In this document: positions 1 to 10,522 of the stretch, in pieces
Layout of the letters: each line of letters starts with the position of its first letter
How positions within the stretch are numbered: position 1 is the stretch's first letter
Origin: a virus
Virus genome (UHGV): UHGV-1718161
Direction: 5' to 3' (one strand)
DNA length: 10,522 nt
Notes under the pieces: generated by a model
The model's database searches: none
What the model was told of the DNA's origin: nothing
Seen by the model: the letters and a program-made list of their open reading frames with translations, nothing else
Made by a program: the position numbers and the translations under genes

Positions 1-81
1 ACTCTTACCAGCAAACGCCCCTTTGTTGGGGTGTCGCCAGTACGTGTTCACGCTGGGCGGGAAAGGCAGGATCAGCTTCAT
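1..81 (-). CDS. rusA: RusA-family Holliday-junction resolvase, N-terminal 27 codons only (gene continues beyond the window start)
   Basis: Reverse complement of 1-81 reads ATG(81-79) MKLILPFPPSVNTYWRHPNKGAFAGKS. The L-P-x-P-P-S-x-N-x-Y-W-R pattern matches the N-terminal motif of RusA as I recall it (LPWPPSNNRYYR). The ATG overlaps the upstream stop (ATGA at 78-81), suggesting translational coupling. Too short to be certain. Confidence 0.45.
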   Translation of the reverse strand, partial: MKLILPFPPSVNTYWRHPNKGAFAGKS

Positions 82-404
82 ACTTTCAGGCCCCTCTCAT
101 GTAACCAGTGGGCTGCACGCAGCCTGGCGTTTTCCTCACCGACAAGCAGTGAGCGGATAATCCCGACCGCCTCGCTGTCGTCGTCCTTCACCGCGGTATG
201 AAGCGTGATGCCCCGGGCCACGCCACGCTTTATCGTGATGACGCCTTTTTTCTCCAGTGCGCGAAGATGCTCTACCGCTGCATTCACTGAACGGTATCCC
301 AGCATGGTTGCCACCTCCTGATTGGTTGGCGGAAAGCCACGCTCTTTCTGATAAGAAATCAGCATATCCAGCACCTGCTGCTGGCATTGAGTTAACGTCG
401 TCAT
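78..404 (-). CDS. LexA N-terminal DNA-binding-domain-like protein (winged HTH), no S24 peptidase domain
   Basis: ORF track 78..437 starts at a GTG; I prefer the in-frame ATG at 404-402 (MTTLTQCQQQVLDMLISYQKERGFPPTNQEVATMLGYRSVNAAVEHLRALEKKGVITI...). This aligns with the LexA N-terminus and recognition helix as I recall them (MKALTARQQEVFDLI...RSPNAAEEHLKALARKGVIEI). Only about 40 residues follow, so there is no cleavage/peptidase domain. TAATG overlap with the upstream gene stop. Confidence 0.6.
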   Translation of the reverse strand: MTTLTQCQQQVLDMLISYQKERGFPPTNQEVATMLGYRSVNAAVEHLRALEKKGVITIKRGVARGITLHTAVKDDDSEAVGIIRSLLVGEENARLRAAHWLHERGLKV

Positions 405-892
405 TACGCCCCCACGTAATTCCCTGACAGATACCACTCATCACTCGATACAGCGCGCTTGCTGCTTTTCCGTAAACACTGCTCACGACGCGCCAGAAAA
501 TTGTTTCGTTCTGGCTGGGAATGGCTTTCACGGAATGCCGCCATCCACACCGTTGCAGCACGACGGTATAAGCCCCTGGACTCCAGTTCTTCAGCCTGGC
601 GGGTCAGGCACAAAATCTCCCGCGGGTCGTTAGTGCCGACATAGAAATTGCGCACAGGTCTGGTTTCACGAACTGGTTGCGGTTCCGCCTCCTGCGCTCT
701 CTCAGTCAGGCGCGGGAAATGTCTGCGTGTATCCCCTTCACAACGGTGAGCCACACGACCACTCTGACGTAACTTGCTTGCTGACTGCAGAACGCGCTGC
801 CGTGAGTAACCTGCAAAAGCATCCGCAATGTCTCCGGAAGTACACCCCGGATGGGCTTCAATGTATTTCTGAACTTCATTCAAAAGACTCAT
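404..892 (-). CDS. small putative transcriptional regulator (winged-helix-like N-terminus, PerC/ANR-like C-terminal motif); function uncertain
   Basis: ORF track 404..898 begins at a GTG; the first ATG is at 892-890, preceded by GGGGG and lying 2 nt after the replication-gene stop. The C-terminal segment ...RGLYRRAATVWMAAF... resembles the RRAA-W motif of PerC/ANR-type regulators (recalled, weak). Confidence 0.5.
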   Translation of the reverse strand: MSLLNEVQKYIEAHPGCTSGDIADAFAGYSRQRVLQSASKLRQSGRVAHRCEGDTRRHFPRLTERAQEAEPQPVRETRPVRNFYVGTNDPREILCLTRQAEELESRGLYRRAATVWMAAFRESHSQPERNNFLARREQCLRKSSKRAVSSDEWYLSGNYVGA

Positions 893-894
893 GA

Positions 895-1836
895 TCACCC
901 CCTGAATCCTGCCGGGATCTGGCTGTAGTCCACGTTGTCGTAACTGGCTTTGAAGTACGGGTCTTCGCGTTTTTCGGTGTACGTGCTGACGGACGGCGAT
1001 AAGCGCAGGGAAAGCTCATCCCATTTTTCCCGCAGCTTCGACGGGCTGAGCACGTTACGGCACCAGAACGGATCGCGGCTGACGCGGCTGTACATCTCGC
1101 AGATTTGTTTGTGAGTACGACCATCCTGCACACACATCAGGCGAATTTCGTTTGCCCAGGCTGTCCAGTTCGGTTCTTTGGGACGAACCACCTCGCCGTC
1201 ACATTCGGCGGCCTGCTCGTACAGGGCGATGATTTTTTTCCAGAGCCACTGTGCGCAGGTCAAATCATCCTGCGTTCCCCACTGGCGCTTTTTAGGGCTG
1301 AATACAACCGCATTAGGATGGCGAGTTAAAAACTCCTGTTCAGCCGTCTGCGTGTCCGGTTGCGAAGCGTCCGGACGAGAAGTTTTTTTATCTGACGGAT
1401 CATGTTTTGATTTTACTGACGGATCCCCGCCAGATTCTGACGGGTGAAAACCCGCTTTTTTGCCAGATTTCGACGCATCAAATTTTGACGGGTCAGATTT
1501 TGATGCGTCAGATTTTGACGGGTCAGAATCTGACAATTGAGAAAATGCCGCTGCCTGAAGCTTCGCAACGTTAAGCTGATAAACATTCGACGCATTGCGG
1601 TTACCCTGGCGACGCGCCTTACGCGTTAACCAGCCTTCTGCTTCCAGCCGTGCGATAGCCGTTCTGACGGTACTCATCCCCGCGCCAATCTGACGGGCAA
1701 TGGTTTCAATTGATGGCCAGCACACACCTTCGTCATTACTGAAATCAGCCAGGCGGGCCATAATTGCCACGCTGGATAATTTCATGCCTGACGCAGCGCA
1801 ACCATCCCATACATAGCCGGTTAATTTAGTGCTCAT
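895..1836 (-). CDS. phage replication initiation protein (lambda O-like / replisome organizer) with internal origin iterons
   Basis: 313-aa ORF; ATG at 1836-1834 with GAGG upstream. N-terminal winged-HTH-like segment (SSVAIMARLADFSNDEGVCWPSIETIARQIGAGMSTVRTAIARLEAEGWL). Central low-complexity pentapeptide repeats (DPSKS/DASKS) are encoded by 15-bp DNA direct repeats, the arrangement lambda uses for ori inside O. Sits downstream of cro/CII as expected. Confidence 0.8.
   Translation of the reverse strand: MSTKLTGYVWDGCAASGMKLSSVAIMARLADFSNDEGVCWPSIETIARQIGAGMSTVRTAIARLEAEGWLTRKARRQGNRNASNVYQLNVAKLQAAAFSQLSDSDPSKSDASKSDPSKFDASKSGKKAGFHPSESGGDPSVKSKHDPSDKKTSRPDASQPDTQTAEQEFLTRHPNAVVFSPKKRQWGTQDDLTCAQWLWKKIIALYEQAAECDGEVVRPKEPNWTAWANEIRLMCVQDGRTHKQICEMYSRVSRDPFWCRNVLSPSKLREKWDELSLRLSPSVSTYTEKREDPYFKASYDNVDYSQIPAGFRG
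1431..1538. repeat. iteron array (about 6 tandem 15-16-bp direct repeats, consensus CAGATTTTGACGGGT) inside the replication gene; probable phage origin of replication
   Basis: Seen directly: cagattctgacgggtg (1431-1446), ccagatttcgacgcat (1463-1478), caaattttgacgggt (1479-1493), cagattttgatgcgt (1494-1508), cagattttgacgggt (1509-1523), cagaatctgacaatt (1524-1538). Degenerate CTGACGGAT copies lie at about 1391-1400 and 1416-1424. Confidence 0.65.
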
Positions 1837-1845
1837 GACCGACCT

Positions 1846-2184
1846 CTATTTCCCTGAATTTACGACGAAACTGTTCGAGCGGACTGAAGCATTCATGCTC
1901 ATAGCCTTCGCGGAGGTAGATAACCCGTTGTGTTTCCGGCTCCCAACGAATGACTCTGACGGGTACTCCGTAGTGATCTTTGAACCAGCGGTTAACTTGT
2001 CGCAAAGGACTGTCTCCTTTTGCCGGTTAAAATCACCCACAGCCCACTCTGCAAAGCTGTGGGTTACAATTACCCTGCCACCTGGTACATTTACTGCATA
2101 GCAATACTCCACCTTCGCTTTTCCACCCGGTACAGGAAGCGCAATCAGTTGCGAGCGACGGTAGTGTGTTGTTAAACTGTTCAT
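1846..2184 (-). CDS. hypothetical phage early protein (112 aa)
   Basis: ATG at 2184-2182 overlaps the stop of the upstream CII-like gene (ATGA), with GGAGAA 8 nt upstream. No family recognised. The plus-strand ORF 1829..2101 on the same DNA is rejected in its favour. Confidence 0.55.
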
Positions 2185-2732
2185 GCGTTAGTTTCTCCAC
2201 AGTCACGACACGCCACGGCGCCCGGAGCTGCACACTCGCGGGCGTCACTACTTTCTGAAACGCAAAAGATTTTGTAGACCAGAGCTGCATGCTCCTGCAG
2301 CTTCGAAATTGAGAGGTACAGCTCATCGTTAATTGCTGTCTTCTCATGCGGTTCCACTACACCGTCTTCAATTGCTGAACGAATCTGTCTGGAATAACTG
2401 CCGATCTGTTCAATGACTTCCAGCAGACGCTGGTTAATATCGGCATTGTCCACATCCTCGACGTCAGGAAGAGACACAAAGATGCCATTTGCAGACTGCG
2501 CCACAGCGTCAGCAATGAAGTGAGTTCCACCAGCACGTTGCAAAATCATTGCCCATCCCAGCGGGAAAATCTGATCGCCATCGGCACGAAGGCGGTTAAA
2601 TAATGCGTTCTCTGTTACGTCCAGCCAGTCAGCAGCTTCAGCGTAACCCCCCGGCAACGCTGCGATAGTTTTTCTGACAGCTTTCACGTACCACTCAGGC
2701 TGTTTTTCTACTTTCCAGTGATGCTTACCCAC
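2181..2732 (-). CDS. CII-like phage regulatory protein (phage 186 CII / CP76-type), 183 aa
   Basis: ORF track runs to 2843 but that would overlap cro. GTG at 2732-2730 with GAGGAG 6 nt upstream starts 29 nt after the cro stop. Residue pattern (...[21 protein letters not shown]...FIADAVAQ...) resembles the 186-type CII family as I remember it; family assignment is moderate. Confidence 0.6.
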
Positions 2733-2760
2733 GGTTAACTCCTCGTTTCTGTGGTTACGT

Positions 2761-3024
2761 TTACGCAGCTGAACCGCTAACTTTTGAATAGCACTCAGGT
2801 AATCCATCATTTGGATTGGGGTAAATATCAGGACGCAGTTCATGAGGGGTCACGGACCAGTTTCCCAACTCACAAAGTTGTAAAACCCGTTCTGACGGGA
2901 CTTGATTGTTAATTACCCAATTAGCGACGGATTGAGTGGACTTAAAACCAAAGTGACGGGCTACTTCAGATAAAGATTTTCCCGCAGCTTTTACTGCTTT
3001 CTCTGTGTAGTTTTGAGATGACAT
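2761..3024 (-). CDS. cro: Cro-like HTH regulator (YdaS/Cro family)
   Basis: 87-aa ORF divergent from the cI-like gene; ATG at 3024-3022 with GGAGGAG upstream. HTH segment (LSEVARHFGFKSTQSVANWV) and the ...ERVLQLCELGNWSVTPHELRPD... pattern typical of YdaS/Cro-type proteins (recalled). Confidence 0.8.
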   Translation of the reverse strand: MSSQNYTEKAVKAAGKSLSEVARHFGFKSTQSVANWVINNQVPSERVLQLCELGNWSVTPHELRPDIYPNPNDGLPECYSKVSGSAA

Positions 3025-3056
3025 ACCTTTCTCCTCCGAAATTCAGAGGGATGATG

Positions 3057-3092
3057 CTACTTAAAATAGCAAAATGCAACTACTTAAAATAG
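3057..3092. promoter_or_regulatory. OR-like operator/promoter region between divergent cro and cI: two copies of the 13-bp site CTACTTAAAATAG
   Basis: Seen directly: ctacttaaaatag at 3057-3069 and again at 3080-3092 (centres 23 bp apart), in the 70-bp gap between the cro start (3024) and the cI start. Related 13-mers with the same CTA...TAG ends occur at 3893-3905 and 5305-5317. Confidence 0.5.
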
Positions 3093-3094
3093 AA

Positions 3095-3835
3095 ATGACT
3101 AGCGTATGTGATGCGAGTAATCTTCTACCTATGGTAGAAGAACAGAAGTATCCAGATTTCGCCAAGAGACTAAACGAGCTAATGACAAACAAGGGAATTT
3201 CTGTCACCCAACTCAAAAGTCTTGTGGGCGTTACATATGAAATGGCGCGGCGATACACAATCGGCGCTGCGAAGCCTCGTGCCTCTGTCATGAATAAACT
3301 TGCATTGGCTCTGGGGGTATCAGCTTCATATTTAGAATATGGTGTTGGCGAGAGAGAAGGATGTAAGGAAATGGCAAGCATCCCCAATCCAACAAAACCC
3401 GATGTATACAGGATAGAAGTTTTGGATCTTAGCGTTAGCGCAGGACCTGGGACCTATATGCTTTCAGACTATGTTGATGTGCTCTACGCCATTGAGTTCA
3501 CAACAGAGCATGCCCGTTCTCTTTTCGGTAATCGTTCTCAAGATGATATTAAAGTTATGACTGTAAATGGCGACAGCATGTCCCCTACTCTAGTTTCCGG
3601 AGATCGACTGTTTGTCGACATTTCTGTTCGCAACTTCCAAACTGATGGTGTTTACTCTTTCGTTTATGGTAAGACGTTCCACGTTAAACGTCTACAAATG
3701 CAAGGCAACAAACTCGCCGTTCTTTCGGATAATCCAGCCTATGAGAAATGGTACATTGATGAGAAGTCCCAAGATCAACTTTATGTTATGGGCAAAGCAT
3801 TGATACACGAATCAATTAAATACAACCGGCTTTAG
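3095..3835 (+). CDS. cI: cI-type prophage repressor (N-terminal XRE-family HTH, C-terminal LexA-like S24 peptidase domain)
   Basis: HTH (FAKRLNELMTNKGISVTQLKSLVGVTYEMARRY), S24 serine motif (VNGDSMSPTL) and downstream catalytic Lys (FHVKRL). Start is ambiguous: the ORF-track ATG at 3074 lies between the two operator copies, so I prefer ATG 3095 (leaderless-style); ATG 3131 is also possible. Stop TAG 3833-3835. Confidence 0.85.
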   Translation: MTSVCDASNLLPMVEEQKYPDFAKRLNELMTNKGISVTQLKSLVGVTYEMARRYTIGAAKPRASVMNKLALALGVSASYLEYGVGEREGCKEMASIPNPTKPDVYRIEVLDLSVSAGPGTYMLSDYVDVLYAIEFTTEHARSLFGNRSQDDIKVMTVNGDSMSPTLVSGDRLFVDISVRNFQTDGVYSFVYGKTFHVKRLQMQGNKLAVLSDNPAYEKWYIDEKSQDQLYVMGKALIHESIKYNRL

Positions 3836-4006
3836 TTCTTCGTTTAGACTATAGAACTAAAGGTAAAAAAAATAATATTTAGCAAGCAAGTGCTATTACT
3901 AATAGTTGTTTTACTCTCTTATTTTTATTAAACATTATCATTAACAATATAAAATAATTACCCAGCGTAAATTACAATATGCTGGGGGTCGAAAGGATAG
4001 AGAAAC

Positions 4007-5083
4007 ATGACAAAATCAATTTGTTTTTTTAATCATAAAGGTGGGGTAAGTAAAACCACAACAACCTTCAATCTTGGATGGGCACTTGCGGATGAAGGCA
4101 AGAAAGTATTGATGGTTGACCTTGATTCGCAATGTAATCTAACAGGAATGGTTCTTGGCTATGAAAAGATTGATGAGGGTTTAGATTCTTTTTATTCTAG
4201 CAGAGATAACTTAACTCTTGGACCTATTGTAGAATATTTGATTAATGGCGGACAACCTGAAGCATACCTTGAAAAAGAAACGGGAAAATTACACCCTACA
4301 CTGCATGAAAACCTTCTGCTTCTTCCCGGACATTTAGATGTTTCGGACTTAGATTCACAGATAAGTGTTTCTCTAAAAATTGCTGCTGGTATTCCTGCTA
4401 CAAGAAATATACCAGGGAACCTGCCAAAAATATTACAGCTAATCGCCTTGAAGAATAATATTGATTACATTCTTTATGATCTCAGCCCTAATGTTGGAGG
4501 TTTAAATGAAGTAGTTCTCATGTCAAGTGACTATTTTATCGTACCTGTAGCTCCAGACTTTTTTTGCTGGCAAGCAATTCGCTCTCTCTCAAAAAATATA
4601 CCTCGCTGGCACAAAGAATTAGCATTATTTAAAGAAAATAATGATGGTAACTCTTCACAATCAATTAAAAATGCACCGCAGTTTCTAGGTATGATTCAGC
4701 AGAGATACAGGCCGCGTAAAGGAGCACCTGTAAAATCTTTCGAAAAATGGATGGCAGCTATCCGTGATGCTGTTGATTCGATCTTAGTGCCAAATCTAGA
4801 AAAAATTACCTGCATAATTCCACGAGATAAAGTGCAACATGCAATTAACAAAACAACAGTCAGTGGAGATTTATCAGCCTATGATCTTGCGCATATTTCC
4901 GATTTCAACTCATTAATCGCAATAAGCCAACAACTAGCGACACCTGTTTTCTCCATCAGTGATCAGCAAATTCGCGATTCAGGGCAATTTGGGCATGCCT
5001 TAAATACAATGAAATCAAGCAGAGACGCCTTTAACGAACAATTTAAAGGGCTGGCTCAACGAGTTCTAGAACTTACAAAGTAA
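4007..5083 (+). CDS. ParA/MinD-superfamily ATPase with a roughly 120-aa C-terminal extension (358 aa); candidate lysogen-expressed exclusion/defence protein
   Basis: Deviant Walker A NHKGGVSKTT (res 9-18), ParA-type LMVDLDSQCNL, Walker-B-like ILYDLSP. AAGGA/GAGAAA RBS before ATG 4007. Sits in a visibly AT-rich segment directly downstream of cI in the same orientation and is followed by an intrinsic terminator. No ParB-like partner ORF or parS-like repeats nearby. Confidence 0.85.
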   Translation: MTKSICFFNHKGGVSKTTTTFNLGWALADEGKKVLMVDLDSQCNLTGMVLGYEKIDEGLDSFYSSRDNLTLGPIVEYLINGGQPEAYLEKETGKLHPTLHENLLLLPGHLDVSDLDSQISVSLKIAAGIPATRNIPGNLPKILQLIALKNNIDYILYDLSPNVGGLNEVVLMSSDYFIVPVAPDFFCWQAIRSLSKNIPRWHKELALFKENNDGNSSQSIKNAPQFLGMIQQRYRPRKGAPVKSFEKWMAAIRDAVDSILVPNLEKITCIIPRDKVQHAINKTTVSGDLSAYDLAHISDFNSLIAISQQLATPVFSISDQQIRDSGQFGHALNTMKSSRDAFNEQFKGLAQRVLELTK

Positions 5084-5090
5084 TGCATGT

Positions 5091-5127
5091 GCCCGGCCGC
5101 ATAACCGGGCTTTACTCTTCTTTCTCC
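5091..5127 (+). terminator. rho-independent terminator after the ParA-like gene
   Basis: GCCCGG (5091-5096), loop ccgcataa, CCGGGC (5105-5110), followed by a T-rich tract tttactcttctttct. Confidence 0.6.
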
Positions 5128-5268
5128 CTGATTAATCTCATAAAAAACTCCCTCCTCATAATTCACTATGCTCAATACCTACTCCAACTTCGTGCGATAT
5201 TTTCAGTTTACAGCATAGTAAATCAGCAAAAACATTTAACTTTCAATTAATTATAGAAAAATCATAGA

Positions 5269-5326
5269 CAACAACAAATATCTACTTTTTGTTGTTGATT
5301 TTTGCTACTTTAAGTAGCAACATAAT
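5269..5326 (+). promoter_or_regulatory. pL/OL-like regulatory region: two adjacent palindromes plus a -10-like CATAAT
   Basis: Inverted repeat caacaacaaa (5269-5278) / tttgttgttg (5288-5297). Perfect 19-bp palindrome ttgctacttTaagtagcaa (5302-5320) containing the operator-like 13-mer CTACTTTAAGTAG (5305-5317). CATAAT at 5321-5326, TTGATT at 5295-5300 (spacing not ideal). Position mirrors lambda oL/pL after the rex slot. Confidence 0.35.
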
Positions 5327-5404
5327 GTAAGCTATCACGGACAGGCAGGACGCCCACGAAGTAGCCTCCTGGGACATATGAAGTCCAGGATGATTCGTTA
5401 GCAA

Positions 5405-5428
5405 CAAAAAAGCGCCCTACAGGACGCT
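5405..5428 (-). terminator. rho-independent terminator of the minus-strand 173-aa gene
   Basis: On the minus strand: AGCGTCC-TGTA-GGGCGCT (7-bp stem with one G-U pair) followed by TTTTTTGTTGC, about 40 nt after the stop at 5471. Confidence 0.55.
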
Positions 5429-5430
5429 TA

Positions 5431-5443
5431 GCTCTTTAACAAT
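5431..5443 (+). promoter_or_regulatory. boxA-like antitermination motif (GCTCTTTAACAAT), rrn/phage-21-type
   Basis: Plus-strand gcttaGCTCTTTAACAATctggg matches the rrn boxA core TGCTCTTTAACAA and resembles the phage 21 nut boxA as I recall it. Lies about 110 nt downstream of the pL-like palindrome and 2 nt after a hairpin (boxB-before-boxA order, as in rrn leaders). Confidence 0.4.
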
Positions 5444-5470
5444 CTGGGTATCATCCAACCAATGCAAGAT

Positions 5471-5992
5471 TTAAGGAATCCAAGGCGAATTCAGATCTCG
5501 CCCCAACTCACGTAATGATCTTGGTCGTTCGTACATCGGATTTTTTTCCATAAGAAATTTATTTTCACAGTGAAGGCAACGGCTTGTAAGAAAATGAGAA
5601 GTTTTACCTACTGGAAGCGGATGAAGTATCGATTTTATATTTTTGGAATAACAAAGTGGGCACAGATGCACAGTTATTTCTTTTCCACTCACAATTTCAT
5701 TTTTAGAGTAAACAAAAGCACCAGAGTCAAGCTGATCAAGGACATATCCTTCTACCTTGGCACAAAAATCTTCAAACTCTGCAATTTTTGCTTTGAGATG
5801 CATCACCTCTTCATCACGAAGGCGGATCGCATCGCCAAGAGAGAAGCATTCTGCCTGAAGCGTGATTAGTTTGTTCTGGAGTTCAATGGTTGCAGCTTTA
5901 ACTTCTGCATCCGTTTTCGCGTCATTAATAACCTTAGCAAGACCGGCAGTCTCCTTTATAGCGGCCATAGCCGCAGACAGTTCAGCTATCAC
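5471..5992 (-). CDS. hypothetical coiled-coil protein with a C-terminal C4 zinc ribbon (173 aa)
   Basis: N-terminal 80 residues are Ala/Lys/Glu-rich and helical; CPLC (111-114) and CLHC (139-142) form CxxC-x24-CxxC. ORF-track start is a GTG at 5992; the first ATG is at 5968-5966, neither with a strong SD. Own terminator downstream. Antisense plus-strand ORFs (5570..5869, 5862..6056) look like low-complexity shadows. Confidence 0.7.
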   Translation of the reverse strand: MIAELSAAMAAIKETAGLAKVINDAKTDAEVKAATIELQNKLITLQAECFSLGDAIRLRDEEVMHLKAKIAEFEDFCAKVEGYVLDQLDSGAFVYSKNEIVSGKEITVHLCPLCYSKNIKSILHPLPVGKTSHFLTSRCLHCENKFLMEKNPMYERPRSLRELGRDLNSPWIP

Positions 5993-6008
5993 GTTGAATA
6001 CTCAGCTA

Positions 6009-6052
6009 GTTGTTGGGGATATCCAGATTAACCAAATCCTTGTTGTTGGGGA
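6009..6052. repeat. two direct copies of GTTGTTGGGGA flanked by CTAG, in the promoter region of the 173-aa gene
   Basis: gttgttgggga at 6009-6019 (followed by tat) and at 6042-6052 (followed by ata), 33 bp apart; ctag at 6005-6008 and 6057-6060. Confidence 0.45.
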
Positions 6053-6461
6053 ATAACTAGGTCCACCTCGCCTGATGTGGCTAAAAGCAGGCACATAACA
6101 GCTAAGTATTTTCAACCAGAGAGAATCCTTAGCGTTGTGGTGAATGCGGCTCAGCGCACGCGGGTTAAGGTTGAGGCTGACAGTCGACCTTCTGTGGATA
6201 CCCACCCGCCTGGTGTGCAACCTTCGCCAGGCACCGGGAGGCACCCGGCACCACAACTTTATGCTGTGTGTAGTCCTGGCGGTATCAGCTTGTACCCTTG
6301 CTTCCGGCTGGTACCGTCCTTTTTACAAAACAGAGAAGAGTATCACCGGACGACGGGCTCATAACCCAATCCATCCGGGCGGCTGCCACCGCAGGTGTTC
6401 TTCTCTGTTTTGTGGAGAAACCAACCGACCTTGCAGGGTCGATATGATGGGGAGCAGCAAA

Positions 6462-6824
6462 ATGGCTAGCGAACGCAGTACTGATGTGCAGGCATTTATC
6501 GGGGAGCTGGACGGCGGCGTATTTGAAACCAAAATCGGCGCAGTTCTCAGTGAAGTCGCTTCCGGTGTGATGAACACGAAAACCAAAGGTAAGGTCTCGC
6601 TCAACCTGGAAATCGAACCGTTTGATGAGAACCGTGTAAAAATCAAACACAAACTCTCATATGTTCGCCCGACTAACCGCGGGAAAATTTCCGAAGAAGA
6701 CACCACCGAAACGCCGATGTATGTCAATCGCGGTGGTCGCCTGACTATTCTGCAGGAAGACCAGGGACAATTACTGACTCTTGCCGGTGAACCTGACGGA
6801 AAACTCCGCGCAGCAGGTCGTTAA
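6462..6824 (+). CDS. yfdP: hypothetical early-left accessory protein, YfdP-like (120 aa)
   Basis: The ORF-track frame is open from 6144, but the N-terminal 100 aa are R/C/W/P-rich junk typical of GC-rich non-coding DNA. ATG 6462 is preceded by GGAGC. Length and position match the first gene of the yfdP-Q-R-S-T block of E. coli K-12 CPS-53 (recalled from memory). Confidence 0.6.
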   Translation: MASERSTDVQAFIGELDGGVFETKIGAVLSEVASGVMNTKTKGKVSLNLEIEPFDENRVKIKHKLSYVRPTNRGKISEEDTTETPMYVNRGGRLTILQEDQGQLLTLAGEPDGKLRAAGR

Positions 6825-6889
6825 TATCGTTTTTAATAAACTGATTATTTATCTCATCACTGAATATCTTTATATAGTGAGGACTTATT

Positions 6890-7714
6890 ATGTCTCAGAA
6901 CTTAGACGCAACCGCAATTAATCAAATCCATGCCCTTATTTCTGCTCAGGGTGTTAATGAAATTATCAGTAAGATTGGTGCCGATGCTGTGGCATTGCCT
7001 GAGAATTTCCGCATTCATGATCTGGAAAAATTTAATTTAAATCGCTTCCGTTTCCGTGGTGCGCTTTCCACTGCCAGCATCGATGACTTTACCCGTTATT
7101 CTAAAGATCTTGCAGATGAAGGCACCCGCTGCTTTATCGATGCTGATAATATGCGAGCCGTCAGTGTGCTTAACCTGGGTACTATTGATGAACCAGGTCA
7201 CGCAGATAACACCGCCACTCTCAAACTGAAAAAGACAGCACCGTTCTCTGCCCTGTTGTCTGTTAACGGCGAGCGTAACTCCCAGAAGTCACTGGCAGAA
7301 TGGATTGAAGACTGGGCCGACTACCTTGTGGGCTTTGATGCTAATGGTGACGCCATTCAGGCAACAAAAGCGGCTGCGGCGGTCCGTAAAATCACGATTG
7401 AAGCAAACCAGACCGCTGATTTTGAAGACAATGACTTCAGCGGCAAACGCTCTCTGATGGAGTCTGTCGAAGCGAAAACCAAAGACATTATGCCAGTAGC
7501 ATTTGAGTTTAAATGCGTTCCGTTTGAAGGCCTGAAAGAACGTCCGTTTAAATTACGCCTCAGCATTATCACTGGTGATCGCCCTGTACTGGTTCTGCGC
7601 ATTATTCAGCTGGAAGCAGTGCAGGAAGAAATGGCTAACGAATTTCGTGATCTGCTTGTTGAAAAATTCAAAGACAGCAAAGTAGAAACCTTTATTGGTA
7701 CTTTCACCGCCTGA
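6890..7714 (+). CDS. yfdQ: YfdQ-family phage protein (274 aa), function unknown
   Basis: Clean ORF with GAGGA 6 nt before ATG 6890, followed by a hairpin terminator. Length, sequence impression and gene order match YfdQ of K-12 CPS-53 (recalled). Confidence 0.75.
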
Positions 7715-7726
7715 TTTCATTACTGC

Positions 7727-7748
7727 AAATGCCCCTGCGGGGGCATTT
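7727..7748 (+). terminator. stem-loop / weak intrinsic terminator after the yfdQ-like gene
   Basis: AAATGCCCC-tgcg-GGGGCATTT, a perfect 9-bp stem at 7727-7748; the downstream T-tract is short. Confidence 0.4.
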
Positions 7749-7841
7749 ATGGAAACGTAATTAACTCAATAATCGCCTGATGGCGAGGGTTTTCTTTAAC
7801 CAAAATTCAGCGCGGTGCAGCGCATATACGTGGAGAACAAA

Positions 7842-8378
7842 ATGTCATTTATTAAAACTTTTTCCGGGAAGCATTTTTATTATGACAGGATAAATAAAGA
7901 CGACATCGATATTAACGATATCGCGGTTTCCCTTTCAAATATCTGTCGCTTTGCCGGTCATCTTTCGCACTTCTACAGCGTCGCCCAACATGCGGTTCTT
8001 TGCAGCCAGCTGGTGCCGCAGGAATTTGCTTTTGAAGCGTTAATGCATGATGCAACAGAAGCGTATTGCCAGGACATTCCCGCACCACTGAAACGCCTTC
8101 TTCCTGACTATAAACAAATGGAAGAAAAAATAGACGCCGTAATCCGTGAGAAATACGGGTTACCCCCAGTTATGAGTACGCCCGTGAAATATGCCGATCT
8201 CATCATGCTGGCAACCGAACGCCGCGATCTCGGGCTTGATGATGGCTCTTTCTGGCCTGTACTGGAAGGTATCCCGGCAACAGAGATGTTCAACGTGATT
8301 CCACTGGCACCGGGCCATGCCTACGGGATGTTTATGGAACGCTTTAACGAGTTATCGGAGTTACGCAAATGCGCATGA
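7842..8378 (+). CDS. yfdR: HD-domain phosphohydrolase, YfdR-like (178 aa)
   Basis: ORF track starts at GTG 7815, but ATG 7842 has GGAGAA 5 nt upstream and gives 178 aa. HD motif in ...EALMHDATEAY..., upstream His residues in AGHLSHFYSVAQH. Matches my recollection of YfdR. Confidence 0.8.
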   Translation: MSFIKTFSGKHFYYDRINKDDIDINDIAVSLSNICRFAGHLSHFYSVAQHAVLCSQLVPQEFAFEALMHDATEAYCQDIPAPLKRLLPDYKQMEEKIDAVIREKYGLPPVMSTPVKYADLIMLATERRDLGLDDGSFWPVLEGIPATEMFNVIPLAPGHAYGMFMERFNELSELRKCA

Positions 8379-8731
8379 ATGTTTTCGAAATGGAAGGGTT
8401 TCTTCGTGGGAGATGTGTACCGCGAGATCTGAAAGTAAATGAAACAGATGCTGAATACCTGGTGCGTAAATTCGATGCGCTTGAAGCTAAATGTGCAGCA
8501 CAGGAAAACAAAGTAATACCAGTGTCAACTGAACTGCCACCAGCAAATGAAAGTGTTTTGTTATTCGATGCTAACGGAGAAGGCTGGCTAATTGGCTGGC
8601 GTTCTCTCTGGTACACCTGGGGACAAAAAGAAACCGGAGAATGGCAGTGGACATTTCAGGTCGGGGACCTTGAAAACGTCAATATCACTCACTGGGCAGT
8701 AATGCCAAAAGCACCGGAGGCTGGAGCATAA
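8369..8731 (+). CDS. yfdS: DUF551-type prophage protein, YfdS-like (120 aa)
   Basis: ATG 8369 with GGAG 8 nt upstream, overlapping the end of the HD-protein gene. W-rich C-terminal half (GWLIGWRSLWYTWGQKETGEWQW) typical of DUF551 proteins. Length matches YfdS. Confidence 0.7.
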   Translation: MRMNVFEMEGFLRGRCVPRDLKVNETDAEYLVRKFDALEAKCAAQENKVIPVSTELPPANESVLLFDANGEGWLIGWRSLWYTWGQKETGEWQWTFQVGDLENVNITHWAVMPKAPEAGA

Positions 8732-9036
8732 TGACCACTTTTACCGACAAAGAACTGATTAAAGAAATTAAAGAGCGTATCAGCAGCCTTGACGTGCGAG
8801 ACGATATTGAGCGCTGTGCTTATGAAATCGCACTCCTATCTCTGGAAGTAGAACCAGATGAACGCGAAGCTTATGAATTATTCATGGAAAAGCGTTTCGG
8901 TGACTTAGTAGATCGTCGGAGAGCAAAAAACGGCGATAACGAATACATGGCATGGGATATGACTCTCGGTTGGATCGTCTGGCAGCAACGAGCTGGTATC
9001 CATTTTTCAACAATGTCACAGCAAGAGGTGAAATAA
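8731..9036 (+). CDS. yfdT: hypothetical prophage protein, YfdT-like (101 aa)
   Basis: ATG 8731 overlaps the upstream stop (TAATG), with GGAG upstream. Acidic small protein; length and position match YfdT. Confidence 0.65.
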   Translation: MTTFTDKELIKEIKERISSLDVRDDIERCAYEIALLSLEVEPDEREAYELFMEKRFGDLVDRRRAKNGDNEYMAWDMTLGWIVWQQRAGIHFSTMSQQEVK

Positions 9037-9386
9037 TGGAGCCATACAGCCTCACACTCGATGAGGCCTGTCATTTTCTCAAGATATCCAGACCGACTGC
9101 CATTAACTGGATACGCACAGGGCGTCTTCAGGCAACACGCAAAGATCCCACTAAGAATAAATCTCCTTACCTCACAACACGACAAGCCTGCATTGCGGCT
9201 CTTCAGTCTCCGCTGCATACTGTCCAGGTGAGCGCGGGTGATGGCATAACAGAGGAAAGAAAATGTCACTCTTCCGCAGAGGTGAAATATGGTACGCCAG
9301 TTTCACATTGCCGAACGGTAAAAGATTTAAACAGTCTCTTGGAACAAAGGACAAAAGGCAGGCGACAGAACTCCATGACAAGCTAA
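9036..9386 (+). CDS. xis: excisionase (P22 Xis-like, 116 aa)
   Basis: ATG 9036 overlaps the upstream stop (TAATG), with GAGGTG upstream. The ORF-track frame extends upstream to 8952 but coupling favours 9036. Lies immediately upstream of int and overlaps it (9263-9386). Sequence ([38 protein letters not shown]...) matches my memory of P22 Xis. Confidence 0.75.
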
Positions 9387-10426
9387 AGGCTGAAGCATGG
9401 CGGGTCAGCAAACTTGGTGAAATACCTGATATAACGTTCGAGGAAGCGTGTATCAGGTGGCTTGAAGAGAAAGCACATAAAAAATCACTGGACGATGACA
9501 AAAGCCGGATCGGATTCTGGCTTCAACATTTCGCAGGAATGCAACTAAGAGACATTACTGAATCAAAAATTTATTCAGCAATGCAGAAAATGACGAACCG
9601 GCGTCATGAGGAAAACTGGAAACTCAGGACAGAAGCATGCAGAAAAAAAGGGAAACCTGTTCCAGAATACACGCCAAAACCAGCGTCCGTTGCAACGAAG
9701 GCTACGCATCTTTCATTTATAAAAGCCCTACTAAGAGCCGCAGAGCGTGAATGGAAAATGCTGGATAAGGCACCAATTATTAAAGTGCCTCAACCAAAGA
9801 ATAAACGGATCCGCTGGCTGGAGCCCCATGAAGCACAAAGGCTGATTGATGAATGTCCGGAGCCATTAAAGTCTGTTGTTGAATTTGCACTGGCAACAGG
9901 CTTAAGACGCTCGAACATCATCAACCTTGAATGGCAACAAATAGACATGCAGCGCCGGGTGGCATGGATAAACCCGGAAGAGAGTAAATCAAACCGCGCA
10001 ATTGGCGTTGCGCTGAATGATACTGCATGTCGCGTTTTGAAAAAACAAATCGGGAATCATCACCGTTGGGTATTTGTGTACAAGGAAAGCTGTACCAAAC
10101 CAGACGGAACGAAAGCGCCAACAGTAAGGAAGATGCGGTATGACGCAAACACAGCCTGGAAAGCGGCGCTGAGACGGGCTGGTATTGATGATTTCAGATT
10201 TCACGACTTGAGACACACCTGGGCAAGTTGGCTGGTTCAAGCCGGAGTCCCGTTGTCAGTGTTACAGGAAATGGGAGGCTGGGAGTCTATCGAAATGGTT
10301 CGTCGATATGCTCACCTTGCACCTAATCACCTTACCGAACACGCACGGCAAATAGACTCGATCCTGAACCCATCGGTCCCAAATTCGTCCCAGTCAAAAA
10401 ATAAGGAAGGTACTAATGATGTGTAA
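9263..10426 (+). CDS. int: tyrosine-family site-specific integrase (P22 Int-like, 387 aa)
   Basis: GAGGAA RBS before ATG 9263. Catalytic signature: R in ATGLRRSN, H-x-x-R in [11 protein letters not shown], Tyr in VRRYAHL. Near-identical to my memory of P22 integrase, which uses thrW. Ends 14 bp before the tRNA 3' end. Confidence 0.95.
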
Positions 10427-10440
10427 CTTATTGATTTAAA

Positions 10441-10516
10441 TGGTGCCGATAATAGGAGTCGAACCTACGACCTTCGCATTACGAATGCGCTGCTCTACCA
10501 ACTGAGCTATATCGGC
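10441..10516 (-). tRNA. thrW: tRNA-Thr (anticodon CGU), thrW-type; prophage attachment site at its 3' end
   Basis: Reverse complement reads GCCGATATAGCTCAGTTGGTAGAGCAGCGCATTCGTAATGCGAAGGTCGTAGGTTCGACTCCTATTATCGGCACCA. Acceptor stem GCCGATA/TATCGGC, anticodon loop TTCGTAA (CGT), T-loop TTCGACT, encoded CCA. Confidence 0.9.
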
Positions 10517-10522
10517 CCTGAA

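Follow-up and report, generated by a model that had tools for sequence, protein, structure and literature searches.

The gene at positions 78-404 on the minus strand of UHGV-1718161 encodes a 108-residue protein that is best explained as a small phage transcription factor, in which a flexible hinge joins a LexA-type DNA-binding domain to a conserved tail of two helices. We tentatively predict that this LexA-like protein is produced early in the lytic cycle and binds DNA sites of the SOS-box type, insensitive to RecA. The family is already known and annotated, as "LexA family transcriptional regulator", as PHROG 362 and as SfV orf42. What is new is that relatives at 40-60% identity retain the tail, and that canonical SOS boxes precede many of them, frequently in an operon shared with dinI, which gives the family an SOS-box/dinI operon context. 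The window, as used below, is the whole analysed stretch of 10,522 nucleotides.

The gene and its reading frame

The gene and its parts are arranged as follows.

78-404, minus strand: coding sequence of the LexA-like protein, 108 aa (open reading frame list, RefSeq annotation, PHROG 362, pN/pS 0.05)
201-404, minus strand: LexA-type winged helix-turn-helix, residues 1-68 (PF01726, identity to LexA, structure model)
243-293, minus strand: recognition helix and turn into the wing, residues 38-54, RSVNAAVEHLRALEKKG, aligning with LexA RSPNAAEEHLKALARKG
183-200, minus strand: flexible hinge, residues 69-74 (pLDDT; length variable among relatives)
81-182, minus strand: two-helix tail, residues 75-108 (family-specific; helices 74-87 and 93-103 in the model)

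The start codon is the ATG at 402-404 and the stop codon the TGA at 78-80, and the 108 codons translate as MTTLTQCQQQVLDMLISYQKERGFPPTNQEVATMLGYRSVNAAVEHLRALEKKGVITIKRGVARGITLHTAVKDDDSEAVGIIRSLLVGEENARLRAAHWLHERGLKV. An alternative GTG start at 437, which would give 119 aa, was dropped because LexA, all homologues and the RefSeq annotation begin at the position of the ATG at 404. Identical DNA (100%) occurs in E. coli CREC-629, where the product is WP_000210173.1, "LexA family transcriptional regulator" (RefSeq); the first 2200 bases of the window match the CREC-629 prophage at 100%. Across 79 prophage copies in IMG/VR, 51 DNA alleles encode only 13 protein variants (pN/pS = 0.05), and the gene is therefore real, functional and under strong purifying selection.

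A LexA-type DNA-binding domain

[quoted passage not shown] The Pfam family LexA_DNA_bind (PF01726) matches residues 1-65 over positions 1-65 of its 65-position profile (E=2.9e-19, 69 bits), well above the gathering cut-off of 23.7 bits, and the one other helix-turn-helix family listed by Pfam falls under its own cut-off. BLASTP against residues 1-68 of E. coli LexA gives 35 identities in 68 positions (51%) without a gap, and the nine chains that phmmer matches among all PDB sequences are without exception LexA (E=7e-16 to 1e-5). In the structure model the domain lies 1.4 Å from PDB 3jso and contains helices at residues 6-22, 28-35 and 40-52 and strands at 56-59 and 65-68. [quoted passage not shown]

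Residues 38-54, RSVNAAVEHLRALEKKG, are almost invariant in the alignment of the E. coli clade. Their likeness to LexA had been noted against a quoted LexA segment, RSPNAAEEHLKALARKG, which proves to be correct and is found in the LexA chains of the PDB. The LexA residues that contact the operator, at the CTGT half-site, are Ser39, Asn41, Ala42, Glu44 and Glu45 (PMC3091678; PMC13416735). Four of the five are retained here (Ser39, Asn41, Ala42 and Glu45), and Glu44 is replaced by Val44. The wing residues Lys53, Gly54, Arg64, Gly65 and Ile66 are common to both proteins.

The recognition helix reads SVNAAVEHL here and SPNAAEEHL in LexA, two positions being different, and the commonest helix of the short family, SPNAAAEHL, is one position away from that of LexA. 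Every member of the short family has Val, Ala, Phe or Tyr at position 44, which is never acidic, Glu45 is also gone in some relatives (helices SPNAVALHL and SQNTVFIHL), and the base-contacting positions 41, 42, 44 and 45 vary between members. Because position 44 is never acidic and some relatives have no Glu45, the DNA specificity of the family may have shifted, by analogy with gp6 of the Bacillus phage GIL01.

A two-helix tail in place of the protease domain

LexA possesses a cleavage site at Ala84-Gly85, a Ser119-Lys156 dyad and a C-terminal S24 domain that serves as both peptidase and dimerisation domain. The phage protein stops 40 residues past its DNA-binding domain, in line with the figure of about 40 and the missing S24 domain given in the preliminary description. 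A Pfam search finds no match to Peptidase_S24 (PF00717) in the protein, the lexA equivalog TIGR00498 is matched at positions 1-91 of 203 only (score 67.8 against a cut-off of 110.95), and in the alignment with LexA no residue past the hinge corresponds to the cleavage site or to the Ser-Lys dyad. Since the protease domain and the cleavage site were looked for and not found, the protein is a bona fide LexA domain but not LexA proper (TIGR00498 equivalog; MEROPS S24). Judged from the sequence, the structural basis for RecA*-stimulated autocleavage is absent. The proposal that the protein is uncleavable is thus upheld at this level: because there is neither an Ala-Gly cleavage site nor an S24 domain, RecA* should be unable to inactivate the protein as it does LexA.

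In the structure model, pLDDT falls below 50 at residues 71-74 of the hinge, is about 60-66 in the surrounding blocks and rises to 88-89 in the tail (residue blocks 81-90 and 91-100). The pTM of the model is low (0.55), and this value, together with the confident tail and the disordered hinge, is consistent with two independent modules. The alignment of the E. coli clade shows five unchanging tail residues (Leu86, Leu87, Ala93, Ala97 and Leu101); of these, Ala97 and Leu101 are still invariant out to 38% identity, and the length and tail of the family are conserved down to the same level. A structure search found no solved structure similar to the tail. We infer that the tail is a dimerisation element taking the place of the LexA C-terminal domain.

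A derivation of the tail from the C-terminus of LexA, as a leftover of it, was considered and rejected. BLASTP aligns AVGIIRS of the tail with AVGVIRN of LexA at E=0.39, which is not significant, nor is the MAFFT placement of the tail at LexA 140-163, and the modelled helices fall where LexA has strands.

Position in the early operon

The neighbouring genes in this part of the window are as follows.

1-81, minus strand: 5' end of rusA, encoding a Holliday-junction resolvase (RefSeq on identical DNA); the gene continues past the left edge of the window
404-898, minus strand: PerC/YfdN-like regulator, 164 aa, the gene upstream of the LexA-like gene (PF06069 PerC, E=7.5e-10; RefSeq yfdN)
895-1836, minus strand: O-like replication initiator (Pfam/PHROG)
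1826-2005, minus strand: DUF4222 gene (Pfam/PHROG)
2181-2843, minus strand: CII-like gene (Pfam/PHROG)
2761-3024, minus strand: Cro/YdaS-like gene (Pfam/PHROG)
3074-3835, plus strand: S24-type cI-like repressor, divergent from the early operon (Pfam/PHROG)

From the Cro/YdaS-like gene to the LexA-like gene, the genes run head to tail on the minus strand, overlapping or abutting, and a simple scan of the minus strand between them found no promoter-like or terminator-like site. Given this arrangement and the divergent cI-like repressor, the LexA-like gene is the sixth gene in the early rightward operon of a lambdoid prophage. It is translationally coupled to both of its neighbours: in the TAATG at 402-406 the TAA of the PerC-like gene and the ATG of the LexA-like gene share base 404, and at the other end rusA begins with an ATG (79-81) that runs into the stop codon TGA of the LexA-like gene, the joint sequence being ATGA. 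The prophage is integrated at tRNA-Thr, adjoining proA.

Distribution and family

The gene is carried by 2233 of 5426 complete E. coli genomes (about 41%), in up to 4 copies per genome, and 50 phage records contain it at 95-99% DNA identity. Carriers include SfV (orf42), SfII, SfIV, mEp460, cdtI, 1720a-02 and Stx2a-, Stx2c- and Stx2k-converting phages, and the protein is 95-99% identical to the homologues of SfV (orf42), mEp460, cdtI and the Stx2 phages. PHROG 362 is matched over its full length (E=5.4e-59, residues 1-108 on profile positions 1-106 of 106); it holds LexA-domain-only proteins of lambdoid phages and is annotated as a phage "transcriptional repressor". The protein belongs to the same family as PHROG 362 and the NCBI "LexA family transcriptional regulator", with no difference in sequence, and that name rests on similarity. 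A full-text literature search found no experimental work on the protein or its family. A preprint on "bully phage" ascribes the interference caused by phage 1720a-02, one of the carriers, to Cro, and does not mention the LexA-like gene.

When 1.84 billion representatives were searched exhaustively with HMMER, short, tail-bearing relatives at 38-51% identity came to light (for example P0123, P0125, P0128, P0131, P0136, P0164, P0177, P0242 and P0250); for P0242, a search of viral contigs gave no related loci. At all six loci inspected for relatives of 38-48% identity, the gene is situated between the replication genes and Q of a lambdoid prophage, with a RusA gene directly 3' or one small ORF further on, and DUF968 comes next wherever the contig extends that far. 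This synteny spans different replication modules (O-like; DUF1376 with lambda-P; DnaT with DnaC) and was observed in L003-L011, SfV, CREC-629 and BS90R-A. The link to RusA is not obligatory, because L114-type loci have no RusA beside the LexA-like gene, which is followed by a 67-aa ORF and then DUF968.

SOS boxes around the gene and its relatives

SOS boxes were scored with a 20-bp weight matrix built from 19 E. coli boxes; as a check, the matrix recovered the real dinB operator in L126, one of the two complete prophages closest to the window. The window contains no SOS box by this measure, its best score being 6.9 bits, and sites of the form CTGT-N8-ACAG with up to 1 mismatch are at chance level (5 found against 3.25 expected). 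The one exact CTGT-N8-ACAG, at 3561-3576 within the cI-like gene, scores only 6.2 bits and was rejected as an SOS box.

Among relatives the picture is different. The P0136 lineage was sampled at 34 IMG/VR loci (45-97% identity), and in 26 of these an SOS box scoring 17.5-29 bits lies between -437 and -689 bp relative to the gene. In another 2 the box is at -1465, and nine loci have an extra box at about -1120 to -1170. Sites that reach 18 bits or more number 42 in the lineage, compared with 0-1 in shuffled sequences; these boxes retain the CTGT and ACAG arms but differ in the spacer.

Three loci of relatives (L114, L007 and L011) have a good sigma-70 promoter, situated after a terminator, whose -10 element is overlapped or adjoined by the box; this promoter drives dinI and/or a small ORF, with the LexA-like gene next in line. 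The L114 box comes immediately past TTGAAC-N17-TATACT, and the order is promoter, dinI (PF06183, E=1e-23), a 101-aa ORF of no known family and the LexA-like gene. L114 has another perfect box, in front of an ORF of 109 aa whose N-terminus is UmuD'-like. In L007 and L011 the order is terminator, promoter with box, small ORF, LexA-like gene and RusA.

In the E. coli-clade prophages that carry the gene, 54 strong boxes occur in 1.27 Mb, compared with 0-2 in shuffled sequences. They are present in 49 of the 79 loci and are located elsewhere: within the cI-like gene, in the interval separating rusA from a KilA-N gene, and in codons 3-9 of an N6_N4 DNA methyltransferase gene downstream of Q. The retrieved DNA of the other 30 loci has no strong box. 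The methyltransferase box, TACTGTAAAAATAAACAGTG, is at the 5' end of that gene, and the two closest complete prophages each have it as their single strong box, at 22.6 bits (L001 7839-7858; L126 7747-7766). Phage records with the methyltransferase 5' end also carry the LexA-like gene in 27 of 28 cases; this co-occurrence can be explained by linkage, the two loci being 4-5 kb apart, and for that reason is not counted as independent evidence.

The family is thus embedded in a phage SOS-controlled gene set and adjoins the known RecA modulator DinI, and the connection to the SOS response made in the preliminary description is reinforced by the relatives that stand in operons behind canonical boxes, often with dinI. 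Host LexA explains the SOS boxes of these relatives equally well. Relatives without Glu45 (SPNAVALHL, SQNTVFIHL) still stand behind perfect boxes, which argues that it is probably host LexA for which the boxes are there, and that the targets of the phage proteins may be different ones.

Comparison with known systems

E. coli LexA (PDB 1LEA, 1JHH, 3JSO) shares the N-terminal fold (1.4 Å) and the 51% gapless identity. It differs in having Ala84-Gly85 and an S24 Ser/Lys domain, where the phage protein has a 34-residue two-helix tail, and in having Glu44 instead of Val44. Whereas lexA is an autoregulated SOS gene, the LexA-like gene belongs to a phage early lytic operon.

The C-terminus of the phage protein is not VAA, the motif that reportedly tags the LexA fragment for ClpX, as Neher et al. 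are said to have described in 2003. The N-terminal fragments left by cleavage of LexA and CI are likewise lone DNA-binding domains, which stay active as repressors unless ClpX(P) removes them (PMC10584840; PMC3159453). Such fragments are short-lived, being degraded by way of ClpX(P) (PMC3159453), whereas the phage protein is gene-encoded and has a conserved tail of its own.

The nearest characterised functional analogue is GIL01 gp6. It too comes from a temperate phage, is encoded among early genes and consists essentially of a LexA DNA-binding domain that has no autocleavage domain attached. This truncated LexA homologue is an activator of the late promoter P3, where it binds a palindrome of its own, a non-LexA site, over the -35 element (PMC6182141). 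The site and activator role of gp6 have been demonstrated, whereas the LexA-like protein is known from sequence and model. Moreover, gp6 has 66 aa and no tail, compared with 108 aa and a tail here, and its recognition helix is SHKTAHRYL, compared with SVNAAVEHL. BLASTP against gp6 (AJ536073 ORF6) gave no alignment at E<=100, and a global MAFFT alignment gave 33% identity with a different recognition helix. Since BLASTP detects no similarity beyond the shared domain, the two proteins appear from their sequences to be not orthologous but independent captures from different LexA lineages.

A proposed RecA*-immune binder of SOS-box-like sites

The SOS-box reading is suggested by the homology to LexA in sequence and fold, by the four of five retained contacts in a near-LexA helix, and by the SOS boxes in the P0136 lineage, at the L114, L007 and L011 promoters and in the E. 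coli-clade prophages. The repressor activity that lone N-terminal fragments of LexA and CI retain is background in its favour, and the two-module character of the model agrees with it. A dimer held by the tail would bind SOS-box-like palindromes of the CTGT-N8-ACAG type and, having no cleavage site or protease domain, would be immune to RecA*. The protein would be synthesised only when the early rightward operon fires, that is, when the phage repressor is gone, and after SOS induction this typically would coincide with host LexA being destroyed or depleted. The phage protein would then re-impose repression at LexA-controlled promoters. The first likely targets would be SOS-box genes of the phage itself: in this clade the DNA methyltransferase downstream of Q, and in relatives the KilA-N antirepressor-like genes and dinI operons. 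Further targets may be the SOS genes of the host and whatever functions LexA controls in co-resident prophages.

Several points count against this reading. Glu44 is replaced throughout the short family and Glu45 sometimes as well, even behind perfect boxes, and the phage protein may have another target. The window has no SOS box, and neither do 30 of the 79 E. coli-clade loci in the DNA retrieved. The dimer is a predicted one, and a monomeric LexA domain binds its operator weakly. Finally, gp6, a truncated phage LexA homologue, has a changed site and a changed regulatory sign, and the present protein may, by analogy, have taken the same course.

A stronger version, in which the protein is an uncleavable LexA mimic that re-closes, in lytic growth, the SOS promoters opened by RecA*, and in other lineages forms an "SOS shut-off" cassette with DinI in a single SOS-induced operon, seems unlikely to us. 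Such a mimic would shut off the host SOS response and silence LexA-controlled antirepressors or lysis genes of rival prophages and of colicin plasmids. Its carriers would be the 41% of complete E. coli genomes that have the gene, with the Stx2a/Stx2c, cdtI and serotype-converting Shigella phages.

As the main alternative, the protein may be a gp6-like regulator, whose LexA-derived domain has drifted to a phage-specific, non-SOS operator and, activating or repressing, sets the timing of phage genes independently of the host SOS regulon; we regard this as possible, though doubtful. The precedent is GIL01 gp6, which activates from its own palindrome at the -35 element of a late promoter (PMC6182141), and the variable positions 41, 42, 44 and 45, the consistent lack of Glu at position 44 in the short family and the lack of an SOS box in the window all fit such a drift. 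However, the recognition helix is much nearer to that of LexA than to that of gp6, a non-exhaustive search found no alternative conserved operator, and late transcription in lambdoid phages already has its own regulator in Q, whose gene these prophages carry further downstream. Any analogy would also have to be convergent, there being no BLAST similarity to gp6.

The gene neighbourhood might suggest a role in DNA metabolism instead of transcription, in which the winged helix and tail would cooperate with RusA or with the HNH-like DUF968 protein and replication functions, for instance to target or restrain them on phage DNA. The stop-start overlap with rusA in the window (ATGA), the RusA gene following directly or after one small ORF at all six loci whichever replication module is present, and the constant position between the replication genes and DUF968/Q would agree with this. 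We consider such a role improbable, as the L114-type loci have no adjacent RusA, a sequence-specific repressor domain is what the fold and the conserved recognition helix correspond to, and neighbourhood in this region of lambdoid genomes is often mere mosaic linkage.

The preliminary description had also proposed that the protein heterodimerises with host LexA. A poison subunit or co-repressor of this kind, altering DNA binding or cleavage of LexA, has a precedent in GIL01 gp7, a small phage protein that modulates LexA (PMC6182141; PMC4551915), and the tail has no assigned partner. This proposal now looks very improbable. The protein is without the C-terminal domain that provides the LexA dimer interface, the similarity of its tail to LexA is insignificant (E=0.39), gp7 is not a LexA homologue, and a partner role would leave the conserved DNA-recognition helix unexplained. 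LexA dimerises via its C-terminal domain, as seen in structures 1JHH and 3JSO.

That the gene is a decaying, functionless remnant of a captured lexA, as its resemblance to LexA minus the C-terminal two thirds might suggest, is refuted by the pN/pS of 0.05 over 51 alleles, by the length and tail kept to 38% identity and by its presence in 2233 of 5426 E. coli genomes and in functional phages (SfV, mEp460, cdtI, Stx2a/Stx2c).

Implications

What may make this family notable is a near-LexA recognition helix from which Glu44 has consistently been lost, together with a tail peculiar to the family. [quoted passage not shown] This would bear on the timing of Shiga-toxin phage induction, on competition between co-resident prophages, and on SOS-dependent mutagenesis and antibiotic tolerance in lysogens, and the family would offer a natural experiment in the tolerance of the LexA recognition helix to losing Glu44. 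If the protein has an operator of its own instead, it would be the second independent case, after GIL01 gp6, in which the DNA-binding head of the SOS repressor has been privatised by a phage. The SOS-box/dinI operons of the relatives supply concrete candidate operators, and the gene is cheap to test either way.

Neighboring genes in the window

The LexA-like gene follows a gene for a YfdN-type protein, whose N-terminal part is winged-helix-like and whose C-terminal part is a PerC domain. Members of the PerC family activate LEE virulence genes. A dam methylase gene of about 650 bp separates the YfdN-type gene from the LexA-like gene in SfV and BS90R-A; the window has no dam methylase gene at this position. 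The window also carries a ParA-family ATPase gene and an ORF with Cys-rich motifs, both in the interval that separates the cI-like repressor from the yfdP-T genes. Integrated lambdoid prophages do not usually encode ParA, and no counterpart of the ParA-family gene occurs in the CREC-629 prophage.

404-898, minus strand: YfdN-type protein, 164 aa, upstream of the LexA-like gene
4007-5083, plus strand: ParA-family ATPase
5471-5992, minus strand: 173-aa ORF with Cys-rich motifs

Predicted SOS boxes around the LexA-like gene and its relatives

A sister lineage carries the LexA-domain gene within an operon under predicted SOS-box control. The order is promoter and box, dinI, an unassigned ORF of 75-101 aa, the LexA-like gene, in some cases a 67-aa ORF, RusA or DUF968, and Q. 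No Pfam family matched the small ORF of this SOS-box/dinI operon.

L114 5320-5339 and 5359-6327: SOS-box operon with the LexA-like gene
L007 5560-5579: the same
L011 5561-5580: the same
L092-L118: the same in general
L114 4837-4856 and 4877-5206: perfect predicted SOS box, TACTGTATATATATACAGTA, and the 109-aa ORF behind it

The N-terminus of the 109-aa ORF of L114 is similar to UmuD' (GFPSPAKDYAEQ; pairwise E=1e-7), but its Ser nucleophile motif is replaced. This ORF may encode an inactive UmuD-like protein.

A further predicted box (20.6-22.6 bits) lies at the 5' end of an N6_N4 DNA methyltransferase gene that is flanked by Q and the lysis genes and occupies the interval where Stx phages have their stx genes. 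The box spans codons 3-9 (MKNTVKINS) in the E. coli-clade copies; in L011 it precedes the called start by 24 bp.

L001 7839-7858: box at the methyltransferase
L002 (SfV) 9907-9926: the same
L126 7747-7766: the same
L011 8739-8758: the same

The LexA-domain gene is also present in the Stx "bully phage" 1720a-02 (KF030445.1). A preprint that does not discuss the LexA-domain gene reports that this phage, through its Cro, prevents the co-resident prophage phiNP from being induced (bioRxiv 10.1101/2025.01.01.630987). The methyltransferase 5' region of phiNP is 88% identical to the one bearing the SOS box.

Some E. coli-clade prophages have a predicted box in the gap that separates rusA from the KilA-N domain gene, ~100 bp ahead of the latter, an arrangement resembling that of the antirepressors under LexA control in Gifsy-type phages. 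In L001 and L126, the complete prophages closest to the window, this gap is only 19 bp and contains no SOS box. Separately, S24-type cI-like repressor genes of many E. coli prophages contain near-perfect predicted boxes (25-27 bits) within the coding sequence, at the linker between the HTH and protease domains.

L086 10765-10784: box between rusA and KilA-N
L014 5643-5662: box inside a cI-like gene (5179-5871, minus strand)
L003 836-855: box inside a cI-like gene

Tandem LexA DNA-binding domains

Five related proteins (P0130, P0148, P0153, P0154, and P0158) possess two tandem LexA_DNA_bind domains (two PF01726 stretches each) and no S24 domain. They may act as single-chain "dimers," an alternative solution to the loss of the dimerization domain.

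Follow-up and report, generated by a model that had tools for sequence, protein, structure and literature searches.

A probable replication origin within the initiator gene of an SfIV/SfII-type lambdoid prophage

An O-like initiator gene and its prophage setting

The window, by which we mean the whole 10,522-nucleotide stretch of viral DNA analysed here, contains an O-like replication initiator gene encoding 313 aa on the minus strand (895-1836). This open reading frame, taken from the ORF list, matches PHROG 391 ('replication initiation O-like', E=6e-135). The initiator genes of the window prophage and Shigella phage SfIV are 99.6% identical over 942 bp at the nucleotide level, that of SfII is 98.8% identical over 942 bp, and the encoded protein is the orthologue of SfIV gp41 and the SfII O protein. 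SfIV also shares the neighbouring PerC-like and 112-aa ORFs, and on these sequence comparisons the module in the window is the replication module of an SfIV/SfII-type prophage. A tRNA-Thr(CGT) gene at 10441-10516, the sole Rfam match in the window, adjoins the integrase, and the prophage sits at tRNA-Thr. Downstream of the initiator gene, Pfam matches identify a PerC-like gene (404-898) and then a LexA_DNA_bind-like regulator (78-437), and in SfIV another regulator, an HNH endonuclease and Q come next. None of these downstream genes encodes a helicase loader or helicase of the P/DnaC-like, lambda P or P22 gp12 kind.

The N-terminal part of the initiator (codons 1-100; 1537-1836, minus strand) is a winged-helix DNA-binding domain, presumed to be the iteron reader. 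Amino acids 23-70 match Pfam HTH_36 (PF13730; E=4e-11) with 42.9 bits against a gathering score of 25, and there are weaker N-terminal Pfam matches to GntR, MarR, DnaD_N, RP-C, HTH_29 and PaaX. Phage_rep_O (PF04492) gave no match to the initiator in the Pfam scan (E<=0.01), and the 'O-like' label comes from the broader PHROG grouping only. As judged by these profiles, the initiator is analogous to lambda O, with no detectable membership of the lambda O Pfam family. The C-terminal domain (codons ~165-313; 898-1344, minus strand) is exchanged as a unit of its own, separately from the N-terminal domain and the origin. It is presumed to recruit the helicase or replisome, and aa 172-304 match PHROG 2357, 4880 ('replisome organizer') and 2514 ('DnaD-like helicase loader'). 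A PDB sequence search with the initiator returned marginal MarR-type matches only, and an NCBIfam search gave no useful match. An AlphaFold2 model built from a 19-sequence alignment was of too low quality to back a dimer (pLDDT 45.5, pTM 0.29); in this poor model aa 99-161 have the lowest confidence and are predicted without secondary structure, a weak hint that the linker between the domains is disordered.

Palindromic cores in the inter-domain linker

Tandem Repeats Finder reported a repeat of period 15 at 1464-1527 (4.3 copies, consensus CAGATTTTGACGGGT), and gave period 30 x 2.1 as an alternative call for this stretch. Allowing up to 3 mismatches, CAGATTTTGACGGGT matches six times in 10.5 kb, always within 1431-1532, against a chance expectation of 0.29; six matches were reached in 0 of 200 shuffled controls. 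The repeats share an 11-bp dyad-symmetric core, TCARAWTCTGR. Five cores keep strictly to a 15-bp register (1463-1473, 1478-1488, 1493-1503, 1508-1518 and 1523-1533), a sixth is found at 1430-1440, 33 bp beyond the array, and elsewhere in the window there is one weak core match, at 9510. The six cores (1430-1533) occupy codons ~102-136, after HTH_36 and before the exchangeable C-terminal domain. The original prediction of six or more tandem 15-bp repeats over 1385-1540 was thus correct as to six cores, but only five are strictly tandem (4.3 by Tandem Repeats Finder), and the supposed copies in 1385-1425 are repeats of a second type, 24-nt units headed by GATC. It had also placed the repeats in frame in the O-like gene as DPSKS/DASKS, and the minus-strand ORF indeed translates here as SDS DPSKS DASKS DPSKF DASKS ... 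HPSES GG DPSVKSKH DPSDKK.

The first array site found by the core scan, core 0 (1523-1533), is TCAGAATCTGA, a perfect 11-bp palindrome of the form TCAGA-W-TCTGA, and in most of the relatives with linker DNA displayed, YCAGAWTCTGA opens the array. Cores 1-4 follow on the minus strand in 15-bp register as TCAAAATCTGA (1508-1518), TCAAAATCTGA (1493-1503), TCAAAATTTGA (1478-1488) and TCGAAATCTGG (1463-1473). These tandem units are off at one symmetric position, and each is followed by C/T and then a free 3-nt spacer codon (Pro/Ala). We compiled a position matrix from 315 cores in 77 relatives, in which the core-defining pattern presets C1, A4, T6, T8 and G9, leaving positions 0, 2, 3, 5, 7 and 10 and the flanks as informative; the flanking spacer positions are degenerate. 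The codon alignment described below gives independent evidence that the cores are invariant. Palindromic cores are what would be expected of a dimeric winged-helix reader. The 15-bp centre-to-centre spacing amounts to 1.4 helical turns, and adjacent dimers would face nearly opposite sides of the helix. Judged by eye, the cores do not fit the IHF consensus. Extra copies of TCTGACGG in the N-terminal coding region were considered as sites and dropped, as they are not kept in relatives.

The isolated core 5, TCAGAATCTGG (1430-1440), was also found by the core scan and contains the palindrome CAGAATCTG at 1431-1439. It has the form YCAGAATCTGG in 63 of the 77 relatives, and in 73, variants included, exactly 4 nt separate the isolated palindrome from the first GATCC downstream. 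The distance from this palindrome to the array is 33 or 48 nt in 67/73. The spacer between the array and this core (1441-1462) carries an antisense hairpin with a T-run, seen as a terminator-like match on the + strand at 1441-1454. GGTTTT(C/G)ACCC within the spacer is conserved: codons 129-132 (GGT TTT SAC CCG) keep their third positions, whereas codons 125-128 are variable.

A pair of A+T-rich repeats beside the cores

Two direct 24-nt repeats on the minus strand, GATCCGTCAGTAAAATCAAAACAT (1402-1425) and GATCCGTCAGATAAAAAAACTTCT (1378-1401), form a candidate unwinding element at 1378-1425. Both are headed by a Dam site (GATC at 1422 in the first, at 1398 in the second). The GC minimum of the initiator gene, 27.5%, falls on the 40 bp at 1380-1419, directly after the cores in gene sense. 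The repeats thus follow the winged helix and precede the most A+T-rich 40 bp, an order also seen in lambda and in line with the lambda-type layout that had been proposed. Two GATCCR motifs are present in 59 of the 77 relatives, and all have between 1 and 4. Within the 24-nt repeats Asp is GAT in 77/77, Val is GTA in 76/77, and the third position of Ser TCA is invariant.

Purifying selection acts on the repeats as DNA

We compared codons in 77 homologues from Enterobacterales (Escherichia to Proteus, Yersinia and Erwinia) with N-terminal identity down to 58%. At conserved four- and six-fold-degenerate residues, the dominant codon accounted for a fraction of 0.42 in the N-terminal domain vs 0.97 in the linker (Mann-Whitney p=1.6e-7). 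The amino acids of the N-terminal domain are highly conserved with saturated synonymous sites, and third-position entropy is 1.5-1.9 bits there vs ~0 at core codons, at which Ser is TCA in all 77. The spacer codon of each unit has 1.7-1.8 bits at its third position and is variable at the first two positions too. Phage phiNP (83% identity) shows synonymous differences in 42/82 conserved degenerate codons within codons 1-99 and 3/44 within codons 100-152, where its replacements lie between cores. Since domain and spacer codons are saturated across the 77 homologues, recent recombination cannot account for conservation of the cores. The repeats are under purifying selection as DNA, not merely as protein.

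Three explanations that place the constraint elsewhere bear directly on these data. On the first of these, the stretch would be no more than a Ser/Asp/Lys/Pro linker of low complexity that grew by replication slippage, with any selection acting on the protein; the peptide is predicted (in the poor model) without secondary structure, and its copy number varies as in slippage-prone tracts. However, six-fold-degenerate Ser is fixed as TCA (77/77) and four-fold-degenerate Val as GTA (76/77) in genes that are synonymously saturated elsewhere. The linker amino acids instead vary (K/E/N, S/F/P) where the DNA core permits, and the choice of Asp codon follows DNA context, being GAC (~80%) in array cores and GAT where GATC results. 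We consider this explanation extremely improbable, and as the sole explanation it is contradicted by both the phiNP and the 77-homologue codon comparisons.

Synonymous constraint could also arise from an overlapping gene, and the window does contain alternative ORFs at 1407-1574 (+) and 1413-1595 (-). Of the 77 relatives, 41 have one antisense frame open throughout the region, but 36 have it closed; the remaining four frames are open in 0-2/77, and an open frame is expected from the repeat itself. A spacer codon free at all three positions is moreover incompatible with a continuous overlapping frame, and there is next to no likelihood of this origin for the constraint. Constraint on the mRNA, with the array folding into a long hairpin that controls initiator translation or message stability, would be in keeping with the folding energy of the 171-nt sense RNA (-53.9 kcal/mol vs a shuffle mean of -33.1, z=-5.3). 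Such a fold is, however, the automatic outcome of tandem palindromes, and a lone 11-nt palindrome is unable to self-fold. The 77 relatives keep the primary sequence of the cores without compensatory pairs, the commonest tandem unit retains A3/C7, a mismatch in any stem, and a copy number ranging from 2 to 9 means that no fixed structure is preserved. The repeat region also lacks an Rfam match, and we regard an mRNA element as highly improbable.

Co-inheritance and co-variation of cores and N-terminal domain

Comparison of mosaic relatives indicated which parts of the gene are inherited together. mEp460_4F5 has only the C-terminal part in common with the window (query 1-497), with a junction at ~1391. 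phiNP has only the N-terminal domain and the array in common, with a junction at ~1358, and its own C-terminal domain is TIGR02220/PF09524. These junctions lie just downstream of the array, which indicates that the N-terminal domain and origin travel together. In N-terminal variants whose HTH turn is one residue longer, the cores have changed symmetrically (TCAAAWTTTGA and TCAA-N3-TTGA), and core changes follow the phage N-terminal variant and not the host. Unrelated N-terminal types in the same gene position, namely 24B O, mEp460_4F5 and ST64B sb42, have in-frame repeats of their own. Repeat number was expected to vary between relatives, and it does: near-identical E. coli copies have 3, 4 or 7 tandem pentapeptide/15-bp units (4 in the window), and across genera there are 2-9 in-register cores (5 in the window).

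Conservation by itself is silent on which DNA transaction uses the cores. They could be protein-binding sites of an autoregulatory operator or roadblock, of another regulator from phage or host, or of a centromere-like element, without being an origin; operators and parC/parS centromeres, too, typically consist of tandem palindromes, and a ParA-like ATPase is encoded at 4007-5083 in the window. Against this, the array constantly accompanies an initiator-type domain and the conserved A+T-rich GATC element, which an operator would not need. No sigma-70-like promoter was found in 1100-1900 and no DnaA box (<=1 mismatch) in 1300-1650, and the core changes go with the phage variant of the N-terminal domain. 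Binding sites without an origin are therefore, in our view, unlikely. A ParA-linked centromere was rejected, as the SfIV array is identical yet no ParA-like gene is annotated in an 8.9-kb SfIV stretch that includes the repressor-adjacent position.

A model for the origin

We are fairly confident, from comparative sequence evidence, that this SfIV/SfII-type lambdoid prophage replicates from an origin at 1378-1533, inside the inter-domain linker of its initiator gene. The repeats are very probably both the binding sites of the initiator and the phage origin. The proposal that they mark the prophage ori is thus supported by DNA-level constraint, co-inheritance and co-variation of the cores. We propose that dimers of the N-terminal winged helix would bind the dyad-symmetric TCAGA-W-TCTGA cores, five at 15-bp spacing and one isolated, and that the resulting nucleoprotein complex would destabilise the adjoining A+T-rich pair of 24-nt repeats. 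The Dam GATC at the head of each 24-nt repeat may bring firing under the influence of methylation or SeqA. With no P/DnaC-like loader gene after the initiator, helicase recruitment is left unexplained by the phage genes; the exchangeable C-terminal domain may itself recruit the host replicative helicase. The DPSKS/DASKS peptide would then be largely what the DNA sites happen to encode, in a tolerant linker.

Comparison with known origins

The same in-gene layout has been published for lambda, Stx phages, P22 and phage L (PMC7466680, PMC8022706). In ori-lambda in gene O, and in the six-iteron origins of Stx phages 933W and P27, the sites likewise lie in frame in a linker between DNA-binding and recruitment domains. 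As in the window, each site has dyad symmetry, an A+T-rich tract follows immediately downstream in gene sense, and N-terminal domain and origin are inherited as a specificity module. Iteron number also differs between lambda/Stx relatives, adding residues to the protein (PMC7466680), and the family of the window is alike in this. However, lambda/Stx cores are ~19 bp at ~20-24 bp spacing, whereas those of the window are 11 bp at 15-bp spacing, and in lambda and plasmids iterons are spaced by roughly two helical turns rather than 1.4. The window further differs from lambda/Stx in having HTH_36 in place of Phage_rep_O, an extra isolated core with two GATC-headed 24-mers, and no P-like gene.

P22 and phage L are lambdoid phages that, like the window prophage, have non-lambda initiators with their own short in-gene repeats. 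P22 gene 18 has four ~20-bp repeats and phage L gene 18 six imprecise 11-bp copies of TGTCCAACGGA, in each case proposed as iterons from sequence alone (PMC8022706). Their repeat and initiator sequences are unlike those of the window, and a DnaB-type helicase (gp12) is encoded beside the initiator. Stx phage 24B O, the mEp460/SfV replication protein and ST64B Sb42 occupy the same slot as the window initiator, after cII/ymfL-like genes, and have the same plan of winged helix, linker and C-terminal domain, with in-frame repeats following the DNA-binding domain. The C-terminal domain of mEp460_4F5 is identical to that of the window, but N-terminal identity in this group is <=43% and the repeats are unrelated (22-24 bp GGTGGGGCAGGAGCTGCCC in 24B; 23-24 bp GGTCAAAATGAC... 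in mEp460_4F5).

In iteron plasmids (pSC101, P1, F, RK2 and R6K), repeated initiator sites stand beside an A+T-rich unwinding element, and the unwinding 13-mers of E. coli oriC begin with GATC and are under Dam/SeqA control. In plasmids, the iterons are found outside the rep gene, measure ~19-22 bp, occupy one helical face and bind monomers; the likeness to the window is one of layout, and we claim no homology. On these sequence comparisons, the origin in the window very probably follows the lambda plan with an initiator of another family; it is ordinary in kind and leaves the concept of lambdoid replication unchanged. We hold it to be possible, but doubtful, that 15-bp-spaced palindromes, an isolated palindrome 4 nt from GATC-headed unwinding 24-mers and a loader-free initiator together make up a distinct origin architecture, not described before and common to a large family of enterobacterial prophages. 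If this were true, firing would be gated by Dam/SeqA and host DnaC, and the 'pentapeptide linker' would just be carried along by the DNA code. Our search of the literature on SfV/SfII/SfIV replication, yfdO and the motif found no published description of this iteron or origin.

Distribution and significance

The module is very common: of 5426 complete E. coli genomes, 1576 carry the initiator gene at full length. In K-12-type (O16:H48) genomes the match is limited to query 1-709, beside yfdN, and by sequence E. coli K-12 yfdO seems to be a copy of the gene with a truncated N terminus. The module thus extends from the Shigella serotype-converting phages SfII and SfIV to a truncated form at the K-12 yfdO locus, and has relatives in Salmonella, Citrobacter, Klebsiella, Yersinia, Proteus and Erwinia, with 1133 homologues identified.

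The probable origin and its recognition sequence offer a concrete target for work on replication, incompatibility and exclusion. They would explain an odd 'low-complexity' linker annotated so far just within a helix-turn-helix protein, and YCAGAWTCTGA arrays followed by GATCCRTCAG provide an annotation signature for origins of this type. The locus is also a clean case of a coding sequence with synonymous sites frozen by a second, non-coding function. Plasmid-database matches to the initiator gene fail to demonstrate autonomous replication: they comprise an e14-like circle of 15 kb, a partial lambdoid circle of 16 kb and megaplasmid-borne prophages, and such records look like excised or misassembled prophage circles.

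The initiator gene contains an in-frame array of repeated cores

The O-like initiator is a 313-aa protein encoded by a 942-bp ORF on the minus strand (895-1836); this ORF shares 99.6% identity with gp41 of Shigella phage SfIV and 98.8% with the SfII 'O protein'. The protein matched PHROG 391, 'replication initiation O-like' (E=6e-135), and residues 23-70 matched Pfam HTH_36, with weaker matches to GntR, MarR, DnaD_N and RP-C; a Pfam scan gave no match to Phage_rep_O, the family of lambda O. Among 5426 complete E. coli genomes, the full-length gene was found in 1576. The copy in K-12-type genomes lacks the N-terminal quarter and adjoins yfdN; it was taken to be yfdO.

The original prediction was that six or more tandem 15-bp repeats lie in frame in this gene and encode a DPSKS/DASKS linker. 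Tandem Repeats Finder identified a period-15 array at 1464-1527 (4.3 copies, consensus CAGATTTTGACGGGT). Allowing up to 3 mismatches, CAGATTTTGACGGGT occurred six times, always inside 1431-1532, against 0.29 occurrences expected by chance, and none of 200 shuffles reached six. The coding (minus) strand of the array reads TCA GAT TCT GAC CCG TCA AAA TCT GAC GCA TCA AAA TCT GAC CCG TCA AAA TTT GAT GCG TCG AAA TCT ..., which translates as SDS-DPSKS-DASKS-DPSKF-DASKS. This validated both the repeats and the predicted peptide. Judged from relatives, the conserved unit comprises an 11-bp core (TCARAWTCTGR), then C or T, then a free 3-nt codon. Six cores are present as predicted, but only five hold a strict 15-bp register (1523-1533, 1508-1518, 1493-1503, 1478-1488 and 1463-1473), the first of which (1523-1533) is a perfect palindrome, TCAGA-A-TCTGA; the sixth, which includes CAGAATCTG, is isolated at 1430-1440. 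Only one loose core match was found elsewhere in the 10.5 kb, at 9510. Reading along the gene, the cores are followed by two direct 24-nt repeats (1402-1425 and 1378-1401), each starting with GATCCGTCAG and otherwise A+T-rich; it is here that GC content within the initiator gene is lowest (27.5% at 1380-1419).

Two further elements were observed in this region. The 8-mer TCTGACGG is present in six copies, all on the plus strand of the early-right operon between 1391 and 2898 (at 1391, 1436, 1663, 1689, 1955 and 2891; chance expectation 0.29). Four of these lie outside the array, spread over three reading frames. The two in the region encoding the N-terminal domain are probably chance or lineage-specific half-sites, since they sit on codons unconserved in relatives. 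In the spacer that separates the isolated core from the array, the plus strand (antisense to the initiator) has a terminator-like hairpin followed by T6 at 1441-1461 (CGGGTGAAAACCCG CTTTTTT). It may be fortuitous, as its left arm consists of codons that vary among relatives.

Architecture of the probable origin is fixed and copy number varies

We fetched 80 homologous loci from one-genome-per-species contigs and codon-aligned 77 of them, from Enterobacterales genera including Shigella, Pantoea, Providencia, Proteus, Yersinia, Rahnella, Erwinia, Kluyvera and Buttiauxella. The in-register array contained 2-9 units, most commonly 4 or 5. The expectation that repeat number would vary between relatives was also confirmed in near-identical E. 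coli copies, with 4 tandem pentapeptide/15-bp units in the window (equivalent to 5 when in-register cores are counted), 3 in FDAARGOS_1277 and 7 in protein P0022. An isolated palindrome of the type YCAGAATCTGG was present in 73 of the 77 relatives and without exception lay exactly 4 nt ahead of the first GATCC; in 67 of these 73, its start was 33 or 48 nt beyond that of the last tandem core. GATCCR was present at least once in all 77 relatives and twice in 59. An operator-only role of the cores, a less likely possibility, would leave this fixed and conserved A+T-rich GATC element unexplained.

Conservation of the linker at the DNA level

Citrobacter phage phiNP has the N-terminal domain and repeat region in common with the window at 83% nucleotide identity, and a different C-terminal domain. 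At conserved degenerate codons, synonymous differences between the two numbered 42 of 82 in codons 1-99 but 3 of 44 in codons 100-152, where the replacements were multi-base changes located between cores. Across the 77 relatives, third-position entropy was 1.5-1.95 bits in the DNA-binding domain, equivalent to saturation, and approximately 0 at core codons. Ser107 was encoded by TCA and Asp138 by GAT in 77/77, Val141 by GTA in 76/77 and Phe130 by TTT in 96%, and the third bases of Ser140, Ser143 and Ser148 were invariant. Spacer codons 106, 111 and 116 varied at all three positions (third-position entropy 1.7-1.8 bits). When only columns holding a conserved residue of 4- or 6-fold degeneracy were considered, the dominant codon accounted for a median fraction of 0.42 in the domain (40 columns) and of 0.97 in the linker (15 columns); the Mann-Whitney p value was 1.6e-7. 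The choice of Asp codon depended on DNA context, with GAC in cores (TCTGAC) and GAT where GATC results. Together, the alternation of frozen and free codons and these context-dependent Asp codons show that the constraint in the linker acts on nucleotide sequence. A recent recombinational sweep was ruled out as the cause of the pattern, because positions switch between frozen and saturated inside 15 nt.

Constraint of this kind could also arise from an mRNA hairpin, and the sense RNA does fold strongly (z=-5.3). However, such folding is an automatic consequence of tandem palindromes, the cores retain their sequence without co-variation, the commonest unit has an A/C combination, which could not pair in a stem, and copy number is not fixed. 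An overlapping ORF would likewise constrain codons, but just 41 of the 77 relatives had the best alternative frame open, and all three positions of the spacer codon are unconstrained. The region of the array yielded no sigma-70-like promoter, no Rfam family and no good DnaA box. A peptide-only linker as the sole explanation was contradicted. The structure model was poor (pLDDT 45), with residues 99-161 lowest and without secondary structure, which weakly suggests that the linker peptide may simply be tolerated.

The array is co-inherited with the DNA-binding domain

Homology to phiNP stops at approximately window position 1358. Phage mEp460_4F5 (locus L003, 3001-3981) has only the C-terminal part in common, up to ~1391, just past the second GATC repeat, preceded by a different N-terminal domain and then its own 23-24-bp in-frame repeat (5.4 copies). 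These mosaic junctions show that the N-terminal domain travels with the array. The O protein of Stx phage 24B (L087, 1438-2214; 43% N-terminal identity) has a 22-24-bp repeat, GGTGGGGCAGGAGCTGCCC, in 2.9 copies at the same place, encoding GGAGAA repeats that the phage 24B record does not annotate, and ST64B Sb42 (L088, 1438-2256) has another in-frame tandem repeat just after the winged-helix domain. The in-frame repeats of these three phages are probably their iterons.

Closer N-terminal variants kept the 15-bp period with the core altered symmetrically, and in these the helix-turn-helix turn was one residue longer (G-A-K/R-S-x-x-T-V). Variant cores were TCAAAATTTGA in Klebsiella phage Kp4866-6, TCAAATTTTGA in Rahnella HX2, including the isolated site before GATCC, and TCAA-N3-TTGA in one E. 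coli variant. That the two half-sites change symmetrically is expected if the reader is a dimer, and it ties core specificity to the phage protein and not to a host factor.

DNA-level constraint, fixed architecture and co-inheritance with the N-terminal domain agree with the predicted lambda-type in-gene origin, and provide strong comparative support for the array as the candidate origin and iterons of this initiator. In lambda, four iterons and an A+T-rich tract lie midway through gene O, and Stx phages have six iterons, which lengthen O by 13 residues (PMC7466680); for P22 and phage L, gene 18 is described from sequence as having its own in-gene repeats (PMC8022706). The element in the window is like these origins in every testable respect. 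However, its initiator has no detectable membership of the lambda O Pfam family, its sites are 11 bp at 15-bp spacing, a separate palindrome is locked to GATC-headed 24-mers, and no loader or helicase gene adjoins it. We found no description of this iteron or origin in the literature. The arrangement is of a well-known kind with a few architectural twists and would not surprise a phage-replication specialist; its use is in annotation and in work on SfII/SfIV-type prophages.

Prophage setting and neighbouring genes

The window spans the integrase end of a lambdoid prophage together with its immunity and early-right region, which includes genes for a CI-like S24 repressor (3074-3835, +), a YdaS/Cro-like protein (2761-3024, -) and a CII/CP76-like protein (2181-2843, -). 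The integrase (9263-10426, +) adjoins a tRNA-Thr(CGT) gene (10441-10516, -), and 9263-10516 is the prophage end at this tRNA gene, presumably thrW, where SfII/SfIV-type phages have their attachment site.

Beside the repressor are a ParA/AAA_31-like ATPase gene (4007-5083, +), with a weak PADLOC PDC-M28B match over only ~40 N-terminal residues, and a convergent ORF for a Cys-rich 173-aa protein without family matches (5471-5992, -). The array is unlikely to be a centromere for this ATPase, because the SfIV array is identical, yet the examined SfIV stretch has no annotated ParA-like gene at the corresponding position. The ATPase and Cys-rich ORF (4007-5992) are possibly accessory or defence cargo.

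Directly after the initiator (78-898, -) there is no helicase or loader gene, and genes for a 164-aa PerC-like protein (yfdN-type; weak N-terminal MarR-like PHROG match) and a 119-aa LexA_DNA_bind protein are present instead. Rahnella HX2 has a 'DNA replication protein' gene after a C-terminal domain that closely resembles the one in the window. Two ORFs overlap in different frames at 1826-2184 (-), encoding a 59-aa DUF4222 protein (1826-2005; Pfam E=9e-19), annotated in RefSeq E. coli, and a 112-aa protein (1846-2184; PHROG 1170), annotated in SfIV as gp40; it is likely that at most one of these annotations is complete. In two E. coli loci (L076 and L083), initiator codons 1-79 (99% identical) are joined in frame to a 456-aa ORF, the rest of which is unrelated to the initiator. 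A fragmented initiator copy was also present in a 15.2-kb circular 'plasmid' record (L090, OR902851.1), together with mcrA, the hin invertase, tfaE and an icd fragment, a circle which we take to resemble the excised e14 element.

Follow-up and report, generated by a model that had tools for sequence, protein, structure and literature searches.

The window analysed here, a 10,522-nt stretch of viral DNA, carries two identical copies of a 13-bp sequence, CTACTTAAAATAG, at 3057-3069 and 3080-3092, between a cro-like gene and a divergently oriented cI gene. This raises the question of whether these copies, together with related sequences further along, are the operators of the cI repressor and, if so, how the switch is organised and which known switch it resembles. 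The preliminary description of this DNA had reported both copies as well as the related 13-mers CTATTACTAATAG at 3893-3905 and CTACTTTAAGTAG at 5305-5317, the latter inside TTGCTACTTTAAGTAGCAA, a 19-bp palindrome (9+1+9, 5302-5320), and all of these were found as reported. Our analysis makes it very likely, on sequence and comparative grounds, that the motif represents the operator set of a lambda/HK022-type prophage repressor within an HK022/lambda-type immunity region, with three OR and two OL sites. This reading builds on the motif itself and its enrichment, on conserved positions and spacings, on co-variation with the helix-turn-helix of the repressor, on mirrored promoters, and on the homology of the repressor to HK022 cI. 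The region is the immunity region of a lambdoid prophage located alongside a tRNA-Thr gene that neighbours proA in E. coli. It is carried by E. coli EC93, IHE3034 and APEC O18. The corresponding immunity group was detected in 109 of 5426 complete E. coli genomes (~2%), and its relatives are named as Klebsiella, Citrobacter and Gibbsiella.

The repeated motif and the OR region

The putative operators follow the consensus CTAC-TTWAA-GTAG, two 4-bp arms around a 5-bp centre. A strict form of the pattern, CTAYTWNWARTAG, has 4 matches in the window (0.01 expected from shuffled sequences), and a loose form, CTAYNNNNNRTAG, has 5 (0.28 expected, with none of the shuffles reaching 5). The strict pattern has no match in 1.22 Mb of other lambdoid-phage DNA; the loose one is found there 0.0196 times per kb, compared to 0.475 per kb in the window. 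Over 1.2 Mb of other phage DNA, the enrichment of the motif class CTAYN5RTAG is about 24-fold. Because of this enrichment, and because phage-DNA bins of less than 35% GC (33.8 kb) contain no match, the concern voiced at the outset that such a motif might occur at similar frequency throughout AT-rich DNA does not apply. In a scoring matrix built from conserved sites, the five accepted sites, all of which fall within the two regulatory gaps, score 14-20.6 (random positions: 6.9, 6.8 and 6.5), and a matrix scan of the window yielded no further site above background. The set of sites named in the preliminary description was also incomplete: OR3 (3125-3137) and OL2 (5282-5294) had been overlooked. 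An additional candidate within cro (2961-2973), with full matches in the related loci L003, L004 and L010, was rejected, since the match depends on which synonymous leucine codon is used (CTA, TTA or CTG) and is therefore a by-product of the coding sequence for LSEVA. Full-text literature searches for the operator 13-mers returned nothing relevant.

Related loci were gathered protein by protein, which gave nine loci with repressors 61-83% identical and with different replication genes and cargo. A scan of genome contigs with an alignment of the N-terminal domain added one distant locus, in a Psychrobacter MAG, used as an outgroup only. In the nine loci, OR1 and OR2 are 22-23 bp apart (23 bp from start to start in the window), OR2 and OR3 45 bp, OL2 and OL1 23 bp, and OR1 and OL1 1449-2911 bp; OR triplets of the same format are also present in two further IMG/VR contigs. 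Loci L012 and L013 encode a repressor with the same C-terminal domain and an HK022-type helix-turn-helix. Both feature GAAC-N5-GTWC sites at the same positions, one of them centred on the ATG, and neither has a CTAY..RTAG site, so that the operator sequence changes with the DNA-binding domain of the repressor, as befits immunity specificity. The earlier proposal that this identical pair of 13-mers (3057-3069 and 3080-3092) acts as OR operators in a cI/cro switch thus gains support both from a position and spacing kept in nine loci and from a motif that is swapped along with the helix-turn-helix. The elements of the OR region are the following.

2761-3024, reverse strand: cro-like gene (87 aa, YdaS-type helix-turn-helix, Pfam PF15943, E = 2e-11), first gene of the PR operon
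3051-3056, reverse strand: predicted PR -10 hexamer CATCAT, directly after OR1
3057-3069, no strand: putative operator OR1, CTACTTAAAATAG, in the 17-nt PR spacer (matrix score 17.5)
3074-3079, reverse strand: predicted PR -35 hexamer TTGCAT, with a 17-nt spacer to CATCAT; the forward strand reads ATGCAA
3080-3092, no strand: putative operator OR2, CTACTTAAAATAG, adjoining the PR -35 and 2 bp from the PRM -35 (matrix score 17.5)
3095-3100, forward strand: predicted PRM -35 hexamer ATGACT, which doubles as an alternative in-frame ATG at 3095
3118-3123, forward strand: predicted PRM -10 hexamer TAATCT, separated by 17 nt from ATGACT and by 7 nt from the ATG at 3131
3125-3137, no strand: putative operator OR3, CTACCTATGGTAG, core of a 21-bp palindrome (3121-3141) centred on the predicted cI start codon (matrix score 16.5)
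3131-3835, forward strand: cI repressor (234 aa) with N-terminal HTH_3 (PF01381) and C-terminal LexA-like S24 autopeptidase (PF00717) domains

As in lambdoid switches, a repressor gene of the helix-turn-helix plus LexA-like S24 type and a cro-type gene diverge from a short regulatory gap, here of 106 bp, and this gap contains several partly palindromic sites that overlap the predicted PR and PRM promoters. All related loci have a cro homologue of 86-87 aa at this position, and a cII-like gene (PF06892) follows cro. The translated cI sequence displays, at the level of motifs only, the Ala-Gly of SAGPG, the Ser of GDSM and the Lys of VKRL. OR2 is the most conserved site, reading CTACTTAAAATAG in 7 of the 9 loci, and OR1 is kept as CTACTTAAAGTAG or a similar sequence. 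At the positions of the PR hexamers, related loci have CATTAT, TATTAT or CAATAT (-10) and TTGCTA, TTGATC or TTGTCA (-35). In each of the nine loci, OR2 is followed at 2 bp by ATGAC plus T or G; the TAATCT of PRM is kept in eight of them, with TAACCT in L010. The OR3 block, TCTTCTACC-TAT-GGTAGAAGA, is a perfect 21-bp palindrome, and OR3 is identical in 9/9 loci, 45 bp from OR2. All proposed promoter hexamers are weak matches to consensus, and the promoters rest on comparative placement; a generic promoter scan missed them and found only TTAAAA-18-TAAAAT inside OR1-OR2.

This arrangement suggests how the switch may operate. OR1 would fill the spacer of PR (TTGCAT-17-CATCAT, reverse strand) and OR2 would adjoin its -35 hexamer, so that cro and the replication genes should be silenced by bound repressor. 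At the same time, OR2 would lie 2 bp from the -35 hexamer of PRM (ATGACT-17-TAATCT, forward strand), in the place that lambda CI occupies when it activates PRM. OR3 would sit on a cI ATG that is also the likely transcription start, giving a leaderless cI mRNA, and could serve negative autoregulation or repression by Cro. We infer from this layout repressor binding, use of the promoters and start sites, activation from OR2, looping between OL and OR, and SOS induction by autocleavage.

The putative distal operators, the cargo slot and the PL leader RNA

Beyond cI, the following elements were identified.

3893-3905, no strand: palindrome CTATTACTAATAG upstream of the ParA-like gene, of doubtful operator status (matrix score 7.1)
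4007-5083, forward strand: ParA/MinD-family ATPase cargo gene (Pfam AAA_31 and CbiA) in the variable cI-OL slot
5091-5110, forward strand: terminator-like hairpin (6 G-C pairs, then TTTACTCTTC) that ends the cI-ParA transcription unit
5282-5294, no strand: putative operator OL2, CTACTTTTTGTTG, with a degenerate right half, 23 bp before OL1 (matrix score 14.0)
5295-5300, forward strand: predicted PL -35 hexamer TTGATT, mirroring the PR -35
5305-5317, no strand: putative operator OL1, CTACTTTAAGTAG, core of the 19-bp palindrome 5302-5320, in the 17-nt PL spacer (best matrix score, 20.6)
5318-5323, forward strand: predicted PL -10 hexamer CAACAT, with a predicted start near 5330
5337-5398, forward strand: conserved structured leader RNA of 62 nt at the 5' end of the predicted PL transcript

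The suggestion that the 5305 site marks a distal OL proved well founded. A second site lies 23 bp upstream, the two are accompanied by a -35/-10 pair, and the whole mirrors OR1-OR2-PR: the 46-nt OL module (5278-5323) is an 80% complementary inverted copy of 3051-3096. Every related locus keeps the module, at 1.45-2.9 kb from OR and regardless of which cargo lies between. OL1 is identical in 8 of the 9 loci, and OL2, which in the window deviates at one base of a conserved arm (GTTG in place of GTAG), is represented in five related loci by CTACTTTTTGTAG, also 23 bp before OL1. The equivalents of the PL hexamers read TTGATT, TTGCTT, TTGATA or TTGTCA (-35) and CAATAT or GAATAT (-10). A third OL site was considered and rejected, as nothing is conserved upstream of OL2 and the candidate at 5244-5256 scores 6.4, i.e. 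at background. As in other lambdoid switches, a second operator cluster is found at a distal predicted promoter with the orientation of cI; here it points toward xis and int. In the proposed model, the OL2-(-35)-OL1-(-10) array, 2.25 kb away beyond a swappable cargo slot, would control PL, which would transcribe toward xis and int.

The content of the slot between cI and OL varies among related loci, where it contains HigB, HipA_2 with DUF3037, another ParA-like gene, or nothing. In E. coli the ParA-like cargo is always linked to this cI, with at least 99% identity, and a 73%-identical ParA homologue follows a different repressor in Salmonella prophages. For the ParA-like protein PADLOC returned no more than P-loop-level matches, and for a 173-aa protein none.

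PL faces a reverse-strand gene (5471-5992) with its own terminator, and read-through would be required for its transcripts to proceed. The first part of the predicted transcript features a leader RNA in which a 22-nt core, GGCAGGACGCCCACGAAGUAGCC, is invariant and two helices show covariation. RNAalifold gave 15 base pairs, 8 of them with compensatory changes. Over 67 distinct sequences, 94.9% of cells are paired (74.9% in shuffles) and double changes number 208 (72.5 in shuffles); support for the structure comes from this covariation, the fold of the single sequence being not significant (z = -1.65). At least 120 viral contigs contain the element, as do SfV, SfII, SfIV, ST64B, mEp460, mEp237, SPN3UB and phiNP. 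Irrespective of immunity type, it always follows PL closely, and in 112 distinct promoter contexts it occupies the 5' end of the PL transcript, with terminators downstream. No second copy was found in the PR operon, no Rfam family matches 5330-5410, and full-text literature searches for the core sequence returned nothing relevant. The invariance of the core across phages with differing early genes suggests a host target.

In length and in place after PL, this leader resembles the put RNAs of HK022 and HK639, structured RNAs of ~60-70 nt immediately after PL (PMC9378689; HK639 annotation). Identity with put was nevertheless rejected, since no sequence or covariance-model similarity to either putL was detected: covariance model R1 found nothing in the immunity regions of HK022 and HK639 (best scores 8.6 and 7.1 bits), and nhmmer was negative. 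The put RNAs consist of two long stem-loops, whereas in the leader a closing helix is combined with two hairpins, one small and one covarying. It is tempting to speculate, although we consider the full proposal rather doubtful, that the first ~70 nt of the PL transcript are an undescribed conserved structured RNA acting as a new protein-independent, polymerase-binding antiterminator, put-like in function and unrelated in sequence. If so, antitermination would explain how PL transcripts get past the reverse-strand insert and the terminators and extend as far as xis and int.

Alternative readings of the motif and of the cI start

Could the 13-mers serve something other than cI? They might be sites of Cro alone or of a host factor, or AT-rich promoter or UP-element sequences, with the distal palindrome forming a hairpin terminator between convergent genes. 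This palindrome does lie between two convergent terminators, at 5091-5110 on the forward strand and at 5429-5410 on the reverse strand, and the Cro-like protein has an unrelated helix-turn-helix, so that sharing of sites between cI and Cro is an assumption. Yet a 9+1+9 palindrome leaves a loop of 1 nt and is not followed by a T-run, and therefore cannot be an intrinsic terminator, and the absence of matches from 33.8 kb of AT-rich phage DNA speaks against the compositional variant. Moreover, the motif changes with the helix-turn-helix of cI while the C-terminal domain and the layout stay, and its format, register and central bases are those of the HK022 sites, to which HK022 CI is reported to bind in looping OL and OR. 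A role apart from cI is, accordingly, highly improbable. The part of the operator proposal that fared poorly concerns 3893-3905, through which, it had been suggested, the repressor might control the ParA-like accessory gene. This site fits CTAYNNNNNRTAG and forms a perfect 6+1+6 palindrome. In the 171-bp gap before that gene, where it lies, a match is expected by chance in about 1% of cases given the background rate; the site's two deviations (T at position 4, A at position 6) each occur singly in some real half-site. However, its score of 7.1 is that of random positions and far from the range of the true sites, and some 0.2 chance matches are expected per window. The site is missing from every other locus with the same repressor, and where ParA homologues (73-88% identity) occur in other contexts, the DNA upstream of them is unrelated and lacks a site of this type. 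It also lies ~25 nt upstream of the sole promoter-like match there (3929-3958), a poor position for repression. The ParA-like gene of L007, considered as a further check, proved unsuitable, being only 26% identical and preceded by an unrelated region with TGACCTGC repeats. Repressor binding at 3893-3905, and with it regulation of the cargo gene, thus seems improbable, though the site may be a weak operator that ties expression of the cargo gene to the level of repressor.

With the five-site operator set retained as the preferred reading, the remaining question is where cI begins. The ATG at 3074, between the OR copies, had been considered an unlikely start in the preliminary description, and rightly so, as it is the predicted PR -35 hexamer TTGCAT read as its reverse complement. 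Of the two starts put forward instead, 3095 and 3131, the former would give a 246-aa protein and a leadered mRNA; the ATG at 3131 would then encode a methionine within the protein, and the conserved DNA surrounding it would be coding sequence (RNLLPMVEE) and not an operator. From 3095 the frame is indeed open to 3131 in 9/9 enterobacterial loci, across about five independent spacer sequences, adding 12 N-terminal residues; many gene callers report 246-aa products, and HK022-type loci likewise have an in-frame ATGAC 15 codons upstream. Nevertheless, no Shine-Dalgarno sequence precedes 3095, and the extension peptide is hypervariable without third-position bias: in the variable 17-nt stretch upstream of 3131, changes at codon positions 1, 2 and 3 number 9, 6 and 7, compared to 50, 48 and 90 in the gene. 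In the distant locus L002, ATGAC is kept after OR2 and followed at 17 nt by a TAGAAT -10, but the frame from this ATGAC closes after six codons. The start at 3131 is that used by PGAP in E. coli EC93 and, at the equivalent position, in NCBI records, and the 234-aa form aligns with HK022 cI from its first residue (42% identity over the full length, E = 1e-67). Upstream of 3131 the sequence is pyrimidine-rich, with the -10-like TAATCT ending 7 nt before the ATG and no Shine-Dalgarno sequence; HK022-type loci have TATTAT-7-ATG. Finally, coding constraint alone leaves unexplained why the block at 3131 is a perfect 21-bp palindrome that matches the operator pattern. A start at 3095 is therefore unlikely. 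To judge from these sequence comparisons, cI most likely starts at 3131, and its mRNA, predicted to arise from PRM, is probably leaderless.

Comparison with HK022 and lambda

Among INPHARED phages, none shares the immunity region at the DNA level (6% coverage) or has a helix-turn-helix more than 49% identical, and the region can therefore not be given the name of a known phage. What emerges is a new DNA specificity, that of a previously uncharacterised repressor, on an ordinary lambda/HK022-type architecture, with an operator code (CTAC-N5-GTAG), a full site map and probable promoters now defined for one immunity group. A switch of this kind will hardly surprise phage geneticists, and the conserved PL leader RNA is the more unusual feature. 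Switches of the HK022 type are seen here to diversify through two outer operator bases and the helix-turn-helix while their geometry stays fixed, including the operator centred on the start codon, and this immunity group offers a handy natural series for studying the evolution of specificity. The interval between cI and OL serves as a slot for cargo such as ParA-like, toxin-antitoxin and HipA-like genes.

The immunity region of HK022 comprises cI, OR1-3, OL1-3 and OFR (Carlson & Little 1993, summarised in PMC8053113), and HK022 CI binds cooperatively to adjacent operators and loops OL and OR in vivo (PMC8053113). Its sites were located here by a pattern scan of the region. Both phages have 13-bp operators with 4-bp arms and a 5-bp centre, and OR1-OR2 and OL2-OL1 distances of 23-24 bp (24 for both in HK022). 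In both, the first operator occupies the spacer of the lytic promoter and is directly followed by the -10 hexamer (CATCAT at PR of the window and at PL of HK022), and OR3 is centred on the cI ATG, which begins at OR3 start + 6. The OL1 of HK022, GAACTTTAAGTAC, and that of the window, CTACTTTAAGTAG, are identical at positions 3-12. The outer bases differ, however, being GAAC..GTTC in HK022 and CTAC..GTAG here; the HK022 region has GAAC/GTAC-type sites only, and window and HK022 sites give no cross-matches in either direction. The two phages should therefore be heteroimmune. For OFR, which in HK022 lies 267 bp beyond OR1, and for OL3, no equivalent was found in the window. The Cro proteins are unrelated, and OL and OR are ~0.7 kb apart in HK022 but 2.25 kb here, because of the cargo slot. 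The tie to HK022 is one of architecture and evolution, and not of membership in the same immunity group.

With lambda, the locus shares divergent cI and cro genes, adjacent operators 23-24 bp apart that overlap PR, an operator adjoining the PRM -35, accessory genes between cI and OL (rexAB in lambda), an OL ~2.3 kb from OR, and a repressor with a LexA-like autocleavage domain. In both cases cI lacks a Shine-Dalgarno sequence, and its ATG is closely preceded by a -10-like hexamer; the PRM transcript of lambda is leaderless. No N gene or nut site was identified in the window. The lambda operators are of 17 bp and of unrelated sequence, with OL1-3 compared to the two OL sites found here, and lambda Cro is of another family than the YdaS-type protein of the window. 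OR3 covers the PRM -35 and -10 hexamers in lambda, whereas here it is placed at +1 and the ATG. The spacing of OR2 and OR3, 45 bp in the window, is unlike that of both lambda (23 bp) and HK022 (33 bp), and the cooperative arrangements of the three switches may therefore differ.

Prophage context and gene layout

The window belongs to a lambdoid prophage. Positions 2700-5500 are 99.7% identical to E. coli EC93, and 109 of 5426 complete E. coli genomes carry the full region. Its genes and landmarks are arranged as follows.

Leftmost in the window (-): replication and cII-like genes
2761-3024 (-): cro-like gene, YdaS-type helix-turn-helix
Right of the cro-like gene (+): cI-type repressor, HTH_3 and Peptidase_S24
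4007-5083 (+): ParA/MinD-family ATPase gene
5091-5110: terminator-like hairpin after the ParA/MinD-family gene
5471-5992 (-): 173-aa gene with its own terminator at 5429-5410
Right of the 173-aa gene (+): yfdP-, yfdQ- and yfdR-like genes, xis and int
9263-10426: tyrosine integrase at the prophage end, adjoining tRNA-Thr
10444-10516: tRNA-Thr beside the integrase, with proA also adjacent

In phage lambda, the origin with its iterons is placed within the O initiator gene. Slightly more than four tandem copies of a 15-bp repeat (CAGATTTTGACGGGT, 1464-1527) within the replication-protein gene (895-1836, -) look like an iteron-type origin of comparable placement.

Proposed operators, predicted promoters and the probable cI start

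The preliminary description had reported two identical 13-bp sites between cro and cI and related sites at 3893-3905 and 5305-5317. Each of its statements on the sequence was correct on re-check and the listed sites were recovered, but the list was incomplete: OR3 and OL2, found by motif search and a repeat finder, had been overlooked. The strict version of the operator pattern (class CTAY..RTAG) has 4 matches in the window against 0.01 expected, and the loose version, CTAYNNNNNRTAG, has 5 against 0.28. An empirical background of 1.22 Mb of other lambdoid-phage DNA, originally gathered for a different purpose, contained no strict match and 0.0196 loose matches per kb, versus 0.475 per kb in the window. 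The motif is thus not a general property of AT-rich DNA, as the AT-rich bins of this background held no matches. Six of the 24 loose background matches belong to two IMG/VR contigs, L061 (3273-3352) and L123 (2049-2128), in triplets with spacings of 22 and 45 bp, their centres having diverged (CTACATAAAGTAG, CTACGAAAAATAG, CTACCTATGGTAG); judged by these sites, both are probably further members of the same immunity group.

The fifth loose match in the window, CTACCTATGGTAG at 3125-3137, forms the core of a 21-bp palindrome, TCTTCTACC-TAT-GGTAGAAGA, whose centre is the ATG at 3131. Moreover, a 46-nt inverted repeat (3051-3096 versus 5278-5323, 80% complementary) was detected by the repeat finder, and the distal site is therefore a mirror of the whole OR2-(-35)-OR1-(-10) module rather than a lone palindrome. 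A second, degenerate distal operator, CTACTTTTTGTTG, is predicted within this mirrored module at 5282-5294.

Homologues of the repressor share 61-83% identity, some of them source-named Klebsiella, Citrobacter or Gibbsiella. Nine loci encoding such repressors were fetched, and sites were compared between the window and eight of them. The same operator set was found in 9/9, despite replication modules that vary (O/P-like or helicase-primase) and wholly different genes between cI and the distal site (HigB-like and two unknowns; two unknowns; HipA_2 and DUF3037; an unrelated ParA-like gene; or almost nothing). The distal OL proposed earlier is thus borne out, the site set at 5282-5317 being kept 1449-2911 bp from OR1 in all nine.

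Operators in the window, with their form in the nine loci
3057-3069: OR1, usually CTACTTAAAGTAG
3080-3092: OR2, CTACTTAAAATAG, 22-23 bp from OR1
3125-3137: OR3, CTACCTATGGTAG, 45 bp beyond OR2
5282-5294: OL2, CTACTTTTTGTAG
5305-5317: OL1, CTACTTTAAGTAG, 23 bp from OL2

A distant locus whose repressor is 53% identical carries three sites of the same format before the repressor gene. As a specificity control, the repressor of two loci (L012 and L013) combines the same C-terminal domain with an HK022-like N-terminal domain; these loci lack any CTAY..RTAG site and have GAAC-N5-GTWC sites at the equivalent positions, one centred on the ATG.

Placement and conservation predict three promoters.

PR (-): -35 TTGCAT (reverse complement of 3074-3079), -10 CATCAT (3056-3051); 17-nt spacer containing OR1
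PL (+): -35 TTGATT (5295-5300), -10 CAACAT (5318-5323); 17-nt spacer containing OL1; start near 5330
PRM (+): -35 ATGACT (3095-3100), 17 nt, -10 TAATCT (3118-3123); 7 nt to the A of ATG 3131

These remain predictions: their hexamers are weak matches, and a generic promoter scanner recovered none of the three. OR2 abuts the predicted PR -35, and the equivalent PR hexamers in other loci are TTGCTA/CATTAT, TTGATC/TATTAT and TTGTCA/CATCAT. The predicted PR -10 and the cro ATG flank an inverted repeat (3031-3049) with conserved arms and a variable centre across loci (CCTCTAAAGTTTAGAGG, CCTCTAACATGTAGAGG, CCTCTTCTATTTAAGAGG). The cro Shine-Dalgarno sequence makes up one arm; the second is at roughly -6 to -2 of the predicted PR, and may therefore be outside the PR transcript.

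Since the predicted PR -35 is the reverse complement of 3074-3079, the ATG at 3074 is accounted for as part of it, in keeping with the earlier doubt about this codon as the cI start. The preliminary description had left the choice between 3095 and 3131. Translation may begin at the in-frame ATG 3095, from which the frame is open in all nine loci. Yet ATGAC[TG] occurs 2 bp past OR2 in every locus, and in the distant locus L002 the frame from ATGAC closes after six codons, with a good TAGAAT 17 nt on. The 17-nt PRM spacer is hypervariable without third-position bias (9, 6 and 7 changes by codon position, compared with 50, 48 and 90 inside the cI gene). PGAP also places the start at 3131, and the alignment with HK022 cI begins at residue 1. 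Together these favour 3131 as the likely start. No Shine-Dalgarno sequence precedes any of the three candidate ATGs, and the cI mRNA is probably leaderless or has a 1-nt leader.

The cargo slot and the predicted PL leader RNA

Between cI and OL (3836-5130; equivalents in L003-L011 and L028) lies a cargo slot, and almost every related locus has filled it differently. The ParA-like protein of the window shares 60-65% identity with homologues from very distant hosts. In L007, which was retrieved through the Gibbsiella-named repressor P0035, at least five direct repeats (TGACCTGC/CTCCTGC, 4880-5010) upstream of an unrelated ParA-like gene look like iterons or a partition site.

Control of the ParA-like gene by the repressor through 3893-3905, raised earlier as a possibility, was not supported. 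On a symmetrised matrix built from 14 distinct conserved sites, the five operators score 20.6, 17.5, 17.5, 16.5 and 14.0, compared with 7.1 for this site and 6.9, 6.8 and 6.5 for random positions; about 0.2 chance motif matches are expected per window. Since the other loci with this repressor carry different cargo, none of them has the site, and E. coli genomes are uninformative since, in them, the ParA-like cargo never occurs apart from this cI (at least 99% identity). ParA homologues of 73-88% identity occur in other contexts, including one of 73% in Salmonella prophages, which occupies the same slot behind an unrelated repressor; the DNA upstream of these homologues is unrelated and holds no site of the 3893 type. 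With a background-level score and conservation with neither repressor nor ParA, 3893-3905 is unlikely to function as an operator. A T-run is missing from the hairpin that follows cI (3832-3862), so that ParA may simply be transcribed from PRM along with cI, as rexAB is in lambda.

The predicted PL start is followed directly by a 62-nt element (5337-5398, +) that is unannotated in all records examined. The related loci share it, as do SfV, SfII, SfIV, ST64B, mEp460, mEp237, SPN3UB, SEN34, YeP1, AH07 and phiNP, and at least 120 viral contigs have it; beyond the window, copies lie in L003-L010, L016-L024 and L030-L149. It is always just past PL, whatever the operators. In the named phages it follows a strong TTGACA-type promoter bearing each phage's own operators. 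The core of the element, GGCAGGACGCCCACGAAGUAGCC, is invariant, and compensatory changes are numerous in its two helices; RNAalifold gives a closing helix, a small invariant hairpin and a covarying hairpin, with compensatory changes in 8/15 pairs. Among 67 distinct IMG/VR sequences, 94.9% of cells are paired versus 74.9% in shuffles, and double changes number 208 versus 72.5; in slid controls, paired cells fall to 22-42%. Rfam has no match to it. Identity with the put antiterminator RNAs was rejected, as the element does not resemble those read from HK022 and HK639; its covariance model matched neither phage, nor a second copy in the window. Where the element lies and the invariance of its core suggest a host target, for instance RNA polymerase, and antitermination would be the leading guess at its function, albeit a tentative one.

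Downstream, within 5410-5442 (+), the hairpin that forms the terminator of the reverse-strand 173-aa gene is followed directly on the + strand by AGCTCTTTAACAA, a putative boxA with a 12/12 match to the rrn-type consensus, GCTCTTTAACAA. This arrangement recurs in both other loci with a reverse-strand gene inserted after the PL leader (L004 and L009). It may shield the PL transcript from Rho during antisense passage through the insert. Further on, the stretch upstream of the yfdP-like gene holds a sub-threshold Rfam STnc100 match (6104-6326, +; 40.5 bits versus a gathering score of 47). This non-coding block of the early-left operon is conserved, with counterparts in the same relative place in SfV, mEp460 and ST64B (L016 3133-3348, L018 3019-3221 and L017 2852-2970).

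Comparison with phage HK022

The closest known system is the immunity region of HK022, which was read directly from its sequence. It has 13-bp sites with 4-bp arms, and OR1, OR2 and OR3 spaced by 24 and 33 bp. Its cI ATG is at OR3 start + 6, exactly as in the window. The spacing of OL2 and OL1 is 24 bp; OL1 occupies the PL spacer, and CATCAT comes directly after it. A further site, 267 bp past OR1, agrees with the far-right operator described for this phage (PMC8053113). HK022 CI is reported to bind adjacent operators cooperatively and to loop OL to OR in vivo (PMC8053113), and it is reasonable to expect both of the window's repressor. The cI proteins share 42% identity; the Cro proteins are unrelated. 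OL1 is GAACTTTAAGTAC in HK022 and CTACTTTAAGTAG in the window, identical at positions 3-12, with only the outer two bases of each arm differing. The phage collection searched contained neither a helix-turn-helix more than 49% identical to that of the window repressor nor the DNA of its immunity region. Given the shared geometry, the differing outer operator bases and the lack of a matching phage, the window therefore represents a switch of the HK022/lambda kind with a new immunity specificity.

Follow-up and report, generated by a model that had tools for sequence, protein, structure and literature searches.

A ParA-Like ATPase and a Rip1-Family Zinc-Ribbon Protein as Candidate Single-Gene Anti-Phage Modules on Either Side of oL/pL in a Lambdoid Prophage

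Organization of the Locus

The window, that is the whole stretch of 10,522 nucleotides analysed here (UHGV virus genome UHGV-1718161), belongs to a lambdoid prophage at tRNA-Thr, beside proA; the region is 99.6% identical to the prophage of E. coli EC93, in which an integrase is annotated. The features around the two genes of interest are collected in Table 1. A first, sequence-only reading of this DNA had described the order cI, ParA-like gene, terminator and oL/pL-like palindromes, and all these features were found in place; the AT-richness of the segment is likewise borne out by a GC content of 0.32–0.42 over positions 3600–5800 versus 0.43–0.56 in the flanks. The longest open reading frame of cI begins at 3074 and the RefSeq start is 3131.

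Table 1. Features of the immunity and early-left region (positions in the window).
Feature	Position	Strand	Remarks
oR operators: CTACTTAAAATAG, present twice between cro and cI	3057..3092		
cI-type repressor (HTH_3 and Peptidase_S24)	3131..3835	+	Pfam; RefSeq annotation of the EC93 prophage
Spacer between cI and the ParA-like gene	3836..4006	+	
ParA/MinD-fold ATPase, 358 aa	4007..5083	+	Solo cargo of the cI-to-pL (rexAB-equivalent) slot
Hairpin resembling an intrinsic terminator, with stem GCCCGG...CCGGGC and a T-rich tail	5091..5120	+	Hairpin at 5091–5110
oL/pL, putative promoter with palindromic operator TTGCTACTTTAAGTAGCAA	5295..5326	+	Operator at 5301–5319
Conserved leader downstream of pL, 111 nt	5337..5447	+	95–97% identity to SfIV, Kati and others
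Rip1-family zinc-ribbon protein, 173 aa	5471..5992	-	Antisense within the pL operon

The palindromes are real: the operator core CTACTTWAARTAG occurs at only three sites in the whole window versus 0.04 expected by chance, two of them in the cro-cI gap (3057 and 3080) and the third at 5305–5317. The latter aligns with the consensus TTGACA-N16-CATAAT promoter of the sister phages SfIV and PhiR29_1, and a conserved CATAAT -10 element (5321–5326) stands just downstream of the operator; the -35 element of the putative pL is poor in the window. A different placement of pL at 5993–6100, beside the start of the zinc-ribbon gene, was rejected, as neither an operator nor a shared motif is present there. 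Direct repeats CT(A/T)GTTGTTGGGGA are located at 6006 and 6039.

In the spacer upstream of the ParA-like gene, terminator prediction gave no hit; a weak promoter-like site is present at 3929–3958, and an AGGA Shine-Dalgarno sequence lies 12 nt upstream of the ATG. The terminator-like hairpin, directly 3' of the ParA-like stop codon, would terminate the cI/ParA-like transcript. The leader downstream of pL is conserved although SfIV, Kati and the other phages carry different immunity regions; its folding gave no significant overall structure (z -0.44), and its 3' hairpin (5410–5429) is terminator-like on the minus strand, that of the zinc-ribbon gene, and weakly so on the plus strand. A search for a sigma-70 promoter of the zinc-ribbon gene found no convincing one, and Rfam gave nothing above threshold within 3836–6060. 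Both genes had initially been assigned to one island in the rexAB-equivalent slot, an assignment that does not hold: because oL/pL separates them, only the ParA-like gene occupies the cI-to-pL slot, and the zinc-ribbon gene lies beyond pL, antisense to it, inside the early-left operon.

The ParA-Like ATPase

The ParA-like protein matches Pfam AAA_31 (E 2e-29) and also CbiA, in agreement with its initial assignment. Its Walker A motif, NHKGGVSKTT, is of the deviant type, with both the signature lysine and the P-loop lysine of the ParA/MinD fold; neither K11 nor K16 varies among 60 homologues, and the Walker A' and B motifs are intact. The AF2 model is confident and consists of a single domain with no effector domain visible. 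PADLOC 2.0, which holds no models for GiPD474, Rip1 or the ParA-HEPN dyad, returned only weak, Walker-A-only matches to the candidate PDC-M28B; homology to RexA or RexB was searched in Pfam, PHROGs and PADLOC with no match, genomic position alone being in common.

A role in partition or positioning of the prophage or its excised genome, rather than in defence, might be suggested by the ParA/Soj/McdA fold with all catalytic residues present, by the name "ParA-like partition protein" of the matched phrog_164, and by the wide spread and strong conservation of the family, which is found in at least 554 species-level genomes. This role is nevertheless quite improbable: the prophage is integrated at tRNA-Thr with an integrase, and the protein scores far under the cut-offs of the NCBIfam partition equivalogs (e.g., 55 vs 180 bits). 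A cognate ParB, named in the sequence-only reading as the finding that would speak for partition, is not annotated anywhere across the 42-kb EC93 prophage region, nor does ParB appear among the commonest neighbour families of 77 distant and 21 close loci. Furthermore, the gene sits in a repressor-adjacent slot where it is interchangeable with the defence gene GiPD474, and distant relatives have a HEPN RNase partner. An HTH_ParB protein is encoded in the replication module of one Klebsiella prophage and has no counterpart in the window.

GiPD474 (STM474_RS13505) is a single-gene defence of Gifsy-1 in Salmonella Typhimurium 4/74. It lowers the plating of T4 and Alf5 by about 5 log and is active against FO1 as well; it also functions with E. 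coli K-12 as host, and lysogens transcribe the gene at a high level (Bosma et al. 2025, PMC12724215). Its sequence (361 aa) was retrieved from IMG/VR via the primers of that study. A Salmonella homologue 73% identical to the window protein (P0010) had been considered as GiPD474 itself and was discarded, since the knockout and cloning primers mismatch those loci and the true GiPD474 is a different protein. The window protein shares 22–23% identity with GiPD474, below the ≥70% by which the GiPD474 clades were delimited (PMC12724215); the profiles of the two families, compared directly with each other, align in hhalign with a probability of 98.9% (E 1e-17, 306 columns), and 3pg5 is the top PDB sequence match of both proteins. 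Judged by these alignments, the window protein is a distant relative of GiPD474 in a separate, separately conserved family; within each of the two families, about 55–65% identity is kept between very different bacteria. In the sister E. coli prophage STLIN_13, the cI-to-pL slot contains a GiPD474 orthologue (93% identity) behind a 91.5%-identical cI.

Of the closer homologues of the window gene, those in four Salmonella prophages (one of them a Gifsy-1) and in Klebsiella and Pseudomonas lie directly 3' of the repressor gene; those of Acinetobacter and Chromobacterium adjoin Arc/Ant genes, and that of Megalodesulfovibrio gigas is in a P4-like island beside HicAB, DarTG and a type I restriction-modification system. 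The surroundings of the close branch vary among species-representative genomes: an S24/HTH repressor gene falls within the six nearest genes at only 3 of 21 loci, and the neighbour analysis found no conserved partner. Among more distant relatives, 15 of 77 loci contain a HEPN_RiboL-PSP partner gene; these are full-length homologues with 39–41% identity, and the HEPN gene, with an Rx4H motif, starts 3–15 nt downstream. The neighbourhoods of the enterobacterial members that were examined contained no HEPN_RiboL-PSP gene, and the window has no adjacent co-directional HEPN gene, the ATPase being followed by the terminator and pL instead.

A dyad of a ParA/Soj ATPase and a HEPN RNase was predicted as a toxin-antitoxin-like module, with the ATPase proposed as the antitoxin, by Anantharaman et al. 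2013 (PMC3710099). The window protein could accordingly be an orphan regulator or antitoxin left from such a dyad. It would then neutralise a HEPN-type toxin system, either the host's own or one brought by a rival element, in an anti-defence or anti-addiction role, or else be a FleN/BcsQ-like regulator of lysogenic conversion; the absence of the HEPN partner from the prophage branch and the single-domain model without visible effector would suit this origin. It is nonetheless an unlikely role, because GiPD474, with the same architecture and slot, protects alone in a heterologous host, expression on the lysogenic side fits protection of the lysogen better than help to lytic growth, and the enterobacterial members examined showed no HEPN_RiboL-PSP gene nearby.

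The Rip1-Like Zinc-Ribbon Protein

In the protein encoded on the opposite strand, the four cysteines C111, C114, C139 and C142 are invariant in 40 homologues, which substantiates its initial description as a zinc-ribbon protein convergent with the ATPase, and they align with the CxxC...CxxC motif of Rip1. A phmmer search against PDB 9oox_L gave an E of 1.8e-9 (residues 5–151 against 15–160), improved to 3.3e-20 with the profile of the 40 homologues; 9oox is HK446 Rip1 ("ring interacting pore 1", gp37) with the small terminase of T6. The identity to HK446 Rip1 is 25% (pairwise E 2e-13, full-length collinear), and both proteins match phrog_1244 with E ~1e-52. The AF2 model (pLDDT 92.5) comprises a long helical hairpin at the N-terminus and a four-cysteine zinc-ribbon beta domain at the C-terminus, and its significant Foldseek matches are 9oox_L/M only (probability 1.0, TM 0.52–0.72, target-length normalised). 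Sequence and predicted fold place the 173-aa protein in the Rip1 family (phrog_1244), as a homologue of HK446 Rip1. PADLOC 2.0 gave no match for it, the collection containing no Rip1 model.

According to a conference report, an 11-subunit terminase ring is capped by 12 Rip1 monomers, and Rip1 is described as blocking incoming phage (PMC12908700); one sentence of a preprint names it as sensing the small terminase. The pore mechanism of HK446 Rip1 is thus taken from the title of the PDB entry, a meeting report and that single preprint sentence. The rip1 gene of HK446 lies on the antisense strand between N and ral, in surroundings that lack a ParA-like gene. The small terminase of the resident prophage has no relative among PDB structures.

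The possibility that the 173-aa protein serves the resident phage itself, for example as a packaging or lysis-timing factor acting on its own small terminase, draws on the position of the gene inside the early-left operon and on the frequency of phrog_1244 members in temperate phages, including D3112/DMS3-like Pseudomonas phages. It is improbable, considering that the gene is variable cargo, replaced by unrelated genes at the same place in sister prophages, and antisense to pL, that the solved relative is in complex with the small terminase from T6, a lytic phage foreign to it, and that the reported activity is directed at incoming phage. Moreover, the C-terminal tail is variable among the homologues, and this may reflect diversifying target recognition or target range.

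Independent Assortment of the Two Genes

The distribution of the two genes was determined in a sample of 5,426 E. coli genomes. The ParA-like gene is present in 109 of them, always with ≥99% identity, a count equal to that of the cI allele at ≥99% identity, and all of its E. coli places (110/110) are chromosomal; the Rip1-like allele of the window is present in 54 genomes. Both genes are covered by 33 E. coli records, at >99% identity by just 2. EC11 and PKF4 carry the same cI and ParA-like gene and then other cargo, WCHEC020031 carries an identical Rip1-like gene without the ParA-like gene, and PhiR29_1 has a ~73%-identical Rip1-like relative, again without it. As the survey suggested in the sequence-only reading now reveals for the cI-adjacent position, unrelated cargo is found there among sister prophages, and the same holds for the pL-proximal position. 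The ParA-like and Rip1-like genes are not a pair and assort independently.

A single two-component defence, with the ParA-like ATPase as sensor or motor and the zinc-ribbon protein as effector, had been one option; the two genes are adjacent and convergent in the window and in the 33 records, and one AT-rich segment holds both. This arrangement is very hard to credit, in view of the independent assortment, of the opposite strands with oL/pL and the terminator in between, of the Salmonella, Klebsiella and Pseudomonas ATPase homologues, which have no Rip1-like neighbour, and of GiPD474 and HK446 Rip1, the former working as a single gene and the latter occurring away from ParA-like genes. Between the single gene and the pair left open at first, the pair is therefore abandoned and the single gene retained, in line with these two relatives.

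Proposed Function

The preferred interpretation, to which a probability of roughly 0.6 is given, is that of two independent single-gene cargo modules in adjacent variable slots flanking oL/pL, each presumably anti-phage. The defence character first proposed has gained, for each gene, a distant homologue with an experimental anti-phage role, GiPD474 for the ATPase (PMC12724215) and HK446 Rip1 for the zinc-ribbon protein (PDB 9oox; PMC12908700); it is a reasonable idea for both, and the kinds of system are already known. Both are probably defence genes expressed in the lysogen.

In the first slot, from cI to pL and counterpart of lambda rexAB, the solo ParA/MinD-fold ATPase would be expressed in the lysogen, either through transcription continuing from cI or from a weak promoter of its own, as far as the terminator at 5091. 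The analogy with GiPD474 suggests that it would block particular superinfecting phages after adsorption. The ATP-binding and sandwich-dimer residues are all invariant; therefore, an ATP-dependent dimerization switch, answering a specific phage component, is the likely principle. Distant relatives would couple this switch to the adjacent HEPN RNase, a partner that the prophage version does not have. More tentatively, and with the odds against it, the solo ATPase can be imagined as a complete immune protein, a partition-type ATP switch derived from a ParA-HEPN abortive-infection dyad minus the RNase, that stops phages non-enzymatically. It might, for example, attach in an ATP-dependent manner to the nucleoid or the phage DNA and thereby sequester or mislocalise one specific component of the phage. 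Were this true, non-enzymatic ParA-type immunity would have no counterpart among described defence mechanisms, and the retention of two parallel ParA-like families at about 60% identity in distant bacteria would be accounted for.

For the antisense Rip1-family protein of the second slot, just downstream of pL, homology to HK446 Rip1 suggests that it would recognise the ring made by the small terminase of an invading phage and assemble on it into a multimeric pore, so that the cell would be killed or permeabilised before progeny mature (abortive infection). The antisense orientation may allow expression while pL is repressed and cause interference after induction of the resident phage.

In this E. 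coli prophage family, the cI-to-pL and pL-proximal positions behave as a pair of neighbouring hot spots that exchange single-gene candidate defences, among them GiPD474, Rip1-like genes, the second ParA-like family and several unknowns. The HEPN pairing in the distant branch offers a concrete handle on how GiPD474-type defences might work, and the Rip1-like gene would extend the small-terminase-sensing family. The known categories remain unchanged; the value lies in the candidate genes and in a testable mechanistic lead.

Comparison with Known Systems

The cargo of the window resembles lambda rexAB and remAIN, a repressor-adjacent cargo of the Salmonella 14028s Gifsy-1, in lying between the repressor and oL/pL, on the strand of the repressor and ended by a terminator. 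BstA in BTP1 is likewise repressor-adjacent cargo. In contrast to lambda RexAB, the window cargo is a single gene with no sequence similarity to RexA or RexB.

Compared with the canonical ParABS, Soj-Spo0J, MinD and McdA ATPases, the window protein has about 100 extra residues and, unlike these positioning ATPases, no ParB, MinE or McdB-type partner nearby; ParABS is carried by an autonomously replicating or segregating replicon, whereas the prophage is integrated beside tRNA-Thr with an integrase. The initial statement that no defence system employs a ParA/MinD-type ATPase is outdated, given GiPD474, published in 2025, and the ParA/Soj-HEPN dyad, predicted in 2013; neither DefensePredictor nor a paper on domain-centric discovery makes mention of ParA-type proteins. 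The dyad includes a HEPN gene, whereas the window ATPase is followed by the terminator and pL; the HEPN family named in the 2013 prediction is MAE_18760 (PMC3710099), that of the distant relatives found here is HEPN_RiboL-PSP, and no experimental test of the dyad was found in the literature.

GiPD474 and the window ATPase are alike in the ParA/MinD fold, the deviant Walker A motif (KGGVGKT in the former, KGGVSKT in the latter), the length of about 360 aa, the solo occurrence with no ParB, and the place directly downstream of a prophage repressor on the same strand; the single-gene reduction of plating is a feature of GiPD474, to which the window ATPase is likened by homology and position. Similarly, Rip1 and the 173-aa protein agree in size (164 vs 173 aa), in phrog_1244, in predicted fold and in lying antisense within a lambdoid early-left operon. 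They differ in the C-terminal tail, which is longer and of another kind in the window protein, and in their place in the operon, which in the window follows the pL leader directly and in HK446 is between N and ral; binding to a small terminase belongs to HK446 Rip1 with T6 TerS, and the window protein is likened to it by sequence and predicted fold.

Gene order and regulatory signals

The window covers the immunity region and the early-left segment of a lambdoid prophage, which is inserted beside tRNA-Thr and proA; E. coli EC93 matches the 3836-6060 region at 99.6% identity. The plus-strand gene order parallels the leftward direction of lambda, and the GC content drops to 0.32-0.42 over 3600-5800. 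The features described by the sequence-only reading are all present, namely the ParA-like ORF, the zinc-ribbon ORF, the terminator hairpin behind the ATPase and the AT-rich segment; the oL/pL-like palindromes are borne out as well, since the operator core CTACTTWAARTAG occurs at three sites only in 10.5 kb, against a chance expectation of 0.04. The third site lies immediately upstream of a CATAAT element and aligns with the consensus TTGACA-N16-CATAAT promoter of two sister phages, SfIV and PhiR29_1. Between the promoter hexamers, the sequence in these phages diverges, as expected because the immunity types differ.

No terminator was predicted in the gap between cI and the ATPase gene. The leader that follows pL is 95-97% identical across phages differing in the immunity region (SfIV, Kati, and PhiR29_1), and its 3' end is a hairpin that can terminate both strands; on the minus strand, it doubles as terminator for the 173-aa gene. 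The overall fold of the leader is not significant (z -0.44), and a role as recombination linker, leader, or small RNA is possible.

Thus, cI is followed by the ATPase gene, the terminator, oL/pL, the leader, and finally the 173-aa gene, which is oriented against pL transcription; therefore, the ATPase alone occupies the cI-to-pL position equivalent to lambda rexAB (slot 1). The proposal of an island in the rexAB slot thus holds for the ATPase but not for the 173-aa gene, which lies beyond oL/pL in the pL-proximal position (slot 2).

Features of the window and of the compared loci
Feature	Position	Strand	Remark
O-like replication gene, ymfL (cII-like), cro		-	first in gene order, before cI
cI	3131-3835	+	
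ParA-like gene	4007-5083	+	
Terminator-like hairpin	5091-5110		after ATPase stop codon
Operator core CTACTTWAARTAG	cro-cI gap (two copies); 5305-5317		
Leader, 111 nt	5337-5447	+	downstream of pL promoter
173-aa gene	5471-5992	-	
Direct repeats	6006-6019; 6039-6052		
STnc100-like matches	6104-6326; 7706-7885	+	second copy weaker
yfdP, yfdQ, yfdR, yfdT, then xis, int			past 173-aa gene
tRNA	10444-10516		
SfIV slot 2	L018:2830-3264	-	144-aa protein p36
EC11 slot 2	L020:5401-5906	+	73-aa and 91-aa genes
PKF4 slot 2	L021:5601-6104	-	167-aa gene
GPEC1240 slot 1	L023:4250-5241		120-aa and 210-aa genes
HEPN-linked loci	among L082-L106, e.g., L087:6001-7035 + L087:7040-7639		Chloroflexi, Acidobacteria, Cyanobacteria, Spirochaetes
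~310-aa partner of ParA-like gene	L066:7042-7974; L067:7050-7985; L095:7020-7955		
L0xx, compared loci.

Just upstream of the start codon of the 173-aa gene there are two direct repeats, CT(A/T)GTTGTTGGGGA, with a spacing of 33 nt and no relation to the cI operators, which could be a regulatory site for this gene. Right after the same gene, in the early-left operon, Rfam gives a match to the sRNA family STnc100 that stays below threshold (40.5 bits, E 4e-6; gathering score 47). The matched stretch overlaps what RefSeq annotates as a "frameshifted hypothetical protein" and may represent a structured leader or an RNA of the processive-antitermination type.

Homology of the 173-aa protein to Rip1

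The 173-aa protein has four cysteines that are invariant in the homologue alignment, and its sole PDB relative by sequence is chain L of 9oox, "ring interacting pore 1 (Rip1)", which is gp37 of phage HK446. The match is full length; the single sequence gives E 1.8e-9 and a 40-sequence profile E 3.3e-20, the CxxC...CxxC motif is aligned between the two proteins, and phrog_1244 contains both. In the AF2 model (pLDDT 92.5), a long helical hairpin is combined with a beta zinc-ribbon domain, and Foldseek retrieves 9oox_L/M only, with probability 1.0.

According to its title, the PDB entry 9oox contains HK446 Rip1 in complex with the small terminase of phage T6. A meeting report presents Rip1 as a prophage-encoded block to incoming phage, with 12 monomers capping the 11-subunit terminase ring, and suggests a pore-based mechanism (PMC12908700); a 2026 preprint places Rip1 among small-terminase sensors. 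By homology, the Rip1-like protein would recognise a small-terminase ring and form a lethal pore. Its gene would be silenced through its antisense placement when the resident phage is induced.

Distant relationship of the ParA-like ATPase to GiPD474

In Pfam, the ParA-like ORF hits AAA_31 and CbiA; it carries the Walker A motif NHKGGVSKTT with invariant K11 and K16, and is confidently modelled by AF2 as a single domain (pLDDT 88, pTM 0.90). No ParB was found in the EC93 prophage annotation or among the commonest neighbour families of ParA-like loci.

GiPD474 is a 361-aa ParA-like protein of Salmonella Typhimurium 4/74 whose gene is located directly behind the Gifsy-1 repressor; on its own, it causes a drop of about 5 logs in the plating of T4 and Alf5 and also restricts FO1, it is active in E. 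coli K-12 and strongly transcribed in growing lysogens, and its spectrum is narrow even among related phages (PMC12724215). The GiPD474 sequence was obtained from IMG/VR via the primers of the same study. It differs from the 73%-identical Salmonella homologue of the ATPase, so that the identification of GiPD474 with this homologue was rejected. The two proteins share 22% identity over 352 residues (E 1e-13), their family profiles match with a probability of 98.9% (E 1e-17, 306 columns), and 3pg5 is the top PDB sequence match for both. The ATPase is probably made in the lysogen, because no terminator was predicted between cI and its gene and because lysogens express GiPD474 at a high level; it may act as a switch based on ATP-dependent dimerisation, with a specific phage factor as the trigger.

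Among the homologues of the ATPase with 61-73% identity, those of four different Salmonella prophages, including a Gifsy-1, and of one Klebsiella and one Pseudomonas prophage lie directly behind the repressor, while those in prophages of Acinetobacter and Chromobacterium adjoin Arc/Ant modules. In the same identity range, the Mannheimia homologue is within an integrated element and that of Megalodesulfovibrio gigas is in a P4-like island beside HicAB, DarTG, and a type I restriction-modification system.

Two independent genes in two cargo slots

The two-gene pair proposed as one option by the sequence-only reading is contradicted by the separate assortment of the genes. Of 5,426 complete E. 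coli genomes, 109 have the ATPase gene, always at ≥99% identity, and 54 have this allele of the 173-aa gene; only 33 records span both genes, and only 2 at >99% identity. The cI allele (≥99% identity) likewise occurs in 109 genomes, and the identical counts suggest that the ATPase travels with a single immunity type; co-occurrence was examined in three genomes. In the one other example inspected, the same-family prophage of STLIN_13, the cI allele is 91.5% identical and is accompanied instead by GiPD474, a 93% orthologue of which is located precisely in slot 1.

The strains EC11 and PKF4 have the same cI and ATPase, but their slot 2 is occupied by a ClpX-type zinc-finger gene with a second small gene and by an unrelated gene, respectively. 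Conversely, an identical 173-aa gene in WCHEC020031 and a ~73%-identical Rip1-like gene in PhiR29_1 are found right behind different cI genes without the ATPase. The two genes are, in fact, independent of each other.

Slot 1 is without cargo in SfIV, PhiR29_1, and WCHEC020031. In GPEC1240, two unannotated genes follow a 94%-identical cI in this slot; no confident family assignment was obtained for either, and they are further candidate cargo. The slot 2 protein of SfIV, p36, is also unrelated cargo.

The HEPN-linked branch of the ParA-like family

In a scan with one genome per species, full-length relatives of the ATPase are found in at least 554 genomes of Proteobacteria, Firmicutes, Cyanobacteria, Chloroflexi, and Acidobacteria, with 39-70% identity in the best 80 loci. 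A HEPN_RiboL-PSP gene, encoding a protein of ~200 aa with an RRNxIAH motif, starts 3-15 nt past the ATPase stop codon in 15 of 77 loci, all belonging to the branch with 39-41% identity. Judging from this gene arrangement, the pair looks like a conserved two-gene module, and a ParA/Soj-ATPase and HEPN dyad was predicted in 2013 as toxin-antitoxin-like (PMC3710099). In the prophage branch, the neighbour analysis found neither HEPN nor any other conserved partner.

A second conserved downstream partner of ~310 aa occurs in three unrelated genomes (Bryobacterales, Thiomonas, and Burkholderia) and has no match in Pfam or PADLOC. The sole domain fusion seen in the family is P0096, a 472-aa metagenomic protein in which a Klebsiella-type ParA-like member bears an N-terminal extension of ~104 aa with Pfam PF22746.

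Comparison with known defence systems

With GiPD474 and HK446 Rip1 as distant relatives, the attribution of a defence role to the two genes appears sound. The assumption that a ParA-type defence would be unprecedented is superseded by GiPD474, already a ParA-like single-gene defence (PMC12724215). The newest element is the second ParA-like family with its link to the HEPN dyad, which suggests an origin for solo ParA-like defences and ways to study them. The placement of the Rip1-like gene recalls that of HK446, in which rip1 is also antisense within the pL operon, there between N and ral. Each of the two proteins is a new and distant member of a kind described in 2025-2026, so that the category as such is already known.

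Follow-up and report, generated by a model that had tools for sequence, protein, structure and literature searches.

An orphan ParA-like ATPase gene in a prophage immunity region: most likely a relative of two Salmonella prophage defence ATPases rather than a DNA-partition protein

Introduction

What does a ParA-type ATPase do in the immunity region of an integrated prophage? Type I ParABS systems are recognized by a cognate ParB or adaptor gene in the operon, parS repeats and a replicon that needs segregation. The window, i.e. the whole stretch of 10,522 nucleotides analysed here (virus genome UHGV-1718161), carries a ParA/MinD-like gene that an earlier note, made from the sequence alone, had described as an orphan unlikely to serve in partition. 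An "orphan parA just downstream of prophage repressor" has been in the literature since 2011 (PMC3121763), when Lemire et al. speculated, for the parA homologues of Gifsy prophages, about a latency period with limited replication (PMC3121763).

The ParA-like protein

The open reading frame in question is genuine:

4007-5083, plus strand: ParA-like ATPase gene, 358 aa with an ATG start, single-domain member of the ParA/MinD superfamily

Its superfamily membership, proposed in the earlier note, was borne out by matches to Pfam AAA_31 (residues 3-204, E 2.4e-29) and CbiA and by PHROG 164, which covers the protein over its full length. The Walker A, A' and B motifs are intact, as had been claimed: K11 and K16 of the deviant Walker A motif (K11-GGVS-K16-TT), D38, D40, Q42 and N44 of A'/switch I, and D158 of Walker B are invariant or nearly so in alignments of 26 and 40 sequences. 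These residues support the view that the protein is probably an active ATPase. R233, R235 and R237 are also invariant and, by our reading of the alignment, would be placed where Soj-type proteins carry a DNA-binding arginine. The search for a specific named family in PADLOC, NCBIfam and Pfam gave generic ParA/P-loop matches only. The NCBIfam equivalogs all scored far under their cut-offs with matches confined to the P-loop, including NF041546 (ParA_partition; 55.5 bits against a cut-off of 180) and minD_bact (35.8 bits against 212.9).

The protein is about 90-100 aa longer than Soj and MinD (237-276 aa among the PDB matches). This excess is real, whereas its description as a long C-terminal extension did not hold. 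The AlphaFold model (pLDDT 86, pTM 0.89) is one domain with seven core beta-strands (3-7, 34-39, 103-106, 154-159, 176-181, 225-233 and 293-298), and the surplus is accounted for by internal helical insertions at roughly 53-100, 185-224 and 243-290, to which a long last helix (330-357), modelled with high confidence inside the domain, adds. The structure prediction that had been suggested as a check for a C-terminal effector or sensor fold revealed a single ParA fold throughout, and such a domain is ruled out by the model, by Foldseek and by the end-to-end alignment of the family profile with PDB 3pg5 (residues 3-350 against 2-344, E 6.6e-40), the top Foldseek match. The extra residues belong to that one fold as insertions and leave no C-terminal effector or sensor domain to seek. 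The conserved DFNSLIAISQ..PVF motif (299-315) reads as the canonical C-terminal motif of ParA/Soj proteins, and the fold matches of the model include Soj, McdA, MinD and FleN. The length is the norm of the family, which is about 357 aa (about 355-372 aa among the full-length homologues listed).

Layout of the immunity region

The prophage is a lambdoid one of E. coli. The locus runs in the order cro-OR-cI, a fourth cI-type operator, a hairpin, the ParA-like gene, a strong terminator and OL/PL. The features around the gene are as follows:

start at 3024, minus strand: cro-like gene, on the other side of OR from cI
3051-3096: OR region, with two operators CTACTTAAAATAG at 3057-3069 and 3080-3092 (direct repeat D1, motif count)
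3131-3835, plus strand: cI-type repressor gene (Pfam HTH_3 and Peptidase_S24)
3893-3905: fourth cI-type operator-like palindrome CTATTACTAATAG, matching CTAYT-N3-ARTAG
3929-3958, plus strand: candidate sigma-70 promoter, TAAACA-18-AATAAT, weak, in an AT-rich region (9/12 in a consensus scan)
3961-3987, plus strand: stem-loop in the leader, with a 9-bp stem and an 8-nt loop, ending 20 nt before the start codon
5091-5110, plus strand: intrinsic terminator GCCCGGCCGCATAACCGGGC with six G-C pairs, followed by a T-rich tail (terminator scan)
5278-5323: OL/PL, an inverted copy of OR (motif and inverted repeat I1)

OR and OL form a 46-nt inverted repeat (I1) with 80% complementarity. In OL, the operator CTACTTTAAGTAG at 5305-5317 is a perfect palindrome, and a degenerate copy of it lies at 5282-5294. 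Reading of the sequence suggests TTGCAT-17-CATCAT on the minus strand as PR, and TTGATT (5294-5299)-17-CAACAT (5317-5322) as PL, which would fire on the plus strand; in strain EC11 about 100 nt separate the OL operator from the start of the first early gene on the plus strand. The RefSeq start of cI is at 3131, while the longest ORF begins at 3074, inside the operators; the EC93 annotation gives the repressor as WP_001535858.1 (705 nt).

The palindrome at 3893-3905, which the earlier note had taken as operator-like and as a hint of control by the prophage repressor, is genuine, and its half-sites follow the pattern of the operators in OR and OL. The pattern CTAYT-N3-ARTAG, whose half-site set is derivable from OR alone, has four matches in the window against 0.02 expected, the other three being OR1, OR2 and OL. 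The palindrome lies 58 nt past the cI stop codon and 114 nt ahead of the ParA-like start. The link to the repressor is thus supported and also sharpened by the location of the gene between cI and OL/PL. The palindrome is at the same position in five other E. coli loci, but this is not independent evidence because their DNA is near-identical. A fourth cI-type operator suggests direct coupling of the lysogeny repressor to expression of a cargo gene.

No terminator is predicted after cI by the terminator scan, and the one downstream starts 8 nt past the ParA-like stop codon, in a position analogous to that of tIMM of lambda. The sigma-70 promoter is only a candidate, because at least as many promoter-like sites are expected after shuffling of the region. 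The leader hairpin reported earlier is confirmed by its 9-bp stem and by the RNA fold of 3940-4030 (MFE -20.1 kcal/mol, z-score -3.84); it has no U-tract and is not called by the terminator scan. Its candidacy as a conserved regulatory element was rejected, as its conservation does not reach beyond the E. coli allele to the upstream regions of homologues in other genera. An AT-rich upstream block common to ST160, Lonsdalea and Pectobacterium consists for the most part of the ribosome-binding region for an alternative ATG further upstream. The ParA-like gene itself lies within a low-GC island.

Distribution, neighbours and selection

In E. coli, the gene is found in 109 of 5426 complete genomes (about 2%) at 110 places, always chromosomal, with identical cI and cro in all six loci inspected. 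The family is large, with thousands of sequences of conserved length and 60-65% identity across several proteobacterial classes sampled. Members of the clade in which the ATPase stands alone (the solo clade) are carried by lambdoid, P22-like, Mu-like and P2-like prophages and also occur as chromosomal singletons, and more distant members are carried by filamentous Pf prophages (inovirus). A repressor-type gene (HTH or S24) precedes about a third of the phage-borne members on the same strand. Some copies in Haemophilus, an alphaproteobacterium and a Deferribacteraceae MAG lie between housekeeping genes, in neither phage nor defence context, while GmrSD, AAA_21/AAA_15 and M78 genes adjoin some of the non-prophage copies. 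Comparison with a 95%-identical allele gave a dN/dS of about 0.01, with synonymous sites near saturation, and two of 17 genomic copies are pseudogenes. Sequence comparison indicates that the family is under strong purifying selection.

No conserved neighbour emerged from an all-versus-all BLAST of the flanking ORFs at 17 genomic loci, and a Pfam search of the neighbours in 35 viral clusters found nothing conserved save HEPN in a distant clade. ORF173 (5471-5992, minus strand) was considered as an obligate partner and rejected: 54 genomes have it, compared with 109 that have the ParA-like gene; it is encoded on the opposite strand, past OL/PL; and other prophages with the same immunity carry different alleles in its place or a ClpX-zinc-finger gene on the plus strand. 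Distant family members (30-39% identity) have a HEPN RNase as partner: a HEPN gene of the RiboL-PSP type directly follows them in Aquitalea, in Pf1 and in 5 of 34 viral clusters. BLASTP finds no similarity between these partners and RemN, the HEPN protein of a Salmonella system described below. No HEPN or RemI/RemN-like sequence was found anywhere in the window by tblastn and Pfam, and a vestigial HEPN gene after the ParA-like gene was rejected for want of similarity, including in the 55-aa ORF at 5083-5250.

Homologues in the same slot

The interval between cI and N is a recognized hotspot, occupied by rexAB in lambda and by bstA in BTP1 (PMC8585504). Two distant homologues of the ParA-like protein in this slot, GiPD474 and RemA, are experimentally validated components of phage defence. 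GiPD474 (STM474_RS13505, WP_000368620.1), from Gifsy-1 of Salmonella Typhimurium 4/74 and Gifsy-3 of 14028s, has been described as a single-gene defence by Bosma, Noireaux & Bowden in 2025 (PMC12724215). By itself it lowers the plating of T4, Alf5 and Felix O1 by some 5 logs, and its expression is high in the lysogen (PMC12724215). Its sequence was recovered by means of the primers given in that paper (locus L033, 5723-6808). The ParA-like protein is 22% identical to it over 352 aa and falls outside the published GiPD474 family, which requires identity and coverage of 70% or more relative to WP_000368620.1 (PMC12724215). The relationship is nearly full length in hhalign (99.1%, E 1.6e-18, residues 8-336 against 22-344).

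RemA is the ATPase of RemAIN (STM14_3218-3220, Gifsy-1 of S. Typhimurium 14028s; PMC12724215, PMC13043305, PMC9879122), reported by Sargen & Helaine in 2024 as cited in PMC12724215 and PMC13043305. RemA acts with RemN, a HEPN anticodon nuclease (PMC13043305). Expression of the RemAIN region does not change with mitomycin C, which fits lysogenic expression (PMC9879122); deletion of the remAIN region raises Gifsy titres two- to four-fold (PMC9879122). In hhalign, RemA matches with 99.2% and 27% identity over the N-terminal 200-220 residues or so, including the helical insertion after switch I.

A closer Salmonella homologue (P0010), 72-73% identical to the window protein, fills the exact slot of GiPD474: between the two loci the repressor is 94% identical and the flanks about 92% on both sides. 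That this homologue is GiPD474 itself was rejected, since the published primers matched none of those loci and GiPD474 proved to be a different, distant protein.

No homology to RexA or RexB was found; every match in Pfam, PHROG, NCBIfam and PADLOC is with a P-loop family of the ParA/MinD type. PADLOC-DB v2.0.0 gave only a 38-residue P-loop match (candidate PDC-M28B), a negative that is uninformative for this kind of system because PADLOC misses GiPD474 and RemAIN too.

Discussion

The ParA-like gene most likely encodes a relative of the two Salmonella defence ATPases, not a DNA-partition protein. By analogy with them, we lean slightly towards a lysogen-expressed anti-phage ATPase carried as cargo of the prophage immunity module. 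In the lysogen, the gene would be transcribed by read-through from the cI promoter, possibly also from its own promoter, and cI bound at the fourth operator may modulate it. Through superinfection exclusion, abortive infection or prophage competition, the product would shield its lysogen from other phages, a role modelled on GiPD474, a single gene in the same Gifsy-1 slot, and on RemA. As in other deviant-Walker-A ATPases, it would cycle between a monomer and an ATP-sandwich dimer, with the family-specific helical insertions as a surface recognizing a phage component or DNA. The effector step might be performed in the solo clade by the ATPase itself or by a ubiquitous host factor, and in the distant two-gene relatives by the adjacent HEPN RNase.

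Such a function is favoured by the slot, the homology to GiPD474 and RemA, the cargo swap, the HEPN-paired relatives and the repressor-adjacent phage copies, and further by the GmrSD-type neighbours, the low-GC island, the patchy distribution over several proteobacterial classes, the purifying selection and the intact catalytic residues. On the other hand, 22-27% identity to the validated proteins is about the divergence found between functionally different ParA-like proteins, PADLOC gives matches only at the level of the P-loop, some copies lie amid housekeeping genes in neither defence nor phage context, and the candidate promoter is no better than chance. The protein also has no nuclease or membrane domain through which it might stop a phage, a difficulty that it shares with GiPD474. 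More tentatively, and with the balance leaning against it, the solo clade can be regarded as a self-sufficient immune protein that uses the ATP-dimer and DNA-binding cycle of ParA as both sensor and effector. It might, for example, capture or mis-position incoming or replicating phage DNA with no nuclease, membrane pore or NADase, and the ATPase plus HEPN relatives would then be the ancestral or an alternative wiring.

The protein could instead be a ParA/MinD-type spatial or transcriptional regulator that alters host behaviour or the induction and lysogeny of its own prophage and leaves foreign phages unblocked, which is rather unlikely, albeit the most serious of the rivals. Many orphan ParA/MinD proteins are established as regulators or positioning factors, with Soj acting on DnaA and Spo0A, FleN/FlhG on flagella and MinD on cell division, and Soj, McdA, MinD and FleN are among the fold matches. 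The homologues in ST160 and Pf1 have been labelled "regulatory protein" by their depositors, the upstream cI-type operator ties the gene to the lysis-lysogeny circuit, and the rise in Gifsy titres upon loss of the remAIN region (PMC9879122) implies that such genes can moderate the induction of their own carrier. However, no conserved regulatory target or partner is found beside the gene at the 17 loci or in the 35 viral clusters, and the spread of the family over widely differing hosts and kinds of phage (lambdoid, Mu-like, P2-like and inovirus) argues against a host-specific target. Moreover, the tested homologues act on incoming phages (PMC12724215).

A segregation or maintenance ATPase that stabilizes a transient extrachromosomal phage genome after induction or infection, with an unrecognized adaptor and non-specific DNA binding, is improbable. 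The ParA fold, the full set of ATPase motifs, the arginines aligned (by our reading) with the DNA-binding one of Soj and the limited-replication latency speculated by Lemire et al. (PMC3121763) would suit it. Against it, no ParB turned up either in the window or along 26 kb of the EC93 prophage, which is annotated and nearly identical, and the window contains no adaptor gene and no parS-like repeat array, its sole tandem repeat being the ori iterons inside the O-like gene (1464-1527). The prophage is integrated, with an integrase gene at 9263-10426 and, in EC93, an adjoining tRNA-Thr gene; none of the 110 places in E. coli is on a plasmid; elsewhere the gene sits solo at chromosomal backbone positions, between housekeeping genes. 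It is also exchanged in its slot for a validated defence gene, and the partition equivalogs of NCBIfam match only at the P-loop, far below cut-off. The earlier judgement that a partition role is unlikely, and its premises of a missing ParB and an integrated prophage, thus stood up. Least probable of all, to the point of being hardly credible, is an inactive remnant of a two-gene ATPase and HEPN nuclease system that has lost its effector and hitch-hikes with the immunity module. A HEPN gene does adjoin the distant relatives and is missing from the window, and pseudogenes make up 2 of 17 genomic copies, but a dN/dS of about 0.01 with near-saturated synonymous sites, invariant catalytic residues and the identity (60-65%) and length conserved across proteobacterial classes in thousands of sequences speak against decay, and the solo homologue GiPD474 works on its own (PMC12724215).

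If the defence function is true, a defence gene that PADLOC does not flag is present in about 2% of complete E. coli genomes (109 of 5426) and in many lysogens of Salmonella, Klebsiella, Enterobacter, Serratia, Pantoea, Haemophilus, Mannheimia, Acinetobacter and Pseudomonas. This would bear on predicting the outcome of phage therapy and biocontrol, as for Felix O1 and GiPD474. The immunity-region ParA-like ATPases would then form a broad immune superfamily with solo and HEPN-coupled forms, providing a comparative handle on how a ParA-fold ATPase senses and stops phage; if the solo clade is self-sufficient, it would represent a mechanistic class of defence not yet described.

Comparison with known systems

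MinD has a C-terminal amphipathic membrane-targeting helix and works with MinC and MinE. As modelled, the long last helix of the ParA-like protein (330-357) looks unlike a short terminal membrane-targeting sequence. Soj, McdA and MinD share the fold and the catalytic motifs, and the structures of Soj, ParA and McdA are contained in the model (target-normalized TM-score up to 0.80), whereas the ParA-like protein is longer by about 100 residues, which lie in three internal helical insertions, and its gene has neither a centromere nor an adjacent gene for ParB, MinE, McdB or another adaptor. The only solved structure with the whole long architecture is PDB 3pg5 (DIP2308 of Corynebacterium diphtheriae, from structural genomics), which is only about 20-23% identical and comes from an actinobacterium; a search of the accessible literature found nothing on its function or context, with mentions there only in papers on crystallographic phasing methods.

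RexAB of lambda and BstA of BTP1 share with the ParA-like gene the slot, the presumed co-transcription with the repressor and a terminator before OL/PL, but have no relationship to its product in sequence or fold: RexAB is a two-protein sensor and membrane system, and BstA is a DNA-associated protein of the KilA-N type that comes with a self-immunity element. RemA is likewise a ParA-like ATPase encoded directly downstream of a prophage repressor, but it is 279 aa long and forms a unit with RemI (immunity) and RemN, and the ParA-like gene has neither such partners nor remnants of them; pairing with a HEPN RNase is common to RemAIN and the distant members of the family. GiPD474 carries KGGVGKT in place of KGGVSKT at Walker A and, unlike the ParA-like protein, has an 18-residue N-terminal leader. 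It is likewise a ParA/AAA_31 ATPase of about 360 aa with the long single-domain layout and no partner gene, encoded by a single gene directly downstream of the repressor in the immunity region, and both genes adjoin the cII/cro/repressor module of their prophage.

Gene layout and regulatory sites

The window corresponds to the early and immunity region of a lambdoid prophage integrated in E. coli. Identity to E. coli strain EC93, in which tRNA-Thr/proA adjoins the prophage, is 99.7%. The ParA-like gene sits in a GC-poor island (33-39%, compared with about 50% on either side).

Features of the window
895-1836, minus strand: O-like replication gene
2181-2843, minus strand: cII-like gene
2761-3024, minus strand: cro-like gene
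3057 and 3080: the two OR operators, CTACTTAAAATAG, part of a 46-nt block
3131 (RefSeq start) to 3835 (stop), plus strand: cI-type repressor with HTH and S24 domains
4007-5083, plus strand: ParA-like ATPase gene
5278-5323: OL, an inverted recurrence of the 46-nt OR block, holding the perfect palindrome CTACTTTAAGTAG
5429-5410: ORF173's own terminator
between the ParA-like gene and the integrase, plus strand: yfdP/Q/R/T-type early-left genes
9263-10426, plus strand: integrase

PR and PL can be read from the sequence as TTGCAT-17-CATCAT (minus strand) and TTGATT-17-CAACAT (plus strand), respectively. A strong intrinsic terminator is predicted at 5091-5110, 8 nt past the stop codon of the ParA-like gene, and none is predicted between cI and this gene. 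Since OR and OL flank it and the terminator lies behind it with none after cI, the ParA-like gene belongs to the immunity region. In lambda, the corresponding position is occupied by rexAB.

Both upstream elements pointed out in the earlier note are present: the palindrome CTATTACTAATAG at 3893-3905, and at 3961-3987 a hairpin with a stem of 9 bp (z -3.84). The palindrome shares its 13-bp spacing and its half-sites (CTACT and CTATT) with the OR sites, and the window contains exactly four matches to CTAYT-N3-ARTAG (two in OR, one in OL and the one at 3893-3905), where 0.02 would be expected. The palindrome is a credible candidate for a fourth site bound by the repressor; it precedes the ParA-like start codon by 114 nt and might act in repression, activation or looping. 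A candidate promoter at 3929-3958 scores no better than chance. Two strains, E. coli 550 and E. coli ECE228, are natural variants in which the gene is uncoupled from upstream or downstream signals: one has an IS3-family element separating the candidate fourth operator from the ParA-like gene, the other an IS1 separating this gene from OL.

Several other features of the region deserve mention. Nucleotides 1464-1527, inside the O-like gene, hold four and a third tandem copies of the 15-nt unit CAGATTTTGACGGGT, most likely iterons of the phage origin, as in lambda, and not a parS array. The early part of the PL operon also holds a perfect inverted repeat of 15 nt, ACAAAACAGAGAAGA at 6325-6339 and TCTTCTCTGTTTTGT at 6399-6413 with 59 nt between the arms; it lies inside a hypothetical gene annotated in RefSeq as frameshifted in EC93 (window about 6137-6447). 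ORF173 (5471-5992, minus strand) matches PHROG 1244 (function unknown); its N-terminal part resembles a coiled coil, and a zinc-ribbon-like CxxC...CxxC motif lies near its C terminus. Because it lies just downstream of PL on the opposite strand, it runs antisense to the PL transcript. Other prophages sharing the same immunity carry other alleles at its position, or a plus-strand ClpX-type zinc-finger gene.

The ATPase

The 358-aa ORF is real, and its assignment to the ParA/MinD superfamily is borne out by Pfam AAA_31 (E 2.4e-29) and by a match to PHROG 164 over the full length. Its motifs are intact, as previously described: K11 and K16 (signature and catalytic lysines), D38, D40, Q42 and N44 (A'/switch I) and D158 (the Walker B aspartate) show little or no variation when 26 or 40 homologs are aligned. 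The long C-terminal extension proposed in the earlier note does not exist. An AlphaFold model built with 40 homologs (pLDDT 86, pTM 0.89) is a single compact domain with seven core strands (3-7, 34-39, 103-106, 154-159, 176-181, 225-233 and 293-298), and the extra ~100 residues are internal helical insertions, roughly 53-100, 185-224 and 243-290, plus a long last helix. Entire Soj, ParA and McdA structures are contained in this model, with target-normalised TM-scores up to 0.80 in Foldseek. By reading of the alignment, the conserved QQRYRPR (232-238) would be equivalent to the TMxDxRT strand of Soj, and DFNSLIAISQ..PVF (299-315) to its IPRNVRLSEAP..G.P motif. The size is the norm of the family (about 355-372 aa among the full-length homologs listed), and a 361-aa structural-genomics protein of unknown function (PDB 3pg5) aligns end to end with the family profile (E 6.6e-40).

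Distribution and genomic contexts

The gene is found in 109 of 5426 complete E. coli genomes, always chromosomal and at least 99% identical. In each of six loci looked at, EC93 being one, identical repressor and cro proteins precede it, and the region past OL varies among these same loci. ORF173 is ruled out as an obligate partner, being present in just 54 genomes against 109 for the ParA-like gene.

Outside E. coli the family has a great many members: 60-65% identity is retained across several proteobacterial classes, and 132 representative clusters (50% identity level) score below E 1e-30. In lambdoid prophages the gene directly follows the repressor in Pectobacterium and in the Salmonella Gifsy type, and follows the repressor and a DUF3024 gene in Salmonella phage ST160 and Morganella. 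This small intervening gene (L002:4521-4862 in ST160, L003:5418-5759 in Morganella, and in two viral clusters) is absent from the window. Other contexts include a Mu-like prophage, the end of a P2-like prophage, filamentous Pf prophages of Pseudomonas, islands with GmrSD, AAA_21/AAA_15, M78 or RelA-SpoT genes, and bare chromosomal sites amid housekeeping genes. Solo copies without nearby phage genes occur in L004 and L011 (both Haemophilus), L013 (Deferribacteraceae MAG) and L016 (alphaproteobacterial MAG), flanked by prfC/azlCD, fabD/fabG or tgt/gloB; those in L011 and L013 are split by frameshifts. No neighbour gene is conserved across the genomic loci and viral clusters compared.

Clusters at 47% identity or more are all solo. 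Distant members (30-39% identity), in an Aquitalea Mu-like prophage, a Pseudomonas Pf1 prophage and five of 34 viral clusters, have a RiboL-PSP-type HEPN gene directly next to them, overlapping or after a gap of 10-16 nt (L015:7038-7667, L020:7025-7552 and the ORFs downstream in L114 and L117-L120). These partners carry a conserved SRRN(K/S)I(A/V)HE motif. No HEPN remnant is found in the window. The Pf1 prophage (L020:5103-7552, AY324828.1) is arranged as a minus-strand xis-like HTH gene, an 88-aa plus-strand ORF, the ParA-like gene, the HEPN gene and att. The 88-aa ORF, which has no Pfam match, is possibly the Pf repressor, and the layout behind the repressor may extend to inoviruses. The deposited Pf1 ParA-like CDS begins 26 codons too late, leaving out the Walker A motif.

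Possible function and relation to known prophage systems

We lean towards reading the gene as lysogen-expressed prophage cargo, encoding an ATPase of the GiPD474/RemA kind that would act by itself against phages (or in prophage competition); we hold this with no greater confidence because 22-27% identity to those proteins does not guarantee the same function. It would be expressed together with cI, judging from the missing terminator and the behaviour of the Salmonella analogues. An ATP-driven dimer switch would power the protein, and the family-specific insertions may form a recognition surface. A regulatory or lysogenic-conversion role is rather unlikely. A real role in segregation is much less probable still: the gene is never on a plasmid in the E. 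coli genomes searched, and, as the earlier note stated, the window lacks a ParB-like gene and a parS array, the probable origin iterons being its sole tandem repeat. No ParB-like gene occurs in 26 kb of annotated EC93 prophage either. That the gene is an inactive remnant is scarcely credible, as it is contradicted by very strong purifying selection (pN 0.03 against pS 0.75 between 4007-5083 and L052:4001-5074, an allele 95% identical in protein). Synonymous sites in this allele are near saturation, an unusually deep DNA divergence for so small a protein change.

Preference for a defence ATPase draws on two Salmonella systems. [quoted passage not shown] In two later papers (PMC12724215, PMC13043305), the region is named RemAIN, comprising the RemA ATPase, the immunity protein RemI and the HEPN anticodon nuclease RemN, and is said to block co-resident and incoming phages (Sargen and Helaine, 2024, as cited there). 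GiPD474, a single-gene defence of Gifsy-1 that by itself lowers the plating of T4, Alf5 and Felix O1 by about 5 logs, works in both Salmonella LT2 and E. coli K-12 and is highly expressed during growth (Bosma et al., 2025, PMC12724215).

Both genes were recovered from viral contigs via the published primers: GiPD474 at L033:5723-6808 (361 aa, with GGVGKT at residues 29-34, agreeing with the paper) and RemA at L039:4170-5009 (279 aa, with RemI and RemN behind it). GiPD474 is 22% identical to the window protein over 352 residues (hhalign 99.1%, E 1.6e-18, nearly full length), RemA is 27% identical over the N-terminal 220 residues (hhalign 99.2%), and GiPD474 and RemA share 27% identity. All three belong to a single group of 'long' ParA-like ATPases, each as a branch of its own, and the window protein lies outside the GiPD474 family as published, because that family requires at least 70% identity. 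The RemA/RemN pair is paralleled by the ATPase and HEPN pairing of the distant relatives, although BLASTP detects no relationship between RemN and the RiboL-PSP HEPN partners. Among the arguments from context, a clean exchange of cargo weighs most: P0010, a Salmonella homolog 72-73% identical to the window protein, sits behind a repressor 94% identical to that upstream of GiPD474, and the two loci are ~92% identical on both sides of a non-homologous ~1.3 kb with the ATPase gene.

An orphan parA behind the prophage repressor has been on record since 2011 (Lemire et al., PMC3121763), and single-gene prophage defence by ParA-like proteins is likewise a known kind. The window gene is a new and much more widespread member of it, with a predicted role in defence. 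It gives a large family a tractable member in E. coli and, through the candidate operator, an unusual link to the repressor.

Follow-up and report, generated by a model that had tools for sequence, protein, structure and literature searches.

A conserved structured leader RNA and an rrn-type boxA in the OL/pL region of a lambdoid prophage, with a possible role in N-independent antitermination

Genomic setting and the left operator region

The window, i.e., the whole stretch of 10,522 nucleotides that was analysed, corresponds to the left arm of a lambdoid prophage that has inserted beside tRNA-Thr(CGU) (Table 1). Judged by the gene order, the plus strand corresponds to the 'leftward' direction of lambda, and positions 5269-5447 therefore occupy the expected site of OL/pL and nutL. 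This segment is the OL/pL control region of a prophage of the SfV/SfIV/e14 type together with the start of its early-left leader. As in lambda, repeated operators common to OR overlap a promoter, lie downstream of the cI unit and its terminator, and face the xis-int-att side; the terminator at 5091-5110 holds the position of lambda tIMM. The region differs from that of lambda in having two operators rather than three, the second of them half-degenerate, and in the gene that follows cI, which encodes a ParA-like ATPase here, whereas rexAB is found in lambda.

The perfect palindrome OL1, to which a preliminary description of this DNA had drawn attention, is the only 9+1+9 palindrome in the window (mean for shuffled sequence, 0.023). 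Its core, CTACTTTAAGTAG, differs by a single mismatch from each of the OR sites CTACTTAAAATAG at 3057-3069 and 3080-3092, which bears out the pattern shared with OR that had been claimed for it, and the half-site TGCTACTT recurs exactly at 3055, 5303 and 5312 (minus strand). Moreover, the 46-nt block 5278-5323 is 80% reverse-complementary to the OR block 3051-3096, and the operators are spaced by 23 bp in both. Since the two blocks match at equal spacing, OL mirrors OR in combining one perfect with one half-degenerate site. The second inverted repeat that had been reported was likewise found, with perfect 10-bp arms, and it overlaps the degenerate OL2. The palindromes are thus the predicted binding sites, that is, the left operator set, of the cI-type repressor encoded in the window.

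The candidate promoter pL points away from cI and toward the xis-int arm. With operators that match those of OR and overlap such a promoter, the repressor-controlled leftward transcription suggested in the preliminary description is well accommodated, and the CATAAT mentioned there is one of two possible -10 hexamers. The pL hexamers were read from the sequence and were not called by a consensus scan; they match 7-8 of 12 consensus positions, and their weakness counts against the antitermination model presented below. Transcription is predicted to start near 5330. Among relatives, 180 distinct upstream sequences belonging to many immunity types were surveyed and 132 with a good promoter were scored; in 72 of these, the -10 element of the best promoter (many with TTGACA) ends 13-16 nt before helix P1 of the RNA element described in the next section. 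The corresponding distance is 13 nt in the window, and the copy of the element in prophage e14 lies behind a TTGACA-16-CATAAT promoter. P1 would therefore begin about 6-9 nt into the transcript.

Table 1. Features of the window discussed in the text; operators, promoter, terminators and RNA elements are predictions
Feature	Position	Strand	Remarks
O-like replication gene	895-1836	minus	with iterons
CII-like regulator	2181-2843	minus	
Cro-like gene	2761-3024	minus	
OR	between Cro-like gene and cI-type repressor gene		
cI-type repressor	3074-3835	plus	S24 peptidase domain
ParA-like ATPase	4007-5083	plus	ORF stop codon directly before terminator 5091-5110
Intrinsic terminator of cI/ParA-like ATPase unit	5091-5110	plus	6 G-C pairs, then TTTACTCTT
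Inverted repeat	5269-5297		perfect 10-bp arms, CAACAACAAA (5269-5278) and TTTGTTGTTG (5288-5297)
OL2, degenerate second operator	about 5278-5296		only left half-site CTACTT kept; aligns with OR2; 23 bp from OL1
pL promoter	5295-5326	plus	-35 TTGATT (5295-5300); 17-bp spacer with OL1; -10 CAACAT (5318-5323) or CATAAT (5321-5326)
OL1, perfect 19-bp palindrome TTGCTACTTTAAGTAGCAA	5302-5320		9+1+9; half-site TGCTACTT as in OR1
Module A, conserved structured leader RNA	5337-5398	plus	62 nt; begins about 7 nt past predicted start
Helix P1	5337-5341 with 5394-5398		closing helix around two hairpins
Invariant core AGGCAGGACGCCCACGAAGUAGCC	5343-5366		24 nt
Helix P2	5344-5346 with 5352-5354		GGC/GCC
Helix P3	5368-5372 with 5385-5389		conserved 12-nt loop GGCRUAYGAANN
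Module B cassette	5406-5447		AAAAAA-hairpin-UU(A/C)-GCUCUUUAACAAUCUGG
Intrinsic terminator	5406-5429	minus	hairpin 5429-5410, then UUUUUU 5411-5406
rrn-type boxA GCUCUUUAACAA(U) with tail UCUGG	5431-5447	plus	plus-strand half of module B
Antisense moron, phrog_1244	5471-5992	minus	173 aa; CxxC...CxxC motifs
Plus-strand genes past moron		plus	YfdP, DUF2303/YfdQ and phosphatase families
STnc100-like RNA segment	6104-6326	plus	40.5 bits, below gathering score of 47
Strong intrinsic terminator	6278-6326	plus	3′ end of STnc100-like segment; hairpin 6278-6318, UUUUU 6320-6324
YfdP-like gene, first credible gene of pL operon	6444-6824	plus	followed by DUF2303, phosphatase, xis and int
xis and int	9263-10426	plus	last plus-strand genes before tRNA-Thr
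tRNA-Thr(CGU)	10441-10516	minus	

A conserved structured RNA at the start of the leader

When phage genomes were searched, conservation was confined to positions 5334-5452 (94-97%), with neither flank conserved, and a more sensitive search divided the conserved stretch into two independent modules, A and B. Module A, the constant element, which lies between the promoter and boxA in the window and had been overlooked in the preliminary description, folds into a closing helix, P1, around the two hairpins P2 and P3. In alignments of 86 and 130 distinct sequences, P1 and P3 are paired in 96-98%, and several of their positions display three or four types of base pair; the covariation score of the two helices was reached by none of 500 column shuffles, and pairing falls to about 40% or less when the helix partners are slid against each other. 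P2 shows no variation whatsoever and hence offers no covariation signal to score, and the core is essentially invariant from E. coli to Aeromonas. A candidate pseudoknot between GCC and the loop GGC, GCC(31-34)/GGC(41-44), is weak (pair 34-41 is CG in 105 sequences, UG in 16, GC in 2, UA in 1 and unpaired in 6); a nested alternative fits the alignment equally well. Covariance model R1 scores 82.6 bits on the module A of the window.

No Rfam 15 family matched positions 5337-5398 in the window (E up to 1) or in ten related loci (E up to 0.001); outside module A, the same scans returned STnc100-like, DicF-like, C4 and isrK elements. The core sequence was not found in the literature searched, and a literature search on transcription of the ymfJ/e14 leader returned nothing, so that, as far as could be found, the module A RNA is apparently undescribed. 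PasB is a different element, situated inside structural genes. A mini-ORF within module A (AUG AAG UCC AGG AUG AUU CGU UAG) was discarded because many members have ACG or AAG in place of its AUG, and comparison of the core by eye gave no match to an RfaH ops or -10-like pause element.

Module A is found in more than 50 phage records from Escherichia, Shigella, Salmonella, Klebsiella, Citrobacter, Yersinia, Pantoea, Pectobacterium and Aeromonas. At least 120 viral contigs were recovered with a 23-nt core, and a 19-nt core was located in about 90 Enterobacterales species (GTDB representatives) as well as in a few high-GC genomes, where it is a chance match without the helices. The composite of modules A and B is present in 1086 of 5426 complete E. 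coli genomes, i.e., in a fifth, and never coincides with an annotated feature. In E. coli K-12, the full module A lies between the repressor gene ymfK and ymfJ of prophage e14, a 15-kb remnant in which it has been retained; the relevant stretch of e14 runs from about 1,202,190 to 1,201,776 on the minus strand of MG1655. Half copies occur in the K-12 prophage Rac and in one further locus (L077), and the mosaic junctions that produce them fall inside the invariant core. Such junctions fit a secondary role of the core as a linker, which leaves the compensatory changes in the helices unexplained; given the covariation, a pure DNA linker is ruled out.

The position of module A is as constant as its sequence. 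In every annotated relative (SfIV, SfV, ST64B, mEp237, ZF40, pAEv1818, PHB10, SPN3UB, mEp460 and phiNP), it lies 100-400 nt past the repressor gene in the sense of the early-left genes, and its orientation relative to the promoter and these genes is the same in all loci examined. Each locus has one copy, and no second copy follows pR in the loci examined. The first ORF downstream differs widely among loci. In e14 and SfV, module A ends 30-45 nt before the start codon of the first gene, and in ST64B and phiNP it is followed by 640-810 nt that contain neither an annotated gene nor boxA.

As a 5′ UTR element of various first genes, module A might act on the first early gene itself, as a stabiliser, a host-protein site or an aptamer, in which case boxA would be incidental and module B a portable terminator or recombination linker. 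CsrA is one candidate for such a host protein, as module A contains two GGA motifs (AGGAC and GGAUGA) and a GGA is located in the P2 loop; the invariant unpaired nucleotides inside the closing helix are aptamer-like, and the recombination junctions in Rac and L077 lend themselves to the linker part of this explanation. However, the sequence after P1 is completely different between subfamilies, so that no conserved expression platform is present, and module A is also kept where hundreds of untranslated nucleotides follow. A function of this kind thus appears unlikely, although it carries appreciable weight.

Module B: boxA and a terminator on opposite strands

Module B follows 27 of the 128 copies of module A examined and also stands alone in one Klebsiella phage. 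The boxA that it carries, GCTCTTTAACAAT, occupies 5431-5443. The window has no other exact match, and this one agrees with the rrnB leader boxA of E. coli at 13 of 13 positions; the calculated expectation for any one 12-mer is about 0.001 occurrences in the window. The distance of boxA from the predicted pL start is about 101 nt. Among 16 distinct variants of the cassette, boxA and the UCUGG that follows it are unchanged in all, whereas variation is seen in the stem and loop of the hairpin and in the sequence downstream. No hairpin is conserved 3′ of boxA in these variants, which diverge immediately past AAUCUGG. The boxA match of the preliminary description is therefore not only exact but also conserved beyond its flanks.

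The hairpin that had been described as preceding boxA is present at 5410-5429, but it does not resemble the boxB of rrn leaders. Its predicted folding energy is -11.7 kcal/mol on the minus strand versus -7.5 kcal/mol on the plus strand, and most stem variants that produce a C/A mismatch on the plus strand leave a G.U pair on the minus strand. Because the U6 tract, the stronger fold and the pairing of the variants are all on the minus strand, the hairpin is primarily a leftward terminator, and the transcript that it stops is probably that of the antisense gene at 5471-5992. The cassette indeed accompanies such genes: a minus-strand ORF of at least 120 aa occurs in the next kilobase at 11 of 12 distinct loci with the cassette versus 17 of 78 without it, counts that refer to loci which are not phylogenetically independent. 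The moron of the window shares 44-59% amino acid identity with its positional counterparts in PhiR29_1 and Klebsiella phage Kp4882-1, and the cassette is 92-97% identical at the nucleotide level where the neighbouring protein is only 44-59% identical. The boxA is situated on the 3′ side of a minus-strand gene, beside the terminator of that gene, and what is conserved could therefore be a mobile terminator cassette.

The explanation in which boxA is incidental draws on this selection of the hairpin on the minus strand and on its association with antisense genes. However, exact identity to the rrn element over 13 nt would not be expected of a mere U-rich terminator flank, and an exact boxA recurs in an unrelated setting, after a plus-strand terminator, at locus L127. 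Because it is exact, recurs there and is invariant amid varying flanks, boxA is taken as a genuine plus-strand signal and not as a by-product of the U-rich flank. It is nevertheless an accessory of some leaders rather than a common element of the module A family, and since it adjoins just 27 of 128 copies, it does not serve as a general antitermination signal of this phage group.

The strand on which module A acts, in contrast, is not separated by wobble statistics (24 G.U versus 25 A/C pairs; 23 versus 10 without the terminal pair), and we infer the plus strand from the genomic context. A function on the minus strand, as an antisense 3′ end, or as protein-binding DNA, in either case outside the pL transcript, could be argued from these counts and from the fold of 5330-5470, which is somewhat more stable on the minus than on the plus strand. 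However, the terminator of module B would halt leftward transcription before it reached module A in the loci that have both, the orientation to promoter and early genes is constant, and the compensatory changes point to a folded single strand rather than a DNA site. Such a function is therefore highly improbable.

The untranslated leader and the absence of N

The leader would remain untranslated for about 1.1 kb, as its predicted start is near 5330 and no credible plus-strand gene begins before about 6444; about half of this stretch is antisense to the moron. The start near 6444 is preferred because the PHROG match covers only residues 103-225 of the ORF at 6144-6824. Such a long untranslated RNA after pL is a natural target of Rho. 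Before the first early gene, the transcript would also encounter the strong sense-strand terminator at the 3′ end of the STnc100-like segment (-23 kcal/mol, z = -4.2). An annotated putative rho-independent terminator is likewise present in the same early-left stretch of SfV, in the orf33/orf32 interval (L005, 3033-3065). In a crude scan that had no proper baseline and missed the window's own terminator, sense-strand terminators were recorded within 2 kb in 79 of 149 loci, and antisense ones in more. Antitermination is plausible because both the untranslated 1.1 kb and a strong sense-strand terminator precede the first early gene.

In agreement with the preliminary description, the window has no plus-strand ORF downstream of pL whose N-terminus is arginine-rich and N-like, and none of the first ORFs downstream of module A is N-like among the loci compared. 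SfIV, SfII and SfV lack N according to the genome analysis of SfIV (PMC3851460). Three candidates in relatives, SfV orf33, ZF40 gp09 and a 68-aa ORF of Kati, are acidic or neutral and have no arginine-rich motif. In the window, the plus-strand ORF 5570-5869 has a Lys/Arg-rich N-terminus but was rejected, as it reads the conserved minus-strand gene in antisense. The idea that N was replaced by the moron is unlikely, as relatives without any moron are also without N.

Comparison with known antitermination systems

The location just downstream of OL/pL is that of the nutL sites of lambda, P22 and phage 21, of which the latter two carry an rrn-like boxA. In contrast to a lambda nut site, however, no boxB follows boxA, an arginine-rich N is missing, and a structured element precedes boxA. 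Module A, with or without boxA, could nevertheless be a nut-like site recognised by a phage antiterminator of a kind unrelated to lambda N, whose gene would lie elsewhere in the genome. Its position and size resemble those of nutL, boxA stands beside a fifth of its copies, and the invariant core would suit a single conserved recognising protein; many genes of the module A phages have no assigned function. On the other hand, no conserved ORF adjoins module A, the absence of a hairpin after boxA makes the order the reverse of that in nut, and the published analysis cited above found no N. Moreover, module A is kept in the 15-kb remnant e14 and in ZF40, Aeromonas pAEv1818 and the Gifsy-like mEp237, which have little else in common in the regions compared. 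Dependence on a dedicated phage antiterminator is therefore improbable, although a phage protein acting in trans and encoded outside the regions examined might conceivably take part.

Ribosomal RNA leaders are guarded from Rho by boxA and the Nus factors, and suhB is a further case of antitermination through boxA and the Nus complex. CRISPR transcripts, which are long and untranslated, likewise receive protection from Rho through boxA and the Nus factors, and N is not needed (PMC7665894). The window resembles these systems in that the sense strand carries a boxA identical at 13 of 13 positions near the beginning of a long transcript that is not translated, N is not involved, and a hairpin lies just upstream of boxA. 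In contrast to rrn leaders, only AAUCUGG follows boxA and there is no boxC; furthermore, selection on the hairpin that precedes boxA acts on its function as a terminator of the other strand, so that it is not an equivalent of boxB.

In position, size and genomic setting, module A is nearest to putL of HK022. Antitermination by HK022 put depends on the zinc-binding domain of the β′ subunit. The put RNAs suppress intrinsic and Rho-dependent termination without requiring a phage protein (PMC9378689). Like putL and putR, module A is an RNA of 60-70 nt, located at the very start of the early (pL) transcript of an N-less lambdoid phage; pairing begins at +3 in putL and at about +7 in module A. Both comprise two hairpins and conserved unpaired nucleotides, and both lie upstream of early-operon terminators. 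However, in module A a closing helix (P1) and a short P2 take the place of the two long side-by-side stems of put, and module A has no copy after pR. Judged by sequence comparison, module A does not belong to the put family: BLAST of the window element against HK022 gave no match, a search with putL returned a disjoint set of phages with no overlap with those carrying module A, and model R1 matched neither putL nor putR. Homology to put was accordingly rejected, BLAST in both directions and the covariance model being negative and a shared 8-mer, CAGGAUGA, being within chance.

A possible N-independent antitermination leader

Given the OL/pL set, an exact and conserved boxA and the lack of an N gene, N-independent antitermination is the most reasonable interpretation of the locus. 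The segment may thus be an N-independent antitermination leader, composed of module A and boxA under a repressor-controlled pL, a proposal whose chances we consider about even. The preliminary description had proposed Nus-dependent, N-independent antitermination; the N-independent part of that proposal is retained here as the likeliest reading. The more specific suggestion that module A is a self-sufficient antiterminator RNA, unrelated to put and a functional analogue of it that acts directly on RNA polymerase, is tentative and is offered with limited confidence. Both the lack of a copy after pR and the lack of any detectable likeness of module A to put speak against the model.

In this model, loss of the repressor would free pL, and RNA polymerase would start near 5330. 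Module A would then fold on the nascent RNA behind the polymerase and convert it into a termination-resistant elongation complex, acting in cis and without a phage protein, as the HK022 put RNAs do. About 100 nt into the transcript, boxA is predicted to bind NusB/NusE and might recruit the remaining Nus complex, which would shield the untranslated stretch antisense to the moron from Rho. The terminator at 6278-6326 would then no longer stop the modified polymerase, which could go on to the recombination genes, xis and int. The contribution of boxA would be Nus-dependent protection from Rho in those leaders whose untranslated part is extended by an antisense insert.

To our knowledge, processive antitermination by RNA alone has been described for essentially a single small family, namely HK022 put with its close relatives, and we know of no explanation so far for early-left expression in the N-less lambdoid prophages, such as SfV, SfII, SfIV, ST64B, the Gifsy-like prophages and e14. 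If the model is true, module A would represent a second class of such RNAs, far more widespread than put, and its invariant 24-nt core would provide a new handle on the control of RNA polymerase by nascent RNA. Such a function would likewise have consequences for prophages endowed with serotype-conversion and virulence genes, namely for their induction, excision and toxicity. Some phages would then pair module A with a Nus-recruiting boxA in order to cross antisense morons, and this pairing suggests a general way in which phages may tolerate genes inserted against the direction of an operon. The complete copy in e14 makes module A directly testable in E. coli K-12.

Apparent modular composition of the pL leaders

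The leaders that follow pL resemble mosaics assembled from small RNA modules. In addition to module A, the conserved structured leader RNA just after the predicted pL start, and module B, the cassette combining a minus-strand terminator hairpin with a plus-strand boxA, a third conserved piece, module C, consists of a AACGTTCCGCYRGCC(N)GGCG hairpin. Its spacing from module A is fixed (+79 to +82) in the Gifsy/mEp237-type subfamily, and Klebsiella phage Kp4882-1 carries module C alone, ahead of module B. Module A itself is found in truncated form in the K-12 prophage Rac and in another compared locus, L077, both half copies beginning at AAGTAGC; in L077, an antisense insert and a complete module A copy are both located upstream of the half copy. 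These truncated halves suggest that the invariant core of the module contains recombination junctions.

The complete copy in prophage e14, which carries no annotation in RefSeq, is flanked by ymfK (repressor) and ymfJ and preceded by the promoter TTGACA-16-CATAAT, and its presence in K-12 MG1655 makes it a handy system for experiments.

The module A core AAGTAGCC (window 5359-5366, invariant) matches the operator half-site AAGTAGCA of the same phage at 7 of 8 positions. This likeness is probably due to chance, since the core is identical in phages of different immunity types.

Features of the window and of the compared loci (numbers without a locus are window positions)
Feature	Location	Strand	Remarks
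Module A, 3' half, truncated	L134 9517-9553	-	E. coli K-12 Rac; flanked by racR and ydaG
Module A, 3' half, truncated	L077 977-1035	-	
Module A, complete	L133 6107-6179 (NC_000913.3 1202106-1202178)	-	K-12 MG1655 prophage e14
Module C	L007 about 2581-2610; L129 2973-3000		also in 38 further loci
15-bp repeat, 4.3 copies	1464-1527		within O-like replication gene
ParA/MinD-like P-loop ATPase, 358 aa	4007-5083	+	directly after cI
Antisense gene, 173 aa, phrog_1244	5471-5992	-	coiled-coil-like N-terminus, CxxC...CxxC motifs
C4 antisense RNA and isrK matches	L005 308-496	-	SfV right arm, above gathering score
C4 antisense RNA and isrK matches	L006 242-430	-	ST64B right arm, above gathering score
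STnc100-like segment 1	6104-6326	+	Rfam, 40.5 bits, under gathering threshold
STnc100-like segment 2	7706-7885	+	Rfam, 22.7 bits, under gathering threshold

Genes and RNAs around the control region

At its annotated length, the cI ORF begins with an ATG at 3074, within OR2; in this stretch (window 3074-3100) a second ATG at 3098, immediately beyond the operator, may be the true start, possibly leaderless. The ATPase takes the position that rexAB occupies in lambda, shows weak PADLOC matches to the candidate defence protein PDC-M28B, and may be an exclusion or defence gene expressed in the lysogen. The 15-bp repeats are probably origin iterons, and they explain an Rfam match to mir-5880, which is spurious.

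The antisense gene matched nothing in Pfam, NCBIfam or PADLOC. Homologues are found at the equivalent position in PhiR29_1 and Kp4882-1; in SfIV and Kati this position is filled by an unrelated gene.

Neither C4 antisense RNA nor isrK is matched within the window. The first STnc100-like segment ends at its 3' side in a DicF-like hairpin, a strong intrinsic terminator. In SfV, SfIV, ST64B and Kp4882-1, too, this element is present, located after module A and before the yfdP-like gene.

Follow-up and report, generated by a model that had tools for sequence, protein, structure and literature searches.

What is the function of a 173-amino-acid protein encoded on the opposite strand of a prophage's early-left operon, at the place where an N-type antiterminator gene would be expected? 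The DNA analysed here (the window; 10,522 nucleotides of virus genome UHGV-1718161) spans the immunity region and the early-left region of a lambdoid prophage resembling SfV, SfIV and CPS-53, integrated at tRNA-Thr beside proA. The RefSeq entry with an identical product, WP_000559913.1, is named 'hypothetical protein'. The initial annotation had described a convergent coiled-coil and zinc-ribbon protein with its own terminator and promoter region, and had favoured an exclusion factor restricted to lysogens over a regulator. The gene lies among the following features.

895-1836, minus strand: O-like replication gene
Ending at 3024, minus strand: CII/CP76-like gene and cro
3051-3096: OR
Ending at 3835, plus strand: S24-peptidase repressor cI
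4007-5083, plus strand: ParA-like ATPase gene, with its own terminator at 5091-5110
5278-5326, plus strand: OL operators and putative pL, reading rightward (inverted OR copy, palindrome)
5400-5429, minus strand: intrinsic terminator, stem 5429-5410 (8 pairs) and U-run (sequence and fold)
5431-5442, plus strand: rrn-type boxA core, an exact and unique match directly past the hairpin in the pL leader
Beyond the 173-aa ORF in the plus-strand layout: yfdP, yfdQ (DUF2303), yfdR, yfdT, xis, int and tRNA-Thr

The position of pL determines whether the gene is genuinely opposed by lytic transcription. The cro/cI intergenic block (OR, 3051-3096) has an inverted copy at 5278-5323, 46 nt long and 80% complementary, within which lies the perfect palindrome TGCTACTTTAAGTAGCA (5303-5319). 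A -10-like CATAAT can be read straight from the sequence at 5321-5326. Because this block is an inverted copy of OR and carries the palindrome, we place OL and pL near 5300, reading rightward and antisense through the 173-aa gene, in agreement with the pL position of about 5300 and the convergent arrangement originally proposed. The terminator assigned to the gene is likewise borne out. On the minus strand the stem is followed by TTTTGTTGCT, the hairpin has an energy of -11.5 kcal/mol (compared with -7.5 kcal/mol on the plus strand), and the U-run is found on the minus strand only. Read on the plus strand, this hairpin sits in the pL leader without a U-run; it is kept in both PhiR29_1 and SfIV. 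Directly past it, GCTCTTTAACAA at 5431-5442, an exact rrn-type boxA core, is a candidate nutL element. It marks the left edge of a cargo slot and is also kept in SfIV and PhiR29_1. On the pR side, no nutR counterpart was found in as much of the pR operon as the window includes.

5471-5992, minus strand: very probable Rip1-family CDS, 173 aa, GTG start (ORF call, phrog_1244 and PDB 9oox matches, third-position bias)

The minus-strand gene call stands. Differences from the five homologues compared cluster at the third position of the minus-strand codons (15/12/42 against Citrobacter, for instance), and this concentration identifies the minus strand as the coding strand. The N-terminus MIAELSAAM is kept across 37 aligned homologues, and the start codon is GTG in nearly all of 20 loci drawn from more than 12 genera. 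Two other reading frames, a 41-aa ORF at 5282-5407 (minus strand) and a 99-aa ORF at 5570-5869 (plus strand), have no family match or other support and were taken as spurious.

The identity of the protein emerges from remote-homology searches. A profile of the 37 homologues matches PDB entry 9oox_L, 'ring interacting pore 1 (Rip1)', with E=3.4e-20 over residues 5-152 and all four cysteines aligned, and the single sequence matches 9oox with E=1.8e-9 and both CxxC pairs in register. The entry is titled 'Cryo-EM structure of the Escherichia phage HK446 Rip1 in complex with the Enterobacteria phage T6 small terminase'. An AlphaFold2 (AF2) model built on the 37-homologue alignment (mean pLDDT 91.9) was compared with the PDB by Foldseek, a search that the initial annotation had suggested. 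The only significant matches are 9oox_L and 9oox_M, the HK446 Rip1 chains, with probability 1.0 and target-normalised TM-scores of 0.52 and 0.71; all remaining matches have E>0.3. Furthermore, the window protein falls in the same HMM family as the characterised proteins, with phrog_1244 E-values of 2.7e-52 for the window protein, 2.2e-53 for HK446 Rip1, 2.7e-61 for JBD30 gp30 and 9.3e-60 for the PhiR29_1 allele.

Identity to the window protein in tblastn searches is 58% for the PhiR29/PhiR49 alleles, 45% for Klebsiella phage relatives, about 30% for the Pseudomonas casadabanviruses (JBD30, DMS3, MP38 and D3112 orf25; E=1e-12) and 25% for HK446 gp37 (E=4e-6). A word-indexed search returned 167 close homologues, none of them named and almost all belonging to Enterobacterales; 37 of these made up the profile. 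An exhaustive profile search returned 2452 cluster representatives at E<=1e-3, of which 748 reach E<=1e-10, with lengths of about 145-180 aa throughout. Pfam gave only a sub-threshold coiled-coil match to DUF641 (18 bits, where 27.6 is required), and PADLOC-DB 2023 gave nothing meaningful for this protein, because Rip1 post-dates that database. Sequence similarity to characterised Rip1, a shared HMM family, a helical part joined to a globular domain, and a single prophage gene were all found. On this sequence and model evidence the 173-aa protein very probably belongs to the Rip1 family, and it is as a diverged member of that known family, not as a different kind of system, that it is to be understood.

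Rip1 from Escherichia phage HK446 and from Pseudomonas aeruginosa JBD-type prophages was reportedly characterised by Patel et al. 2026 (Nature 651:1060). A review describes Rip1 as a prophage-encoded, single-protein defence that is non-toxic by itself, with homologues common in proteobacterial prophages; escaper mutations map to the portal gene in Pseudomonas phages and to the small terminase gene in E. coli phages (PMC13434031). According to the same review, a 12-mer Rip1 ring encloses an 11-mer small-terminase ring, the N-terminal part forms amphipathic helices while the C-terminal half touches the terminase, and the resulting pore frees dye from liposomes and punches holes in cells, leading to premature lysis (PMC13434031). 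Rip1 has also been listed as sensing the small terminase subunit (PMC13601566).

The window protein can be divided along the same lines.

5756-5992, minus strand: codons 1-79, two long helices at residues 2-24 and 28-79 (AF2 model, conservation)
5543-5743, minus strand: codons 84-150, beta-rich domain with C4 zinc ribbon C111/C114/C139/C142 (AF2 strands, invariant Cys, Foldseek to 9oox_L/9oox_M)
5474-5542, minus strand: codons 151-173, C-terminal tail with a short helix (alignments, conservation 0.28, pLDDT down to 60-82)

Conservation falls steeply along the chain. The mean majority-residue fraction is 0.83 and 0.77 in the two N-terminal helices, 0.55 in the zinc-ribbon region and 0.28 in the tail, which is present in only part of the enterobacterial subfamily and absent from HK446 and JBD30 Rip1. 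C111, C114, C139 and C142, the CxxC-x24-CxxC motif at 111-142, are invariant in the alignment of homologues, as is C49 within a helix. The motif and the helical N-terminal half had both been recognised in the initial annotation, and the invariant cysteines and modelled helices bear them out. The label 'coiled-coil' is less apt, and the helical N-terminus is better described as the pore-forming part of the family. Codons 1-79 are the best-conserved part of the protein, and the Ala-rich, moderately hydrophobic N-terminus is its most hydrophobic stretch, as it is in HK446 Rip1. The maximum 19-residue Kyte-Doolittle mean is 1.06 at residue 1, compared with 1.28 at residue 11 in HK446 Rip1, and by this measure no transmembrane-grade segment was found. 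Amphipathicity of the N-terminal helix is only moderate, with a muH of about 0.34. By analogy with the role given to the Rip1 N-terminal helices in the review (PMC13434031), codons 1-79 would form the pore-forming module. On the same analogy, the variable domain at codons 84-150 would be the sensor that contacts phage rings.

Location provides a second line of evidence. In lambda, sieB (34482-35036, plus strand) opposes the minus-strand genes N and ral, and in HK446 rip1 is antisense in the pL operon, with N on one side and ral/cIII on the other. The slot of the 173-aa gene corresponds to that of lambda sieB, and so does the slot of HK446 rip1. The antisense arrangement extends to more distant relatives: JBD30 gp30 is antisense between the terS-like gp29 and terL, and the Edwardsiella and Klebsiella homologues are antisense beside the repressor. 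By heuristic ORF calling, the next downstream ORF is convergent in 13 of 17 further genome loci, usually encodes 126-234 aa and is followed by a rightward gene block, which is the pattern of repressor and cro. It is only this position that is shared with SieB. Membership of the SieB family itself was rejected, with no SieB match in the Pfam scan and no membrane segment in the protein.

What the slot contains varies considerably. The flanks at 5350-5449 and 6000-6500 share 96-100% identity with PhiR29_1, whereas the CDS shares only 52-78%. Between the same flanks SfIV carries a different minus-strand gene, SfIV_36 (phrog_5286; 'ECs1072 family' in RefSeq), together with a small pL-sense ORF. Some part of 5340-6900 is matched in 2875 of 5426 complete E. 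coli genomes, and a rip1-type allele spans the slot in 373 of them (about 7% of the 5426 genomes). In a spread sample of rows, other E. coli matches carry ECs1072-type cargo, or match the right-hand sequence only, from about 6063 or 6277. Judged from these alignments, the slot swaps both alleles and cargo between near-identical flanks. The conserved N-terminal helices, the variable C-terminal domain and this allele exchange fit a conserved effector with a diversifying sensor. A fast-diverging putative sensor joined to a conserved effector and exchanged between identical flanks is the pattern expected of a defence gene.

The right-hand flank holds one further feature. The region 6104-6326 on the plus strand matches the prophage sRNA family STnc100 at 40.5 bits (E=5e-7), short of the gathering score of 47; the match includes a DicF-like piece and has a fold z-score of -3.7.

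Immediately upstream of the gene lies a stretch that is conserved in its own right.

5993-6105, minus strand: conserved upstream module (leader and/or promoter) with two CCCCAACAAC repeats (conserved in 20 loci, more than 12 genera)

The two direct repeats of the initial annotation are present: GTTGTTGGGGA on the plus strand occurs exactly at 6009-6019 and 6042-6052, 33 nt apart, and reads CCCCAACAAC on the minus strand. About 0.2 chance matches are expected, and two were reached in 2 of 200 shuffles; the repeats extend to 14-mers at 6006-6019 and 6039-6052. The accompanying promoter did not hold up in the same way, as a consensus scan of the minus strand ahead of 5992 detected no sigma-70 promoter. 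An extended -10-like element, TGT-TATGTG, was picked out by eye just upstream of the start of conservation; it is poorly conserved and we do not claim it. In more than 12 genera the module of about 105 nt, both repeats and the GTG included, is better conserved than the CDS; it ends with a weak Shine-Dalgarno followed by the GTG start. With its own terminator and this conserved upstream module, the 173-aa gene is a self-contained unit. A structured RNA leader was looked for on both strands, and no convincing one was found. RNAalifold gave -5.1 kcal/mol and no covariation for the gene-sense strand; on the pL-sense strand it gave -9.3 kcal/mol with one C-G to G-U pair in two lineages, which is too little for a structure to be called, and Rfam has no family for the leader.

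The module is not gene-specific. In Hafnia phage Pocitis76 its 5' half stands ahead of sieB, and in vB_EcoM-689R2 ahead of an HK446-like rip1. The module is thus found before other cargo genes too. A tentative suggestion, which we hold to be possible but rather doubtful, is that the roughly 105 nt at 5993-6105 act as a portable cassette for varied exclusion genes, linking their output to lysogeny in conjunction with the convergent pL. The cargo of such a cassette may include rip1 alleles of two subfamilies, sieB and an ECs1072-family gene, all in the antisense slot past pL. If this were true, cassette and convergent pL together would keep the pore-former from acting while the prophage itself is being induced. 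The shared module is the only part of our findings that might be new.

Bringing these observations together, we consider it likely, by analogy with characterised Rip1, that the 173-aa gene is a Rip1-family abortive-infection gene of this SfV/SfIV/CPS-53-like prophage and that it acts through the full mechanism set out below. In a lysogen, the protein would be made at a low level, with a GTG start and a weak Shine-Dalgarno, and would be harmless alone. When a superinfecting phage reaches late expression, its small-terminase or portal rings would bind the variable C-terminal domain and template a Rip1 ring of roughly 12 subunits. The conserved N-terminal helices would then assemble into an inner-membrane pore, and the cell would die or lyse before progeny mature, sparing neighbouring lysogens. 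Upon induction of the resident prophage, antisense transcription from pL across the gene would be expected to lower expression of the Rip1-like protein. Restriction of expression to lysogens by this route, as first proposed from the convergent arrangement, is plausible.

The alternative that survives best is that the Rip1 fold serves the phage's own cycle, tuning the timing of lysis or packaging through the phage's own terminase or portal, and not defence. The Pseudomonas homologue does sit between the small and large terminase genes, and the family binds small terminase (9oox). Against this, the gene is always opposite in strand to the surrounding lytic genes, and its location here is a sieB-type slot, the home of genes that exclude other phages. 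Furthermore, the slot swaps alleles and unrelated cargo, unlike essential morphogenesis functions, and published Rip1 work reports a defence phenotype (PMC13434031). We consider a role in the phage's own cycle improbable.

It could also be argued that convergent transcription is itself the main selected function, with RNA from the unit damping a leaky pL and the protein being secondary. The recurrence of the antisense-to-pL orientation would be explained in this way, as would an upstream module that outdoes the CDS in conservation and is common to unrelated cargo genes. The protein is nonetheless under clear purifying selection, with invariant cysteines, and the 2452 cluster representatives of the family include some at sites unrelated to pL. 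We give this idea very little credence as the principal function, while noting that damping of pL and defence are compatible with one another.

Least credible of all is the second option of the initial annotation, a zinc-ribbon protein that regulates the prophage at the transcriptional or post-transcriptional level: a C4 zinc ribbon, a long helical region and the adjacent immunity region speak for it, but Pfam gave no DNA-binding or regulator family match, no NCBI-type DNA-binding family was matched either, and the sequence and fold relatives are Rip1 only. Two more specific identities were rejected. The N-type antiterminator expected at this position would be small, arginine-rich and encoded in the pL sense downstream of nutL; the gene is on the strand opposite to pL, and the protein has no antiterminator family match and belongs instead with Rip1. 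Zinc-finger phage regulators such as Ogr/Delta gave no Pfam match at E<=0.01 and no such fold match. The exclusion-factor reading, by comparison, is supported by the family match in sequence, PHROG and fold together with the sieB-equivalent slot, and these same two findings do not support a regulator.

The finding is largely confirmatory, because both the family and its mechanism have already been published. It does indicate what a protein listed by RefSeq as hypothetical is likely to do, and it adds to the Rip1 defence family a diverged branch from enterobacteria, whose variable C-terminal domain should be useful for asking what sets trigger specificity. More generally, the sieB-type antisense position behind pL is shown to be a recurrent exchange slot for exclusion genes.

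Finally, a comparison with known systems places the gene among prophage-encoded exclusion functions. With HK446 and JBD Rip1 it shares phrog_1244, similarity in sequence and fold, and an architecture of N-terminal helices followed by a four-Cys C-terminal domain. The proteins are similar in size (173 aa here, 164 aa for the known Rip1). Each is encoded by one prophage gene that runs opposite to the lytic operon around it, and HK446 rip1 is also in the early-left operon. The differences are those of a diverged relative: the window protein shares only 25% identity with HK446 Rip1 and 30% with JBD30, and its subfamily is distinguished by a C-terminal tail of roughly 20 residues and the invariant Cys49. 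Its gene lies directly past pL and boxA with no N gene between, and neither HK446 rip1 nor JBD30 rip1 was found to be preceded by the upstream module of about 105 nt. SieB of lambda, P22 and Rac is likewise encoded by a phage-exclusion gene antisense in the pL operon near pL/N, but no sequence relationship was detected and the mechanism differs. RexAB of lambda is a lysogen-expressed, two-protein abortive-infection system that is co-transcribed with cI and ends in membrane depolarisation. The likeness to RexAB lies in prophage abortive infection encoded in the immunity region, with lost membrane integrity as the end point. Here, the position next to cI is held by the ParA-like gene (4007-5083), and the Rip1-like gene would act separately, as a single-protein sensor-effector.

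The Rip1-type gene is preceded by a module that also stands, whole or as its 5' half, before an ECs1072-family gene in SfIV, sieB in the Hafnia phage Pocitis76 and an HK446-like rip1 in vB_EcoM-689R2. These are unrelated cargo genes. The features concerned are as follows (window coordinates unless a comparison locus is named).

4007-5083, plus strand: ParA/AAA_31 ATPase gene, 358 aa, with its own terminator at 5091-5110
5410-5442, plus strand: hairpin and boxA in the pL leader, ~100 nt past pL
5450-6000, compared with L005 (PhiR29_1), and 4100-4780 in L002 (SfIV): putative exchange slot, from cross-phage comparison
5993-6105, minus sense: upstream module (~105 nt), from cross-locus conservation
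L002 4765-4872, L005 3893-4000, L031 2501-2550 and L032 2501-2551: further copies of the upstream module, whole or in part
6104-6326, plus strand: STnc100-like stretch, from Rfam match and fold z-score
6325-6339 and 6399-6413: perfect 15-nt inverted repeat, ACAAAACAGAGAAGA / TCTTCTCTGTTTTGT

The upstream module, which is also found in comparison loci L006, L010 and L012-L029, is more conserved than the coding sequence that follows it, with a mean column identity of ~82% (20 loci, >12 genera). It contains two copies of CCCCAACAAC, 33 nt apart, and its Shine-Dalgarno sequence is weak; the GTG start is conserved as well. Searches of the module found no consensus promoter and no convincing RNA structure. 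It also contains AAC/AAG (ARN-like) runs and a ACAAGGAU motif, which may point to Hfq or CsrA-type binding.

In sequence comparisons, the stretch from boxA up to the leader acts like an exchange slot. Its flanks are 96-100% identical across phages. As cargo, PhiR29_1 has a rip1 allele of 58% identity; SfIV has a gene that is unrelated, together with a small ORF in the pL sense whose Shine-Dalgarno sequence is strong. A rip1-type allele occupies the slot in 373 of 5426 complete E. coli genomes.

On the pL side, the leader hairpin is the terminator of the Rip1-type gene read from the opposite strand, and an exact rrn-type boxA core, GCTCTTTAACAA, lies directly 3' of it. SfIV and PhiR29_1 keep this arrangement. 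The stretch from pL to the early-left genes contains no N-like gene, and the part of the pR side covered by the window showed no counterpart. Hairpin and GCTCTTTAACAA form a candidate nutL, with an rrn-like boxB-boxA order.

Further along, the GC-rich stretch at 6104-6326, labelled a frameshifted hypothetical gene by PGAP, is conserved in SfV-like phages; it probably represents a terminator element or prophage sRNA within the pL transcript. It matches the full Rfam STnc100 model (RF02076) at 40.5 bits, below the gathering score of 47 (E=5e-7), has a fold z-score of -3.7, includes a DicF-like piece (6265-6319) and closes with a long hairpin and T-run near 6276-6326. The arms of the inverted repeat, just 5' of yfdP, are 59 nt apart.

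The ParA-like gene may be further lysogen-expressed cargo. PADLOC matches its product weakly, over the P-loop region only, to the candidate system PDC-M28B (5.8e-9). PhiR29_1 and SfIV lack the gene, and there cI abuts OL; here it lies between the two, at the spot held by rexAB in lambda.

Follow-up and report, generated by a model that had tools for sequence, protein, structure and literature searches.

The GC-rich segment of about 400 bp at positions 6061-6461 of the virus genome UHGV-1718161 (the whole stretch analysed, 10,522 nucleotides, is hereafter the window) is non-coding and carries a structured prophage small RNA gene of a known kind. It is not a new type of element; it is the local version of the E. 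coli sRNA-17 / STnc100 family and belongs to the early-left operon of an SfV/mEp460-like lambdoid prophage whose integration site is tRNA-Thr. The RNA would be about 190 nt long and transcribed from the plus strand (about 6133-6322), its 5' end being placed solely by analogy with sRNA-17. It has three parts: a pseudoknotted five-helix domain of the STnc100 class, a single-stranded stretch (UGCUGUGUGUAGUC), and a DicF-like Rho-independent terminator (Table 1).

The role of the element is most likely twofold, as a small RNA and as insulation of the downstream early-left genes. As a complete account, a terminator-defined small RNA of ~190 nt that doubles as an insulator of these genes is the best explanation we can offer, and we hold it with moderate confidence. 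The fold, the covariation, the homologies and the non-coding character were obtained in the present analysis, and the outcome is a concrete secondary-structure model, including a pseudoknot, for testing.

Table 1. Positions of the elements between the upstream block and the yfdP start codon in the window.
Feature	Position	Strand	Basis or remark
Conserved upstream block CCACCUCGCCUGAUGUGGCUAAAAGCAGGCACAUAAC	6063..6099	+	Travels with the RNA module
P0 hairpin GCUAAGUAUUUUC / GAGAAUCCUUAGC	6101..6133	+	Inverted repeat and MFE fold; abuts the 5' end of the domain
Structured domain, 124 nt, five helices, pseudoknotted	6134..6257	+	Rfam STnc100, covariation
P1 closing helix GUUGUGGUG / CACCACAAC	6134-6142 / 6249-6257	+	
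Junction AAU	6143-6145	+	
P2	6146-6161	+	
Pseudoknot AAGGUUG / CAACCUU	6167-6173 / 6218-6224	+	Second strand in the P4 loop
P4, extendable to 8 bp	6208-6213 / 6227-6232	+	
P5, loop AGGCA	6234-6238 / 6244-6248	+	
Single-stranded linker UUUAUGCUGUGUGUAGUCCU	6258..6277	+	Unpaired in the fold
Candidate seed UGCUGUGUGUAGUC	6262-6275	+	Within the linker
DicF-like intrinsic terminator, stem of 12-13 bp GGCGGUAUCAGC / GCUGGUACCGUC, then UUUUU	6278..6322	+	
Long hairpin, stem of ~25 bp, branched tip	6320..6418	+ (from context)	Perfect 15-nt inverted repeat, z = -3.8
Small hairpin ACCGACCUUGCAGGGUCGAU	6424-6443	+	Read from the sequence
Shine-Dalgarno GGGAG of yfdP	6450-6454	+	Read from the sequence
yfdP start codon	6462-6464	+	

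Coding potential and fold of the segment

The segment stands out in base composition, as an earlier note on this DNA had remarked (GC of 0.565-0.595 in 6101-6400 versus 0.36-0.49 on either side). That note had also taken its open reading frames (6077-6364, 6002-6256 and the extension from 6144) as non-coding, and this is borne out: neither these frames nor 6285-6650 on the minus strand matches Pfam. Relative to Salmonella phage ST64B, region 6118-6461 carries frame-breaking indels (1, 1, 3, 16, 1, and 1 nt) and its substitutions are distributed 21/26/22 over the codon positions, as compared with 24/31/73 in the adjacent yfdP coding sequence. Nucleotide conservation is higher in the non-coding part (79.8%) than in yfdP (64.1%). 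[quoted passage not shown] However, in strain Z247 the annotation for this region is a frameshifted pseudogene, the ATG at 6144 is the AAUG of the conserved RNA junction GGUGAAUGCG, and yfdP, which is annotated at the equivalent position in Z247 and K-12, is preceded by a Shine-Dalgarno sequence of its own. We rejected protein coding on the Pfam result and on the indel and substitution patterns, the latter without a third-position bias, and regard it as extremely improbable.

The plus strand of 6104-6330 folds more stably than its dinucleotide shuffles (z = -2.5), unlike the minus strand (z = -0.09). Two adjacent hairpins had been described here from the letters alone, GCCTGG-13 nt-CCAGGC at 6208-6232 and CCGGG-AGGCA-CCCGG at 6234-6248. 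Both are present, with the lone base A6233 between them, but they are helices P4 and P5 of the five-helix domain rather than a free-standing pair.

Compensatory changes among related phages, which the earlier note had proposed to look for, are present: helices and pseudoknot covary across dozens of phage relatives. In the MAFFT alignment the registers of P2 and P4 differed between window-type and STnc100-type members; pairs were counted on a model-fitted alignment, which leans toward the model, and in it 14 of the 25 nested pairs change on both sides. These include all eight pairs of P4 and three of the five in P5, and the outer P1 pairs also covary. Compensated cells number 98, compared with 32 +/- 5 in shuffled alignments (none of 500 shuffles reached 98), and 86.8% of cells are paired in register versus at most 46% when the strands are slid. 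The pseudoknot was assessed separately by comparing cognate with non-cognate strands. Its strands occur as 28 distinct sequences among 33 representatives, for example AAGGUUG/CAACCUU in the window, AAGGCUG/CAGCCUU in phiES15, CAGUUAA/UUAACUG in Qin, and AGACUGACAAA/UUUGUCAGUCU in another relative (L013). The family covariance model (R1) gives the window domain 79.5 bits, a score for a sequence that was part of its training set. The paired and junction nucleotides are strongly invariant, a feature that agrees better with a domain for sensing or factor binding than with a simple scaffold.

Relatives of the RNA and their distribution

The closest mapped relative is sRNA-17 of E. coli K1 RS218, a 193-nt RNA immediately upstream of yfdP that was mapped by Northern blot and RACE (Front Microbiol 2020, PMC7719688). 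Using the published primers and probes (PMC7719688, Table S2), we located it on mEp460 (L125 2854-3046), where it extends from one base before P1 to the U-tract of the terminator, directly upstream of yfdP. The window element shares the locus, the SfV/mEp460-like prophage and the yfdP strand, as well as the layout (GUUGUGGUG...CACCACAAC, AAU junction, first hairpin, last hairpin abutting P1, and linker) and the terminator pattern GGCGGUA(U/C)CAG...CUGGUACCG. Window positions 6277-6461 are 95-96% identical to the 3' module of sRNA-17, long hairpin included; the mapped 3' end of sRNA-17 is this module (95% identity) as carried by mEp460-type prophages. The 5' 140 nt of the window element could not be aligned with sRNA-17 by BLAST, and identity does not extend over the 193-nt RNA. 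The sRNA-17 5' domain is of a kissing-loop type (GCGCA-GGCUGA-UGCGC with GCCGG-AGAUCAGCA-CCGG), whereas that of the window has the STnc100-type core CCGGG-AGGCA-CCCGG with the pseudoknot to the P4 loop. The sole link between the two 5' domains is a model built from enteric-type members, which finds the sRNA-17-type domain (26.2 bits, E 3.3e-4) and also finds wider-type members absent from its training set. The linker, and with it the candidate seed, differs as well (AGCCACUGCUUU in sRNA-17, UUUAUGCUGUGUGUAGUCCU in the window), and the window copy would fall into the class that the sRNA-17 authors call degenerative sRNA-17.

The covariance-model search suggested in the earlier note matched STnc100 (RF02076) over the whole model (6104-6326 on model positions 1-206, 40.5 bits, E 2.6e-7 in a 701-nt search), but below the gathering score of 47 bits; an Rfam scan of the window at gathering thresholds listed only the tRNA. 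Within this full-length match, UGGUGAAU and CACCGGGAGGCACCCGGCACCA are identical to the consensus, the latter being a 22-nt core that is shared together with GGUGAAU. P1, P4, P5, the pseudoknot architecture, the prophage location and the presence of a 3' terminator are also common to both. The differences are in P2 (CCCCUGUGCGGAGGGG in STnc100, GCGGCUCAGCGCACGC in the window), in the terminator, which is DicF-like in the window, and in the promoter, as STnc100 copies often have TTGACA-17/18-TAAATT before P1 and the window copy has terminator 6278-6322 and no recognised sigma70-like promoter. In addition, the described STnc100 copies lie downstream of stx2, and PasD1 and PasD2 of EPEC lie near the antiterminator gene Q and lpxR, unlike the window element in its early-left operon. 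Together with the covariation and the equivalence to mapped sRNA-17, the full-length, sub-threshold STnc100 match upholds the earlier suggestion of a structured small RNA, encoded on the plus strand.

Close homologues accumulate as a discrete RNA from the first helix to the terminator U-tract. STnc100 overlaps the Hfq-binding small RNA EcOnc27 (called sRNA103 in EDL933), PasD was found through Hfq RIL-seq, and in Salmonella LT2 the STnc100 copies are described as expressed, their promoter regions being bound by RpoD and RpoN. By analogy, the window RNA probably binds Hfq.

The third relative is DicF. The Rfam DicF model (RF00039) covers the window terminator over its full length at 20.5 bits (E 0.064; gathering score 48 bits), and the two share 12 identical bases (UGGCGGUAUCAG), the terminator, and a 5' single strand, the window linker aligning with the 5' part of DicF. 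Both dicBF and the window element belong to an operon transcribed from the immunity region toward int, and in K-12 Qin the structured domain has a relative immediately behind dicF, between dicF and dicB. The order of the modules is reversed, with the domain preceding the DicF-like end in the window and DicF preceding the domain in Qin. The seed bases of DicF differ from those of the window. Against the ftsZ translation-initiation region, the window duplex energy was no better than that of shuffles (z = +0.49) in a crude, unconstrained test in which DicF itself reached just z = -1.27. [quoted passage not shown]

We place sRNA-17, STnc100 with the overlapping EcOnc27, and the dicF-dicB spacer of K-12 Qin in one structural family; PasD is included solely on the authority of the Zhu-Shabalina-Storz preprint. 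A remnant in the lambda late leader probably belongs to this family as well. In SfV, ST64B, 118970_sal3, phiES15, and mEp460, the element keeps its orientation and its place, flanked by the repressor region on one side and the early-left genes on the other. The full region is found in 893 of 5426 complete E. coli genomes (about 1 in 6), and the 3' module in about half of them (2859 of 5426). The region is also present in the Shigella serotype-converting phages SfII, SfIV, and SfV, and these records carry no annotation or that of a hypothetical protein. K-12 CPS-53 lacks the element; its yfdO-yfdP gap contains other repeats and has no ncRNA annotation.

Viral metagenome contigs and the genomes of several proteobacterial genera contain a wider relative that escapes Rfam. 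A first pattern search of genome contigs for this wider family returned no matches, and about half of the matches from a second one were due to chance, with no P1 partner. The analysis as a whole suggests that most of the family lies outside the current Rfam model.

Promoter, terminator, and the region before yfdP

No sigma70-type promoter was found in 5400-6900, so the RNA derives from a longer precursor or from an unrecognised promoter; many STnc100-type copies, unlike that of the window, have TTGACA-17/18-TAAATT directly before P1. The upstream block (CCACCUCGCCUGAUGUGGCUAAAAGCAGGCACAUAAC) is near-identical in Cronobacter phage phiES15 (L127 3501-3540) and has a similar version in SfV (L003 about 5000-5040), with different flanking genes in these two phages. 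It is possibly a non-sigma70 promoter or the 5' part of the precursor. At the position of P0, ST64B has a different hairpin (UAAGAG..CUCUUA), as does phiES15 (AUGAAGCGCAUU..AAUGCGCUUCAU). The upstream block also shows a sigma54-like TGGC..GC spacing, which is a mere lead.

The candidate seed in the linker is kept in ST64B as UGCUGUGUGAAGUC and in phiES15 as UGCUGUGUGUAGUC, although the terminators differ there. The window terminator was missed by a simple terminator scan; its loop is 14 nt. It folds better on the plus strand (-20.4 kcal/mol) than on the minus strand (-13.8). The long hairpin starts inside its U-tract. The inverted repeat that forms the stem had been reported as 15 bp long, and it is indeed perfect with its first arm at 6325-6339, but its second arm lies at 6399-6413, one base off the 6398-6412 given before. 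The fold of 6320-6465 has z = -3.8, none of 200 shuffles being as stable. The hairpin is conserved in 16 sequence variants, and Salmonella versions carry compensatory changes (GAGAAG/CUUCUC to GAAAAG/CUUUUC, GCGG/CCGC to GCUG/CAGC). Both strands fold equally well, so its strand is assigned from context. We propose that it acts in read-through transcripts as an RNase III-type processing site or as an insulating structure.

Under the proposed mechanism, transcripts entering from upstream would mostly stop at the 6278-6322 terminator. Stopping there would create the small RNA, whose 3' end, a stem-loop with a U-tail, would suit Hfq, with the linker as seed, and the same termination would hold down yfdP-yfdT in the lysogen. 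Read-through transcripts would fold the 25-bp hairpin beginning in the U-tract, which we conjecture to be an RNase III-type site that probably splits the small RNA from the yfdP mRNA, a kind of processing that takes place for DicF in the Qin prophage and for the lambda N leader. When sRNA-17 was replaced by a resistance cassette, yfdP rose about 95-fold and yfdR also increased (PMC7719688). The rise of yfdP could be due to read-through from the inserted cassette. The family placement explains why the deletion of sRNA-17 mainly altered its downstream neighbours.

Antiterminator, sensor, and tRNA-like readings

The earlier note had likened the two hairpins to the put antitermination RNAs of HK022 or to boxB. 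A put-type processive antitermination RNA, or a nut/boxB site, would modify RNA polymerase so as to pass downstream terminators. It would suit an operon with terminators that must be passed and phages whose annotation and sequence show no N-like gene from the repressor to the early-left genes, and the spacing of one nucleotide between the hairpins is that of put. Nevertheless, BLAST against putL and putR gave only E values of at least 4, comparison by eye likewise showed no similarity, and the R1 model has no match in the HK022 immunity region (L002). The position is also wrong, as the apparent early-left promoter (about 5300-5335) lies ~800 nt before the domain start at 6134, whereas putL of HK022 lies just downstream of its early promoter and putR within about 270 nt. 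Moreover, both hairpins belong to a larger domain with its own closing helix. A boxB or nut site was rejected on loop size and sequence, since boxB is a 15-nt hairpin with a GNRA-like pentaloop preceded by boxA, while the loops here are 13 nt and AGGCA, with no adjoining boxA. Homologues end at a terminator right after the domain, and independent STnc100 copies are each equipped with a promoter and a terminator; such discrete, terminated relatives are the opposite of what is expected of a processive antiterminator placed before its own terminator. The resemblance is therefore not upheld, and we judge an antitermination site very improbable.

The domain could instead be a cis-acting sensor or attenuator that binds a host or phage factor or a ligand and decides whether transcription stops at the terminator. 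In the window it would thus gate yfdP-yfdT, and its relatives would gate dicB, kil, or lysis genes; the small RNA would then be mainly a by-product, as with riboswitch-derived RNAs. The invariant junction and loop nucleotides, with the exact 22-mer in more than 100 different contexts, would agree with this, as would the covarying stems and the pseudoknot or kissing loop, which is conserved; features of this kind mark functional RNAs with a tertiary fold. Wherever downstream sequence was examined, the domain is followed by a terminator and, beyond it, by genes in the same orientation, and sRNA-17 replacement hit the immediately downstream genes hardest. On the other hand, inspection by eye revealed no alternative antiterminator pairing of domain or linker with the 5' strand of the terminator, the linker varies from 20 to 150 nt across the family, the domain of Qin comes after the DicF terminator and not before one, and there is no conserved partner gene; we consider a sensor unlikely. 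A tRNA-like mimic or processing signal, cut out by tRNA-processing enzymes or acting as a decoy for tRNA-directed factors, is less probable still. It draws on the cloverleaf-like order of the elements (a closing stem, a linker of 3 nt, the first hairpin, a variable middle, and a last hairpin next to the 3' strand), with a loop-loop pairing in the wider family that covaries as GCUGAU/AUCAGC, GAUGAU/AUCAUC, GCUUAU/AUAAGC, and GCGAU/AUCGC. Several wider-type copies lie beside phage tRNA genes or have T-arm-like hairpins, and the 5' end of sRNA-17 maps to the base of P1, where no promoter can be recognised. However, ARAGORN and the Rfam tRNA model call only the tRNA-Thr at 10441-10516, the P5 loop has 5 nt and is not a 7-nt T-loop, P1 and P5 stack to 14 bp rather than 12, and the CACCA segment is base-paired and variable.

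A broader proposal, which we put forward only tentatively, is that the 124-nt domain is one branch of a widespread, largely unannotated class of tertiary-folded phage RNAs with a tRNA-like helix order, locked by the covarying pseudoknot or kissing loop and found in viral metagenomes as well as in gamma- and betaproteobacterial prophages. Such RNAs would mainly serve to bind a conserved factor of the cell or a ligand, and through this binding they would govern termination or processing where toxic phage gene blocks (dicB, kil, lysis genes, and yfdP-T) are entered, base-pairing activity being secondary. Rfam contains only STnc100 from this class.

Upstream of the element, a conserved structured leader (5341-5400) directly follows the apparent early-left promoter and would be a better, though unproven, place for put-like activity. 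A perfect boxA (GCUCUUUAACAA) is present elsewhere, at 5432-5443.

Setting, coding status and fold of the GC-rich segment

The window is a lambdoid prophage whose integration site in E. coli adjoins tRNA-Thr(CGT) and proA. The GC-rich segment at 6061-6461 lies between the immunity region and the genes running from yfdP to int, and is therefore inside the early-left operon (immunity region toward int). It contains a real, conserved RNA gene, a new variant in the sRNA-17/STnc100 family whose 3' end is DicF-like. The segment is non-coding, as the earlier note had supposed: no Pfam match was found for the three ORFs considered there or for minus-strand 6285-6650, the comparison with phage ST64B shows frame-breaking indels, and substitutions lack codon periodicity (21/26/22 by codon position, versus 24/31/73 in yfdP). 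Strain Z247 has a 'frameshifted' pseudo-CDS at this position, and the ATG at 6144 is an AAUG arising at the AAU junction of the RNA domain. Protein coding can, for practical purposes, be ruled out. The segment is better conserved than yfdP relative to ST64B (79.8% versus 64.1% identity).

Both hairpins described from the sequence are present, one base apart, as is the GC peak (0.565-0.595 versus 0.36-0.49 in the flanks). The 15-nt inverted repeat also exists, with its second arm one base away from where it had been placed (6325-6339/6399-6413), and is the core of the stem of about 25 bp in the long hairpin. The plus strand of 6104-6330 folds better than its shuffles (z = -2.5; minus strand, z = -0.09), and the long-hairpin region reaches z = -3.8. 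This hairpin is a conserved feature that shows compensatory changes in Salmonella, and the linker UGCUGUGUGUAGUC is kept in ST64B and phiES15 despite their differing terminators.

Features of the segment and its neighbourhood
Feature	Position	Strand	Details
Early and replication genes, rightward	left part of window	minus	
cI-like S24/HTH repressor	3074-3835		family match
AT-rich insert	3840-5300		28-40% GC; between cI-like repressor and likely early-left promoter
ParA/MinD-like ATPase	4007-5083		AAA_31, E 2.4e-29; within AT-rich insert
Promoter/operator region	about 5270-5340		
Conserved leader	5341-5400		
boxA, perfect rrn-type	5432-5443	plus	GCUCUUUAACAA; directly after GC-rich hairpin 5410-5429
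ORF, 173 aa	5471-5992	minus	no family match
Closed 124-nt domain	6134-6257	plus	includes both hairpins of the earlier note
P1	6134-6142/6249-6257		GUUGUGGUG/CACCACAAC
Junction AAU	6143-6145		
P2	6146-6161		followed by a variable stretch
Pseudoknot	6167-6173/6218-6224		AAGGUUG complementary to CAACCUU in P4 loop
P4 (first hairpin of the earlier note)	6208-6232		followed by single A 6233
P5 (second hairpin)	6234-6248		CCGGG-AGGCA-CCCGG; abuts P1 3' strand
Linker, unpaired, 20 nt	6258-6277		UGCUGUGUGUAGUC
Terminator-like hairpin	6278-6322		12-13 bp, then UUUUU
Long hairpin	6320-6418		stem about 25 bp; 5' arm begins in U-tract of 6278-6322 hairpin
Small hairpin, GGGAG Shine-Dalgarno, yfdP ATG	ATG at 6462		in that order
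yfdP, yfdQ, yfdR, yfdS, yfdT, excisionase-like gene, integrase	after the segment		in that order

A family joining sRNA-17 and STnc100, and a DicF-like 3' end

In E-value scans, the whole Rfam STnc100 model aligns to 6104-6326 with 40.5 bits (E 2.6e-7), below its threshold of 47, and the whole DicF model aligns to the terminator with 20.5 bits (threshold 48). STnc100 is an sRNA of prophages, with one copy 75 nt downstream of stx2 (PMC12370729). The RNA also overlaps EcOnc27, an Hfq binder called sRNA103 in EDL933 (PMC12711010), and a relationship to the EPEC RNAs PasD1 and PasD2 is put forward in a 2026 preprint. The 193-nt sRNA-17 of E. coli K1 comes from an mEp460-like prophage, where 5'/3' RACE and Northern blotting defined it (PMC7719688). 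Using the published 'full length' and RACE primers together with the Northern probe (PMC7719688 Table S2), we placed it at 2854-3046 of the mEp460 locus (L125), a span that opens one base ahead of P1, ends in the terminator U-tract and lies immediately upstream of yfdP. It has the same terminator as the window RNA, and its module is 95-96% identical to the window from 6277 onward, whereas the 5' domain is a different allele. The authors of sRNA-17 found no Rfam homologue (PMC7719688), and its link to STnc100 is therefore new within the literature searched. Our analysis adds a structural model and joins several separately named RNAs into one family.

An exact scan of viral contigs with the 22-mer CACCGGGAGGCACCCGGCACCA recovered at least 120 loci (108 distinct contexts, 38 clusters at 75% identity). 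Most start UGGUGAAU-CCCCUnnGCGGnGGGG and most have a terminator at the end; in several, a TTGACA-17/18-TAAATT promoter ends about 7 nt before P1. In this set, whose selection took no account of the 5' strand, P1 covaries in its outer pairs (2.68 contiguous pairs versus 1.89 +/- 0.095 with shuffled partners). A covariance model was built on 31 sequences of the enteric type. In the alignment of its hits, which is fitted to the model and hence biased toward the structure, 86.8% of cells are paired (at most 46% with partners slid), both sides are altered in 14 of 25 pairs, and 98 cells are compensated (32 +/- 5 when shuffled; none of 500 shuffles gave as many). Covarying pairs in the same alignment include 8 of 8 in P4 and 3 of 5 in P5. 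The pseudoknot keeps a constant offset, and 33 representatives show 28 different versions of its strands, such as AAGGCUG/CAGCCUU in phiES15, CAGUUAA/UUAACUG in Qin and AGACUGACAAA/UUUGUCAGUCU in locus L013.

The element has the same place, between repressor region and early-left genes, and the same orientation in SfV, ST64B, 118970_sal3, phiES15 and mEp460, for yfdP-like and kil/gam-like early-left genes alike. The dicF-dicB spacer of K-12 Qin (L129 2452-2585) contains an unannotated full member (STnc100 34.4 bits, E 3.7e-4), with a compensatory CCUGG/CCAGG P5, an 11-bp P1 and compensatory pseudoknot changes. This member makes up most of the dicB 5' leader. Tandem domain copies, 275-484 nt apart, occur in viral contigs L018, L035, L049, L069, L122, L146 and L220; in L146 and L220 one kissing-loop-type copy is followed about 400 nt downstream by an enteric-type copy. 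The lambda late leader (L124 about 1045-1115, between tR' and S) apparently keeps a collapsed remnant, GUUGUGCUGAAU...ACCGGAAGCAGAACCGGAUCACCAA, which receives no score from the enteric-type model. The remnant, also written CAGUGCUCUUUCCGUUGUGCUGAAU..ACCGGAAGCAGAACCGGAUCACCAA, contains the boxA-like UGCUCUUUCC flank, which many window-type copies carry ahead of P1.

A 5'-motif scan of viral contigs revealed a wider type, in which the first and last hairpins pair through their loops (consensus UGUGGUGAAU-GCGCA GUGCUGA UGCGC ... GCCGG AGAUCAGCA CCGGC-CACCACA). This kissing interaction covaries (GCUGAU/AUCAGC, GAUGAU/AUCAUC, GCUUAU/AUAAGC, GCGAU/AUCGC), and the enteric-type model picks up these copies and sRNA-17 (E 7e-5 to 6e-3). 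At gathering thresholds Rfam gave only tRNA matches (13 loci with such copies), and at E <= 1 it gave no family on the copies themselves (4 further loci). Genomes with the sRNA-17-type core include Citrobacter, Pseudocitrobacter, Klebsiella, Kluyvera, Superficieibacter, Pantoea, Erwinia, Rahnella and Rouxiella and, further, Marinobacterium, Janthinobacterium and a Rhodocyclaceae MAG. Some copies adjoin phage tRNA genes or hold T-arm-like hairpins.

Proposed function and alternative explanations

The fold, terminator-like 3' end and family relationships are demonstrated here; the function of the window RNA we infer. sRNA-17 is a discrete RNA, from P1 to the U-tract, that increases in stationary phase (PMC7719688), and PasD was discovered by Hfq RIL-seq. 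[quoted passage not shown] A linker that is kept while terminators differ is the pattern expected of a seed ahead of an Hfq-type terminator. Given the fold, the homologue data and this linker, a dual role is therefore favoured. Termination at 6278-6322 would produce the sRNA and would also protect yfdP-yfdT from upstream transcription, and read-through transcripts would form the 25-bp hairpin, which RNase III could plausibly cut. Cassette replacement of sRNA-17 raised yfdP roughly 95-fold (PMC7719688), which fits a cis effect; read-through from the cassette could explain it equally well.

The most serious alternative to this dual role is a factor- or ligand-sensing attenuator, which fits the tertiary pairing and the invariance of the junction nucleotides, although inspection of the sequence gave no alternative antiterminator pairing. 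A tRNA mimic or processing signal is compatible: the architecture agrees, as the helix order matches that of a tRNA cloverleaf, but this explanation is otherwise unsupported, and tRNA finders make no call on the element. The earlier suggestion that the paired hairpins resemble put or boxB is rejected, as every testable feature fails.

No sigma70 promoter was found ahead of the window copy, and the RNA is probably released by cleavage of a longer transcript or made from an unrecognised promoter. The GG-N10-GC spacing in the stretch 6078-6093 (TGGCTAAAAGCAGGCA) is that of a sigma54 -24/-12 promoter, and transcription from it would start near 6104, the first position of the Rfam STnc100 alignment; the stretch is conserved in phiES15, while the SfV spacing is one base longer. 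By ChIP-exo, RpoN as well as RpoD was detected at STnc100 copies in Salmonella LT2 (PMC10794520).

Upstream leader, boxA and neighbouring elements

For put-like antitermination, the conserved structured leader at the early-left transcript start (5341-5400, GGCAGGACGCCCACGAAGUAGCC...CCAGGAUGAUUCG) is a likelier candidate than the flagged hairpins. It has AGGAUGA and a 5' ACNGAaCGGC-like motif in common with HK022 putL and putR. It is present in 32 loci of those fetched, SfV and ST64B among them, and its hairpin covaries (UCCUGG/CCAGGA, against CCGGU/ACCGG in ST64B). By chance the window would contain about 0.001 such boxA 12-mers, and the hairpin-then-boxA order at 5410-5443 is like that of rrn leaders, lambda nut sites being less alike. 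On the minus strand, hairpin 5410-5429 looks like the terminator of ORF 5471-5992. This ORF sits antisense inside the early-left operon, so early-left transcripts must cross it before the RNA segment; direct repeats CT(A/T)GTTGTTGGGGA at 6006-6019 and 6039-6052 fall within the adjoining stretch (5993-6060), in what is presumed to be its promoter region.

The region 5270-5340 likely comprises the early-left promoter and operators, with palindromes CAACAACAAA..TTTGTTGTTG and GCTACTTTAAGTAGC followed by a -10-like ATAATG; the equivalent place in SfV (L003 4373-4401) has TTGACA-17-ATAATG with operator repeats of its own. C4 antisense RNA and isrK match above the Rfam threshold in the antirepressor regions of mEp460 (L125 323-511) and ST64B (L126 909-1097), with no match at threshold in the window. 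The AT-rich insert also carries a 55-aa ORF, and its only match to a PADLOC candidate (PDC-M28B) is a weak P-loop one. In lambda the slot is filled by rexAB, and the insert may be lysogenic-conversion or defence cargo.

Follow-up and report, generated by a model that had tools for sequence, protein, structure and literature searches.

What does the five-gene block at positions 6462–9036 do for the phage that carries it, and is such a block new? We addressed both questions in a window of 10,522 nucleotides, the whole stretch analysed here, from UHGV virus genome UHGV-1718161. The block consists of five + strand genes of 120, 274, 178, 120 and 101 amino acids, with positions and lengths exactly as given in the first-pass annotation, which had also proposed that the genes are colinear with yfdP–yfdT of the K-12 prophage CPS-53. 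Gene lengths and order are equal to those of MG1655 yfdP, yfdQ, yfdR, yfdS and yfdT (b2359–b2363), and pairwise comparison with the CPS-53 proteins gave identities of 98, 99, 98, 96 and 95%, respectively, so the possibility that the resemblance would dissolve into low identity falls away. Equal lengths and order together with 95–99% protein identity establish orthology with the K-12 genes and rule out chance.

The five proteins differ in how much can be read from their families and predicted structures. YfdP (6462–6824) belongs to the YfdP family (PF27127; phrog_204), and its AF2 model (pLDDT 81) has a long helix and a three-stranded curved sheet for which the PDB search returned no significant match (best E 0.019, TM ≤0.32); a faint likeness to the NTF2-like fold in the structure search was not significant and was rejected. 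YfdQ (6890–7714) matches Pfam DUF2303 over its full length (PF10065, residues 7–272, E 2e-92, 309.7 bits, cut-off 26.6). In BFVD its AF2 model (pLDDT 74) found no matches beyond further DUF2303 proteins from phages, the PDB search gave a best match of E 0.027 with a TM of about 0.1–0.2 and no structure of known function, and the papers found in a literature search report no function for DUF2303. The spacer that follows yfdQ carries two + strand hairpins (7727–7797; hairpins at 7727–7748 and 7773–7786), the second of which, with the T-run at 7790–7797, is terminator-like in a terminator scan. Next comes yfdR (7842–8378), which encodes an HD-fold phosphohydrolase annotated as a 5′-deoxynucleotidase and has a GGAG 8 nt ahead of its ATG at 7842. 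YfdS (8369–8731; phrog_583, E 1e-82) marginally passes the cut-off for DUF551 in its C-terminal part (PF04448, residues 50–117, 22.2 bits against 22), and YfdT (8731–9036) belongs to phrog_660. In a scan of the five proteins against NCBIfam, the only match was a sub-threshold one to YfbR. From yfdR onwards the reading frames overlap end to start: yfdS overlaps yfdR by 10 nt, the starts of yfdT and xis each share 1 nt with the stop of the preceding gene (yfdS and yfdT, respectively), and xis in turn overlaps int.

The block thus runs into the integration module, as the first-pass annotation had it. The xis gene (9036–9386, + strand) encodes a 116-aa excisionase (HTH_17; phrog_2907, E 1e-50; TIGR01764), and int (9263–10426, + strand) encodes a tyrosine integrase (Phage_integrase, E 6e-48) whose start in RefSeq genomes is at the equivalent of 9308. 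Beyond int, a tRNA-Thr(CGT) on the − strand (10441–10516; ARAGORN and Rfam tRNA) marks the thrW attachment site and the end of the prophage adjoining proA. Because the 10.5-kb window is too short to show whether a prophage is intact, we read the wider context from the closest complete genome, BS90R-A, which is 99.2% identical over the whole window. There the element is a lambdoid prophage of ~44 kb in which the modules for head, tail, lysis, Q, replication and immunity are all complete and two side-tail-fibre fragments are flagged as partial.

We then considered how the block is likely to be transcribed. Its description as early-left is borne out by a putative promoter with operators, pL and OL, at 5278–5326 on the + strand (TTGATT, a 17-nt spacer and CAACAT), which points at the yfd block. 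This region was located through its likeness to pR rather than through the sigma-70 consensus: 46 nt at 5278–5323 repeat the OR/pR region (3051–3096) in inverted orientation, so placed that the promoter would fire on the strand that carries cI, yfd, xis and int. The 19-nt operator pattern occurs in the window only at the OL and OR sites, and none of 200 shuffled sequences gave as many occurrences. The block begins ~1.1 kb downstream of pL, and the gene order of cI, a ParA-like gene, pL/OL, the yfd block, xis and int is the lambdoid early-left layout. A scan with the sigma-70 consensus located no promoter ahead of yfdP, and the sites that it gave were fewer than in shuffled sequence. A search for an N-like antiterminator between 5326 and 6077 yielded no + strand ORF of 40 aa or more and none with a family match, and the sole gene in that interval lies on the opposite strand (phrog_1244). 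Phage SfV has an N-less arrangement too. Two terminator-like hairpins lie between pL and yfdR (6278–6324 and 7773–7797) despite this N-less layout.

The first of these hairpins belongs to a structured leader of ~350 nt upstream of yfdP. Positions 6104–6326 of the + strand match the full-length Rfam model of the STnc100/PasD RNA (RF02076, positions 1–206) with 40.5 bits and E 1.8e-7, although this score is below the gathering score of 47. The minimum free energy of the leader is −98.3 kcal/mol (z = −4.6), and its 3′ end, a 12–13-bp hairpin (6278–6318) followed by TTTTT (6320–6324), looks like an intrinsic terminator. Immediately downstream and just 5′ of yfdP, a perfect 15-bp inverted repeat (6325–6339 and 6399–6413, + strand) encloses 59 nt. 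The STnc100/PasD small RNA family has been described as prophage-borne (bioRxiv 10.64898/2026.05.13.724894). Like that family, the leader has a multi-branched fold that ends in a hairpin and a U-run, but in the window the putative RNA is placed as a 5′ leader within the pL operon. Judged on its sequence, it is best described as resembling STnc100, or as a divergent relative of it. The match to RF02076 is found in SfV and SfIV as well, and the element is absent from K-12. Two weaker matches, a second one to STnc100 in the yfdQ–yfdR spacer (7706–7885; E 0.14, 22.7 bits) and a DicF-like one to the terminator hairpin of the leader (20.5 bits, where the gathering score is 48), were put down to chance or generic hairpin similarity. 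The same region has been read as coding. Because it carries the structured RNA and because homology to K-12 begins ~17 nt before the yfdP ATG, we rejected as coding both an ORF of 226 aa at 6144–6824 (annotated as gp34 in SfIV) and a PGAP ‘frameshifted hypothetical protein’ at 6137–6447.

The block is widely distributed. It is present in 3,298 of 5,426 complete E. coli genomes (~60%) and in 476 phage records, and few accessory modules of E. coli prophages are as common. The functional, serotype-converting Shigella phages SfV (orf28–orf32, xis, int) and SfIV (gp28–gp34) share 98.4–98.6% DNA identity with the window over 6009/6063–9400, a stretch that takes in the leader, the five yfd genes, xis and int, and they have the same thrW-type integration module. 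They differ from the window in carrying gtr O-antigen genes beyond int and in their immunity regions and virion modules, and SfV is without the ParA-like gene and the 173-aa gene that lie between cI and the leader. In SfV, this block next to this xis–int was reported as early as 2002 (Allison 2002). Neither the yfdP–yfdT block nor its adjacency to xis–int is new; both were already known. In Klebsiella and Yersinia prophages, yfdP, yfdQ and yfdR again form a triad downstream of cI with other genes in the slot of yfdS and yfdT. On this comparison YfdP–YfdQ–YfdR forms the conserved core, with YfdS and YfdT as mosaic, exchangeable partners.

Seen from the window, K-12 CPS-53 (KpLE1) is a derivative from which 4.8 kb have been deleted, including cro, cI, pL and the leader. 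The five genes have the same strand and overlaps in both, the yfdN flank is 93% identical, and yfdO is 99% identical to the last 122 aa encoded by rep in the window. CPS-53, however, has no equivalent of window positions ~1604–6444, a stretch that comprises the N-terminal part of rep, cro, cI, the ParA-like gene, the 173-aa gene, pL/OL and the leader. At the other end it has torI and an xis stub, ypdJ, which is a remnant of the first 18 xis codons, where the window has xis–int, and it is sited at argW rather than thrW. The regulator SrsR binds upstream of K-12 yfdP and affects yfdPQ mRNA (PMC9181523). The SrsR boxes are phage replication-origin repeats in the truncated rep that in K-12 are fused ~17 nt upstream of yfdP, whereas in the window the same repeats are 5 kb away from the yfd block. 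The regulatory region of the K-12 yfd genes is an accident of the deletion.

The earlier assignment of YfdR as an HD-domain protein is well founded. It matches PHROG 318, ‘deoxyribonucleoside 5′ monophosphate phosphatase’, with E 3e-110, and among solved structures it aligns with Atu1052 (2gz4), a protein of the HD fold, with E 3e-14. In the latter alignment the VAQH, HDA and AD motif residues coincide, and H50, H69–D70 and D119 fall on the metal-binding residues of 2gz4, so that the H...HD...D motif is present on an HD fold. The Klebsiella and Yersinia homologues (60–64% identical) show no change at these residues, and the window and K-12 proteins differ by four substitutions, K16R, V23D, R92Q and D170E. 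K-12 YfdR bears the RefSeq name 5′-deoxynucleotidase. YfdR has the HD fold and the H...HD...D motif in common with YfbR-type 5′-deoxynucleotidases but is only marginally similar to YfbR, and its reported nucleotide affinity is much lower. Its scores are below the cut-offs for YfbR-like families (PF12917, 25.2 against 25.9 bits; HD_3, 17.5 against 22.5; NCBIfam NF003009, 20.5 against 122), and the comparison with the E. coli YfbR structure (2paq) gave E 0.88. The sub-cut-off YfbR-like and HD_3 scores indicate that it is not a close relative of YfbR, and we classify it, on sequence grounds, as a distant relative rather than a YfbR equivalog. Its closest solved relative, Atu1052, is uncharacterised. 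Among HD-domain 5′-deoxynucleotidases, we take phage T5 Dmp to be a comparison system for YfdR.

Published work on the K-12 proteins points to a different activity. K-12 YfdR, to which the HD protein of the window is 98% identical, binds domain I of DnaA; the binding depends on Phe46, and YfdR competes there with DiaA and DnaB (PMC4776307). This agrees with the suggestion of the first-pass annotation that the HD protein may have a function in host takeover. The minimal multicopy set that inhibits initiation at oriC is yfdQ and yfdR with either yfdS or yfdT (Noguchi & Katayama 2016, PMC4776307), yfdP being dispensable for the block (PMC4776307), and this view of the yfd genes was restated in 2025 (eLife, PMC12122000). 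From the published K-12 activities, early shut-off of host chromosome initiation follows as the likely role in the phage. In a lysogen, the repressor would keep the block silent. Upon induction or infection the block would be transcribed early together with xis–int, and YfdR, if it behaves as its K-12 counterpart, would occupy domain I of DnaA on the Phe46 surface, where DiaA and DnaB bind too. With YfdQ and one of YfdS and YfdT as partners, it could then stop initiation at oriC, as the 95–99% identity to the K-12 proteins suggests. Lambda P is known to interfere with DnaA in a comparable way, no later than the step of helicase loading; P, however, binds domain III of DnaA and is the phage helicase loader, whereas YfdR is an HD-fold hydrolase. 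The domain-I binders DiaA, Dps and Bacillus subtilis SirA likewise act on the initiator by protein–protein interference. Neither they nor lambda P are related to YfdR in sequence, and YfdR, unlike all of them, needs YfdQ and YfdS or YfdT in cells. Taken as a whole, we think it probable that the block is an ordinary pL-driven, early-left accessory module of lambdoid prophages of the SfV/CPS-53 type with an early role in shutting off initiation at oriC.

The effect on DnaA was observed with multicopy expression only, deletion of yfdQRST left replication unaffected, and the authors themselves admit that it may be an over-production artefact (PMC4776307). We also count against an initiation-block role that the published tests were made outside phage development, on a K-12 YfdR that differs at four residues, and that the predicted YfdQ and YfdP structures offer no mechanistic clue. 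The two terminator-like hairpins on the way from pL, in a layout with no N-like gene, weigh against it as well, since they may limit how far pL transcripts extend into yfdR.

Should the binding to DnaA be a by-product of over-production, YfdR could instead be mainly an enzyme, a 5′-deoxynucleotidase that reshapes the dNMP/dNTP pool during lytic growth. Phage T5 Dmp, a pre-early 5′-deoxyribonucleotidase, provides a parallel. An enzymatic function would fit both the naming of the family as a deoxyribonucleoside 5′-monophosphate phosphatase or 5′-deoxynucleotidase in PHROG 318 and RefSeq and the intact motif, since conservation of the catalytic residues across genera suggests selection on catalysis. 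We nevertheless consider this explanation rather unlikely, given the Pfam YfbR-like and HD_3 scores just under their cut-offs, the low nucleotide affinity attributed to K-12 YfdR (Zimmerman 2008, as cited in PMC4776307) and the fact that a lone phosphatase leaves the need for YfdQ and YfdS or YfdT in the initiation phenotype unexplained.

The block might alternatively serve the lysogen, in which low-level expression would confer tolerance to oxidative and alkylation stress. Deletion of yfdQ or yfdS in K-12 raises sensitivity to H2O2 or MMS according to second-hand citations of Wang 2010 and Rooney 2009, and both the action of SrsR upstream of yfdP and the retention of the block in so many E. 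coli genomes could be read in the same way. However, the SrsR boxes were brought next to K-12 yfdP by the deletion, and since the block of the window is preceded by a promoter under repressor control and by a leader with a terminator, its expression in a lysogen is expected to be low; a benefit of this kind is improbable. We hold it to be very improbable that the block or one of its members, such as the HD hydrolase or the DUF2303 protein, counters bacterial anti-phage defence. Only circumstantial features favour that idea, namely the position in an early-expressed accessory region, the mosaic gene content downstream of yfdR and the wide occurrence in temperate phages, whereas searches of Pfam, PHROGs, NCBIfam, PADLOC and PDB/BFVD structures revealed no similarity to a characterised anti-defence protein, and the papers found on these genes report no such role. 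The PADLOC scan of the five proteins gave no matches, its models being of defence rather than anti-defence systems.

Within the reading that we prefer, early shut-off of initiation at oriC, a more specific version is possible but doubtful: that YfdP, YfdQ and YfdR form a dedicated early system for shutting off host replication that is released at pL and gated by the STnc100-like leader. The leader could work as a small RNA; alternatively, with the N protein absent, it could be an RNA-based read-through (antitermination) element. The action of the triad on DnaA domain I would stop initiation at oriC and might free DnaB for the phage origin, the repeats of which sit inside the rep gene at 1400–1533.

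The K-12 experiments used a copy of the yfd genes severed from the promoter and leader that natively precede it. The contribution of the window is context: the module in an undeleted, repressor-controlled setting. A prophage such as this one is thus better suited than CPS-53 to testing for host-replication shut-off during phage growth. If the dedicated shut-off system exists, E. coli prophages with the block, of which there are many, would represent a widespread class of DnaA-targeting takeover systems.

Open reading frames of the window were compared with the annotated record of Escherichia coli K-12 MG1655, in which the cryptic prophage CPS-53 carries yfdP, yfdQ, yfdR, yfdS and yfdT (363, 825, 537, 363 and 306 nt). 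The five plus-strand genes yfdP (6462-6824, 120 aa), yfdQ (6890-7714, 274 aa), yfdR (7842-8378, 178 aa), yfdS (8369-8731, 120 aa) and yfdT (8731-9036, 101 aa) have the same lengths, order and overlaps, confirming the colinearity proposed by the first-pass annotation. Pairwise alignments of YfdP, YfdQ, YfdR, YfdS and YfdT with their K-12 counterparts gave 98, 99, 98, 96 and 95% identity, so that the low identity that would have spoken against this assignment was not found (range 95-99%). The identity of the block is thus nearly certain.

This block has been described before and is extremely common. Using 6462-9036 as a megablast query, we found it in 3298 of 5426 complete E. coli genomes, 1942 of which hold at least 80% of it. 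Blastn with 6000-9400 matched 476 phage records from Escherichia, Salmonella, Shigella and Klebsiella, including many Stx-converting phages. The Shigella serotype-converting phages SfIV and SfV are 98.6% and 98.4% identical, respectively, across the leader, the five genes, xis and int, the SfV counterparts being orf32-orf28, xis and int. The genomes closest to the window, BS90R-A and EC93 (99.1-99.2% over the full 10.5 kb), carry it in a lambdoid prophage of about 44 kb that looks complete: modules for terminase, portal, capsid, tail, J, lysis, Q, replication and immunity are present, and two side-tail-fibre fragments carry a partial flag. The block had been described as lying next to xis-int in an intact prophage rather than in a remnant. 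The adjacency and the apparent completeness of the relatives stand, but the situation is not new, because SfIV and SfV carry the same arrangement.

The block is followed by the excisionase gene xis (9036-9386, +; HTH_17; phrog_2907, E 1e-50; TIGR01764), a tyrosine integrase gene, int, ending at 10426, and tRNA-Thr(CGT) at 10441-10516. As proA lies 3' of this tRNA in the matching genomes, the attachment site is assigned to thrW. Successive genes overlap at yfdR/yfdS (10 nt), yfdS/yfdT (1 nt), yfdT/xis (1 nt) and xis/int, which suggests that translation from yfdR onward may be coupled to that of the excision and integration functions. The yfdQ-yfdR spacer contains a terminator-like hairpin at 7773-7797, and in the K-12 literature yfdPQ is an operon apart from yfdRST. 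A strong GC hairpin without a U-run, AAATGCCCC-TGCG-GGGGCATTT (7727-7748), directly follows the yfdQ stop codon, 5' of the terminator-like hairpin.

A repeat search identified 5278-5323 as an inverted copy of the OR/pR region (3051-3096, -). Alignment gives TTGCAT-TTTGCTATTTTAAGTAG-CATCAT for pR and TTGATT-TTTGCTACTTTAAGTAG-CAACAT for the second site, and a 17-nt palindromic operator, TGCTAYTTWAAGTAGCA, lies within the promoter spacer of both. A 19-nt operator pattern occurs only at these two regions, and none of 200 shuffled sequences contained as many matches. The region 5278-5326 (+) is therefore taken to be the expected OL/pL, a putative promoter facing yfdPQRST, xis and int; this orientation bears out the description of the block as early-left. 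The left early promoter would lie 1.4 kb beyond cI, past an inserted ParA-like gene. No N-like antiterminator gene was found 3' of pL (5326-6460), and the path from pL to yfdR, xis and int includes terminator-like hairpins at 6278-6324 and 7773-7797. By analogy with the put RNAs of phage HK022, RNA-based read-through is a possibility.

Two further genes flank this promoter. The 173-aa gene at 5471-5992 (-; phrog_1244, unknown function) would be traversed in antisense by the predicted pL transcript, which would collide with its transcription. Its product combines an N-terminal coiled coil with a CxxC...CxxC motif at the C-terminus, and the gene has its own terminator (5429-5410). Between cI and pL, the position at which lambda carries rexAB, lies a gene for a 358-aa ParA/MinD-type ATPase (4007-5083, +), which sits in a low-GC island (33-39% GC) and has its own terminator (5091-5110). 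SfV, SfIV and strain CREC-629 lack it. The similarity of its product to the PADLOC candidate system PDC-M28B is weak and confined to the N-terminal P-loop. The gene may be an accessory one that is expressed in the lysogen and related to partition or defence.

Upstream of yfdP, about 6100-6450 forms a strongly structured leader (fold z-score -4.6). The Rfam model for the small RNA STnc100 (RF02076) matches 6104-6326 (+) over its full length, scoring 40.5 bits, under its gathering score of 47 (E 1.8e-7), and a terminal 12-13-bp hairpin followed by TTTTT (6278-6324) resembles an intrinsic terminator. STnc100, like the related PasD RNAs, is a known small RNA of prophages. Counterparts of the leader occur in SfV (4051-4266) and SfIV (4096-4318); K-12 has none. 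In genome pipelines the stretch appears either as a 'frameshifted hypothetical protein' or as part of a yfdP lengthened to 226 codons; because it is strongly structured and STnc100-like, we regard both as artefacts. Between the leader terminator and yfdP is a perfect 15-bp inverted repeat (6325-6339/6399-6413, 59 nt enclosed), and 3' of it a hairpin (6424-6443) directly precedes the yfdP ribosome-binding site. Just 5' of the leader, CTWGTTGTTGGGGA occurs twice, 33 nt apart (6006-6019 and 6039-6052); SfIV has this direct repeat and SfV does not, and it could mark a module boundary or bind a protein. In the early-right region of SfV (1226-1414, -), Rfam models exceed their gathering scores for a C4 antisense RNA (82 bits) and for an IsrK-like RNA (64 bits); neither RNA is present in the equivalent region of the window.

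K-12 retains only part of this setting. Its yfdO corresponds to the last 122 residues of the 313-aa replication protein in the window (rep, 895-1836, -) at 99% identity, yfdN is 93% identical between the two, and ypdJ is a stub of xis comprising its first 18 codons. The K-12 yfdO-yfdP 'intergenic' region (9240-9612 of the K-12 segment compared) is collinear with the interior of rep to about 1603, after which the match resumes at about 6445, 17 nt upstream of the yfdP start codon. CPS-53 is therefore a deletion derivative without the equivalent of about 1604-6444 (about 4.8 kb), a stretch that in the window holds the 5' part of rep, cro and cI, the genes for the ParA-like and 173-aa proteins, pL/OL and the leader. 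Within rep, about eight repeats resembling TCAGATTTTGA recur at 15-nt spacing (1400-1533, +); by analogy with the origin repeats of lambda, which sit inside its O gene, they probably belong to a replication origin. The eleven-base 'SrsR boxes' footprinted 5' of K-12 yfdP, in the yfdO/yfdP spacer (PMC9181523), are these same 11-mers, which points to a phage-origin remnant as the source of that regulatory site. K-12 regulation and lysogen phenotypes would thus transfer less well to complete prophages.

Prophages of Klebsiella and Yersinia ruckeri carry YfdP-family, DUF2303 and YfdR-like genes in the same order, 3' of a repressor gene (YfdQ 58-60% and YfdR 60-64% identical, HD motif retained). 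The genes that follow differ, encoding a ParB-like HTH protein in one and an Rv2179c-like exonuclease in the other. From this comparison, the module is a P-Q-R core with a variable tail, in agreement with the published interchangeability of YfdS and YfdT (PMC4776307). YfdP is a member of PF27127, a YfdP family defined only recently, YfdQ matches DUF2303 over its full length (E 2e-92), YfdR is an HD-fold protein, YfdS has a marginal C-terminal match to DUF551, a portable domain also found in Ea22 variants (PMC10834534), and YfdT matches only PHROGs of unknown function. AlphaFold models of YfdQ (pLDDT 74) and YfdP (pLDDT 81) have no significant solved-structure match; in BFVD, the YfdQ model matches only other phage DUF2303 proteins, some from actinophages.

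The explanation we favour, and consider probable as a whole, is that the block would be under repressor control and expressed early, its best-supported activity being inhibition of host initiation by YfdR acting on DnaA domain I, aided by YfdQ and YfdS/T. K-12 yfdQRST was isolated as a multicopy suppressor of over-initiation (Noguchi & Katayama 2016, PMC4776307). [quoted passage not shown] The authors propose a lambda P-like ancestral role and point to SfV homologs, and later work describes YfdR as a prophage-encoded rival of DnaB for DnaA domain I (PMC12122000). YfdQ has also been reported to play a part in controlling another phage. Deletion of yfdQRST did not show an effect in normal growth, and its authors concede a possible over-production artefact (PMC4776307). 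Our assignment of the biological role is tentative.

YfdR might instead serve mainly to reshape nucleotide pools as a dNMP phosphatase. Its PHROG assignment is 318 ('deoxyribonucleoside 5' monophosphate phosphatase', E 3e-110), its RefSeq name is 5'-deoxynucleotidase, and its nearest solved relative, the uncharacterised HD protein Atu1052 (2gz4, E 3e-14), aligns at the H, HD and D motif residues, bearing out the HD-domain call. Its similarity to YfbR is marginal (PF12917, 25.2 versus a cut-off of 25.9; NF003009, 20.5 versus 122; 2paq, E 0.88), and Zimmerman 2008, as summarised in PMC4776307, describes it as structurally YfbR-like with much lower nucleotide affinity. We consider this reading unlikely. 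That the block favours the lysogen through stress tolerance, a reading suggested by the reported H2O2 and MMS sensitivity of K-12 deletions, seems quite improbable, the K-12 lysogen being the deletion derivative. An anti-defence function of the block or one member is very improbable.

The first-pass observation is thus confirmed and its interpretation supported overall. What the window adds is the native setting of the block: a predicted OL/pL, an N-less left arm, a structured leader, spacer hairpins and gene overlaps. As a conjecture that we hold doubtful, the P-Q-R triad may be a widespread, pL-gated, DnaA-targeting device for host shut-off in N-less lambdoid phages, its expression governed by an STnc100-like leader.
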